Notes under the pieces: generated by a model
Database searches by the model: none
The model's input: only the letters and a program-made list of their open reading frames with translations
What the model was told of the DNA's origin: nothing
Part shown: one piece after another, positions 1 through 64,000 of the stretch
Numbering within the stretch: the stretch's first letter is position 1
How the letters are laid out: every line of letters starts with the position of its first letter
Made by a program: the position numbers and the translations under genes
Source: Schmidtea polychroa
Taxonomy: Eukaryota
Assembly: GCA_044892525.1 (NCBI GenBank)
Contig: CM097888.1
Coordinates: forward strand, 93,000,001 to 93,064,000
DNA: 64,000 nucleotides
Reading direction: 5' to 3'

Positions 1-725
1 ACATTGATGTCCTCATCAACTTCGACTGGGTTCTCAGTGATACTGTTCAGGCCAACCGGGGATAATATTTTCTCGTCGACTTTCAAGTCATTAATGAATA
101 ATCTTGATAATTCAATTTTGTCACTGCTTTCTCGGGCGGTGCGAAAAATTGATGTTTACGAATCAAATGCGACTGGCATTAGTGATCTGGCCGTGGATCA
201 CAGTTGCGCCATATGTGATCCAGAATGTGATCCACCAGCCTGACAAACTGGCAATAGCTGATCATAATTCTCTCTTACTGAAATAACGAATTCTTTTCAA
301 CTTTCCACATTAATACAATGTATCAATACATTGTCAGAACGAGTTTTGATATCATTTCTAAAGGGGGTCAGCACTGGGTAATTAAATTTTGGCAAATCAT
401 TTCGTAAAATTTCAGATCCCTTCTCTAAGAGATAAAGATATTAGGAAATATCAATGAAATCACTAAATGAAACTTGGAAAGTATTTGTTACAGATTGTTT
501 AAGGGGAGCCTGAGTGATCGATTCAGGTTCTCAAGATTCAGAGTAAAGGAAACCAAGTACATCTTTATATTATTTTAAAATGTTAAATCACAAATAAAGT
601 TAGTAATATTTAATTATTAAAAATAGCAGTTATAATCAATAAAATAAACAATGTTACTAAAAACATTTTCTTTCGATTTTCACCCCTGATTTCTTTTCAA
701 TTGACATTGAATATAATAAAAAATT

Positions 726-897
726 AGTTGTAAATATTGACCTTGAAAATTGCTATATTTAGTTAATTTTATTAATCATATTTACTATTTATTTTAGTAA
801 TTGTATTTATTAAAAAATTGACTATGAATCAGTAAAGATATCGATGTTTTTTTATGTTACTAAATATAGTAATTTTCAAGGTCACTATTTACAACTA
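726..897. repeat. Fold-back/MITE-like element with ~38-bp imperfect inverted arms
   Basis: 726-763 (agttgtaaatattgaccttgaaaattgctatatttagt) is a near reverse complement of 859-897. The interior carries a motif also seen at ~18030 and ~46565. Confidence 0.6.
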
Positions 898-1133
898 TAC
901 TTAATTGACTGTAAATTAAGCAGTATGTAATCAGTAGATTTTAGTGGGTTAAGGGTAACTATTACCAGGTTAAATGTTTAATGAAACTTATTATACAAAC
1001 TTATTATACAAGGGAAAGCCAGTGAACTCAATCTAGTCGAGAAGAGAATTTTAATTCGAAAAATACCAGAGTTGATTAATAATTCAATTCAAGAAATCAA
1101 ATTTTGAAGGACGTATTTAGAAGTATTTCAATA

Positions 1134-1244
1134 ATTTTCATTTTGACAAAAGATCAAATATATTTATTAAAAATAACACGATAAAGGCAAAGTATTTTCT
1201 CGAGTTGAGTATAATATAAAAAATTCTTTTGTCAAAATGAAAAT
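1134..1244. repeat. Perfect 20-bp inverted repeat with 71-nt spacer
   Basis: attttcattttgacaaaaga (1134-1153) and tcttttgtcaaaatgaaaat (1225-1244). Confidence 0.7.
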
Positions 1245-1570
1245 AAAAGATTTATTATCCACAAAAACAGATCAAAGGTGACCAAAAAAATAAAGAATTT
1301 TACTGATATTATTTGGTAGAGAAGATTTTTTTTTTAATAATTTTTAATTTGTTAATAATTTTAATAATATTAATTATTTAATAATTTTAATTTTTTTTAT
1401 TAATAAACTTATTGTTTTATTTAAGGACGCCACAGTGAAGTAAGTCACCAGTCAGTCCAACTTATTAAATAAATAAAGGTAATTCATTGTACATTTGATA
1501 TTTTGACAGTCTAGACGTACCTAAATAACTCGAAATTATAGCTTTCCTGTCACTCTAATAAAATGTTATA

Positions 1571-2651
1571 CAGGAATACCTCGAACAGTACGGTTAATCG
1601 GTCCTGGAATTTAGCCGTCTATTTGAAACCGGACTATTCGAGGCATTCTGGCGCTAATAAATTTACGGCTTAGTACCCCTATTAAGAAATTTAAAAATCG
1701 TGATTATAATCTAGTAAACAAAAAATATTTTTCTTATATTCAAGAGCAAAACAAGCCTTTTTCTATAATTCTGGATAAATCTTCTGGATAGAATTTTAAA
1801 GCCGCCTCTTTATCTGCACTTGCAGATTCTCCAACAATACGTACGTTGTGAATACCAGTTCTTTCCTTATACCGAGAAAACCACCCTCGACTGGCCGTAA
1901 AGGTTTCACCGGTTTTGGAACCAAGGTCTTCTACTTCATCTTTAGTCCCCAAGTCTTTGTAAAGACTTAGTGCCTTCGATTGAATTTCCATTTGACTAAT
2001 TGGAATACGTTTTTGGCTAAGGTCTTCTATTCATATAGATAATAGTCGCTCCATGTTAACCATTCGAGGGCTTCTAATTCTGGTTACCACTTTTGACAAA
2101 TATGACGCCGAAGCTATACCTTGCGACTTGTATTGATCTTTATTTTTCACAATTTTCCGAACTGACTCCTCGTTCATTCCCCTTTCTTTTCCTACTTTAG
2201 CAAACGAAGCCCCTTCCTCATGAAGTTTAATAACGCTAAGCTTCTGTTCTAAAGTGAACCATTTGCGTTTTTTGGTTGTGGAGTCACTTTTACACTTTGT
2301 TCTGCCACTCATTTTATTTTTTAAATTAAAATCTAAATATATAAAAGTCAGCATACTCTACGATTAAAATTATAAAACCAACAACTTTGATTTATTATCG
2401 CGCGATCGTGAATGTATCCGTAGTTAATTTTTTTACGGTTTATTTATTCAATTTTTTATTAAAACTACAAACCAGAAATTAAACGTAACAAAACAAATTA
2501 TTAAACACGTGCCGTATGATTTTATAATAACGAATAAATTCTAAAAAATAAATTAAAAAAAAATTTTTTAAATTTCGAAAATTTTATTTAATCATTTTAA
2601 AAACAATCATATTTTGAAAATTTCAAAACCGTACTATGCGAGGTATTCCTG
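1571..2651 (-). mobile_element. Tigger/pogo-family DNA transposon, internally deleted
   Basis: 25-bp TIRs at 1571-1595 and 2627-2651 (22/25 match), TA on both flanks (1569-1570, 2652-2653), enclosing a CENP-B-type transposase N-terminus. Confidence 0.9.
1740..2312 (-). pseudogene. Tigger-like transposase fragment (CENP-B HTH domains, no DDE domain)
   Basis: ATG at 2312, RKWFTLEQKLSVIK...FTASRGWFSRYKER...GESASAD. The two track ORFs share one frame and are split by a single TGA at 2031-2033 where W is expected. Truncated before the catalytic domain. Confidence 0.85.
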
Positions 2652-3094
2652 TACATCGAGTACTGAACGAATTAAGAGTCTCAGTTGCATTAAAAAGTAT
2701 CTTGCTTAACCATTTTAATCCGAGTTTTGAATAGTAAAGTTAATATATATTGTAAATGTAGAGTATGTTACCTGGACCAGACAGGAAATTTTTACGGTAA
2801 AAAAAATGTTGATTCAAAGGCGTTAGATAGATGGGGAGGGTGGTACAAATCATATAGGAATGAATTGGTTTTATATAATATCGCACAAAATAAAATATTT
2901 GACTTTTACGAATGTTTAACCTTCAGAGGCACACACATATGCATATATATATATATATATATTTATACAAATTCTTTGTAGAAAAGGTTAAAGCGATAAG
3001 TGGACCAGATTCTTCAATGAAGTATCTAAACTTCTTACACATTTTTTTCAATAACATCGGAAAAGAATTTTTTTTGACATACCCTTGTTTTATC

Positions 3095-3850
3095 ATACGG
3101 TGCGTTTAATAAGTACCCGGACAAACCATAAAAAATAATATAACTTTAACAATATTCTAATGAAATCATAATATATTATTTATGACTACAAAACATAAGT
3201 TTAACATTCACCTGTATAGCAGCCTGGGAGAGCACATTTTCAATTTATTTGTTGAATCGTGCTACACCATTTCGAGTATCGAAACATGATTAAATTCTTT
3301 GTTTTTAATGGTGATAACAGTCAGCAAATATGGAATAAGTTGAATACAATTTATGGTAATATATGCCCTTTTCGTACCACAATAACCTACGATTGAATCA
3401 GCTAGTTCAAACATGGTCACCAGTCAGTGCTTGTTCATGCTATTTATAATTTCTGACCAAAAAAGTGAGTAATATTTGCACTGTGAAAGAAGAACGCCAA
3501 ATCACCATCAATGATATCTCGTATTAGTTGAATTTGAGTATAAGAGGTGTGGCGTAAGAGAATTGGGATGAGATTCGTCCCACGTTTTCTTTCCTTTGAG
3601 AAGTAGGAAAACATGAGGAAATGGTAACAGGTAAACCTTCTCATTTTTGATGAAGATGATGACCAAATTCTAAGAAATATTTTTACTGTGCATAAAACCA
3701 ATTTATCCCTGTTTGTTCCTGAGACAAAGCGTGAGTCTAGTGAATGAAAATTCCACGGAGAAACGAGTTCAGGGAAGATGAGATTTGGAGCATGTCATCG
3801 AAAATCATCGATGTTGTGAATATTTTGGTATCAAATTAGTATCTATACGG
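3095..3850 (+). mobile_element. Degenerate mariner-like transposase relic
   Basis: Broken frames give QIWNKLNTIYGNICPFRTT, VKEERQITINDIS and ILRNIFTVHKTNLSLFVPETKRESSE, resembling the mariner HTH and the IVTGDETW..Y.PETK.QS region. TIR-like tacggtgcgtttaataagtacccggac at ~3095. Confidence 0.55.
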
Positions 3851-5149
3851 ATTTTGCTGTAAAAGCTCCACAAATTAGTTCCAGTTATCAGTTACTATGA
3901 ACTCCCGTAACAGTTGCCGCTTTCCACTTTACATTTCACTTTTCTCCTGTTGAATTGTTTATAATTGAATTTTTTCGATAGGCTAAAATGTTTTGGTTTT
4001 CAATAGGTTTTCATTGAATATTTCAGAGATATCCTCACATTTCCCTGGAAGTTTAGTTTCCTTTTAATTAGTTACACCTATTTTATTCAAATTTGATTTC
4101 ACCGGCCTTTTCAACCTCCATTGTGATGAGAATAATGAGCTAAAGAAAATATGGTCTACATCAAATCATCCGGATAACTATAACTATAACTATTTTCTAA
4201 GGACATGCGTGATAACGTTACATTATTATAGCGAAAATATTTCCTAAACCAGACAATGATACATTTGTTTTCATTATAAATCTACTGATTATAAAATCTG
4301 AAACTCTAAAGAAATATTTTCCACGGTGTTTTTTTAATAAATTGAAAATATTAATATGTTAATCACTTTTAAATTTTAAAATGAAAAACGCTATAAAAAA
4401 TTTGCATGTATTTTTTATTAAGTGTGTGCTGTGTTTGTATGTAAAATTATTTTTCTACCACTTTATTAATTTCTATATAAAAACTTTTAAATTTTGAAAC
4501 ATTGCATTTTTACACACAAGCAAGTTTGTGTGTTCCTATACTATAACTTTATCGATTTACTTTGGATTATAGAAACTTTTATAATTCGGAATTAGGTGTA
4601 AATGAGATGGATAGGTTATTACGATTCGCAAGCAGTTTTGACTGGTTTAAATATCTGAAATTGCAAAATGTTTTATAAGGAAATAATATTACATAATATA
4701 TGAAAGGTTGCCACCCTTTATTAGTTCTATGTTTCGAGTTACGGACTAGATTAAAACACGAATATGAAGTGATTGACTTTTTCATTTATGAGAAATGTAT
4801 TCAGGCATATCTGGGTTCAAAATGTTAAAAGGCTCTTCACCTCCATGAACCAATATGTATACCTCGATGGACAACACCTCAAAGGTAAGGTCAGTTTGAT
4901 CAATTTCAATAATTTCTAACACCAATCACCATTTGGACCCTATAAAATATTTACATTATTCATTATTAAATATATTTTTTAATATATTCAGTTGATCGAA
5001 AATAAAAGTGGTAATTATTAAATGAAAATAAACCAAAAAAATTCTTAAGGATAACCATAAAATATTGGCAGGGCTTTTATGCATGACTAGGCAATTGTTC
5101 ATTTATTTCACATGGTAACTCGCGCTATTCAAATTATATTATAAATTGA

Positions 5150-5520
5150 TTTTAATGATGAAGGAAGCATGGGGGTAGTCTATATGAGGAATTAAAACTG
5201 CCGGGCATAATCTGGTATTGTCCCTCTTGATGAAAAGAACCCTTATGGAGAGTTCCCAATACTTACGGTATTTACCAGTGGCACAATATCGACTGCTCTA
5301 CGCTCATATTATAATATAATAACAATAAAATATTAATCATACCCAGCTTTATAAGATGATTATAATTATATATTGGTCGGTCCAGACCTGATTAGCAGTA
5401 GTGATAAGCTCATAATAGTTAATCAAAACAAATCTGGAATTCGAGTTGGGATTCCCCCTAATGAAATTAGGTAAACAATAATCCAATCATGCTCAACGAA
5501 CTCGCAGATTCAATTTCTAC
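5150..5520 (-). mobile_element. Possible very degenerate LINE (CR1/L2-like) RT fragment
   Basis: Broken frames give GGIPTRI and CATGKYRKYWELSIRVLFIKRD, which resemble the PDGIP...G.FP..WK.A.V.PI.K region upstream of LINE RT. Confidence 0.3.
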
Positions 5521-6282
5521 TTTATTCGTGTCGCAGGGATGAATTAGACTTAATTTGATTAAATTCCACCGCGGAATCATTTTGGGAATCTCTGGGAGAA
5601 TTTATACTTTTATTTCCCTGATTTACGGCTGTATCAATACAAATAATTGAATATCATTTCTCTATATTTATTTCCCCACCCTAAATCAACACAAACATTC
5701 GGTACTGTCCTTATCCAGCGGTATAAAAAGCAACAACCCAATTTAGCCGTGCCGATAAAATGTGTTGAATACAAAACATTAATAACATAACAATTATGAG
5801 ATTTTCACCCCCCCCCCTTGGTCTCTTTTCATTTTACTGATTTCTTATTATTTTCTCCGGAATAAATATCACGCCTGATTAACGAAATGTGAATGTTAGC
5901 TTCTTGAATGTCATAATATCTCTCCTTCATTCTTATAAGGGATTCCTGTACACCTTGTATTTGCGGTTGCATTATTAGCTTTGACATGATTATCATTTCC
6001 TGGAATGTTAGGCTAATTTCCCAAAGCATTAGAACCTAGGCGAAGCAATGTCCACATTTTTCATTTATATTAAGATTCTAGAAATTATTATTTTTATTCA
6101 TAATTATTACTTTTAAATATTCAAAAGATTTTGCCAAACATTATTAATAAAACAAACCGCCAACTAAAACTTGGAGAATTAACTAATATGTTTTCATATT
6201 CTCATCGATGTCAACACAGAGCAATCGTACAAATACTATTTAATATTACAAATTTAGTAAATATGATTCAATTAATGATAAA

Positions 6283-6550
6283 TATGGCGCCGTAACAAAA
6301 GCGCGCAAAGATAGAAATAACTTTCATTTGCATGGTACTGCTCACAAGGGTACTGCTCACAAGGGTACTGCTCACACTCAACATGTCTTAAATTATTATT
6401 ATTATATATAGTCTGAGTTTATCTGACAAGATATTCTGTCCCCCTATGGGTACTGGTCGTAAAGGTACTGCTAAAAATATTCAAGGCAATATAAGTTTTT
6501 TAATTTGTCCTGCGCGTTTTTGTCCTACGCGCTTTTGTCGGGTTACCGAT
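6283..6550. repeat. Short MITE-like relic containing a 3x15-bp tandem repeat
   Basis: acaaaagcgcg at the left end and its complement (cgcgcttttgt) near 6525-6540. ggtactgctcacaag is repeated about 3 times at 6333-6375. Confidence 0.4.
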
Positions 6551-9399
6551 AAATATTTAGTTAGATTTATCTCACAATTTTGATTTCCATTTTTATCATT
6601 TGAACTTGTGCATTTCGTAAAGCTTTTGTCCAAGCCTTAATATCATTGACCTTGATCAAAGAAGGACCAAACGTATCATAACGACCCATATTTATTCTTT
6701 CAGTTGGAATGCAATTGGAGATTCTTTTGAATTCTGCTTTTATTATATCAGTTTCTGGGTGAATCACAGGTAAAGATAAATATTCCAAATAATTATTAGT
6801 TGATTTATCATATTTAGTTTCAGCTTCGGCAAGATTTCATACAGATTCTTAAACTTTCACTTCATTATAACTCGTAAATTGAAGCGCATCTATAGAGACT
6901 TCATGATCAAGAAAAGCCNNNNNNNNNNNNNNNNNNNNNNNNNNNNNNNNNNNNNNNNNNNNNNNNNNNNNNNNNNNNNNNNNNNNNNNNNNNNNNNNNN
7001 NNNNNNNNNNNNNNNNNNNNNNNNNNNNNNNNNNNNNNNNNNNNNNNNNNNNNNNNNNNNNNNNNNNNNNNNNNNNNNNNNNNNNNNNNNNNNNNNNNNN
7101 NNNNNNNNNNNNNNNNNNNNNNNNNNNNNNNNNNNNNNNNNNNNNNNNNNNNNNNNNNNNNNNNNNNNNNNNNNNNNNNNNNNNNNNNNNNNNNNNNNNN
7201 NNNNNNNNNNNNNNNNNNNNNNNNNNNNNNNNNNNNNNNNNNNNNNNNNNNNNNNNNNNNNNNNNNNNNNNNNNNNNNNNNNNNNNNNNNNNNNNNNNNN
7301 NNNNNNNNNNNNNNNNNNNNNNNNNNNNNNNNNNNNNNNNNNNNNNNNNNNNNNNNNNNNNNNNNNNNNNNNNNNNNNNNNNNNNNNNNNNNNNNNNNNN
7401 NNNNNNNNNNNNNNNNNNNNNNNNNNNNNNNNNNNNNNNNNNNNNNNNNNNNNNNNNNNNNNNNNAATACAAATAAAATATTTATGGTAAATTGGGCTCA
7501 GGAAACGGCTGGAGCGAGGAATTAATAAATGAAATATATAAATATTGTGAATTTCCGAATGATCTGGTTAACAGGAAGACGGGCGAATGGCGAATATGTC
7601 ATTGCGGGATCAGATCGTTGATCCGAATGAGTAATTTATGATGCATGGAAATTACCCAATTATATTATTTGTCAACAACCTTCAGGGATTGTCAGGGCCA
7701 ACCGAAGAATGTGTGGGCTATAAATCACTGGCGATGTCACTGAGTGAGAATGGAATAATGGCGGCTCTCAGTGGCAGAATCATCAGTTTTATCATTTCCT
7801 CAAATCCTGTTCAATTTCAGATGAAATATGGTAATTAGATTTCAACTGTAATCTAATTTTGTTACAAGGTTTCCTTAATCCCACCTGGAAGGGTGCTCTG
7901 GGCAGCAGTTAGTCACGGCCTAATTGTCAATATTCCTAGCTGAACTGTTTCAGATCCTCACATTGATAGATATTACTAGGATCTGGCAAGTATCAAGAAT
8001 CCTGAGATACAATTTTTGGTATCTTCGGCAGTTCCTGATCCGATATTCTATTGTCACTGCGATATTTCATGAATTCAATCCACTTCGTTACAAGTATCAC
8101 TTCCTTGGGGGAAAATTTCCTAAATTACAAGTAGGATAATGATTCAGTGGAGACTCATATTAACATATAAAGATATGTCAAGAGAATATTGCGATATAAA
8201 CTGACTCATTTCAAACTAGCTGCATGTTTCTGAAGTATGGCTAGATAATTCCTAAGGCATATATTCCTAAGCCATATATTTTCAATGGCTTTAAACAAAT
8301 ATTCCGCGACTTCAATTGTAATTCCAGTCTATTCTTTGGAAACTATTGGTCTAGATAAGCCTTTCTTAGACCCAATCATTACATGCTTGATGATGACTTT
8401 ATTCTCCCTTCATCACTGAATTGAAAACTTTGTAGTTTAGTCTCAAAAGTTATCAATCTTCCACTAGGATAAATAATATGAGAGAGAAGTGTGAACCGCT
8501 TTCGAATATAGCAATTGTTTGTGTAAGGCACAAAGTATCAAACTGCAAATGGATGGATCTAGATCTCAGGAAATCCAGTACCAATCAGATACATGTTCTT
8601 GCTTCTTTGTTTCTGAATTCTTTCTATCCATCCATATGGAAACTTACATAATCTGATGGAAACATAATTGGCTTTTGGTTAGTAAAACTGATTTTTCAAT
8701 TCGACTGGTTTTCACTGCTGATATCTCACCTCTGATGTTGATTATTTCTTGGGAGAAATATTTCTTTTTGCTTTGTTTCGGATAAATTTTAGAATTTCTT
8801 TCTTTTGTTTAAATATCCTATCTACCATCCTTGCTAACCCTTACATATCATAATACCTATTGAACATTTTCTGGCAGTATTCTTAAACATACATCTTTTA
8901 GGGGAGCTGATTATACAGTTTTATTACCTTATCAATGGAGCTTCCAGAGTTTCAGAAGGAGTTCGATTGTTTAAATGACAATTACTTAGAAGACTTTAGA
9001 AAGTGATTAAATTTCATTTATTGTAGTCCTCCGCCATTGCATTTTTGAGATGTGTATGTTATTCACTTGAACTTGAATCCATTTGATTCGTTACAATTTG
9101 ATTCTACAGATGCAGATACGAAAGATAAGCAAAGGCATCAAGAATTTATTGCAGGAAGTCTTGTAAAGGTAAATGTCGATGTAAGAAATGAACATGATAA
9201 TAGGAAAATTGCACGTAAATAGTTGAGAAATTAATGTTGAATGCCAAAACCCATTGAAGGCGAGGGGAATATAGTAATGAATTATATCATTAATGAAATG
9301 TCAGAATGAATATATAATAACTCAATTAATAATCTACTCTATGAATGGTGATTACTATTTGGCAGGTAACTGGGCAGTATTGGAGGCTTGCTTAAGTAT

Positions 9400-9510
9400 G
9401 GCTGAGTTCTCGATTACGAGATCACTGATTGGTTTCCTCAAATTGGTTTCTACATTACAACTCTTGCATCGCTGGAGGAAATGCGTGGATCACAAAAATA
9501 AAGACTACAT
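9400..9510 (+). mobile_element. mariner transposase C-terminal relic
   Basis: ITDWFPQIGFYI / LLHRWRKCVDHKNKDYI resembles the mariner terminus FY..GI.KL..RW.KC....GDY. Confidence 0.4.
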
Positions 9511-10750
9511 ACCCTTTTTGTTCTTATGTTACAATATACCGTTCCTATTGGTTTCTTTTAGCATCTGGTACGCGTACTTATTATTGAATGGACGACGTAG
9601 ATAAAAATGTTTATGGCATAAAATTGAATTTACGATTGAAAATATAATTATATGTGGGAATAAACAGCCGAACAGCATGATGGTCTGAGATTCAAGGAAA
9701 ACAGATAGAGATTCTATTTAATAACGGCATAGTAATCAGACAAATCGGTGGATAGTGGGTTATGTCAAATGCTCCAAAGAAAAACATTTAAATAATGCAA
9801 TGATATGTGAAACGTTGGGAGAGGGCGACTGTCAATCATTCCACTAGTAATCGCCAGTTAGGATAAGTTTATCAAATTCCAGTGAAAACAAAAAAATGCC
9901 AGCAAGCAGATAGCAATTCTTTGTGATTGACATGACCAAGATCCCAAGTTCTTCCGAACAGCAACTATAAAAATTGAAAAAGGAACTGAAAATTCTAATA
10001 ATTATTTATTATCAGTTGGGTGCCATAGCCACTCGTCAAGTCCGATTTACTCGCGAATTCACAATCGCCAAAATGATAATAAAGATGGCCTCAGTTTATC
10101 AAGCGGGCATTGTTTACTGAAATCTTAATTTGAAAAACGCTTTAATTCATTGTTTACATTTATCCGAGGTAAACAAGAAGAGATCGATTTGTAGATTGTC
10201 TCATTTATTCAACAATTGGTCGTGCCGAGTAGCACATGAAGGGGGGGGGCAGGTTGTGACAATAATGCGTACAACGAATCTCTTTTCAAGTGTCACTTGT
10301 CTGTCGAACAGAGCAAAGCAGCTTCTTCAAATATTAATCGTCTTCTTTAAATCAGGTTTCAACAATATCTGACATTGTTTTTAGCTAATGAAAATATCTG
10401 AGTAAGATGGGCAAACATATCCAGCAGTCGAATATTCTGATGTGATGTGAGATTTGATATTTATTCTCGCATGCCCTTGAGGGCCGAATGACAGTCCGAA
10501 CGCCCATGCTGGCGGCAGGCCAACTAATGCAAATGTGAATTACCTCGGACGAAATATGCACTGAATTAATTCCTCCATTGCTTGGCTTTTTCATGCGGGG
10601 CCCATTACCTATGCACTTATATAAACAAATGGGCAATATTTATTTTCGTGTTGTTAGCTGCATTCTGCCCTCTGCAAATGGGTTTTCACAGCAGAATTTA
10701 ATATTCATTTTGTGTTTTAATAGATTGTGAATTTTCACATTTATATTGAT

Positions 10751-11827
10751 TTATAATGATTTATAATGATTTATAATGATTTATAATGATTAATAATGAT
10801 TAATAATGATTAATAATGATTAATAATGATTTATAATGATTAATAATGATTAATAATGATTAATAATGATTAATAATGATTAATAATGATTAATAATGAT
10901 TAATAATGATTTATAATGATTTATAATGATTTATAATGATTTATAATGATTTATAATGATTTATAATGATTTATAATGATTTATAATGATTTATAATGAT
11001 TTATAATGATTTATAACGATTTATAATGATTTATAATGGTTTATAATGATTTATAATGATTTATAATGATTAATAATGATTTATAATGATTTATAATGAT
11101 TTATAATGATTAATAATGATTAATAATGATTTATAATGATTTATAATGATTTATAATGATTTATAACGATTTATAATGATTTATAATGGTTTATAATGAT
11201 TTATAATGATTTATAATGATTTATAATGATTTATAATGATTTATAATGATTTATAATGATTTATAATGATTTATAATGATTAATAATGATTTATAATGAT
11301 TTATAATGATTTATAATGATTTATAATGATTTATAATGATTTATAATGATTTATAATGATTTATAATGATTAATAATGATTTATAATGATTTATAATGAT
11401 TAATAATGATTTATAATGATTTATAATGATTAATAATGATTTATAATGATTAATAATGATTTATGATGATTAATAATGATTTATAATGATTAATAATGAT
11501 TTATAATGATTAATAATGATTTATAATGATTAATAATGATTTATAATGATTAATAATGATTTATAATGATTAATAATGATTTATAATGATTTATAATGAT
11601 TTATAATGATTAATAATGATTAATAATGATTTATAATGATTTATAATGATTTATAATGATTAATAATGATTAATAATGATTTATAATGATTTATAATGAT
11701 TAATAATGATTAATAATGATTTATAATGATTTATAATGATTAATAATGATTAATAATGATTTATAATGATTTATAATGATTTATAATGATTAATAATGAT
11801 TTATAATGATTTATAATGATTTATAAT
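10751..11827. repeat. 10-bp tandem satellite (ttataatgat / taataatgat), ~107 copies
   Basis: Visible directly; the repeat stays in register with the 10-base print columns. Confidence 0.98.
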
Positions 11828-12016
11828 AAAAAATAAGATAAACAATTTAAAAATCTATTCCACCGACTATTTCGATTATTAAAACAAATTTTAATTTAAC
11901 TTAATTTATCATGACATCTATTGATTGTCACGACCAATAATGAAATCTTGCAGATAACTCAGTAGTCAACCTGTCCTGGTGGACCTCGAATTTACTGTAC
12001 TGACCTCTTCTTTTAA

Positions 12017-12310
12017 CCCTTTCGTGGACACATGAAATTTAGAAAATGTTCCCAAAGTGACACAAGTAATTATTTGCGTTTTAATGGAGATATTTAAATT
12101 CGGATTTCAGTTTTAGGTTTGTGGTTTATTTAATATTGCATTTTTCTGTAAGGGCACAAAATATGCTCCTAGATATGAAACCAACTGCAATCACCGACGG
12201 GTATGTCCGACGTGTTTATGTACGATATTTTTTATGTGTCGGCATATGCTGACGTGTCCCAATTTAAGCAATTAGTAGTGTCGGTCTATGCCGACGTGTA
12301 CGCGAAAGGG
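12017..12310. mobile_element. piggyBac-family MITE (294 bp)
   Basis: TTAA at 12013-12016 and 12311-12314. TIR ccctttcgtggacac versus ccctttcgcgtacac (reverse complement). Subterminal gtgtcgg...cgacgtgt repeats near the right end. Confidence 0.88.
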
Positions 12311-13249
12311 TTAACCCGTCATCAACTTTTGTGTTAAAATCATTTGACAACTCATTGCTTACATCTTCCTCTACACCTGATTGTGGCATATACCTTTGGG
12401 TTGATTCCTTTTTATCTTCTTTCTTGCTCAACTTTTGTTCTGCATTGATCCCTTCACCTGATTTGAGATCCGCCATGTATCGTAGAACCATCAACGTCTA
12501 TCTTTGTGGTAGATGACTTTTATGACTACTCCCATGTCCCTTTTAGACTTTTTTCTTTAGGTTTTCTTCAGCATGATGATTTAAAAATTGCCATGAATAC
12601 GAACGTACTCCTTTTGCCAATGCTGACGAAGCCAGCATAATTCACCATTCCTCAGGGCACAATATTGTACCAAAACACCATTTCTAGTGGACTTTATTGT
12701 ATCTTGCCGCCATTCTTTTGATAGTTTGGTGATTGCGTTTGACGATTCTATTACCTGAAGGTCGATTAGCACATCTAAAAATTAGCTTTATCCCAAGTCT
12801 ATCATTTTTGCGAGAAAAGATTTATTTTATGAATTACATTACAAAACGGGCCAATTAAGGCATAAGGGGAGAAATTCTCACCTTTCATTACATTGACTTT
12901 ATTTCTCGTACTTAGGCCAATGAGTCTGGAACTCAAATGGCAAACGTTTTCTTTCTTTTCCATTTCCAGCGATGGAGGTCAGCTCTCCGCGAGCCGGTTA
13001 TAGTAAGGTAATATTGTTATAAATAGATAATAGATGCATTGTATACATATTATAGATAAGTCCAGCATATATATCCATGACAGGAGTCTGGGACGAAAGC
13101 TGGACTCCTCGTTATCGTCTATAGGGCCACTTTCTCTTATTATCTATTTGATATTTTGAACAACACACTCAGAGGACTCTAGATCTATCTCTCTCAAAAA
13201 AGAAAAACAACTGGGTCCACAGTTGACGATATTGAGGTAAGTTCTATTC

Positions 13250-13910
13250 TAATAATGCGCTGTGTCTATTGTGATTCTCTTACAATTGCACTGAATTTCC
13301 AATTTCCCGTTGCCCACACTGCAGGGGCAGGGTCGATTGCTCTACATTATAAGCATTCGTTGCCCACTTTTATGATTGCGGATTTTGGTGTTTCTGGATT
13401 TTCACTCTGTATAAAGTAAACCGATTTATCTATACCAAAATGATGCTGTTCATGTTCATTCAAGTAAGAATATCAGCTTTATTAATTCCTGACCCTAACC
13501 CATGTAACCATGATTTCCAACTCAAATTCCATAACCATTTCCGCTATTATAGGTAACCTCCGTTTAACTAAAACTTCTGCAATACCCTGAACCTTTACTT
13601 TCTAGTCGTTATTTAGAAAACTCTCAACCACCCAGAAACAGATAAAGAATCAGTAATTATTTCTATTCTTTTGAAGTCCCATTGAATTCCTAATTCCAGA
13701 CCTAATCGCCAGCCTAAGCCATACGCAACTGGAAAATGCCCAACCAGTTTGCCGTTGCACTTGCAAACCAGAAGCCCTTGCCCCGTTGATTACTGCCAGA
13801 GGTTTGATTTCTTATCCAAAACTCCGTAAATGTTCCGCGACCCGTTCAATGTTTATTGATGATGCATCTACCCCAATAACATCAATATATTGGCCGCACA
13901 TCTTATTGAT
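13250..13910 (-). mobile_element. Degenerate Ty3/Gypsy RNase H-like relic
   Basis: IGVDASSINIERVAEHL...EIKPLAVI resembles TDAS..GIGAVL...PIAF. Many stops. Confidence 0.35.
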
Positions 13911-14380
13911 TGATTGATACCCCCCCCCCCCCCGAATTGCTGACATGGTGTTTAGTGCACTACTGAAACCAAACCCTAAATGCGTTAAATTGTATTATTA
14001 TCATTAAACCTTACAGTATTCATTATCTTCATTATTAAGAATAATTAGGCTCAGTTAAATTCTCAACACAAATTTATTTCACAGCAATTATTGTATATCA
14101 TTATTGTATGAACTGATGATTTCTTGGTAACATCATTAATTAAATGTTAAACCATTTAATGATAATTTGAGCCTTTTGCTGCGAAGTATATATTTAATAA
14201 AATGAAAGAATTTCAANNNNNNNNNNNNNNNNNNNNNNNNNNNNNNNNNNNNNNNNNNNNNNNNNNNNNNNNNNNNNNNNNNNNNNNNNNNNNNNNNNNN
14301 NNNNNNNNNNNNNNNNNNNNNNNNNNNNNNNNNNNNNNNNNNNNNNNNNNNNNNNNNNNNNNNNNNNNNNNNNNNNNNNN

Positions 14381-14627
14381 TTCACAGAAATATTTATTCA
14401 CTACAAAAATCTAAACGGAACACACAATCGTTATACTATTTATAGTACATTGAATTGCGTAATCTACAAAAGGGAGAATTATTAGTTTAAGTGATACTGT
14501 TGACACAGAAGACAAACATACTTACTTACTTTAGTTATACAAGCATTCCCGCATCATTCAATAGATATCAAGGTCTAGTGACCTGGTTATGTAAGTAATT
14601 CTTTGGAAATTATTATATCATCTTACA
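14381..14627 (-). mobile_element. 3' LTR (partial) of a Ty3/Gypsy element, preceded by a polypurine tract
   Basis: The minus strand reads PPT aaatggaggggga (14640-14628), then TGTAAG starting at 14627, and AATAAA at ~14394-14399. The far end runs into the N gap. Confidence 0.75.
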
Positions 14628-14639
14628 TCCCCCTCCATT

Positions 14640-15692
14640 TAAAACTTTTGATCCATTCTACATTTCGAATTATTTCTTTGCCTTGCTTATTCTTTAGAAC
14701 ATAGCTTCTGTCATGTCGTTTTCCAGTTATTTCATAAGGCCCTTCATAACGTTCATCCATCTTTCTAGTATTTTCTTTTTTAACCAATACTTGGTCTCCA
14801 ACTTCAAAATTCCTATAATTTTGTGTAATTAAATTTTTTCTATGTTTTGTTTATGTTTAATTCCCTCCACGATCTCCCTTCTCCGATTATTAGCATCATT
14901 ATTTTGTATATCCAAATTCTCTTTTTCCATCCATTGTCTACAAATATTCCGCCCAAATATTATTTCAGAGGGCGAAAATCCGGTTGTCTGCTGTATCGTC
15001 GCATTTAACATAAATTCCACATCTGGCAATATTTCTGCCCAATCTTTATGCTGTTTGTCTTTTAACGTAATTGCAATTGCATCCCTTATAGTTCTAAATT
15101 GCCTCTCAACTAAACCGTTTGTACTGTGATGATATGGGCTTGAATATATTATTGTAATATGATGCGTTTTCAACACTTCTAAAAGGAGTTGAGATTCAAA
15201 TGTTTTTCCTCTATCGGAGTGAATGATTTTAGGGGCACCAAATTTCAAAATCCAATTTTCTCTTAAAATCTTTGCCGTCGTCTTTTCATCCTGATGAGCA
15301 ACTGCCGTCAATGATATATACCTACCGAATTATTCAATTATAGCTAAAATATATTGTTTTCCATGAATTGTTTTCTTAAATGGTCCGCAGAAATCAATAA
15401 ATATCTCTTTGAAAACTTCATCTGTACTCTGTTTAATCAGCGGTTCTTTTGTTCGTCTTGTCCACGTCTTCCGTTTCTGACACTGTTCACAATTTTCAAT
15501 CACTCTTCTAACTTCATTTTCACTAATTTTCATTTTCATATTTTTCCGTGCATATTCGTAAATTTTTTTTACCCCTGCGTGACATAAGTCTTTATGTATA
15601 TTAAAAATTACACCTTCATTATTTACTTTTATTTCTTGGTCCATATTTTCTATGGCCAATATTTTAGTTTTATTTTTATCTACCTTGGCGTT
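14640..15692 (-). pseudogene. Ty3/Gypsy integrase (H2C2 zinc finger, DDE core, GPY/F)
   Basis: HKDLCHAGVKK...CEQC, IDFCGPF, IHSDRGKTFES, TNGLVERQFRTI and YEGPYEI. In-frame TAA at ~15330 and one frameshift near 14830. Confidence 0.92.
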
Positions 15693-17737
15693 NNNNNNNN
15701 NNNNNNNNNNNNNNNNNNNNNNNNNNNNNNNNNNNNNNNNNNNNNNNNNNNNNNNNNNNNNNNNNNNNNNNNNNNNNNNNNNNNNNNNNNNNNNNNNNNN
15801 NNNNNNNNNNNNNNNNNNNNNNNNNNNNNNNNNNNNNNNNNNNNNNNNNNNNNNNNNNNNNNNNNNNNNNNNNNNNNNNNNNNNNNNNNNNNNNNNNNNN
15901 NNNNNNNNNNNNNNNNNNNNNNNTGACTGTCATCTTTTTATTGAGTGTGGACTTGATTACTGATCACAACATTCATTCGAGGAAGGAATCCACCATATTT
16001 GCCCTCGGTTCCGCCCAGAGATATCACGAATCTAGTCTTGGAAATGAGATTGGATTCGGCAACATATAAGGCATAATGAAAGAATTTGCTCTGGCAAGGA
16101 ACAACTGATGAAATTTGATAATTTGAAGAGGTGGGAAAGTGGCTTATTAGGAAAAAATGAATAACAAATAAATATTGTTATAAATATTATTAGAACTNNN
16201 NNNNNNNNNNNNNNNNNNNNNNNNNNNNNNNNNNNNNNNNNNNNNNNNNNNNNNNNNNNNNNNNNNNNNNNNNNNNNNNNNNNNNNNNNNNNNNNNNNNN
16301 NNNNNNNNNNNNNNNNNNNNNNNNNNNNNNNNNNNNNNNNNNNNNNNNNNNNNNNNNNNNNNNGTTTCTTGTTATATGTTAAACAATTAAAAGATAAGAT
16401 AACCCTCTTCAATCTCTCAGAATTTAGATATGCTCCAAAAATATTTGCTAGTTAAATAAAATTTAAAATCCAAATTAAATTAAATATAAAATTTAATGTT
16501 TGTAAGACCTTAGATGAAAAAACAATATATTAAGTACACTATATTTCGACACAGCCTTTATCAAATGTGCTATCAAGTGAAAGTTTTAAAAAAGGTTTCG
16601 CTTTCTAAAAAAATAATAACTCTAAAAAAAATTCCAAACTTAACCATTTTATTTTAATTTTTATTCCTATAGGCTTATAAACGTTTTATTTATAATTTAT
16701 AATTTATTATTAGTAGTGAGAAATAAGTCATCTAACACAGACAGTTCTGATTGGTTGAATAAAATTCTGACTTATCCAAGCAACATGTCATTCGAGGAGC
16801 CAGCGGACATTCTGGTAAAATTTTTACAATTATATTTTTTACATATATTTTATAATTTCTTATAATTTAGAGGGTTCATAACCTTTTCTGATTTAACTTT
16901 TTATTGTGTTTATAGTTACGTGTGCTTCATCCAAAAATGATATTTCGATTTTCAAGGGTTTGATTTTCAATGGGATTGTTTAATGGGAATTTTGTTAAAA
17001 TCAGGCAGTTTCCAAGCTTTTTTGGTTACAATGTTTTGTGCATAATTAGAGCCTCATGTGCTTTATCCTATGGTTTTTTTTAGATATTCAAAGGTTCACC
17101 ATGGAGAGTAAAACCTTTCAAAGGATACAAAAAATTCACTCAAACTTCATTATAAAGATAAAAACCATCATTAAGAACATGTTAGGCAAAGGGGTCTAAT
17201 GTTACATAGTAAAACCTTTTCTCCTGTCTAATATTGCAATCTATATATTGGATAAAAGAGAAGAAAATTGTCTATCTAATAACATACCAATCGATAAAAT
17301 ACAAATTGATAAAGATATTTTAAGAATTCTAAAAATTTTCCAAATTTTTCACAGGTCCCATTATGTAGTTATATGTCGTTGAAAAGAGGAATTTATTCTT
17401 TACAATATGGCGTATGTTTTAATATGTGAGATTATGACTGTTTTCTAAATATTTCATTCTTTCTGATATTCTTTTGGCAGAAGACTTCAAATAACGAGGT
17501 CTATTTAATATACTTAANNNNNNNNNNNNNNNNNNNNNNNNNNNNNNNNNNNNNNNNNNNNNNNNNNNNNNNNNNNNNNNNNNNNNNNNNNNNNNNNNNN
17601 NNNNNNNNNNNNNNNNNNNNNNNNNNNNNNNNNNNNNNNNNNNNNNNNNNNNNNNNNNNNNNNNNNNNNNNNNNNNNNNNNNNNNNNNNNNNNNNNNNNN
17701 NNNNNNNNNNNNNNNNNNNNNNNNNNNNNNNNNNNNN

Positions 17738-17790
17738 TACAGCAATACGGCAATAAAGCAATACAGCAATACAGCAATACAGCAATACTG
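17738..17790. repeat. 8-bp tandem repeat (tacagcaa) running out of an N gap
   Basis: About 6 visible copies adjoining the gap. Confidence 0.8.
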
Positions 17791-18559
17791 CTTTATTTTG
17801 TCCTTTATAATTGTACGATTCAAGACACTATGATAATTAAAAAAAATTATAATTGCAAATTAACAATTTTCTTGGTATTTGAGTTTATTTATACTATTTT
17901 TGACCAATCAAAATTCTGCACATAAATTGTGTATAAATAATTAGCAAGTTTTATATATCACAAAAAATAAATCAAGAAAATTTATAAAAAATTTTTATGA
18001 AAAAGACTGCCCAAAAATTAGTGAATATCAAAAAACATTGATATCTTTACTGATTCATAGTCAATTTTTTAATAAATATAATACATACATAATACAATAA
18101 ATACACAACACTATTAAACATAATACAATACAAAACGATCGAAGGGGTAATCACCTTTTGTTGTACGATAGTTTATAGTTCTCTCTAGCTTCAATTCAAT
18201 TCCTTTCTTTCTTTAGTTCTCTTGAATTTTTGTAACCGTCCTACTAATTCCATTTCTTACCGGCGCTCGGTTGAGTTCGATTCAACTTCTAATTAGTTGG
18301 GTCTCAGTGCACTCCGGGGTTTCCTCATCGTCCGGGTTAAATTTATAATTGAAAATAAACTGATCATCCTTGAAATCATACCAAAATGTCAGCTGACTCA
18401 TGACACTGCGAATGGCATGGTGCTTGAATAAGTCAGATCGTTAGCCAGCCAATCAAAACGTTCTATGCAAGATGACTTACTTTTCTATACTATTATTTAT
18501 ATTTTATAAACTATTTTAAAGCACCTTTAAAAACCCACAAATGTACATCAAAAGTCAAC

Positions 18560-18860
18560 AACAAATCAAACTTTTTCTTTTTTAGTGATAATTGTTGAAT
18601 ATTTATTTGTGATAAGAATTGCCTCATAAAAGTAGATTTTTTGTAATGTTGTCGATTGCTAAGCTTTTAATTGAAATATTTCTTTCTCCATAATTGGTTG
18701 ACATTGTTGAAGATGTCTGTATTCCGAGGATTTACCAGCCGGATCCGGATGCTCTTTAACTCTTTGATGCCAGTTCTTTGGTGTATCTCTAATCTATATT
18801 TTGTTGCAAACTTTACACGTAATATGGTAGACAATGTTTTCACGGAAGAATATTAGTAGA
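18560..18860 (-). mobile_element. Penelope-like GIY-YIG endonuclease relic
   Basis: ENIVYHITCKVCNKI*IRDTPKNWHQRVKEH...RHLQQC...YEAILI, with two in-frame TAG stops. Confidence 0.75.
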
Positions 18861-21800
18861 TGGATTGGCCACCGCTGGATTAATTTCCCCCGGGGGTTAA
18901 GAAATTTTCTTCTAAAATTCCTAGTATTTTTATGTAGATCAAATAAAATTTTTCATTTTTATAAAATTCAATGTTTTTTTCACAAATTTTTCAGATTTTT
19001 TTTATTTTTCGCGATTTTAAGCTACCTTTACGGAATTTTTTCAAAGTTTTATGTAGGTCAAATTGACTTTAAAAACAGGTCACCGTCGATTATGTAGGTC
19101 AAATCAAAAATTAAATAGTTCAAAAACACATTCTATATAGTTTTAATAAATAAACACACACAATCTATATAGTTTTATTAATAAATAAATAGGTTCAATG
19201 ACAAGATTTGTGTGCATTTATTATTTTTAATCATTTTTAATAGTTTATTGTAAGTTGAATATCAGTAAAATATTTTATCTTTTTTACCATTAATCCATTT
19301 TCATTTCACTTATTCTTTATTTTTAGTTTCTTAAACTATCAATCAATATTTTGTTTTTATTTCTAGCACTTCCTTTCTCAAGAATTTTTCAAAAACATTG
19401 ATCGATAGTTAAGCAATTAATTAATGCAGCTACCAAGAAATCATCACTTTATATTGATCGATAGTTGGCGAGTAAAATAAGTTTAAGAATGATATCAAAA
19501 CATTTATTGCATAAATAAATTACATAACAAGAGTTAAGGATAAAATTAACAATAAATAAGATTTGTCCCACAAAATTATTGTCAGGTGGACCCCGACAAA
19601 ATATTTGCAAACGTTATCACCTCCCAGTGAATTGAGTGAATTGAGATCAAATCGGATTCTTTTCTACTTACCAATTTGAAATTAATTTCTGACCCGGAAT
19701 AAAGTATGTTTATACCTATAAATTCAAAGCTTACTTCAGTCAATCAAAAGTCGAACATTGCCTTGCCATTCCCTCCCTCCCTCGTCTTTAAAGAGTTTCC
19801 CCGAAAATAAATTGCTTTCATCCCGCACATCAATCGGCCGCTAGAATCCCATTTATACCACTTAATCCAAGCGCATTTCAGCGACTGCTAAATTGTTGAT
19901 TCAGCCATCAAACGAGTTCCGACCCGCCCAAAAGCAACAACTGTTAATCAAGACTGTCATCATCACAGGTCGCCCGCTCGGTTACACAAACAACTTTATG
20001 TCACTCATTTGATTTTGATTTTTCATTTCCATTTCCCCCACTAACTAATGATAGTTCAGCTTTTCATCTGGCCGTGAGGTTACCCGGTAATAACAACGTG
20101 AATGAAGATCGCGAGATTCTCCCACAATAAATCATGTTTGAGGCGCCATCTGCCAGATGGATGGCAATGAGTTTTCTGCCATCATCCATAATTTTGATCC
20201 TAAGAAAGATATCGCCACTTCATTCTTTTTTAGACAAATCGAATGATCCATTAGTAGTGCCTTCCTATGCCACTTAGCAACTTAATTCACTAAATTTGTT
20301 ATTATGAAAAGATTGTGCCATCCTCATCACCAACCATTTCCTGCATTCTCAATATCTTATAGAACTTGGTTTAAATTCACAATTACCTTTCTACCCTCTG
20401 CAAATTATAGATAAGGTTTGGTCTTCATGCCTTCGGTGCTCAGATCTTCGGCTGTTCCTCGACATTAACCAGCGGAGGCCACAATTTCACGGCTGTTCAC
20501 TAATTGTTCATTAATTTGGCAACTGAGATTCAATTTGATTCAGAATATTTGGTAACTTTTAAACTTAATTTTAACTTTATATGACTTATGTAATTTAGTG
20601 TAAGGAGAATCAAATCTGACACTCCAAATGATACGTAGCCAACCTTCCTAAATTTTGATTATTATTGTTATTCATTACAAATCAGAAATTCCTTTACAAT
20701 TGTTGTCGATTGCGCCTGTATAGTAACCCCCCCCCCCCCATGTTTTTACTTTTACTAACAAGGTTCCTGACAAGGAGCATTCAAAATTTAGCTTACTAAA
20801 TTTTTGTNNNNNNNNNNNNNNNNNNNNNNNNNNNNNNNNNNNNNNNNNNNNNNNNNNNNNNNNNNNNNNNNNNNNNNNNNNNNNNNNNNNNNNNNNNNNN
20901 NNNNNNNNNNNNNNNNNNNNNNNNNNNNNNNNNNNNNNNNNNNNNNNNNNNNNNNNNNNNNNNNNNNNNNNNNNNNNNNNNNNNNNNNNNNNNNNNNNNN
21001 NNNNNNNNNNNNNNNNNNNNNNNNNNNNNNNNNNNNNNNNNNNNNNNNNNNNNNNNNNNNNNNNNNNNNNNNNNNNNNNNNNNNNNNNNNNNNNNNNNNN
21101 NNNNNNNNNNNNNNNNNNNNNNNNNNNNNNNNNNNNNNNNNNNNNNNNNNNNNNNNNNNNNNNNNNNNNNNNNNNNNNNNNNNNNNNNNNNNNNNNNNNN
21201 NNNNNNNNNNNNNNNNNNNTCATGTGATTATTTACCATATTTGACATGCAACGTACAGGGAAATGTGCAGAATCGGCCAGTTTGGGATCAGATCATTTAC
21301 TGGAAAAGTGCACAAATTGGGCACACTGTGAAAAGCATGCAATTATTTCCTGCCGCCGAAATTTCTGCGATTGACAAAATTACTAATTAGTGAAAATTGA
21401 TTTTCCGTTTGATTAATTTGCGGCTTACCCAATCAAATAGACCGATTAATGATCCGATTTATCCATCATTCCCAATTAGCAGTGAAAAGCATTGATCCGA
21501 TTAGGAAATATTATCACGGAAGGTGCATAAATATGCAAAAATCGATAGGAGAATAGCTAAATGACTATAAAATTGGCGGGGGTTCCAGGAATCCTTGTGA
21601 GATATCGAATAGGATATGGGTAACAGAGGCCATGAAGGGGAAACAATTTACCCTTGGTCAAAGACTGGCTAACACCATAAAAAACAGACATTGATATATT
21701 CACACCTACCCAGACGAAAGTGCAAACTAATAATAATTATTTTTCCTTTCAAGAAATCGCCGTCTAAAAATTTTTCAGAAATGCCAATCGAAGTAAAATA

Positions 21801-22654
21801 TGAAAATATTTTCATCTTAAATATTTTGTTTACAAAATTTTATTTTCATCCATGATAAAATTGTATAGGAAAATAAAGGTCAGAGAATTGAAGGAGGCTG
21901 GAATGAAATGATGAATTTGGAAAGATGAAGTTGATGATTTCTGGAATATTCAAAAGCTTCATAAGGTGATTCCTTAGGCAATGATAACCTTCTCATCTCA
22001 TGCGTGACGATATCAATATTCACCATGAACAACGTCCTTGCACTACGATTTCACATTGTGCTCAAGAAACAACAGGAATGCTTTCATATCTTTCATATTC
22101 TTTGCGTTTCAGTTAGGGAGACAACAAATTCAGGAATTTATTTATTTATTTTTCGTTTACTTGTGCTAAATCTGAGATCAGAGTTTATGTAAATGTCGAT
22201 ACTAATATCAATGTATTGCACGCTCGCTTTACGGCAAGGGCCAAGATATATGTGTACCATTATATATTTGAGGTGAGACATAGCAAGACCTACAAGCTCA
22301 AGGGCTCCATAATGCCAGCTAAGATAAAAGAACAGCACAATACGATTGACGAACAAAAACATGGTCAATGCAAAATACCGAACAAAACTTGACATCTTTT
22401 GATTTCCATTAAACCGTGCTTGAGATGGGACTTTAGTGATTCTGATCGAAATTTCAATTCAGCTCATGTCGAATTCGGCATCATTCATAGAGATTGATGA
22501 AATCCTATAATCGAATCAAATCAATTTTTATTCAATAATTTTGATGCTTTCATCTATAATGTTATTAACATTGATATGAAATTATTGAATTAACAAAATA
22601 TCAAAGGTGAAACCAAAGGATAAATATGATAAATTAATTGGAGAAACTGATCCT

Positions 22655-22951
22655 CCATCAGCTGTTGTCACCATCGGTTCTTGCAACGGTTCCATTCAAC
22701 AGCTCCTAGCAGCGGTTCCCATCACTGGTTCCCAGCAGCGGTTCCTAGTAGCGGTTCCCAGTAGCTATGCCCATCAGCTGTTGTCACTAGCGGTTCCTGC
22801 AACGGTTCCATTCAACAGCTCCTAGCCCTAGCAGCGGTTCCTAGTAGCGGTTCCCAGCAGCTATGCTCATCAGCTGTTGTCACTAGCGGTTCCTGCAACG
22901 GTTCTATTCAACAGCTCCTAGCACCGGTTCCCATCAGTGGTTCGCAGCAGC
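22655..22951. repeat. Satellite patch 1: ~12-nt agcggttcc(t/c)ag subunits in ~95-115 bp higher-order units
   Basis: catcagctgttgtcac..cggttc.tgcaacggtt.cattcaacagctcctagc recurs three times. The same unit occurs at ~30691. Confidence 0.85.
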
Positions 22952-23619
22952 AAAAAAAATCAAATTCTTAAATAAATATATCGGCCACTTGGACATAAGG
23001 GTAGATGATCTCGGTCCTTCAAAATTCTAAAGCTATTGATTTGATTCTTCTGATTGCTGTGTGGAGGCTCAAGCGTTAAACTTTCTTTGTTGTTTGGTGT
23101 ACCCATAGACTAGCTATGGAAGGTACAGAGCAAAACATTAGTTTGAATTGATATTCGGATGTTTGTAATGTTGAATTTCTTTTTTGGAGTTGGGTATTGG
23201 TATTTGATTGAGATAGTATTGGACATCGTTGGATTGGATATCGATGTTTGATTGGATCAGTTGTTATATGGTGTCATCAAGGCAATGTAGTATGATTGGA
23301 CTGGATATCGAAGTTTAATTGGATCAGTTGTCGAAATGGTGTATTGATGAGCTGGTCACATTAGGACATTGCTGCAAATAATCATCATTACATCCTCTAT
23401 GTCATATTCTAGATAGAGGATAGATTGAAAAGAGTTTAGATGTGGAAGAGATGTATAAGATAAGTAAGAGATGTATAGGACGTAGGAGGTGTATGGGGAT
23501 GTAAGAAAGATGTATAATATGTGAAAGAGAGAGATAAAGAGAGATAAATGAGTACTAGATATAAGCATAATACATGAAAGATGCACTGACAATTATGCAG
23601 GATTCATAAAGGCGCATAT

Positions 23620-25790
23620 AAATCAGACAAACATATTAATATAAGTGCACAAAAACAATAGGTCAAAACTGTTTTTGTTTCGGGATGTTTTGATTAAGAG
23701 GTCATGAATAAGGGTTTCACTATCAATTTGAAAGTTGTGTTCTAGTAGGTAATCAGAAACAGCTTGGAGGACATTTCTGTGTTTGTTCCTGCGTGCATTA
23801 GCTTTTGCTGGGCAGTGGTTAAAGATGTGTGCTTGGGTTTCAGGGTAGCTTTTTTAGTTTTCATCCTACGGGGTGTATAATTTAATTTTAGAATATTATT
23901 ACGAGCACGAATTAGGAAGATGTATTGCGGGTCAGGAAGCAGAAACTGGTAGTGCTGTTGTTACCAATATTTTTGGCTATGTGACCTTGGCATTTCATTT
24001 CAGACCTCTTCTCAGCATATATTAGGCTAATAATTGAGTGAATTTCAGAGGTTTCTTTGAGGTTGGAGGAGGTGAAATAATTGATTCGGTCTTTGTATTT
24101 TATCTCAAGTCGGTAGCATTCATCAAGGAGAAGTATTTTGGTGAAAATTCCGTATTTGAGGCGTAGTCTAGCAGAGGATTTCCTAAATTTAGAGAACAAG
24201 GAAGTAGTTTGAAAACTTTTAGTGAATTCACCATTTAGCCATGATAATGCAGTGTCAATGTTGCCATTTCCTCGGGCTTGTGCGAGTTCAGATAAAACAA
24301 GGTGACGGAAGCCGCTGTCATGTACAATTCTCCGGATAAGATATTCATCAATAAAGGCTCTCAAGCCTAATCTCCAAAGTTTGATTGAGTTTGATTGGAT
24401 TTTAGTCTTTGGGTGGCACCTCTTTGGGATACGCCAGTCAAATTTTTAAAGTTTCTTTCAGAGTCAAGGATTCTGTGTTTAATTTCATAGTTTCGGAAGG
24501 TATAGATTAAACGAGATTGGATAAAGATTTTGTAGGCATTAAGTTTTTTGGCAGAATGTAAGTGATAGGCTAGGATCTTTTCTGTGTCGATGAAGTCGCT
24601 TTCTAATCTCTCTTCAATGTTGTGTTGTTTCTTATATGCAAAGTTGACTCCTAGGTATCTTTAAAGGTTAGAGTCATCAATCCTCGGGAGGAGTTCATTA
24701 TATAAAAAAATTGGACTATAATTATCATTGTGGTTGATATGGAAGTATCCAGATTTTGAAGGTTTGAAACGGAGGTTAACTTGTGAAGCAAGGCGTATTG
24801 TTTTGGAAAGTGCTAGATTTATTGAGGAGTAGAAGTCTGATATCAGTACGATGTCGTCGGCATAGGCTAGGATGCTAATGTTATGTCCATGGAAGAGGAG
24901 AGGATGGTTTTGAAGAATGTAGCCAAAATATAGTCATGCAAAAATATAGTCATGGACAGGGGGCATCCCTGTTTTACTCCCTTGACTATGGGAACAGATG
25001 GGGAACGCTCGCCTTCACATTCAAAGATAGCTTGAATATCGGTGTACATGTCTTTTATAAGTTTAATAGTGTTTAAATTGAGTCCCATATGGGTTAGTGT
25101 ATGCCAGATGAGTGCATGAAGGAGTGAGCCGAAGGCATCGGATATGTCAAGCCAGATAATGTGGTCAGTTTTGTTGCGGAAAACAGAGTCTTTAACAAGG
25201 TGAATAGTGACATTATGTTCAGCACATCAGTCAGGGGCGCATATGGCCTTTTGATTAGTAGTAAGTATTTTACCTTCTTTGATCCAATGGAGAAGGCGGT
25301 TATTAATCAGTGAAGACAAGATTCGATATGAGATGTTCATAATAGATATAGGTCTCCAGAAGCTAGCTTCATGACTTACTTCAGATTTTCTAGCTTTCAG
25401 GATTAATTTAGAGTAGTGGTTCTTAACCTGGGGTCCATGGACCCTCAGGGGGTCCGCGAACGGGTTCCAAGAGGTCCACGGCACTATTTACAAAAAACCT
25501 TTTTTATTTTTGTTTGAAGCTGAATAAACAGATTTATAAATAATTATTAAAAAATGTATGTGTTTTACTATCAATTTATTAATTTTTTAACATTTCAGGG
25601 GTCCGTCGGTACCAATTATATATTTATGGGGTCCATAAGTTTGAAAAGGTTAAGAACCCCTGATTTAGAGCGAAATGTTTTCCAGGATGAAGAATAATGC
25701 ATCTAGTACAAGTTTTGTTTTAAATGTGACGAGTAATTATGTTTAAGGGTGCTATCCTGATACTTATTTGTTTAAGTAGCTTTCTGTCTC
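23620..25790 (-). mobile_element. 5'-truncated, degenerate RLE-clade (R2/R4/NeSL/Utopia-like) non-LTR retrotransposon
   Basis: WRPISIMN, WLDISDAFGSLLH, GVKQGCPLS, YADD (24853-24864) and YLGV are present. Downstream are ETQAHIFNHC and RNKHRNVL, typical of the zinc knuckle and RH helix before a restriction-like endonuclease. Several frameshifts and stops. Confidence 0.85.
25414..25662. mobile_element. hAT (Charlie-like) MITE, 249 bp, nested in the RT
   Basis: 15-bp TIR tagtggttcttaacc versus caggggttcttaacc (reverse complement). Exact 8-bp TSD atttagag at 25406-25413 and 25663-25670. Confidence 0.93.
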
Positions 25791-25794
25791 ATTC

Positions 25795-25860
25795 TAGCGG
25801 TTCGTATTAGTGGTTCCCTGAAGCGGTTTGTAGTAGCCTTTTCCATCAGGCTTTCCTATC
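25795..25860. repeat. Satellite patch 2 (same family as 22655 and 30335)
   Basis: agcggtttgtagtagccttttccatcaggctttcctatca matches units at ~30437, ~30541 and ~30635. Confidence 0.8.
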
Positions 25861-25934
25861 AACAAAAAAGAATCAAATTTTATTTTAATTATTACACAGG
25901 CCACTCGACCATAAAGGGAGAAATTCTCGAACCT

Positions 25935-28790
25935 TCAGGTTTCTAAAGTTTTTGATTCGACATCAATGAACGCTGTAGTAGTGACAGGGATAGTAGAGAT
26001 AGGGGTGGTAGTGACAGAGTTGGTAGTGACAGAGGTGGTAGTGACAGCGGTGGTAGTGACAGAGGCGGTGGTGACAGAGGCGGTGGTGACAGAGGTGGTG
26101 GTGACAGAGGTGGTGGTGACAGAGGTGGTGGTGACAGAGGCGGTGGTGACAGAGGTAGTGGTGACAGAGGCGGTGGTGACAGAGGTGGTGGTGACAGAGG
26201 TGGTGGTGACAGAGATGATGGTGACAGAGGTGGTGGTGACACAGGTGGTGGTGACAAAGGCAGTGGTAACAGAGGTGGTGGTGACAGAGGTGGTGGTGAC
26301 AGAGGCGGTGGTGACATAGGGGGTGGTGACAGAGGTGGTGGTGACAGAGGTGGTGGTGACAGAGGTGGTGGTGACAGAGGTGGTGGTGACAGAAGTTGTG
26401 GTGACAGAAGTGGTGGTGACAGAAGTGGTGGTGACAGAAGTGGTGGTGACAGAAGTGGTGGTGACAGAAGTGGTGGTGACAGAAGTGGTGGTGACAGCAG
26501 TGGTGGTGACAGAAGTGGTGGTGACAGAAGTGGTGGTGACAGATGTGGTGGTGACAGAGGCGGTGGTGACAGCGGTGGTGGTGACAGAGGTGGTGGTGAC
26601 AGAAGTGGTGGTGACAGAGGTGGTGGTGACAGTAGTGGTGGTGACAGAAGTGGTGGTGACAGATGTGGTGGTGACAGAAGTGACAGAGGTGGTGGTGACA
26701 GATGTGGTGGTGACAGAGGTGGTGGTGACAGAAGTTGTGGTGACAGAAGTGACAGAGGTGGTGGTGACAGAGGTGGTGGTGACAGAAGTGGTGGTGACAG
26801 AAGTGGTGGTGACAGCAGTGGTGGTGACAGAAGTGGTGGTGACAGCAGTGGTGGTGACAGAAGTGGTGGTGACAGATGTGGTGGTGACAGAGGCGGTGGT
26901 GACAGCGGTGGTGGTGACAGAGGTGGTGGTGACAGAGGTGGTGGTGACAGAAGTTGTGGTGACAGAAGTGACAGAGGTGGTGATGACAGAGGTGATAGTG
27001 ACAGAGGTGGTGGTGACAGAGGTGGTGGTGACAGAGGTGGTGGTGACAGAGGTGGTGGTGACAGAAGTTGTGGTGACAGAAGTGGTGGTGACAGAAGTTG
27101 TGGTGACAGAAGTGGTGGTGACAGAGGTGGTGGTGACAGAAGTTGTGGTGACAGAAGTGACAGAGGTGGTGATGACAGATTTGATAGTGACAGAGGTGGT
27201 GGTGACAGAGGTGGTGGTGACAGAGGTGGTGGTGACAGAGGTGGTGGTGACAGAAGTTGTGGTGACAGAAGTGACAGAGGTGGTGATGACAGATTTGATA
27301 GTGACAGAGGTGGTGGTGACAGAGGTGGTGGTGACAGAGGTGGTGGTGACAGAGGTGGTGGTGACAGAAGTGGTGGTGACAGAAGTGGTGGTGACAGAAG
27401 TGACAGAGGTGGTGATGACAGATTTGATAGTGACAGAGGTGGTGGTGACAGAGGTGGTGGTGACAGAAGTGGTGGTGACAGAAGTGGTGGTGACAGCAGT
27501 GGTGGTGACAGCAGTGGTGGTGACAGAAGTGGTGGTGACAGATGTGGTGGTGACAGAAGTGACAGAGGTGGTGGTGACAGAGGTGGTGGTGACAGAAGTT
27601 GTGGTGACAGAAGTGACAGAGGTGGTGGTGACAGAGGTGGTGGTGACAGAGGTGGTGGTGACAGAGGTGGTGGTGACAGAAGTGGTGGTGACAGCAGTGG
27701 TGGTGACAGAAGTGGTGGTGACAGATGTGGTGGTGACAGAGGCGGTGGTGACAGCGGTGGTGGTGACAGAGGTGGTGGTGACAGAGGTGGTGGTGACAGA
27801 AGTTGTGGTGACAGAAGTGACAGAGGTGGTGATGACAGAGGTGATAGTGACAGAGGTGGTGGTGACAGAGGTGGTGGTGACAGCAGTGGTGGTGACAGAA
27901 GTGGTGGTGACAGCAGTGGTGGTGACAGAAGTGGTGGTGACAGATGTGGTGGTGACAGAGGCGGTGGTGACAGCGGTGGTGGTGACAGAGGTGGTGGTGA
28001 CAGAGGTGGTGGTGACAGAGGCGGTGGTGACAGCGGTGGTGGTGACAGAGGTGGTGGTGACAGAGGTGGTGGTGACAGAAGTTGTGGTGACAGAAGTGAC
28101 AGAGGTGGTGATGACAGAGGTGATAGTGACAGAGGTGGTGGTGACAGAGGTGGTGGTGACAGAAGTTGTGGTGACAGAAGTGGTGGTGACAGAAGTTGTG
28201 GTGACAGAAGTGGTGGTGACAGAGGTGGTGGTGACAGAAGTTGTGGTGACAGAAGTGACAGAGGTGGTGATGACAGATTTGATAGTGACAGAGGTGGTGG
28301 TGACAGAGGTGGTGGTGACAGAGGTGGTGGTGACAGAGGTGGTGGTGACAGAAGTTGTGGTGACAGAAGTGACAGAGGTGGTGATGACAGATTTGATAGT
28401 GACAGAGGTGGTGGTGACAGAGGTGGTGGTGACAGAGGTGGTGGTGACAGAAGTTGTGGTGACAGAAGTGGCAGAGGTGGTGATGACAGAGGTGATAGTG
28501 ACAGAAGTGGTGGTGGCAGAGGTGGTGATGACAGAAGTTGTGGTGACAGAAGTGACAGAGGTGGTGATGACAGAAGTTGTGGTGACAGAAGTGGCAGAGG
28601 TGGTGATGACAGAGGTGATAGTGACAGAAGTGGTGGTGGCAGAGGTGGTGATGACAGAAGTTGTGGTGACAGAAGTGACAGAGGTGGTGATGACAGAGGT
28701 GATAGTGACAGAAGTGGTGGTGGCAGAGTTGGTGGTGACAGAAGTGGTTGTCACAGAGGTGATTGTGACAGAGGTGGTAATGGCAGAGTA
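25935..28790 (-). repeat. ~2.8 kb GC-rich 15-bp minisatellite (gtggtggtgacagag); may encode a Thr/Ser/Val mucin-like repeat
   Basis: 15-bp units with 9-bp and variant units. The minus T-frame is open for 939 codons but has no in-frame ATG or signal peptide. Confidence 0.9.
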
Positions 28791-28951
28791 GAGTAGAGGT
28801 ATAGGTAGTGAGGGGTAGTATAGGGAGCAAGGGCAGTAGATACAGTTTAGGATAGTATTTAATAATTAAATAATGTGGAAGACACAAAAAATAACTGAGG
28901 CACTAATAAAAAAGAAAACGCAAAGACAAAACAAAAAGGTAACATTGCAGA

Positions 28952-29545
28952 TAGGTTGGATTGGTTGGATGGATTGATTGGGTGATTTGGATGAATTGAT
29001 TTGAGTCATTTGAATGATATTGTTTGAGTGATGTTTGGAATGATTGCCATTTATATATGAGAGAGTTGGTTTTGGGATTGGTACGTTGAGTTTGGATCAT
29101 AGAGGATTTATGATCAGTAACTGGTTCCGAGAGTTGCCAACAGGTGTTATCAGTCGAGCAGGAGTAATATTCATAATTATATACACAATTCAAGTATTAA
29201 AAATTGATAGGTACAGTGTGTGGGTCATGTATTAGAGTAGGCAGGTCCCGTATGGCAGATTAAATTGATTGGTTGGATGATTTGGATGATGTTGTTTGAA
29301 TGATGTTTATGATGTTTGCCATTTATATATGAGAGAGTCGATATTGGTATGTTGAGTTATTTTCAGTAACTGGTTCCAAGAATTGCCAAACAGGTGTTGT
29401 GGGCCGGGTCAGGAGTTATATTTCAGTGGTACCTGGGTGATTGAGTGGAATGGTTTGATGTTGAAGTTGTTGTTCTGGGAGGATTTGGCACAATTCCGGT
29501 ATTGACAGTTGATAGGTATAGTGTGTGGAGCGGGCAGGACCTGTC
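28952..29545. repeat. Diverged ~300-bp tandem duplication
   Basis: gccatttatatatgagagag, cagtaactggttcc and ttgataggta.agtgtgtgg each occur twice, about 290-300 bp apart. Confidence 0.75.
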
Positions 29546-29614
29546 TAATAAAATATATCGGTTGCCCGAAGAGGTGTAGAGGTGCAGGTTATTAACATTA
29601 TTATACATATTAAG

Positions 29615-29692
<78 letters not shown>
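29615..29692. repeat. (ATT)n microsatellite, ~26 copies
   Basis: Visible directly. Confidence 0.97.
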
Positions 29693-29695
<3 letters not shown>

Positions 29696-29741
29696 TTTTG
29701 TTTTACCAACCAAATTTTGGTGATTTTTTAAAGGAGATTTT

Positions 29742-30323
29742 TTGATGTGGATTAAAATGGAAAATCAAACTTCCAATAGTTCAATTAAGTCTTTGGGAAG
29801 AATAAGAGATGATCTGACAAAATCTTTATTTATTAATTCCATTGAAGGAAATGAATTGACACATGATCATGATGTACATTCTTACAAATATGAAGTAGAA
29901 ATTCAAAATATGCTCAATAATAAGTTTCGTTCATTTAATTCTCCCAAATCTGACAATTTCAAAATGAAAAACTCTTGTACATTTTCTAATATTATCCAAG
30001 ATTTCGAAAATCTAAAAGAATCAGAGCCGTTATGCAAGTATTCAATGAACATTCCACTGCCTAATATCACAATGAAAGAGAAGCCTACAAATTTACAAAG
30101 TAAAGATCAAAGTAATATTTCGATTGGATTACGAAATAAAGAAAGGCACGTTTATATGAAACCTGATTTATCCCAGGTGATAACTGTAAGTAGTGATGTT
30201 CTTGAAATGATAACAGTTGTGTTGGATTATGTTTCTCAAGTTGTTAATAAAGAAATTCTTCTGGGTATTAATGTTTTCTGCAAACAATTATTATTATTAT
30301 TATTATTATTACCATCATTATAA
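29742..30323 (+). CDS. Orphan 193-codon ORF or exon of unknown product
   Basis: Long open frame in AT-rich DNA, rich in N/S/K. No recognised motif; the end runs into a (tta)n tract. Confidence 0.3.
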   Translation: MMWIKMENQTSNSSIKSLGRIRDDLTKSLFINSIEGNELTHDHDVHSYKYEVEIQNMLNNKFRSFNSPKSDNFKMKNSCTFSNIIQDFENLKESEPLCKYSMNIPLPNITMKEKPTNLQSKDQSNISIGLRNKERHVYMKPDLSQVITVSSDVLEMITVVLDYVSQVVNKEILLGINVFCKQLLLLLLLLPSL

Positions 30324-30334
30324 TCATTCCCATC

Positions 30335-30822
30335 AGATGTTGTCTGCAGCGGTTCCTTTCAGCAGTTCCCAATCGCGGATCTTTTGAGCAGTGGCCGCAA
30401 CGGTTCCTAACAGCAGTTTGTTGTAGCAGTTCCCAGAAGCGGTTCGTAGTAGCCTTTCCAATCAGGCTTTCTTATCAGCGATTCTCAGCAGCGGTTTTCA
30501 GCAGCGTCTCCCTTCAGTAGTTGCCGCATCGGTTCCAAAAAGCGGTTCCTAGTAGCCTTTCCCATCAGGGTTTCTTATCAGCGGTTCTAAGCAGTGGTTT
30601 CTTTCAGCAATGGCCGCATCGGTTTCGAGTAGGAGTTCGTAGTAGCCTTTCCCATCAGGCTTTCTTATCATCGGTTCCGAGCGGATATTGCCATCAGCTG
30701 TTGTCACCAGTGGTTCCTGCAACGGTTCCATTCAGCAGTTCCCAACAGCTGCTCTCTTCAGCAGTTGACGCAGTGGTTTCTAGCAGCAGTTCTTAGTAGC
30801 GGTTCCTAGTAGTGGTCCCAAC
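30335..30822. repeat. Satellite patch 3 (agcggttc family, ~95-105 bp units)
   Basis: Contains both unit types seen at 22655 and 25795. Confidence 0.85.
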
Positions 30823-33800
30823 GGAGGATGTGACGATTATGTATATTTTGTATTATTTTTATGTATATTATTTATTAATTTTATTATTTTATTATTTTAA
30901 ATATTATTTTCAATTTTAAATATTTTAAATAATAAGAATTGGCGAGGAGCGACATCAAATTGAACAAGGAGAGACATGAAGCCAAAAAGATTGGAAATCT
31001 CTGGTTTATAGTGATTATTAATAAATCGTTGGTTTGAATATTTTGTCAATTAGATTGCTAATATCTCTCCTATGAACAATTATTTATTCCTGGTCTACAA
31101 CACGATGAGCAACATTAAAATATTTTTATCAAAATATGGAATGGTTTCATATAAACCAAAGCTAAATTAAAAGCTAATCTAACAAATAATATGAAACACA
31201 AATCTAGTTTGTTACGCAACTTATAGATCAGCAACTAACAATATTCTCAAGGCAAATCCAAATTTGTAGGGAATGATGACTATAATCTAGGAATATTGCC
31301 TATTCCTATACAATTTGATACCGACAGTGATGAGAATATGAGATTAGGAATCAATTGGATTATTCGGTCAGAAAGATGCTTCTGATTTTCTAATGCTTCT
31401 TTTGAAATGCTCAACACATCCTATCCTCTGACAGAGACGCGGGGTAAAGACAACCTTGTTGAATTATATAAATGATAATATCAAAATTATACACAAATTC
31501 TGCATCTAAAGTCTTACAAAATAAAAGGTACCAATGAAAGCCTATCGGAGTCAGTGAGATCAATTGAAGGGGCTGTCGGAAATAGTGAAAGATATCTAGT
31601 TTCAAAAATTATCAAAATAACTGCCTATTCATAATTCGATTAGTTAAAAATATTCTCCCAATCTTTTCATCAACCGAAAGGATAAAAAATATTTGATTTG
31701 TTTATTGATAAATTTGTGAAGTGGCGGCCAAATCAAATAAACACAAATTTAATGTTTCATAATCTCCCTCTGGAATGATTTGATANNNNNNNNNNNNNNN
31801 NNNNNNNNNNNNNNNNNNNNNNNNNNNNNNNNNNNNNNNNNNNNNNNNNNNNNNNNNNNNNNNNNNNNNNNNNNNNNNNNNNNNNNNNNNNNNNNNNNNN
31901 NNNNNNNNNNNNNNNNNNNNNNNTGACACAAATTTTAACATATGAAAACATTTGATTACAAAACAATCTTGTTCAATCTACTTATTCAAGCATTGGCCAG
32001 TTCTTGTTCTAGGTTGCGTTATATGTCAATTTATTAATAAATGGTGATAATGTGCTGGTGCTGAATAATCAGGAATTAGTCTCGCATTTCTCTACAAATT
32101 CTGTACCCCCCCCTCCCCCCTCCCTGCAATCAGTGCTATGAGTTATAAATTAATCTACAAAACACATTAAACCATGATCAAAGCTTCCCATAATATGGCT
32201 GTTGCTAAATGTTATGGGGTTTGATCTGTTAAATTTGTCTGTCTAGAGAATTTATTTAAAATAACGTTCTCTCAGATTTCATAATTATCCTGATTTTTTA
32301 GGCAATGAAAAAGTCAAGATTATATTTAAAAGTCACTAAGATGACAAAGTTCAGAATATGCACCTGAATCGTGTCAAACAATCTTTGGATAGATGAAGAT
32401 TCCTTGAGGAAACCTGCTTCCAACTATATCAGACCAAGTTATTATCAGTCGAGAATCAAGAACGAAAACTAACAATTATCGAAATGCAGTAGCAAGCAGA
32501 TTATCGGAGGTTCCAGATTCACTCACTCAATTCACATATTATAAAGTCTGTCAAACTTGTGTCGTATTGGGTGCATTAAATGATTCCCTTCAACAATTCC
32601 ACCAAAATTACTGATAATATTCCTCATCAGATCGTAAGAAGACGTGGCTCAATTACATGCGACTCTTTGGAAAGTGATGCTTTTAAGTCCGCTAGAGTAC
32701 AGCTAACCACAAAATTTGGTTTAGTGGTCTCTAAGATAAACATCGTATAACCTTAAAGCTTGTACGCACTTATCCGTTTATCATAAAGCCCATATGTGAT
32801 TAAGGATCCTATAGATTAAATATACACAAGCATTTATATTGGTATTGAATAACTCTTAGAAAGCACCAGATCTTAGTCCCATTTGTAGAGGTAATCATCC
32901 TTGATCAACGTAATCAGTGAATAATGTGCCCGACTTTTGACCCTCAATCCATTAAAATTAAATTATATATTTTCGATAATGCTTTTTTTGTATTACTTTC
33001 TATAATTGTTTTATTACATTTATTTATTCCACCCTGCCAAAATTACGATCAGTACGTGGACTGGTTATGTTGTCCTGCTAAAGGAGATTGAAAAATCACT
33101 TTTTGAATTTTGGTAAGAAATCAAATTATTCAATTAATTGTTTTCAATATTCATTAAAATGGTGCCAGAAGAAACTCAAATAAAATTGGAAAAATATATC
33201 CTTGTTGACTTTACCAGATACAATTTGTCAACCGTCAGCATCAAGTCTACAGAATTACAGAAATTCAATCGCCTATTGTAAAGCCCAACTCAACAATTAT
33301 TTCCAGAACCCTCAAATGCAAACGAGAATGCGGTGATATCGGGGACTCCTACTTCAAGTTGAAAGAAACAGTTATCCCAAAATATAGCCCAAAACTAACG
33401 TCAGTATTCGATTAAACAAACTAAGCACATGAGTACACAATATATCGCCCCACCCTCTCTCCAAGTTCCTCAAGTAAATCATATAAAAATATTTATAAAT
33501 AACATTTAAACGTCAATAAGAGGAACTTTAGCGACAACAACTACGGATAATATGAACAGCTAGCAATGTTAGCCGACAAGACTCATGCTGTTTCAACAAG
33601 ACAAACATATGTGGTGAACGTTAATATGGAGACAGAAATGCATAGCCTTACAGCCCTTGCCAGTATTACCAGTCAAGTTATTTAAAAGTTTTTTCGGTCA
33701 TTCAAAGTGAATAATCAGTAGTAAGCGGATCTTCAATACCCGTCTATGGCTAAATACGAATTCGTTTCAAGTTGCCACTGATTATTTCGTTTACACTTTT

Positions 33801-34199
33801 TCTATCTCAAAGGTTACACAACCTACCGTCAGTTCAGATTATTCGACACCCATAGTTTTCTTGTCGACTGTTGATCCAAATCTTTAATCAAAGCTGATTT
33901 GTCGATCAAAATTCCAGCCACCAAACGTTACAAATCTCAAAGCATATTATTGCAGAGTCAATTTAAAATTCAAATATTTAAATGATTTCATGGAATCATT
34001 TGTTGCACATTCAAAAACAATTAAAACAATTAAATGATAATTTTACCTTTCGCTGCGAATAATATATTTAATACAAACGATAGGGCTTAAATTATCATTT
34101 AATTGTTTTTAATTTAATAATTGCTCCTACCAAGAAATCATCACTTTATACATTTGTTACAGTTTCCTTTTCACGAAAGGTCAATCAATACCAACGGAA

Positions 34200-34360
34200 A
34201 TATTCGACGTTTTCAATATTTGTTAAAAGTCAAGATGGCCGGAAGCAGTTCCACTAGCTCAACCCTTTGTTAGCACGTGGATTGCAAAATACTGTGTACC
34301 AATGTATGTTGTCACGAATCAAGTTACCAAATTTGAACCCGTTATGTTGTGATATTTAAA
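34200..34360 (+). mobile_element. Ty3/Gypsy integrase fragment
   Basis: SRWPEAVPLAQPFVSTWIAKYCVPMYVVTNQVTKFE resembles TRWPEA.P...F...WI.RFG.P....TDQG..FES. Confidence 0.6.
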
Positions 34361-35348
34361 TGTTTGTCAATAGACTCCTTGTTTTCGATAATCAAATGAA
34401 TACTCAAATCCCAACAAAATATTTATATCCAAATTGTCAAAATTCTTTACAAAGTCATAATAACTGTGTATTTTTTCTCTTCGACAAACTGGTGCTTTCT
34501 GTTTGGTGCTCTCTACTTATATAGTATTTTATTTCCCATTAATATTTCCCTCATCTTGAGTTTGTTGAAGAATTTATTGCCAATTATCCCAATTCCAGAC
34601 AAGTCATTCATCTGAAAATGAGCTAGGTATATTGAAGAGGTTTTTGCCCATTATCTTAATTTCCGGCAACCGATTGATCTAACACTTGACTGAATAGCTA
34701 TTGATAAATGGACTCACCTTAAGATCATTTAATTAATTTGTTTGTTTTTGGGCTCCTGAACTGCCTATAAATCTCTGATTAATTTTAAATAATTTTATGC
34801 GTTTTCAGAATCTCATTCTTCGCCGATTACCACTTTTCCATTTGAAAATATTGATTTTTACTCAGAGTGGAGCGGTCACGGGTACAGATCTTAATAGTAG
34901 TAGAAATTATTCAAGTGAGATCCTTGAAAACTGAAGTGAATAAGAGTTCTATGTGAACAGTAGATGTTCCGTACAAGAATTAATTTTTGTCATTAAAAAA
35001 TCATGGACCTCACAAGCGCCAATAGAACCTAATCACAACACGAACAGATTTAAAATACATCAAAGAGCGACGACGGTTAATTAATGGCAGAATTATGTCA
35101 TGAGAAGGGGCTTTTATATTGAATTAGAAACAAATTTTGAAATAGAAATCTCGCTTTTTGAATTTTGTTATGAATAAAATTATTCACTTAGTTGTTTAAA
35201 ATATTCATTAAACGTATAAAGCTAATATGCTATTAAAATGATGATAAATTAAAATAATTTATAACCTACAAAAAATAAATTTATGATTTTTGTTTAAATG
35301 TGATAATTATATCATTAATTAAAAAAAATCATTTCAAATTTATACACA

Positions 35349-35949
35349 ATGTCTGAAGGAAATACTTTAAAAGTTCATGTTGAATATTGGTATTAATTAG
35401 TAATGAGGAATATAATCATTATTAACTTGTTTATTAACCTTCAGTGGGGGATGAGGTTACGCCAGCCATTATGCGAGCTTGCGGAACGCCATCAATGCTC
35501 AAGTGCCAGGCATTGAATGGAGTTATGTCGTTGGTCGAACAAGTATATTTTATTATTGCATTGGTAATAATTGCTAAAATGGCGCCCTGTTTTGTGAGTA
35601 TGGTAAAATGTTTATCAATCAGTGAGGATTGATTGTAGTGGTCTGCAATGATTAGAATTATTAGGCTTGCTTCCAATAGCTGGATTGCGAATGCTATGGA
35701 AATATTTCCAATTTAATATTCTCTATTCTCTAGCTTCATTCGAGATCTCGGTCAATGACGTTCTCGTGTTCTCCAAGCTGAAATGTGGCGGATTTCCTGA
35801 CTATGATGACGTAAGCAGCTGCATTGTGAGATAATTATGCTTATTGCTGAGCGTTTCAGATCATCAAATTGCTGAATGCCGTCCTAGCCGGTGAGAAGCC
35901 ATATTTGATCACTAACTTCAAGCCGAATCCATCTTGCAATATTTTGTAA
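35349..35949 (+). CDS. MIEN1: Rdx-family selenoprotein, SELENOW2/MIEN1-like, 101 aa, Sec at residue 17
   Basis: Exons 35349-35389, 35445-35542, 35734-35810 and 35860-35949, with GT-AG introns of 55, 191 and 49 nt and consistent phases. Protein: MSEGNTLKVHVEYCGGUGYASHYASLRNAINAQVPGIEWSYVVGRTTSFEISVNDVLVFSKLKCGGFPDYDDIIKLLNAVLAGEKPYLITNFKPNPSCNIL. TGA at 35452-35454. VEYCxxU, FEI.VN..LVFSKL..GGFP and the C-terminal CaaX match the family as I recall it. Confidence 0.93.
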
Positions 35950-35960
35950 AGCTCGCTTCA

Positions 35961-36016
35961 GACCGCAATGAAGACGATCGATGACAGCTCTGCAGTCGAT
36001 TGTTGGATGCTTGGTC
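35961..36016 (+). promoter_or_regulatory. SECIS element candidate
   Basis: AUGAA core (35968-35972) and GGAU (36005-36008). 10-bp helix II GACGAUCGAU/GUCGAUUGUU, helix I GACC/GGUC, and an apical GA plus 2-bp ministem. Confidence 0.75.
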
Positions 36017-36087
36017 CCAGCTGGTGGGCATTTCACAACATTGCAGCACCATCACAACCTTTTATTGCAACTATTTCTGATGGTGTA

Positions 36088-36093
36088 AATAAA
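36088..36093 (+). terminator. Polyadenylation signal AATAAA of the selenoprotein gene
   Basis: First AATAAA after the stop and SECIS, followed by T-rich sequence. Confidence 0.55.
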
Positions 36094-37599
36094 TTTGTTT
36101 CTTACTTTCAATTGTTAATATTCTATTGATTTGTTATATTTTGTTATTATTGATAATTGAAATTGCGAGATAAATAATTCACCATTCGATTACGTTGTCA
36201 TGGTAACCGCTATTTAAACAAAAATAATTAGCTTTCGAAAATTGACAAATGAAATGGAAAAGTGGGAAATTCAATATAAATATATCTCAACAAAATCGTG
36301 CTCACATTCAAGAAATTGTTAGTAATGCAGTTTATGTAATTTTCATATGGTGAAATAGAATGATTTGTATTAATAATTTAATCTTATGCCTTCCTCTGTT
36401 TGTCAATTGGGCTCGTCACAACTGGGGAAACATTTAGAATAACAAGTATGTTGACTCGTAAATAGAAATTTTAAAAAATAACTTCGTAACCTGATAAATG
36501 CAAAGTTTCCTTGAGAAGGTCATCGAATTCAGATTAGTAGGGAATTAAAATCTAATTTTCATACGAGAAAATATTGTTGAATCCGGCAACGGAATTAGAA
36601 TATTAAATGGCGTGAAACACAGAACCACAAGAATTTTTAAATTAGAACTTCGAAATCGCTGAATAGAAAACAAAATAAGAGAAATTCCACAATTAAAACA
36701 AGGAAACTAACTTGAAAAATTTTAGAATTCTTTGAACCTTCTAGAATGGCATAATTTGTTTTATTACACTAAAAATTATAAACTAACAAATGTTTTGGTT
36801 TATTGGACTAGCATTTTCACATCAGAACAGTTCTCTCATTACACCCGAGTTAAAATTTCGAGTTAAAATTATTGAAAATTTTAATTAATTTTATCTATTT
36901 CAACCAATGAGAAGACAGCAAATGAATTTAAAAAAGAAAATGAAAAATCGTTTGAAGAAATTAACGAAGATTATTTGATAATTAAAATTTCATTCAATAT
37001 ATACTTTGCAGCGAAATAATTTACTTGTTTAACATTTAATTAATGCTGCTACCAAGAAATCATCATGTTATATTATAATTATAATTATTAAAATTCATTT
37101 ACACGCATGGCGGCACGGAGGGAATTTTATTTTAATGAACTGGTAATCCGGACAGACGGGAAAAACAGACCAACAAGCTCTTCTGCTTGCCTTTGATAAG
37201 TAATGTCCATATTTAATTTACATAATGTAAACTAACTCAAACAAATAACCAAATTTTAATCAAATAAATTTTATTTAATTCCCCATCCACCCAAAAAGAA
37301 AGCAACCAACATGTAGCCTACAGGATCCTTTAGAACATTGATTGGGAGTTATTATGCGAATGTTTATTATTTTACTTTACTTTATCTAATTTTTTTTATT
37401 TTTTTATCATATAATTCATAATAATTTTATTGTTATTTTTTAGAATTTATTAAGAAAATTTTATTTTTTAATGGATTTGCTTATAACAAAAGTAAAAAGA
37501 TTTTTTGTGTAATTATTTTAAAATATTCGGATGATCCCCTAACCACAATTTTATAACAATCCATCTAAAAAATAGAAGAATGTTAAGATCAAAATGTCA

Positions 37600-50084: not shown

Positions 50085-53000
50085 TTAATCTTCTGAACCG
50101 AGATCAAATTCAAATATGTGGGCTCCCATGCCAACGACACAAAATAAAAATCTTGATTGATATAAAGGGTGACGAGTGACAGCCATTGTGTGTGGGTCGG
50201 TGACACCGATTGCATGACTGATGTAGCGTATCATTGACAATGCTACCACACCATCATTGATGAGCTTCATCCACAGAATCAGTCGGCCATCGGAACCAAG
50301 GGATGCCAGCCACGTATTGTAATTATCATTATCAGCTTGAGGTAACCATTTAGTTGAGACGGTGCTGCCTAAATGACTAACTGAATGCGTACAGCTGCTG
50401 CTCAGATTCCAATCAGTACCAACCCGATTGATGCTAGCGACTGATACGGATCCATCGTCTCCTCCTACACTGACTAATACGGTGGAACCTGTCGGATTAG
50501 CTGACTGGATATCCATTCCTTGCAGTCCGCTTTTGCCGATTGGCTGGGATTTGTGTTGATATCTCTCGGTATCCGGCGGACCATTCGGGAACCAGTAGAG
50601 CTTGCCATCCGTTGAGCAGGCGATTAGCAATGAGCTAATGAAGGCAACATTGGTAATGCATGATTTGCTGAGCCGATATAGCAACAGCAACTGGGGCCGG
50701 TTGGAACCGGGAGGGAGAGAGAGGAACCTACGGAAAGCGATCAAATGAAAGAATGAATAAAATGATCTCACGTGAGGGAGCCACACGAGCCTGCAACGGC
50801 CACGATTTGTCGGTTGCCATTAGGAACAGCGCAAATATCCATGATGCGGGAATCTGTGTCGACATTAACGAGTTTCGGCAGTAGAGCGCTTGCAACGGCC
50901 CGTAATGAGTAATCGTGAGGGTTCCGCTGCCAGAACATGAGCTGACCTCGGCCTCCAGCTGACACCATGAGGTTATCTGTGATAAGCTCAGTCACACAGC
51001 GCACACTCGAGATGTGACCATGGATCCGCCGCACCGATTGCAAGGCGCACTCGGTTGTCATGGCAACCACTGCCAAACTGCAATCCTCGGACCCGGTCAG
51101 CAGGACAATATCAGCGCCCCTCCCAATGAATGAGCATGAATTGATTTCCTTCCCGTGCAGATGTGGCTAATGATTGGATAAATAACCACACACACACACA
51201 CGTGACAGAATTACCTTGACAACGAGCGGTTGTGCGCATTGATCATGCCAACTGACCACGTGGACTGCCTGAGCCTGAATGAATGCCAATCTAGCACTGC
51301 CCGACCAAACGGAATAATCCCATTCTCTGTGCCCCCCTCCACAGGGCCGCTCAATCAGCACCACCGGATGCTGGCCACTGCCATGAACGGCCAACCGGCG
51401 GAACAGGATCGATTTGAACCCAGTGATGAGTAATCCATCCTCAGATGCCTCGATGCGGCATATCCAGCCAATCATATCGGGATTCCTCACCACAACGACC
51501 TCCTTGTCAAGGCCGCCATTGCCGTCCAATGAGAAAACGTCTCCAGATTTCGTGCCGACATAAATCCGTTGATGCCGATCGTGCCAGAATAGACAGGTGA
51601 TGCCAGATTTCTCACTTAACTTCCTCTTGTTGGTGGCAACGAGTTGGAGCTGCGAGTGAGATTGACCTGCCAATTTGAATGCGTGCAGCCAGCCGTCCCG
51701 ATCACCACATACCAAATGAAGCACTTGCTGGCCAGCTTGGTCTGGGCTCCACCATTGAGTCCAGCATGCGGCCCATTTATCACCAGCTATAGTTGCAAGG
51801 AGAGAGATATTGAACTGATCTGCCCCATGCCTGGCAATGAGCACCTGAAATTATGAATGAATTGACTTGGCCAGTGAATTGGCAACGCTATGATTACCAT
51901 TTGGCCATTGTTGAGTGCCACTATTGCATGGGTGTCGATGGCAGCTCCGATAGCCATGATTTTGTGGCCCAGCTCGAATGTTGCAAGCGTGATAAGATTG
52001 GGCGAGCCGTCAGCAGTGAATTGCAGCCTGGTGACAAACACAATTCCATGTGCATTGCCTAGCAACACGAGTTGCTGTGCGTGATTGGCGTGATGGGAGA
52101 ACATAAAGCAGTAATGATTGAGGAGCCCATTAGCAATGTCACAATTGACACTCTCCATCCGGCATTGCCCTGCTTGCTGGTGGCGCTCCGAGATCAGGTG
52201 GAACTTACCCAGGTCAGTGACAATGAGAATCATTCCCCCATACACACTGATGAGGCGCCTCGGGAAATCCTTGCAATTGCCATCAAACCGGCAAATGCTC
52301 AACCCGGCTGCTTGCTGTCCATCAGGATTCCTAGCGCATTCAGATAGGACAACCGCGCCGTCATTGCCACCGGTAGCAATCAGATATTTGCTGCCACCGC
52401 CACCGCTGCCACCGCCGGCCGGCTTCATCATGACATCCCCGGCCCAAATGCTGCGGCCAGTATGGGGCTGAATGCAAGCCCGACTCGTGCCGTCCCTTGC
52501 CCAGATCCGGAGCGTGCAATCCTCCCCCCACGCCATCACCCCGTCATCCCCAGCCAGACTCAGCCCGCCCCAAACTCTTGCTCCGTGACCAATGAGAACA
52601 GCCGATCTCACCCAATTGACACCAGCCAATGTATTAGCAAGCCTATCAAAGTGGCCTTGTGCCAGCCAGAGAATGACCGAGCGCTCGTCACCCATGGAGA
52701 TGAGCAGGCCGTCACTCCAATTCATGTGAATGCAGAATATCGCTCCCTGAATGATAATAATAATAACAATAATTGATTATCAATCCCCCACAGCCGCGCC
52801 TCATAATATCCCATATATATATACCTTATGGCCAGCCAATCGTGACAGCACTGGCGCCTGCGGTAACAATTGGGTGAAAGGGGGGCTCGGGATCTCCCAG
52901 ATCGTGATTAGATTCTGCACATTGCCACCGGCTAAGAACAATTTGTTGACCAATGCCACTGCCGGATTGCGAAACAAATGGCAACAGTATCTAGAACATT

Positions 53001-53741
53001 CACATCAATTGATCACTTCATATATGGCTGGATATCACTAGATATCACTTACAGCAGCGATTTATCCGATGTGCTCACCTCACCCAGTCCCTCCAATTGC
53101 TGCTTCACCCCTAATCGGAACGAGTAAAATTTGGTCGATCCGTGCGCCAATGAAATGCAGAACTTTATCTCATCCTCCTACATAAATATTATTACGAATC
53201 TACAAGAAATATTATGCCAGCGATTCAATAAGTGCAGCACAAAAAATATTTATAATTAATTTTAAATAAAAAATTTGCCAGTTACAAAGAATTGAAAAGG
53301 CCATAATTACATTACTTGGTGGAAATAAATCATACAAGCCAGGATAAAATCGTCATGGCGCTGAAAGATGTTTGTAAAGTTTATCCTGTATGTAGAGTAA
53401 TCATAAATTACAAATCATCTCGAATTACTTGTTATCAACCAACAAGCAAATGCAGAACACAAATCCACCGTAAATAATCACAATGTTGTCTTTCACTATA
53501 AATTTCATGTTTAATATAATTATTTAATGAATACTATTTACATTCGATTCCATGAATTACTTTTAATTTATTTATAGACAGTACATCTACAACTGTGTTG
53601 CGATTATAATCAAGCAAATTTACTTCGTTACCAGACGCTAAGTTAATTTGTTATTTAAATATATTTTGAAAATTTAAAACCTGATAAAATTTGGCTTGAA
53701 TTAGCTATAAATTTGACGCAAGTTACTGGTAGAAATTTCAT
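50085..53741 (-). CDS. WDR6: WD40-repeat protein 6 (Trm734/Rtt10-like), ~1033 aa
   Basis: Exons 53741-53681, 53637-53542, 53495-53429, 53385-53316, 53177-53053, 52990-52825, 52746-51898, 51844-51215, 51166-50772 and 50727-50085, all GT-AG and phase-consistent (3102 nt). Motifs LPVTCV, GHKGAIF, GDERSV, GHGARVW, WGEDCT, CGGGHREW, LHGKEI, GSEDC and GHISSVR. Confidence 0.92.
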
Positions 53742-53959
53742 TCAAGTATTCGGTAAATTACAGATGAATATTAAAACAAATATTTTACGAAAGGCTTAAT
53801 TTTAATTAAAATTAAATTTAAATTTAAATTGAATTAATCAAAACAAAATTTCACTGCAAGAGAAAATGAAATATTAAAAATAGTTAATCTCCAGTTTATA
53901 AACATAATATTTTATCAGTTTTTATTAATTCTTTTGAAAAATATTTTTCTTATTCTTTC

Positions 53960-54660
53960 AACATTTAGTTTTAGCTAAAGAATCATTCACGAATTGATAT
54001 GAATATATAAATTTCAAATTAATTTTCGAGGCAATCAAAGAAATGAATTTTTCTGTTGTAATATGTATACAGCTTAAAGTCCAGTTTTTAAATTTATTTA
54101 AACCAACCATATTTAAGGATGTGGTACATGCCATATACCTTCCAGTTGTGGAATATGATGGGCAAAATTTTATTAATTTTTTCTAGTTATATTACAATTA
54201 CTACAAGCAGCGCTCAAGTATTTGCCAGGGTTATATACCAGATCTAATAGATCTTTCAAGCAAAAGTAACAATGGATGCAATTTTTAAATTGTTGTTGGA
54301 GTGAACTTATTTATTTTTACTCGACCAATTTTGTAGTAATACAGAAGAAGCTATATCTTCTAGCGCCTTTAAAAACGTTTCTACACAGTCGAGGCCAATA
54401 AATTGTTAGCTTGATTTTGAACCATTGAAATTAATAATAATCCTGCTGAAATAGGTAAAGAAATTCAAAATTGGCGTATATTACAAGCAGAGTGGCTACA
54501 GTTTTGGACCAGTCAGTAAACTTTAAGAATTTATTTTCCGGGAAAGCGTAAAGGGTTGTTCCTAATTCATTTGTTTTACATAGAATTTCGTGTTTTTTGA
54601 ATTTATTTAGTGAAGGGAAACCATTTAAACATCGATTACACCAAGTAACTTTCAATTCTT
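53960..54660 (-). pseudogene. Polinton/Maverick protein-primed PolB N-terminal relic
   Basis: CNRCLNGFPS..KFKKHEILC, FLKFTDWSK...VIYANFE, CYFC...GKYLSAACSNCN, LPIIFHNWKVY and EKFISL...KFIYSYQF. Confidence 0.75.
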
Positions 54661-55349
54661 TCTACGTATGTTCATCAATAATTCATCAACTTTTTTAGAT
54701 TGGTTATAAATCGATATTCTTTTCCATGTTTTATTGATCTTCATAATCTAAAAATAATTTAATTAAAAATAAAATTTACTAGAGTACTTCCAAAAGTTGG
54801 GTGTATGTAAATTGTAATTAATTTTGAAAATGTTCTTTCTAATATATATTATTGTTTGTAGTTTATTGTTATTTGATCTATCAAATATCTTTAAAATTAT
54901 TCTTGATCAATTAAATGTCTTCAAAACACAATCAATTATATAATGGTATCAATATCATCTAATTTAGATGATTGACATATTTAAAAAAGGATTAACTTTC
55001 ATCAAATTACATAATTAAATTCACAAGGACACAAAAATAATCAACAAAATTTATATATCGCCATTCATATATTTAATTCACAGTTTATTTCGATAGCATC
55101 ACTATCATCGTTAGGTTACCTACATACAAGAGGGATGAATACAATATTGATAATTTATATATAAATTATTAAATCTATAAGTTTTAAATTATAAATACTA
55201 ATTTTAAATAATTATTTTAAAACAAACACTCTTTTTGTATTTTTAAAAATTCTTTTAAAAAATATTATTTTGATTTATTTTTTAACATAACTATTATTCA
55301 ATATACATCAACTTAAAAAAACTTAATTAAAAACATTGAACACACACGT

Positions 55350-55800
55350 ATTCACCGCATTCTGCACATTGATTTTCGCATTAAAAGTTCTTATCAATAA
55401 TGCTTCACACTCTCAAAACAATTATCGAAATTTTTGATAAGATTTTAAAATCCGACATTCCTAGTTCTCTCATACAACATTTATTATGATCCTTAATATT
55501 GGATACTCCCTTCGTTCGACAGTGTTTTTGAACTCGAGAACAGAGATGACGGGAAGTCTCTCCAATGTATGTGGCATTGCACCCATTACATATGAATTGG
55601 TAAACGAGATCCGAATACAACCGGCGTTTGAGATTTACTAACAAACACGATTTCAAGCACGATTTCAAAGCAATTCTACAATTCAATTTATCCAGCTGTT
55701 TACCTATCTTTCTTTTGAAATTTTTATATCCATCCGAATACGTCAATATCATCGTATATTTTGGCTCGTCTTGTTTGTAAGTATAAAAACTAATACTCAC
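55350..55800 (-). mobile_element. Penelope-like GIY-YIG endonuclease 3' fragment
   Basis: LVYQFICNGCNATYIGETSRHLCSRVQKH...H..CC...FKIL, then EALLIRTF..INVQ in another frame. Confidence 0.85.
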
Positions 55801-56464
55801 TGCATCATCGACATTTCAGTCAATTTACATTCATGCATATTTATTATTATTCATGCATTTATCAACAGTCTCTTTCAACGTTAACAATAAAAACCGTTTT
55901 GAGTAACTATTCTTCATTACTAATGAACCATCAGTAATTCAACTAATTTATCTACACTATTTTCTGAGTTTTAAAAAGGGAAGATAATCACCATGATTGA
56001 TAAACCAATCCTTTCACCATATTTCTCATACATTTAAATTCACAAAAACTTTCTGGGGTAGTATAGAGACTAGTATCTATTGGTTTTCTATAAATCTCAG
56101 TCTCGTATTGTTCATCTTTTTGTTGAATTACGTTTTAATTATTTACTCTAATTAAACAATTTTTATAAACAATTTTTTTATATATCTCGATATTTGTTTA
56201 ATAAATACAACAATAAGTTTCATTAATGGAAACAACATGGGGACATATAAAATTGAGGATGAATTAAACTTGATAGAATTTAATACACAAACTGCTCAAA
56301 CAATTAGAATACACAGATTGAAATGGTTTATCAATATTATTTGCATCAATTATAAATACTTTTTAACAACTCCATCTTTAATACAAACATCGTTATAATA
56401 ACAAGTTGTTTTTTATTATAAATATTTTCCAAACAATATGTTTATAGTTTCTTCATTGACTTTG

Positions 56465-56750
56465 GCCAAGCCAAGCAGTGTTTTCCACATATTTTTGTCA
56501 TTAGATTTTGATATTGAATTCAATTGTATTCAATTGGCATTGATATCTATTGTAGTTTGTTAGGTAATAAAGGAGGATAATAGAATTGCATAGTATCAAA
56601 TGCATATATTTTGCCTGATTTACCGTAAATGCCAAGCCAATGTTCATCATTGAGATTAGATGATTGAGTATTTTCAATCAGGGATATTTTTAACAACAAT
56701 ATAGGTAATTTTGTCTAACGAAAAAACTCCAAGAAATTCTAATCCCATTA
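56465..56750 (-). pseudogene. Polinton adenain-like cysteine protease relic
   Basis: FLGVFSLDK, LIENTQSS...EHWLGIY, YAFD and QYQNLMTKICGKHCL (H, D, Q, C catalytic layout), with frameshifts. Confidence 0.75.
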
Positions 56751-57384
56751 ATGTTCTACTAATATTTTGTATTTGAATTGAGATAATATTAATAAAATTA
56801 GTTAATTAAGTACCTTACTTCATAATTGAAAAATAATAATTCAAAATATGGTTTATAATTTAAACCAATGAGGTTTGATCAAACCAATACTGTTCGGGTA
56901 GATGCAATTTGAATTTCTTTTTCAAAAACTCAATATACAATTACAGAAACAGATTCAGTAAGTGTTGATGAAAATTTAATATCAGGTCGTAAATTTTCAC
57001 TTTGTGATAACTGACTTTGATGAAGATTGAAATAAGGCGCTAATACAAATGTAAAGTATTAGAAGCTGCTAGAAAATCTTCTAAATTATTTTTTAAATAA
57101 GGTTCATAATAACGTCATAATTCCAAGTATTTATTTAATGATCATATTGTATAATTTTCAAACAAATTTTCATCGTTGAATAAAATATTTCCAAAACCAT
57201 TTATTAAAATTTCGATATTTAAAATATATTTATTTAAAAATTATTTACTAATAATATTTCTTTTAAAAAACTTATCAATATTTTTCAATTTAAAAAATTC
57301 AATATAAAAATTATTTTAAAAGTTATTTTAATAGTCCATTATTTATCATTTAAAATTATTTTAATAAATCATTGAAATATTTAA

Positions 57385-57960
57385 TTCTCAGGTGAAAACA
57401 CCTCGCACAAAGAATGAGTACTTTTTCTTAAAGTCTAACATACTAATACCATAAATCATATTTTTATTAAAATATCCAATATTTCTACCAGGATATTGCA
57501 TATAAATTATACTATAGTCATTCTCAAAATTTTGACTATATCTTTCACGATAATTGCTTTCTTTACTTAAAGTTATTGACCTGACATTAAAGCTATCAAA
57601 CACTGAAAAAGTATCTGATTCACCATATCCTTTCGTAAACGTCTATTTCCAAATATTTGCTCCTTGTAAAAAGATGAAGGTCCAATTGGTAATGAAAATT
57701 TAATAGCTTTGCTTCCTAAAGGATAAAAGATAAATCTCAATAATATCTCACATAAATGTTTTATAAAAAATTGGAACAAAAACGGGAGATGTTTATAAAA
57801 GGTAATAATCAGTGTATATTAATAATAGTCAGCGAAAAGAACGAATATATACAAATTAGTTACTTTTCTACTGGAAATGATTTCTCTCATACAAAATTTA
57901 CTTTCTGTGCCTTAGATAAAAGTTGATAGAAAAGATCGTGAATATATTACTAATCCCAAT
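57385..57960 (-). pseudogene. Probable Polinton major capsid protein relic
   Basis: FDSFNVRSITL...NFENDYSIIYMQ...GISMLDFKKKYSFF resembles the Maverick MCP C-terminal region. It is co-oriented with the protease and PolB relics. Confidence 0.5.
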
Positions 57961-59564
57961 GATTAATACTTTGAGCTCATTTCCAAATTTCAAGAGCAGG
58001 TCCAAAATTTCAACTTAATAATTGGTATCGGATCGGGGGGAGGAAACTACGTGTGGCAGGTGCTATTTAACAGCCTATATATCAAATGATTGGAAACCAA
58101 GGCCCTCCTTTACAAACATTTAGCCTTACTCCCTACAAGGATCACAGGAAAATTAAGCAAACAGTATCACGTAAGAAATTATTGTTTTAATAATTAATGA
58201 AGGGGAGAAATATCGGCGCCGGTAGCAAGAAGTTCTGATGAAAATGACAGGGAAAATCTCATCAAAAATAAATAAACCAAATTGCTTAATTCCCGGCATG
58301 ATAATAATTAATATCCTAGCAATAATATCAAAAATAATAAATAATAATTATTATAATTATAATTGTAATGCTTGCATTCTGCTGCTAGTGAACCACTGGG
58401 ACTGTCGAAATGGAATTATTTTTACAATTTCCATCAAATATCATTTTCTCCTTCGTTTGCACATTTCTTTGCTTCTTGATTCGAGGAAAAATTATCATAA
58501 ATTATTCAGATTCCCGAATTTGCTGCTTGAACGCCTTTATTTCCGTTACAAAGTCATGCGGTATTGCGGTCGTATCGTCTGAAGGTATTGCCAGATCGGT
58601 CGCATTAAGACCCGATCCGATTAGGGAAATATTTTTCTTTAATTAAATAAACAGTTATAATGATGGAAATTCACGTTGAAAAAATATTATTATACTCGTT
58701 TCAGATGCTCAGACATTCGCTTTTCCCCTTTTCACGAATTCCATATTGATATTAATTGCCGATGTCGCCTTNNNNNNNNNNNNNNNNNNNNNNNNNNNNN
58801 NNNNNNNNNNNNNNNNNNNNNNNNNNNNNNNNNNNNNNNNNNNNNNNNNNNNNNNNNNNNNNNNNNNNNNNNNNNNNNNNNNNNNNNNNNNNNNNNNNNN
58901 NNNNNNNNNNNNNNNNNNNNNNNNNNNNNNNNNNNNNNNNNNNNNNNNNNNNNNNNNNNNNNNNNNNNNNNNNNNNNNNNNNNNNNNNNNNNNNNNNNNN
59001 NNNNNNNNNNNNNNNNNNNNNNNNNNNNNNNNNNCTATCTTCCATATTCGTCTTCTCCCGACTTCCTTTGATATATGTAACTTTAAGATAATTTGAGAGA
59101 AAATGTTAGCGACGAGCCGGTTAGATAAAGAATTTAGATGCGTTATGGGGACTTCTTGAGTCAGAAGAGCAGTCTTCATGGGCTTCCTATTTACAACCGT
59201 ATCAAATTTGTTATATATATAATATAAACTGCCCAAAATCCTTCATAAATCAACAATAACTGTCCTGTAACTGGTTCATTAGGGTATCAATTTCACAGTG
59301 GAGATTTGTAATTTATTATATTTCCCCAATAATATTTCATGAATATCCATTTTTGTTTATTTCCCCATACTAATATCCTGGATACAATTACTGTGTAAGA
59401 ATTTGATCACGCTCAATGAACCATATTGAAACCCATGTCAAATGTGTAAAATTGATATGGGGGGGGGGAGTTTCGAAGTTTAAATAAATATTACTTTGTT
59501 ATTCTAAATTAACTTAGGTATTGCAGATTTTATGTTGAAGTATGATTACTAATTCACTAAAGTA

Positions 59565-59890
59565 TTACATACATACATACATACACACACACATAGAATT
59601 CCCCACCTGTAGACCTAGGGTGCTGAAATTTTGCATGTGACCCTCATTTGACTCGGGACAGGTCATAGGCTATGTTTCAATCCCAGGTGACCACCCCTAG
59701 GGTACCCTAACCCTACTCAAGGTCACATTGTGTTACTACAGTAGATACCCCAATGTAGGTGATATTGGCAACAATGTTACAAATAAAAGTTGTAGATCAT
59801 GTTAGGTTTATAAAATAGGATTATTTCAATTTTACATTTGACCCATTTTTTACCGACTGGGTGCCGTTTAAGTTTTACATTTAAATAGAA
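59565..59890. mobile_element. Non-autonomous Helitron/DINE-like repeat with (tac)a/(ca)n microsatellite
   Basis: Microsatellite followed by gctgaaattttgca...aaaagttgtaga motifs typical of such elements. A Helitron helicase relic lies nearby. Confidence 0.35.
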
Positions 59891-60404
59891 AAATTGTTTA
59901 GCCAAATTTCGCCAAAAATGTTAATTTTCCAGATTTCTACATTCCTAATCAAGAATACAAGTTGATTCTCCAAACAAATAAAGACAAAAAAGGTAATTAT
60001 TGAAGTTTTATTTCAAAATACAATTTATTTATGCTCTAAGAATGAATTAAATTATTCTGTTTATTGATGTTATGAAGTGTGAATTAAATAAAACTATTTA
60101 TTTTTGTTAATAAGGATAAGTGAAATTAATCTCTTTAGAATGTTTTTAAGAAGGTTAAATTAAATTAATCTCTTTGGAATATTTTTTAGATTTTACAATC
60201 AATACAAAATATCACTAAACAATCACTAAACCCAAATCCGGCAATATTTTTGTAGGCATTTGGCAATTCTGAATGAAGTTGAGTTTTGAGATTTTGAAAT
60301 TTCAATTAAAACTGAATTTATTTTGTTTTAAATTTTATTGTTTTTTTTGTAAAATTGCCGAGTACTTGAAGTAGGAAATAATAATTTTGAGTTAATTGTT
60401 TTTT

Positions 60405-60545
60405 AAAGCCTGTCATTCCAAGGCCAACACCAAACGATGAGTTGAATGCCTTACTCAAAGCTTCAACTCTGTTGAAACAGGTCAAGAAAATGACTCTGAC
60501 AACCAACACGAGAGTCCATTTACATGGAGATAATGCAACAGGCTA
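60405..60545 (+). mobile_element. Helitron PIF1 helicase fragment
   Basis: PVIPRPTPNDELNALLKASTLLKQVKKMTLTTNTRVHLHGD resembles LPVIPRGT.ADE.NACLK.S.LW..V....LTTNMRVHL.GD. Confidence 0.8.
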
Positions 60546-60712
60546 TAAATATTGAATTAAAAATAAAACAGTTGTTTAAATAATCTTTATTTCAAAAATA
60601 GATTTTTCCTATAGAGTTTTCCTATTTAACTTATTATTTATTTCCAATTTTTATATCATGACCTCGAGTCAACAACATGCGCGTATCCTTAGTGAATATA
60701 ATATGTGAATAT

Positions 60713-60774
60713 AAAATGTTAACTCTTCATTGACATCTGGTGCTTCTATATATTCAATGAAGAGTTAACATTTT
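60713..60774. repeat. Perfect 21-bp inverted repeat with 20-nt loop
   Basis: aaaatgttaactcttcattga (60713-60733) and tcaatgaagagttaacatttt (60754-60774). Confidence 0.9.
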
Positions 60775-61849
60775 GTGCTGCATTGTGAATACCATACAAT
60801 ATCATAAATATCAACCATATTTTGTATGGTAATTAGTAATTAATAATCGCATTTAATAAAACAAAAAGTTATTGGACAATTGGCCTGAAAAATAAATATA
60901 TAAATCATAATTCTTGACTCTCGTTTGTTGGGTTTTTATTTGAAAGTCGGTCCTCTCTCTGACTCCTCGAGTTCTTATTCAAACAAATAACTCGAAACCC
61001 AACACAGAAGAATTTTATTCAATCTTTATCACAATTACAATTTGTCATTGCACCTTTCTTTCCTGATAATTTTCCACTCGTTTACTGATCGCCAGATTTC
61101 TGCTTCTCATCTTTCTTTTTCTCTTCGACCAACTGGCGGCTTGTTCACTTCTGAACTCTCTTTTTATACTGTTTATGAGAGGCCAATTATCTAGAAAATT
61201 GCGCATAATTATTTGCCCGGGAATTCTAAATCAATATGTTTGGGTTTTTTGTTTATTCTAATTTGTTTACCCATGATTGGGGCTCAGAATATTCCTCCTT
61301 TTATCTCACTGCGCATCGGGTTTCCCATGGGCTTGGGCTTCCCATTGGCTCTGGTTTTCAATTACCGATTAATTAATTTTAATTATTTTGTATTTTTTGC
61401 ATTAACTTTCCCTGTGAACACCTTATTAAATTTTCATTATAATTTCTGAACTCGTTTATCAATTTGGCGTTCAACCATACCCGATAACAACGTTCGATAT
61501 TGATTTTTAGTAAATTTTAATTAATTTTTCACTTCTATTGATTTTACTATTATTTGTTATGCTTTCCTTTTATATATGAATTTTTGATTTTTTCGCTAAC
61601 TCCAACACATTTGTTTTATCACTGCTTGATATTGATAAAGCCATCCAATCCAACATACTGGATTAAAGATCAATTTAATCTCATTTATTTCTAGTCCGTT
61701 GATCAGGAGACTTAGATTCGGTTGCCTTGGTAATACTAATGGCCATATAAATCCCTTAAATTTTTATTTAGTTTTTTGCATGTTTTGATTATTTTTATTT
61801 AGTCGTATTTGTTATTAAGCAGTGAATAAAATGATTCAAGTTATATATT

Positions 61850-62210
61850 ATATAAGGGTGGGCACGCATGAGTTCAATGAGAGACATTTTCCGAAAATTT
61901 ATTTTTTAAAGAGCCACCATAGTGAACTACATATTTTTTTTATTTCATTAATTTGATTAAAAAAGACTTAAACGCTATTAAAAACAATTATTTCAAAATT
62001 TAAGTAACAAACATAAAATATAATAAAAATCCATTAATAAAAAGTAATAAAATTTCTTGAATTAACGAAGACTTTTGGTCAAATCTTTGAAATTTGGTGT
62101 ATACTTTGTTAAAGCTGTTCGCAGCAATTCTGTAAGATGCTGATTGGTCAACTGTGAACGATATTTCGATTTCACGAACTTCATTGTGGAGTACAAAGAT
62201 TTTGTTTTTT
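61850..62210 (-). mobile_element. Tc1/mariner-like terminus and C-terminal relic
   Basis: TA plus agggtg-type TIR-like start at ~61852, and a broken frame EISFTVDQSASYRIAANSF. Confidence 0.35.
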
Positions 62211-62677
62211 GAAGTTTTCTGAGGTCATTGTAATAATAAATTTGAATAACTTATATTACTGAAATTTAAACAAAATAATAAAAAGACATAAATTTAATTT
62301 TAATAATTTAAAATTTTAAAATGCTTCATAAAAAATCTTCTTACCAAATTTTTCAAAAAACACGAATAGAAAACTTTACTAAAATATACAAACGACCGCA
62401 ATATTGTACAAACAAAAATACTAACTAATCAAAATTCACTAAATTTCACTAAATTTATTTTCATTGCTTCTCTCTCGTTGTTATAACAAAGCGCCGCCTA
62501 CTACAAAATAATTTTAAAAAGCAGTAAAATGTGAAAAACAATGTTTCGTTAATTTTTAACATTTATGAAAATACAATTGCAACAAAAAATTTTTTTTTAA
62601 AAATTCAGTTGAAAAAATTTCAAAATAAAAAAATCGAATTCAATTTTCAAATTCAATTATCAAAAATTCAATTATCA

Positions 62678-62723
62678 ATGAGCCGCAGTTTACTCAACGA
62701 AGAGCCGCATTTGCCCACCGTTG
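62678..62723. mobile_element. Isolated hAT-like terminus
   Basis: The reverse complement caacggtgggcaaatgcggctc...aactgcggctc resembles hAT TIR plus subterminal gcggctc repeats. No partner end was found. Confidence 0.45.
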
Positions 62724-63819
62724 TTATATAAGTTATATCAACAAGGAATGGGAAGGAAATTACGCTGAATCCTACGTAACCTTATTTCGCTTCATTAGAA
62801 GCAGACATTAATGCTTAAATCAAGGCATTGAAAAATGTCCAATCGTTCTCCAATAAGTCCTCATTGTTGCAAGAATAAATATATTCAAGAATATATAAAT
62901 TCTTCTGGAAAATTTCTGATCCGAAAAAATATTGAAACATAAATTTTAAGAAATAATCAAAATGTGAAAATAAATCTGAAAAATAAATATTCTCACTATA
63001 AATGGTCAAATCGATAATTTTGTTCACCCCTTCATGAATTATTCACATTTTAACTTCCCTATGAGACTAAAAAAGAATGAAAATGATATAAAACATTTCA
63101 TATTGAAAACATTTAATANNNNNNNNNNNNNNNNNNNNNNNNNNNNNNNNNNNNNNNNNNNNNNNNNNNNNNNNNNNNNNNNNNNNNNNNNNNNNNNNNN
63201 NNNNNNNNNNNNNNNNNNNNNNNNNNNNNNNNNNNNNNNNNNNNNNNNNNNNNNNNNNNNNNNNNNNNNNNNNNNNNNNNNNNNNNAAACTCGATCTGCA
63301 TATAATAAATAATTTTTCAGTTAAATACTAACTTATAAATAAAAATGTATGGAAATAAAAGTTTTAGTCTTCGATGAGTTTATAATATTTAATCCGCCAT
63401 TTCCAGACCACGGTTTAAGAAATTCGGATCTTTTATCTCGCCATCATGAGATTTAGAAAATAAGAATGAACCTTTATCAATACAACCATTAAATTTATTA
63501 TGAAACCCACCCCTCCTATTCCTGATTGTCATGCTCACTGATCACACTAGGCGAACTAGATCAATTTCTATAAATGCATTAATTATGTCTAATATTAATT
63601 CCATGAGAAAGTTATTAGTTCAAAGTTATTTGTTTGACGTGAAAATAAATATCAAATTAAGAATTACAAAATTTTCCTTTATAATAAATAAATTTGTATT
63701 AAATTCAGACTTTAGTTACTATTAAAATTATAACTATTATCATTAGTATAATTGTCATATTTATCTTTTGGTTTTACTTTTTATTTTTTTAATTCAATAA
63801 TTTTCATATTAATATAATT

Positions 63820-64000
63820 ATTATTATCAATATTATTATTATCAATAATATTATTATCAATAATATTATTATCAATAATATTATTATCAATATGATTATC
63901 AATATGATTATTATCAATAATAATATTATTATCTATATCTATATCTATATCTATATCTATATCTATATCTATATCTATATTATTATTATTATTATTATTA
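63820..64000. repeat. Adjacent 15-bp (atcaataatattatt), (atatct)n and (att)n tandem repeats
   Basis: Visible directly. Confidence 0.95.

What the first reader, a model, noticed from the sequence alone, without database searches (positions are those of the whole stretch)
35349..35949. Hidden selenoprotein gene (SELENOW2/MIEN1-like) with in-frame UGA, absent from the ORF track
Seen: four GT-AG-bounded exons join in phase into a 101-aa protein with TGA (35452-35454) exactly at the second position of a VEYC-G-G-x redox motif, and homology continues for 84 residues after it. Established: Rdx-family proteins use CxxC or CxxU; mammalian MIEN1 has Cys, while fish and some invertebrate orthologs carry Sec. 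Inference: this organism recodes UGA as Sec and has a Sec-type MIEN1 that standard annotation would truncate or miss.
Basis: partly seen in the sequence, partly recalled or inferred. Interest (0 to 1): 0.85.

Follow-up and report, generated by a model that had tools for sequence, protein, structure and literature searches.

The report
Planarian SelW2/MIEN1-like selenoprotein gene
This is a real, expressed four-exon gene of the planarian Schmidtea polychroa for a small MIEN1-like redox protein that carries selenocysteine at an in-frame UGA; the same gene family was reported in its sister species in 2013, so it is a correct but largely ordinary find.

Summary
Exons 35349-35389, 35445-35542, 35734-35810 and 35860-35949 (+) have GT..AG borders. 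They join in frame into a 101-aa protein with TGA (35452-35454) as codon 17, inside VEYCGGUGY.

Spliced contigs from two independent studies carry all three junctions. A k-mer test rules out TGC/TGT at the Sec codon in those transcripts. Exon 3 alone passes the Pfam Rdx cut-off, and its only solved-structure match is human MIEN1. The protein ends in a CaaX box (CNIL).

A SECIS-like hairpin (35961-36016) starts 12 nt after the stop. Its core and helices are canonical, but its apex reads GACA where eight other SECIS elements of this genome have AAA.

The genome is Schmidtea polychroa, assembly schPol2. It holds tRNA-Sec, SepSecS, eEFSec, two UGA-containing SPS2 genes, SelT, SelW1 genes and two further SelW2/MIEN1-like paralogues.

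Three SelW2 selenoprotein genes were reported in S. mediterranea in 2013, and invertebrate SELENOW2 genes are known. I therefore rate it a new member of a known kind.

Minor novelties: the SECIS apex without AA, and CaaL boxes on all three paralogues.

The parts
35327..35348 (+). 5' UTR; this is the minimum extent seen in transcript contigs
   Evidence: The spliced contigs start at 35327 (X2) and 35335 (X1).
35349..35389 (+). Exon 1 coding part: MSEGNTLKVHVEY plus the first two bases (TG) of the Cys16 codon
   Evidence: The joint 35389|35445 is seen in X1 and X2.
35390..35444 (+). Intron 1 (55 nt, GT..AG, phase 2); it splits the Cys codon of the CxxU motif
   Evidence: The paralogue L005 has an intron at the same position and phase.
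35445..35542 (+). Exon 2 (98 nt): C-GGUGYASHYASLRNAINAQVPGIEWSYVVGRT
   Evidence: The A>G change at 35508 in the RNA contigs is synonymous, CCA to CCG.
35452..35454 (+). TGA = Sec codon 17, the second redox position of CGGU
   Evidence: A 31-mer that must include 35454 is held by the spliced-RNA runs X1-X4. The paralogues have TGA at the same position.
35543..35733 (+). Intron 2 (191 nt, GT..AG, phase 1)
   Evidence: The joint 35542|35734 is seen in X1, X2 and X5.
35734..35810 (+). Exon 3 (77 nt): TSFEISVNDVLVFSKLKCGGFPDYDD, the most MIEN1-like part
   Evidence: Pfam Rdx 25.2 bits. PDB 2LJK (MIEN1) at E 0.0018.
35811..35859 (+). Intron 3 (49 nt, GT..AG, phase 0)
   Evidence: The joint 35810|35860 is seen in X1, X2 and X5.
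35860..35949 (+). Exon 4 coding part: IIKLLNAVLAGEKPYLITNFKPNPSCNIL followed by TAA. The last four residues, CNIL (35935-35946), form a CaaX box with X = Leu.
   Evidence: The paralogues end in CELL and CNVL.
35961..36016 (+). SECIS-like element. Helix I is 35961-35967 paired with 36008-36016. Core is AUGAA (35968-35972) opposite GGA(U) (36005-36008). Helix II is 10 bp, 35973-35982 with 35995-36004. The apex (35983-35994) reads GACAGCUCUGCA and contains no AA or CC.
   Evidence: Fold. It is the only skeleton hit in the window on either strand. The core fits the UGAN/KGAW consensus of PMC3753652. Rfam SECIS models did not list it.
36088..36093 (+). AATAAA polyadenylation signal; the 3' UTR runs to at least about 36111
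   Evidence: Sequence. The contigs end at 36085-36111.

Best explanation
This is a functional selenoprotein gene of Schmidtea polychroa that belongs to the SelW2/MIEN1 branch of the Rdx (thioredoxin-like) family.

Shown: a mRNA of roughly 0.5 kb is made from four exons. UGA at codon 17 sits in the CGGU redox motif. A SECIS hairpin lies in the 3' UTR, with its core 273 nt downstream of the UGA on the mRNA.

Inferred: the SECIS recruits the Sec machinery (SBP2, eEFSec and Sec-tRNASec), so that Sec is inserted instead of terminating. The 101-aa product would be a small Cys-x-x-Sec oxidoreductase. Its C-terminal CNIL box probably directs geranylgeranylation and membrane anchoring, as the CVIL box does in human MIEN1.
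For: - Gene model and reading frame.
- All three splice junctions are present in spliced contigs from two studies and absent from the DNA run.
- The transcripts carry ..GA at 35453-35454, so the codon is not TGC or TGT.
- The one listed polymorphism, 35508 A>G, lies downstream of the UGA and is synonymous.
- Pfam Rdx is passed by exon 3 alone, and the only PDB match is MIEN1.
- The paralogue at C3:95.27 Mb has identical exon sizes and phases, CGSU, 42/101 identical residues, pN 0.43 against pS 0.70, and a SECIS scoring 27.9 bits on RF00031.
- The SECIS skeleton occurs once in 128 kb, and that one hit is 19 nt after this stop codon. Shuffles give 0.6 hits per 128 kb, and 20 of 3000 local 801-nt shuffles give a hit.
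- Sec machinery and other selenoprotein genes are in the same genome.
- The sister species is reported to have 19 selenoproteins, including three SelW2 genes (PMC3828610).
Against: - The SECIS apex has GACA where the conserved AA (rarely CC) is expected. Eight other SECIS elements of this genome all have AAA 11-13 nt after [AG]UGA.
- Rfam SECIS models did not list it even at E up to 10. However, three AAA-type SECIS elements of this genome were not listed either.
- There is no protein-level evidence for Sec insertion.
- PSTK and SBP2 were not identified.
- The runs called RNA are so labelled only by a guess; their contigs are spliced, which is the basis for treating them as RNA.
- The full-length protein could not be searched or folded.
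Confidence: 0.85

Rival explanations
1. The gene is a selenoprotein gene in decay. An A-to-G change in the SECIS apex has weakened or abolished Sec insertion, so the mRNA mostly yields a 16-aa peptide, or it is on the way to becoming a pseudogene or a Cys form.
For: The apex lacks AA or CC, unlike the eight other SECIS elements of the genome. No Rfam SECIS match was listed. Two paralogues could make this copy redundant.
Against: The 84 codons after the UGA are open (P about 0.002 by chance). All splice sites are intact and used. The listed variant is synonymous. The SECIS core, helix II (10 bp) and helix I are intact. Spliced contigs were assembled in all three RNA-type runs laid, so the mRNA is present; contig depth cannot be used as a measure of its level.
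Confidence: 0.09
2. The UGA is decoded without Sec, either by near-cognate read-through (Trp, Cys or Arg) or by RNA editing of the codon.
For: None directly. The first base of the codon (35452) has a 1 in 10 chance of lying outside the sampled k-mer.
Against: The UGA sits exactly at the Sec position of a CxxU family. A SECIS-like element and a full Sec machinery are present. No difference at the codon was listed in the RNA contigs.
Confidence: 0.03
3. The reading frame is a chance open frame, or the transcript is non-coding.
For: None.
Against: Pfam Rdx and MIEN1 matches, a paralogue with the same structure, and in-phase splicing confirmed by transcripts.
Confidence: 0.01

Closest known systems
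SelW2 selenoproteins of Schmidtea mediterranea (Sm.SelW2_a/b/c; Jiang et al. 2013, PMC3828610) and invertebrate SELENOW2 in general (PMC13134290, PMC3473315)
   Same: The host is a sister species of the same genus. Both are small Rdx proteins with CxxU. The first intron lies at the redox motif, and a SECIS sits in the 3' UTR. The genome here also holds three SelW2-type loci and two SPS2 genes, the same counts as published for S. mediterranea.
   Different: One-to-one orthology could not be tested, because no S. mediterranea sequence was reachable with these tools. The published work does not mention the CaaX ending or a SECIS apex without AA.
Human MIEN1 (C17orf37, Rdx12; PDB 2LJK)
   Same: It is the only solved structure matched: exon 3, SFEISVNDVLVFSKLKCGGFPD, aligns with [22 protein letters not shown]. 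Both have a redox motif at the end of the first strand. Both end in a CaaX box with Leu in the last position (CNIL here, CVIL in MIEN1; PMC6738349). Size is similar (101 versus 115 aa).
   Different: MIEN1 has Cys (CxxC) and no SECIS. By published phylogeny MIEN1 arose by duplication in jawed vertebrates, so the planarian gene is a co-orthologue or SELENOW2-branch member, not MIEN1 itself. The ITAM motif described for MIEN1 was not tested.
Selenoprotein W1 (SELENOW) and the SelW1-type genes of this genome (C1:12.26-12.30 Mb)
   Same: Rdx fold family, a CGxUGY motif and a 3' UTR SECIS.
   Different: SelW1-type proteins have ...WFEVEVNGKL(I/V)HSKK..NGDGFVD and no CaaX ending. PDB SelW was not matched by exon 3.
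Canonical eukaryotic SECIS, type II
   Same: The core fits UGAN/KGAW (AUGAA / GGAU). Helix II is 10 bp and is followed by a small extra stem. Helix I is present. The apex starts 11 nt after AUGA, the same spacing as in the paralogues.
   Different: The apical unpaired bases are GA(CA) instead of AA(A) or CC.

Membership tests
Rdx family (Pfam PF10262) | Profile match above the curated cut-off | tested here: met
   Exon 3 alone scores 25.2 bits against a cut-off of 22.6. The six-frame genome scan gives 25.5 bits at this locus.
Rdx family (Pfam PF10262) | CxxC or CxxU motif directly after the first beta-strand | tested here: met
   KVHVEY-C-G-G-U-GY. The motif sits at the same place as CGSU, CGAU and CxSU in other Rdx genes of this genome.
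Rdx family (Pfam PF10262) | Thioredoxin-like beta-alpha-beta-beta-beta-alpha fold | not tested
SELENOW2/MIEN1 subgroup | Closer to MIEN1/SELENOW2 than to SELENOW1 | tested here: met
   The only PDB match is MIEN1 2LJK, and SelW was not matched. The LVFSKLxxGGFP motif is shared with the two CaaX-ending paralogues but not with the SelW1-type loci. The evidence rests on short segments.
SELENOW2/MIEN1 subgroup | Placement in the SELENOW2 or the MIEN1 clade of a gene tree | not tested
   No vertebrate or other invertebrate sequences could be retrieved. Published work places all invertebrate genes in the SELENOW2 branch (PMC13134290).
MIEN1 | C-terminal CaaX box with X = Leu (substrate of geranylgeranyl transferase I) | tested here: met
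   The protein ends in CNIL, against CVIL in MIEN1 (PMC6738349). Only the motif is shown; prenylation itself cannot be tested here.
MIEN1 | ITAM motif | not tested
   The tools gave no aligned MIEN1 sequence for that region.
Eukaryotic selenoprotein gene | In-frame UGA aligned with the Sec or Cys of homologues | tested here: met
Eukaryotic selenoprotein gene | SECIS in the 3' UTR: kink-turn core (UGAN/KGAW), helix I and helix II | tested here: met
   The consensus is taken from PMC3753652.
Eukaryotic selenoprotein gene | SECIS apical unpaired AA (rarely CC) | tested here: not met
   The apex reads GACAGCUCUGCA, while eight other SECIS elements of the genome have AAA. The literature describes this feature as typical rather than absolute, so I still file the gene here, with this caveat.
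Eukaryotic selenoprotein gene | Sec machinery present in the genome | tested here: met
   tRNA-Sec, SepSecS, two SPS2 genes and eEFSec. PSTK and SBP2 were not identified.
Eukaryotic selenoprotein gene | mRNA with the UGA exon is expressed | tested here: met
   Spliced contigs in runs from two studies. The k-mer covering the codon is present in X1-X4.
Eukaryotic selenoprotein gene | Selenium present in the protein | not testable with these tools
   This needs 75Se labelling or mass spectrometry.

The most novel reading that the evidence does not exclude
Two linked readings are not excluded. (1) This SECIS works without the apical AA/CC motif (GA in its place), which would make it a natural functional variant of a nearly invariant SECIS feature. 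(2) All three planarian SelW2-type paralogues end in CaaL boxes (CNIL, CELL, CNVL). The ancestral SELENOW2/MIEN1 protein would then have been a geranylgeranylated, membrane-anchored selenoprotein, and the MIEN1-type C-terminus would predate vertebrates.
Probability: 0.45. Interest if true: 0.45.

Novelty: new member of a known kind. Interest (0 to 1): 0.27.

Why it matters
Practical value: this is a real gene that stop-codon-aware annotation is needed to catch, in a planarian genome used for comparative regeneration research. The exact model given here (exons, Sec codon, SECIS, polyadenylation signal) can be entered into the annotation directly.

Biological value is modest. Planarian selenoproteomes, including SelW2 genes, have been described since 2013.

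Two details could interest specialists. One is a transcribed selenoprotein mRNA whose SECIS lacks the apical AA motif; it offers a natural test of how essential that motif is. The other is the conserved CaaL ending on all three paralogues, which suggests prenylated selenoproteins outside vertebrates and bears on where MIEN1 came from.

Tried and rejected
- Rfam over the whole window at gathering scores, and over the 3' UTR at E up to 10, gave no SECIS match. A run over six loci listed RF00031 only for three paralogue SECIS elements, below the gathering score. Three AAA-type SECIS elements of this genome were also missed, so the blank is weak evidence.
- The search for homologous proteins with the 60-aa open frame around exon 3 found no candidate sharing three words. 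The length window of that tool excludes full-length relatives for single-exon queries.
- PDB searches with the exon 2 and exon 4 pieces found nothing at E up to 10.
- The full-length spliced protein was not searched, aligned to outside homologues or folded.
- A covariance model built from the genome's own SECIS elements was abandoned, because MAFFT misaligned three of the eight hairpins.
- The protein atlas gave no taxon. The look-up of encoding contigs found no record. A search for the peptide in papers found nothing.
- My first guess, that the genome is S. mediterranea, was rejected. Two S. mediterranea primers are absent. Assembly size and the length of contig C2 match schPol2, the S. polychroa assembly.
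- The top TIGR00475 hits turned out to be EF-Tu-like, not eEFSec. The true eEFSec was a lower hit.
- The KTI12 family gave a single full-length hit, so PSTK remains unidentified.
- Exons 1 and 2 of the C1:175.12 Mb paralogue were not found.

Full report
**Observation**

Reading 34900-36700 and splicing in a script confirms four exons on the + strand: 35349-35389, 35445-35542, 35734-35810 and 35860-35949. Every intron is bounded by GT..AG. The introns are 55, 191 and 49 nt long, with phases 2, 1 and 0.

The 306-nt CDS gives 101 aa. The protein starts MSEGNTLKVHVEYCGG, then has the TGA codon at 35452-35454, then continues GYASHYASLRNAINAQVPGIEWSYVVGRTTSFEISVNDVLVFSKLKCGGFPDYDDIIKLLNAVLAGEKPYLITNFKPNPSCNIL.

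Exons are richer in G+C (0.40-0.53, exon 1 excepted) than introns 1 and 2 (0.22 and about 0.32; the exon 2 and intron 2 figures were computed with the first, one-base-off boundary). At the window's stop-codon frequency of 0.070, 84 open codons after the TGA have P about 0.002.

**Transcripts**

Logan contigs of three runs from two studies (X1 and X5 from one, X2 from the other) are spliced exactly at 35389|35445, 35542|35734 and 35810|35860. They run from 35327/35335 to 36056-36111. The DNA run X6 carries the unspliced locus. These runs are labelled RNA only by a guess, but their contigs lack the introns.

The only listed difference from the genome is 35508 A>G. It is CCA to CCG, a synonymous change in Pro35, downstream of the UGA.

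The table of differences omits positions near the ends of aligned pieces, so I tested the codon separately. The query 35424-35483 has two sampled 31-mers. A spliced RNA can hold only words that start at 35444-35453, and all of those include base 35454. Runs X1-X4 hold one of the two words. X5, whose contig starts at 35480, holds none. DNA runs hold both. The transcripts therefore read ..GA at 35453-35454, which excludes TGC and TGT. There is a 1 in 10 chance that the word does not cover the first base of the codon.

**Family**

- Exon 3 alone passes the Pfam Rdx cut-off, at 25.2 bits against 22.6.
- The six-frame genome scan finds the same locus at 25.5 bits.
- Against all PDB sequences, exon 3 matches one entry only: 2LJK, C17orf37 = MIEN1, E 0.0018. 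The alignment is SFEISVNDVLVFSKLKCGGFPD against [22 protein letters not shown].
- Exons 2 and 4 are too short or too divergent to match on their own.
- The protein ends in CNIL, a CaaX box with Leu last. Human MIEN1 ends in CVIL, which is geranylgeranylated (PMC6738349).

**SECIS**

The stretch 35961-36016 folds as follows:

- Helix I: GACCGCA paired with UGC..GGUC.
- Core: AUGAA opposite GGA(U).
- Helix II: 10 bp, GACGAUCGAU with GUCGAUUGUU.
- Apex: 12 nt, GACAGCUCUGCA, containing a 2-bp mini-stem.

The core fits the published consensus UGAN/KGAW (PMC3753652).

I scanned with a simple skeleton: [AG]UGA, N, at least 8 perfect base pairs, N, GA, plus a helix I of at least 4 bp. It hits once in the whole window on both strands, and that hit is this one, with AUGA 19 nt after the stop. 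Dinucleotide shuffles give 0.6 hits per 128 kb, and 20 of 3000 shuffles of the local 801 nt give a hit. The count of one is therefore unremarkable, but a hit inside this 3' UTR of about 150 nt has a chance of roughly 0.001.

On the mRNA the core lies 273 nt after the UGA. AATAAA is at 36088-36093.

There is one anomaly. Eleven nucleotides after AUGA, where the unpaired AA should be, the sequence is GA (35983-35984), and the apex contains no AA or CC at all. Eight other SECIS elements that I located in this genome all have AAA 11-13 nt after [AG]UGA. They belong to three SelW1-type genes, both SPS2 genes, SelT and the two SelW2-type paralogues.

Rfam's SECIS_1 model lists three of those eight at 24-28 bits, below its gathering score. 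It lists neither this element nor three of the AAA-type ones.

**Genome context**

G000 has 781,270,316 bp in 1012 contigs, and its contig C2 is 189,691,935 bp long. Table 1 of Ivankovic et al. 2024 gives schPol2 (Schmidtea polychroa) 781,290,622 bp, 1013 contigs and an N50 of 189,691,935 bp. The genome is therefore S. polychroa, assembly schPol2. Two S. mediterranea primers are absent from it, as expected for a sister species.

Sec machinery found:

- At least ten tRNA-Sec genes at 72-79 bits on C1:13.6-14.4 Mb. ARAGORN calls the three I checked tRNA-SeC with anticodon TCA.
- A multi-exon SepSecS gene.
- eEFSec at C2:173.05 Mb. Its best PDB matches are eEFSec at 106 bits, against 41 bits or less for EF-Tu.
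- Two head-to-head SPS2 genes, each with TGA in KG-U-GCKV and each with a SECIS.

PSTK and SBP2 were not identified.

Other Rdx genes have TGA at the homologous position: SelT (xSUGYRRVFEEF) and SelW1-type genes (GAUGY).

**Paralogues**

The gene at C3:95.27 Mb has exactly the same exon sizes (41/98/77/90 nt) and intron phases. It also has 101 codons, a CGSU motif and the ending CELL. It shares 42 of 101 residues with the gene in the window, 33 of them among the 84 residues after Sec. pN is 0.43 and pS is 0.70; pS is saturated, so the ratio of about 0.3 is rough.

A third locus, at C1:175.12 Mb, has matching exons 3 and 4, ends in CNVL and has a GUGA..AAA..UGAU SECIS. Its first two exons were not found.

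That makes three SelW2-type loci and two SPS2 genes, the same counts as published for S. mediterranea (PMC3828610).

**What is known**

Jiang et al. 2013 reported 19 selenoproteins in S. mediterranea, including three SelW1 and three SelW2 genes, and noted the conserved first intron of SelW genes. A 2026 analysis places all invertebrate members of the SELENOW2/MIEN1 group in the SELENOW2 branch and dates MIEN1 to a duplication in jawed vertebrates.

The correct label is therefore 'SelW2-type (MIEN1-like) selenoprotein', and the kind is known. In the searchable library, no paper links SelW2 or SELENOW2 with prenylation. That blank covers open-access texts only.

**Mechanism and verdict**

Shown: the gene model, its splicing and expression, retention of the UGA in transcripts, family membership, a SECIS-like element, and Sec machinery in the genome.

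Inferred: Sec insertion at codon 17 directed by the SECIS, redox function of the Cys16/Sec19-type CxxU pair (residues 14 and 17 here), and geranylgeranylation at Cys98.

The main doubt is how well a SECIS without the apical AA works. The rival reading, a copy that is losing Sec decoding, gets about 0.09.

Not done: searching or folding the full spliced protein (it has no reference), comparison with orthologues, and any protein-level test.

Noticed in passing
G000:C1:13.65-14.43 Mb (L013-L018 and others): At least ten tRNA-Sec genes score 72-79 bits, seven of them with identical scores, and three weaker copies (55-58 bits) lie in the same 0.8-Mb region. That seems many for an animal genome (from memory, not checked).
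   Followed up: partly
G000:C1:60.25-60.32 Mb: Dozens of 83-nt matches to the tRNA-Sec model score exactly 47.5 bits and are spaced 324 nt apart in tandem arrays. They are probably another long-arm tRNA or a tRNA-derived satellite, not tRNA-Sec.
   Followed up: no
G000:C3:111.696-111.700 Mb (L023-L028): Two SPS2 genes lie head to head. Both have TGA in KG-U-GCKV and each has its own SECIS (AUGAG...AAA...UGAU and GUGAU...AAAAA...UGAA).
   Followed up: partly
G000:C3:95272896-95272991 and G000:C229:46452-46547 (L005, L006): The SelW2-type paralogue ending in CELL is present identically on chromosome 3 and on the unplaced contig C229. C229 is probably an unpurged haplotig or an assembly duplicate.
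   Followed up: no
G000:C1:12.26-12.30 Mb (L003, L004, L008-L010): A cluster of SelW1-type selenoprotein genes (CGAUGY...WFEVEVNGKL.HSKK), including an inverted pair, each with a canonical AAA-type SECIS.
   Followed up: partly
G000:C1:110.067 Mb (L001) and C4:92.73 Mb (L012): A SelT gene with Sec (..SUGYRRVFEEF) and a SECIS 38 nt after its stop. Near-copies of its last exon (FPILDYP.WSKLETGRVPSPQELFQIIENQNF) lie on C4 at 92.1-92.7 Mb, not far from this window.
   Followed up: no
G000:C2:111.16-111.23 Mb: At least eight tandem copies of an intronless open frame of about 500-540 aa with an EF-Tu/EF-1A-like GTPase domain (102-106 bits to TIGR00475 positions 30-275).
   Followed up: no
window 26000-30000: A G+C-rich stretch (0.56 at 26-28 kb, 0.40 at 28-30 kb) with extreme GC skew (+0.71 and +0.57). 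It has open frames of 800-970 aa on both strands (25935-28887), which looks like repeat or satellite sequence rather than genes.
   Followed up: no
window 14829-15311 (-): An open frame with an integrase core domain (rve, 29.6 bits, just under the cut-off); a retroelement or DNA transposon remnant.
   Followed up: no
window 50085-52725 (-): Three consecutive open frames of 225-312 aa on the minus strand. Two of them (51167-51844 and 51787-52725) have weak beta-propeller (WD40-like) matches; the third (50085-50786) has no Pfam match. They are probably exons of a neighbouring gene.
   Followed up: no

Follow-up and report, generated by a model that had tools for sequence, protein, structure and literature searches.

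The 3' UTR of an expressed MIEN1-like gene in Schmidtea polychroa carries a hairpin that is very probably a real selenocysteine-insertion signal and that departs from known SECIS elements in its apical motif. The hairpin occupies positions 35961–36016 of the window (the whole stretch of DNA analysed, 64,000 nt, which includes 3107 N). It lies behind the stop codon of a gene with an in-frame UGA, has a standard core and stems, is present in spliced RNA-like contigs, is unique in the window, and has stems that covary with those of paralogous elements. On these grounds we regard the hairpin as probably the working SECIS of a MIEN1/SelW2-like gene, with an apex that is derived and shortened.

Eukaryotic SECIS elements are defined by just two sequence motifs, one of them the apical AA, which classical search patterns hard-code; a selenoprotein gene whose sole possible SECIS lacks it is a natural test of how strict the requirement is. 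In the description of SECISearch3, the apical bases are mostly adenines and in a few cases cytosines (PMC3753652). The first-pass annotation took AA as the rule and CC as the known exception, in agreement with vertebrate SECIS elements, which have AA in almost all cases and CC in SelM and SelO (PMC3316567), and with the human TXNRD3 SECIS, which is of the CC type (PMC2761289). The AAA/G motif has been called essential for Sec insertion (PMC3706390, PMC2761289), and the role of the two apical bases is given as unknown in one account (PMC3316567). According to a 2024 review, eEFSec recognises the apical loop in structural data (PMC11431864). Our search of open-access text turned up neither a G-A nor an A-C apical form.

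The host is a four-exon expressed gene whose product, by its translation, is a MIEN1/SelW2-like protein with an Rdx fold and a predicted Sec residue (Table 1). Spliced contigs from four sequencing runs in two studies connect the exons at GT..AG joints (35388/9>35444/5, 35542>35734 and 35810>35860), the first of which is seen in contigs X1, X2 and X3. On record, the RNA origin of these runs is no more than a guess; since their contigs are spliced, they are RNA-derived in practice. The coding frame comprises 101 codons from ATG 35349 to TAA 35947–49, with the CxxU motif CGGU at codons 14–17, and its last 60 residues align with the solved human C17orf37/MIEN1 structure (2LJK, E = 1.4e-7) as far as the Cys of the CaaX-like CNIL end. 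Contigs from runs of the two studies cover 35860–36056 or 36085 with 0 differences from the genome, and short contigs stop at 36108 and 36111, just beyond AATAAA at 36088; the 3' UTR is therefore about 160 nt long, and the hairpin lies inside it. The spliced contigs thus answer the concern, raised in the first-pass annotation, that the hairpin might fall outside the mature 3' UTR; together with the CGGUGY translation and the MIEN1 match, they assign it to a gene that is expressed and has its in-frame UGA within the CxxU redox motif.

Table 1. Features of the host gene and of the hairpin, in positions of the window.
Feature	Positions	Strand	Basis or remark
Exon 1	35327..35389	+	5' UTR and ATG 35349; ends with TG of the CxxU Cys codon
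Exon 2, with Sec codon	35445..35542	+	Joints in four runs; translation C-G-G-U-G-Y
In-frame TGA, codon 17, read as putative Sec in CGGUGY	35452..35454	+	Frame open 84 codons further
Exon 3, Rdx-fold core SFEISVNDVLVFSKLKCGGFPDYD	35734..35810	+	PF10262, 25.5 bits, above cut-off
Exon 4, CDS end and 3' UTR of ~160 nt	35860..36111	+	Contig cover; stop TAA 35947–49
SECIS hairpin, whole	35961..36016	+	Sequence, folding, motif scan, paralogue alignment
SECIS core 5' side, AUGAA (A-UGA-A)	35968..35972	+	Sequence; fits the UGAN consensus of PMC2647825
Helix II 5' strand	35973..35982	+	10/10 pairs, probability 0.93–0.999; covaries with paralogues
Apical region, 12 nt: G A [C A] G C U C [U G] C A	35983..35994	+	
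Helix II 3' strand	35995..36004	+	Folding and covariation
SECIS core 3' side, GGAU (G-GA-U)	36005..36008	+	Fits KGAW, consensus from PMC2647825
AATAAA polyadenylation signal	36088..36093	+	Transcripts end ~15–20 nt beyond

Two differences separate the contigs from the genome assembly. All four RNA-like runs have G at 35508 against a genomic A, a synonymous change (CCA>CCG, Pro35) and the only coding difference between RNA and genome, and in one X1 contig an extra ATATC follows 36087, right before AATAAA. Both are likely to be strain or allele variation. The protein ends in the CaaX-like CNIL, and such ends occur in all three MIEN1-like selenoproteins of the genome: CNIL in the window, CELL at L006:1700–1717 and CNVL at L029:3509–3523. 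Human MIEN1 carries a C-terminal CaaX prenylation box, CVIL, and the planarian termini suggest that the predicted proteins may be prenylated likewise.

Eleven nucleotides lie between the TAA stop and the hairpin, and 18 nt between the stop and its AUGA. Helix II consists of ten uninterrupted pairs (35973–35982 with 36004–35995), among them three G-U pairs (35973/36004, 35976/36001 and 35982/35995). Helix I is short and interrupted, with 2 bp (35965–66/36009–10), a UU bulge and 4 bp (35961–64/36013–16); it is weak yet present, and in the alignment with paralogues, columns 6–8/66–68 pair in a common register. In the apex, C35985-G35992 and A35986-U35991 form a ministem around a GCUC loop (35987–90), followed by C35993 and A35994. 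RNAfold gives the same hairpin for the isolated stretch and within the full spliced mRNA. When the 490-nt spliced mRNA is folded, the helix-II pairs reach probabilities of 0.93–0.999 and the ministem pairs 0.96 and 0.78, the lowest value belonging to the A-U pair. Stability by itself does not set the hairpin apart, since the 81-nt stretch has a minimum free energy (MFE) z-score of only -1.44; what is remarkable is that its motifs occur together in the correct register.

The structure described in the first-pass annotation (an AUGAA/GGAU quartet, a helix II of 10 bp that includes three G-U pairs, and a short helix I) matched base for base. So did the departure that it reported: the positions at which AA is expected, +12/+13 after UGA, hold G35983 and A35984, and a CA/UG ministem with a GCUC loop follows. 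Its label of 'GA' for the apical motif stands in part. G and A do occupy the AA positions, but positions +12 to +15 read G, A, C, A, and 'GA' is one of two readings, the alternative being a G followed by A-C-A.

Strict criteria (ATGA, KGAW and a helix II of 8 or more pairs in an unbroken run), applied to both strands of the 64-kb window, returned a single match, which is this hairpin. A relaxed, energy-based scan of the window returned five matches, with the hairpin the most stable among them, and in the 490-nt mRNA it contains the sole NUGA...GA pair that closes a stem. The element is single-copy in the genome. Among 20,000 dinucleotide shuffles of the 162-nt UTR, a helix II of 10 pairs arose in 0, of 9 pairs in 2 and of 8 pairs in 4. 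A better canonical SECIS further downstream, which the first-pass annotation had named as a competing outcome, was not found by the strict, relaxed and mRNA stem scans, either there or elsewhere in the mRNA or the window. Matches to the bare NTGA_AA/CC_GA pattern in the coding region were rejected because they close no stem.

Standard detectors pass over the hairpin, as had been anticipated for strict pattern searches. Classical SECISearch patterns specify NTGA, 10–13 nt, AA or CC, 15–39 nt and GA (Lobanov et al., PMC2375036); neither NTGA_AA_GA nor NTGA_CC_GA has a match in the UTR, in which no AA or CC stands 10–13 nt after NTGA. With RF00031, the hairpin gives no match at the gathering threshold (35 bits), nor at E ≤ 10, whether given 701 nt or 91 nt of sequence. 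The same model scores two paralogue elements at 27.9 bits (L006) and 24.4 bits, both under 35, and no SECIS of this genome reaches 35 bits, the best being at 27.9. It misses the SECIS elements of SelT, GPx and Sep15 (E ≤ 10, 26 kb; loci L001, L018 and L024) and one SelW1 SECIS, and a search of the whole 781-Mb genome yielded 0 matches at E ≤ 10, though it scored only 129 of 16,008 candidates and so says little. Its silence on the hairpin therefore carries little weight, and planarian SECIS annotation based on Rfam must be very incomplete, given that canonical SelT, GPx and Sep15 elements escape it. A covariance model built from six paralogue SECIS elements (R1) placed the hairpin second in the window, at 12.5 bits (E = 2.5), and we do not count this score in its favour.

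Eight other distinct SECIS elements were found behind selenoprotein exons of the same genome: three of SelW1, one each of SelT, GPx and Sep15, and two of MIEN1-like paralogues. All eight have AAA, AAAA or AAAG 12–14 nt after UGA, where the hairpin has G-A-C-A, so by parsimony the A-run is ancestral. In an alignment of five paralogous elements (the hairpin and four others), helix II is 94% paired and 7 of its 10 pairs have changed on both sides; 0 of 500 shuffles reached the observed values, and sliding the partners lowered pairing to 24–49%. At two helix-II positions the hairpin has C-G where the paralogues have U-A. Compensatory change has thus preserved the stems, whereas the A-run has disappeared. 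These values come from alignment A4; we dropped A1, in which MAFFT misaligned GPx and Sep15, and A5, in which the third MIEN1-like SECIS was misaligned. The examined flanks of four further GPx matches and of the SelK and SelS matches held no SECIS, and these loci were excluded as comparators; their 3' ends probably lie farther away. A homologous-protein search with the 60-residue C-terminus returned none in the 33–105 aa range.

The SECIS of the closest paralogue (L006:1750–1821, also L005) is homologous to the hairpin, with similar helix-II strands and two fully compensated pairs. In both, GAUGCU follows the core, GCAG precedes the 3' strand, and a small ministem carries a loop of 4 nt. The paralogue has CU-AAAA and a 3-bp ministem, and it is the element that RF00031 scores best, whereas the corresponding segment of the hairpin is 7 nt shorter and has no A-run.

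Set against type II SECIS elements in general (RF00031, SECIS_1; SelW, SelT, Sep15), the hairpin is the same in its 3' UTR location, A-UGA-N/K-GA-W core, G-Y first helix-II pair, 10-bp helix II, short helix I and small apical ministem. It differs in having G-A-C-A in place of an unpaired AA(R) 10–13 nt after the core, in an apex of only 12 nt with a 2-bp ministem, in a very small internal loop with AA on the 5' side only, in starting 11 nt from the stop, and in scoring under any reportable RF00031 value. The mammalian SELENOM, SELENOO and TXNRD3 elements likewise belong to real selenoprotein genes and have the apical AA replaced (PMC3316567, PMC2761289). They carry CC, a form that is conserved across mammals, whereas the hairpin has a purine, G, in first place or, if read the other way, a mixed A-C. 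The GGGA-core SECIS of SelT in Toxoplasma and Neospora likewise departs in nature from a supposedly conserved motif, and pattern searches missed it (PMC2647825, PMC11431864). There the core quartet is changed, whereas the hairpin has a perfect core and a changed apical motif.

If the hairpin is the working SECIS of this gene, its AUGA/GA kink-turn core would be predicted to bind SBP2, which would bring eEFSec with Sec-tRNA(Sec) to the ribosome, and the codon-17 UGA, 276 nt upstream of the core in the mRNA, would then be read as selenocysteine and not as a stop. The apex would be a derived one, the A-run having given way to G-A-C-A in a shortened loop on a standard core, helix II and helix I. 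Expression of the gene, the open frame after the UGA and the compensatory changes in helix II all point to a function in Sec insertion, and from them we infer SBP2 binding and Sec insertion without the canonical AA. The genome also has the Sec machinery in the form of tRNA-Sec genes, and canonical SECIS elements stand behind several of its other selenoprotein genes. The missing apical AA or CC, the lack of an RF00031 match and the R1 score of only 12.5 bits are points against this reading. More tentatively, and with some doubt, we suggest that the element may be a natural metazoan SECIS that is efficient without unpaired apical AA or CC; its 2x2 internal loop, G-A opposite C-A, may even stack in non-canonical pairs and so form a continuous stem with a GCUC tetraloop as its cap.

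The ministem may instead remain unformed, leaving the apex as a 12-nt type-I loop with a functional unpaired A35984-C35985-A35986 preceded by G. The motif would then be an intermediate between the AA and CC forms and not 'GA', an arrangement that we consider rather unlikely and that is compatible with a working SECIS. In SECISaln the apical position consists of consecutive As or Cs (PMC2647825), a relaxed pattern (NTGA, 10–13 nt, [AC][AC]) matches at 35968, and in other SECIS elements of this genome, too, one or two unpaired non-A bases come ahead of the As (U-AAA in that of Sep15, CU-AAAA in that of the closest paralogue). The A-U pair is the least probable of the ministem, yet RNAfold retains the ministem in both its MFE and centroid structures, and an A-C form, like a G-A form, did not turn up in our search of open-access text.

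A working SECIS, with either apex, has to be weighed against one in decay. Loss of the A-run could have crippled Sec insertion, as in a pseudogene or a switch from Sec to Cys under way, and the mRNA would then mostly give a 16-residue peptide. The ancestral state of the A-run, present in all eight other elements examined, would fit such a loss, as would the reported essential role of the apical motif (PMC3706390) and the existence of natural human SECIS elements that are very inefficient (PMC2761289). We nevertheless find decay improbable: the frame after the UGA is intact for 84 codons, with an Rdx core and a CaaX-like end, the sole coding difference is synonymous, helix II has acquired compensatory C-G pairs, and a spliced transcript was assembled in four runs despite a codon-17 stop upstream of two exon junctions. 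That the hairpin is a product of chance and the real SECIS lies elsewhere, for example in a longer 3' UTR isoform, is highly improbable, for although neither RF00031 nor model R1 singles out 35961–36016 and the MFE z-score is modest, the mRNA and the same strand of the window hold no other candidate, contigs end at the AATAAA site, the shuffle test puts such a helix at less than 1 in 5000, the stems covary with those of paralogues, and RF00031 is equally silent on the elements of SelT, GPx and Sep15 and on one of those of SelW1 in the same genome.

Were the hairpin confirmed as a SECIS that is efficient without unpaired apical AA or CC, the 'essential' AAR motif, which eEFSec reads according to the review (PMC11431864), would not be a universal requirement, and selenoproteome surveys that rely on patterns could be overlooking genes, in flatworms and in other invertebrates. 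A flatworm selenoproteome paper appeared in 2013 (PMC3828610). RF00031 and the AA/CC patterns under-call flatworm SECIS elements, and the close paralogue with a canonical AAAA apex in the same genome is a ready comparison partner. The scope is one gene in one species, of interest chiefly to specialists.

In this genome, genes for tRNA-Sec score up to 79 bits, and at least 13 RF01852 matches of 55–79 bits lie within ~0.8 Mb (G000:C1:13.65–14.43 Mb; L025–L028), three of the clustered copies being called tRNA-SeC(tca) by ARAGORN. Most animals have one or two tRNA-Sec copies. The SelT 3' end with its SECIS (GUGAU...AAA...GGAU) occurs in at least five near-identical copies, at L001 (G000:C1:110.07 Mb) and at L012, L013, L014 and L016 (G000:C4:87.8–92.7 Mb); L013 has no open SelT frame, and given this, some of the copies are probably pseudo-copies. 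The SelW1 cluster shows a mirrored duplication, in which paired SECIS elements of identical sequence lie about 10 kb from each other on opposite strands (L003/L004 and L008/L009, G000:C1:12.28–12.30 Mb; L010, C1:12.266 Mb). The closest MIEN1-like paralogue occurs twice with identical sequence, at L005 (G000:C3:95.27 Mb) and L006 (G000:C229), and G000:C229 is probably an uncollapsed haplotig.
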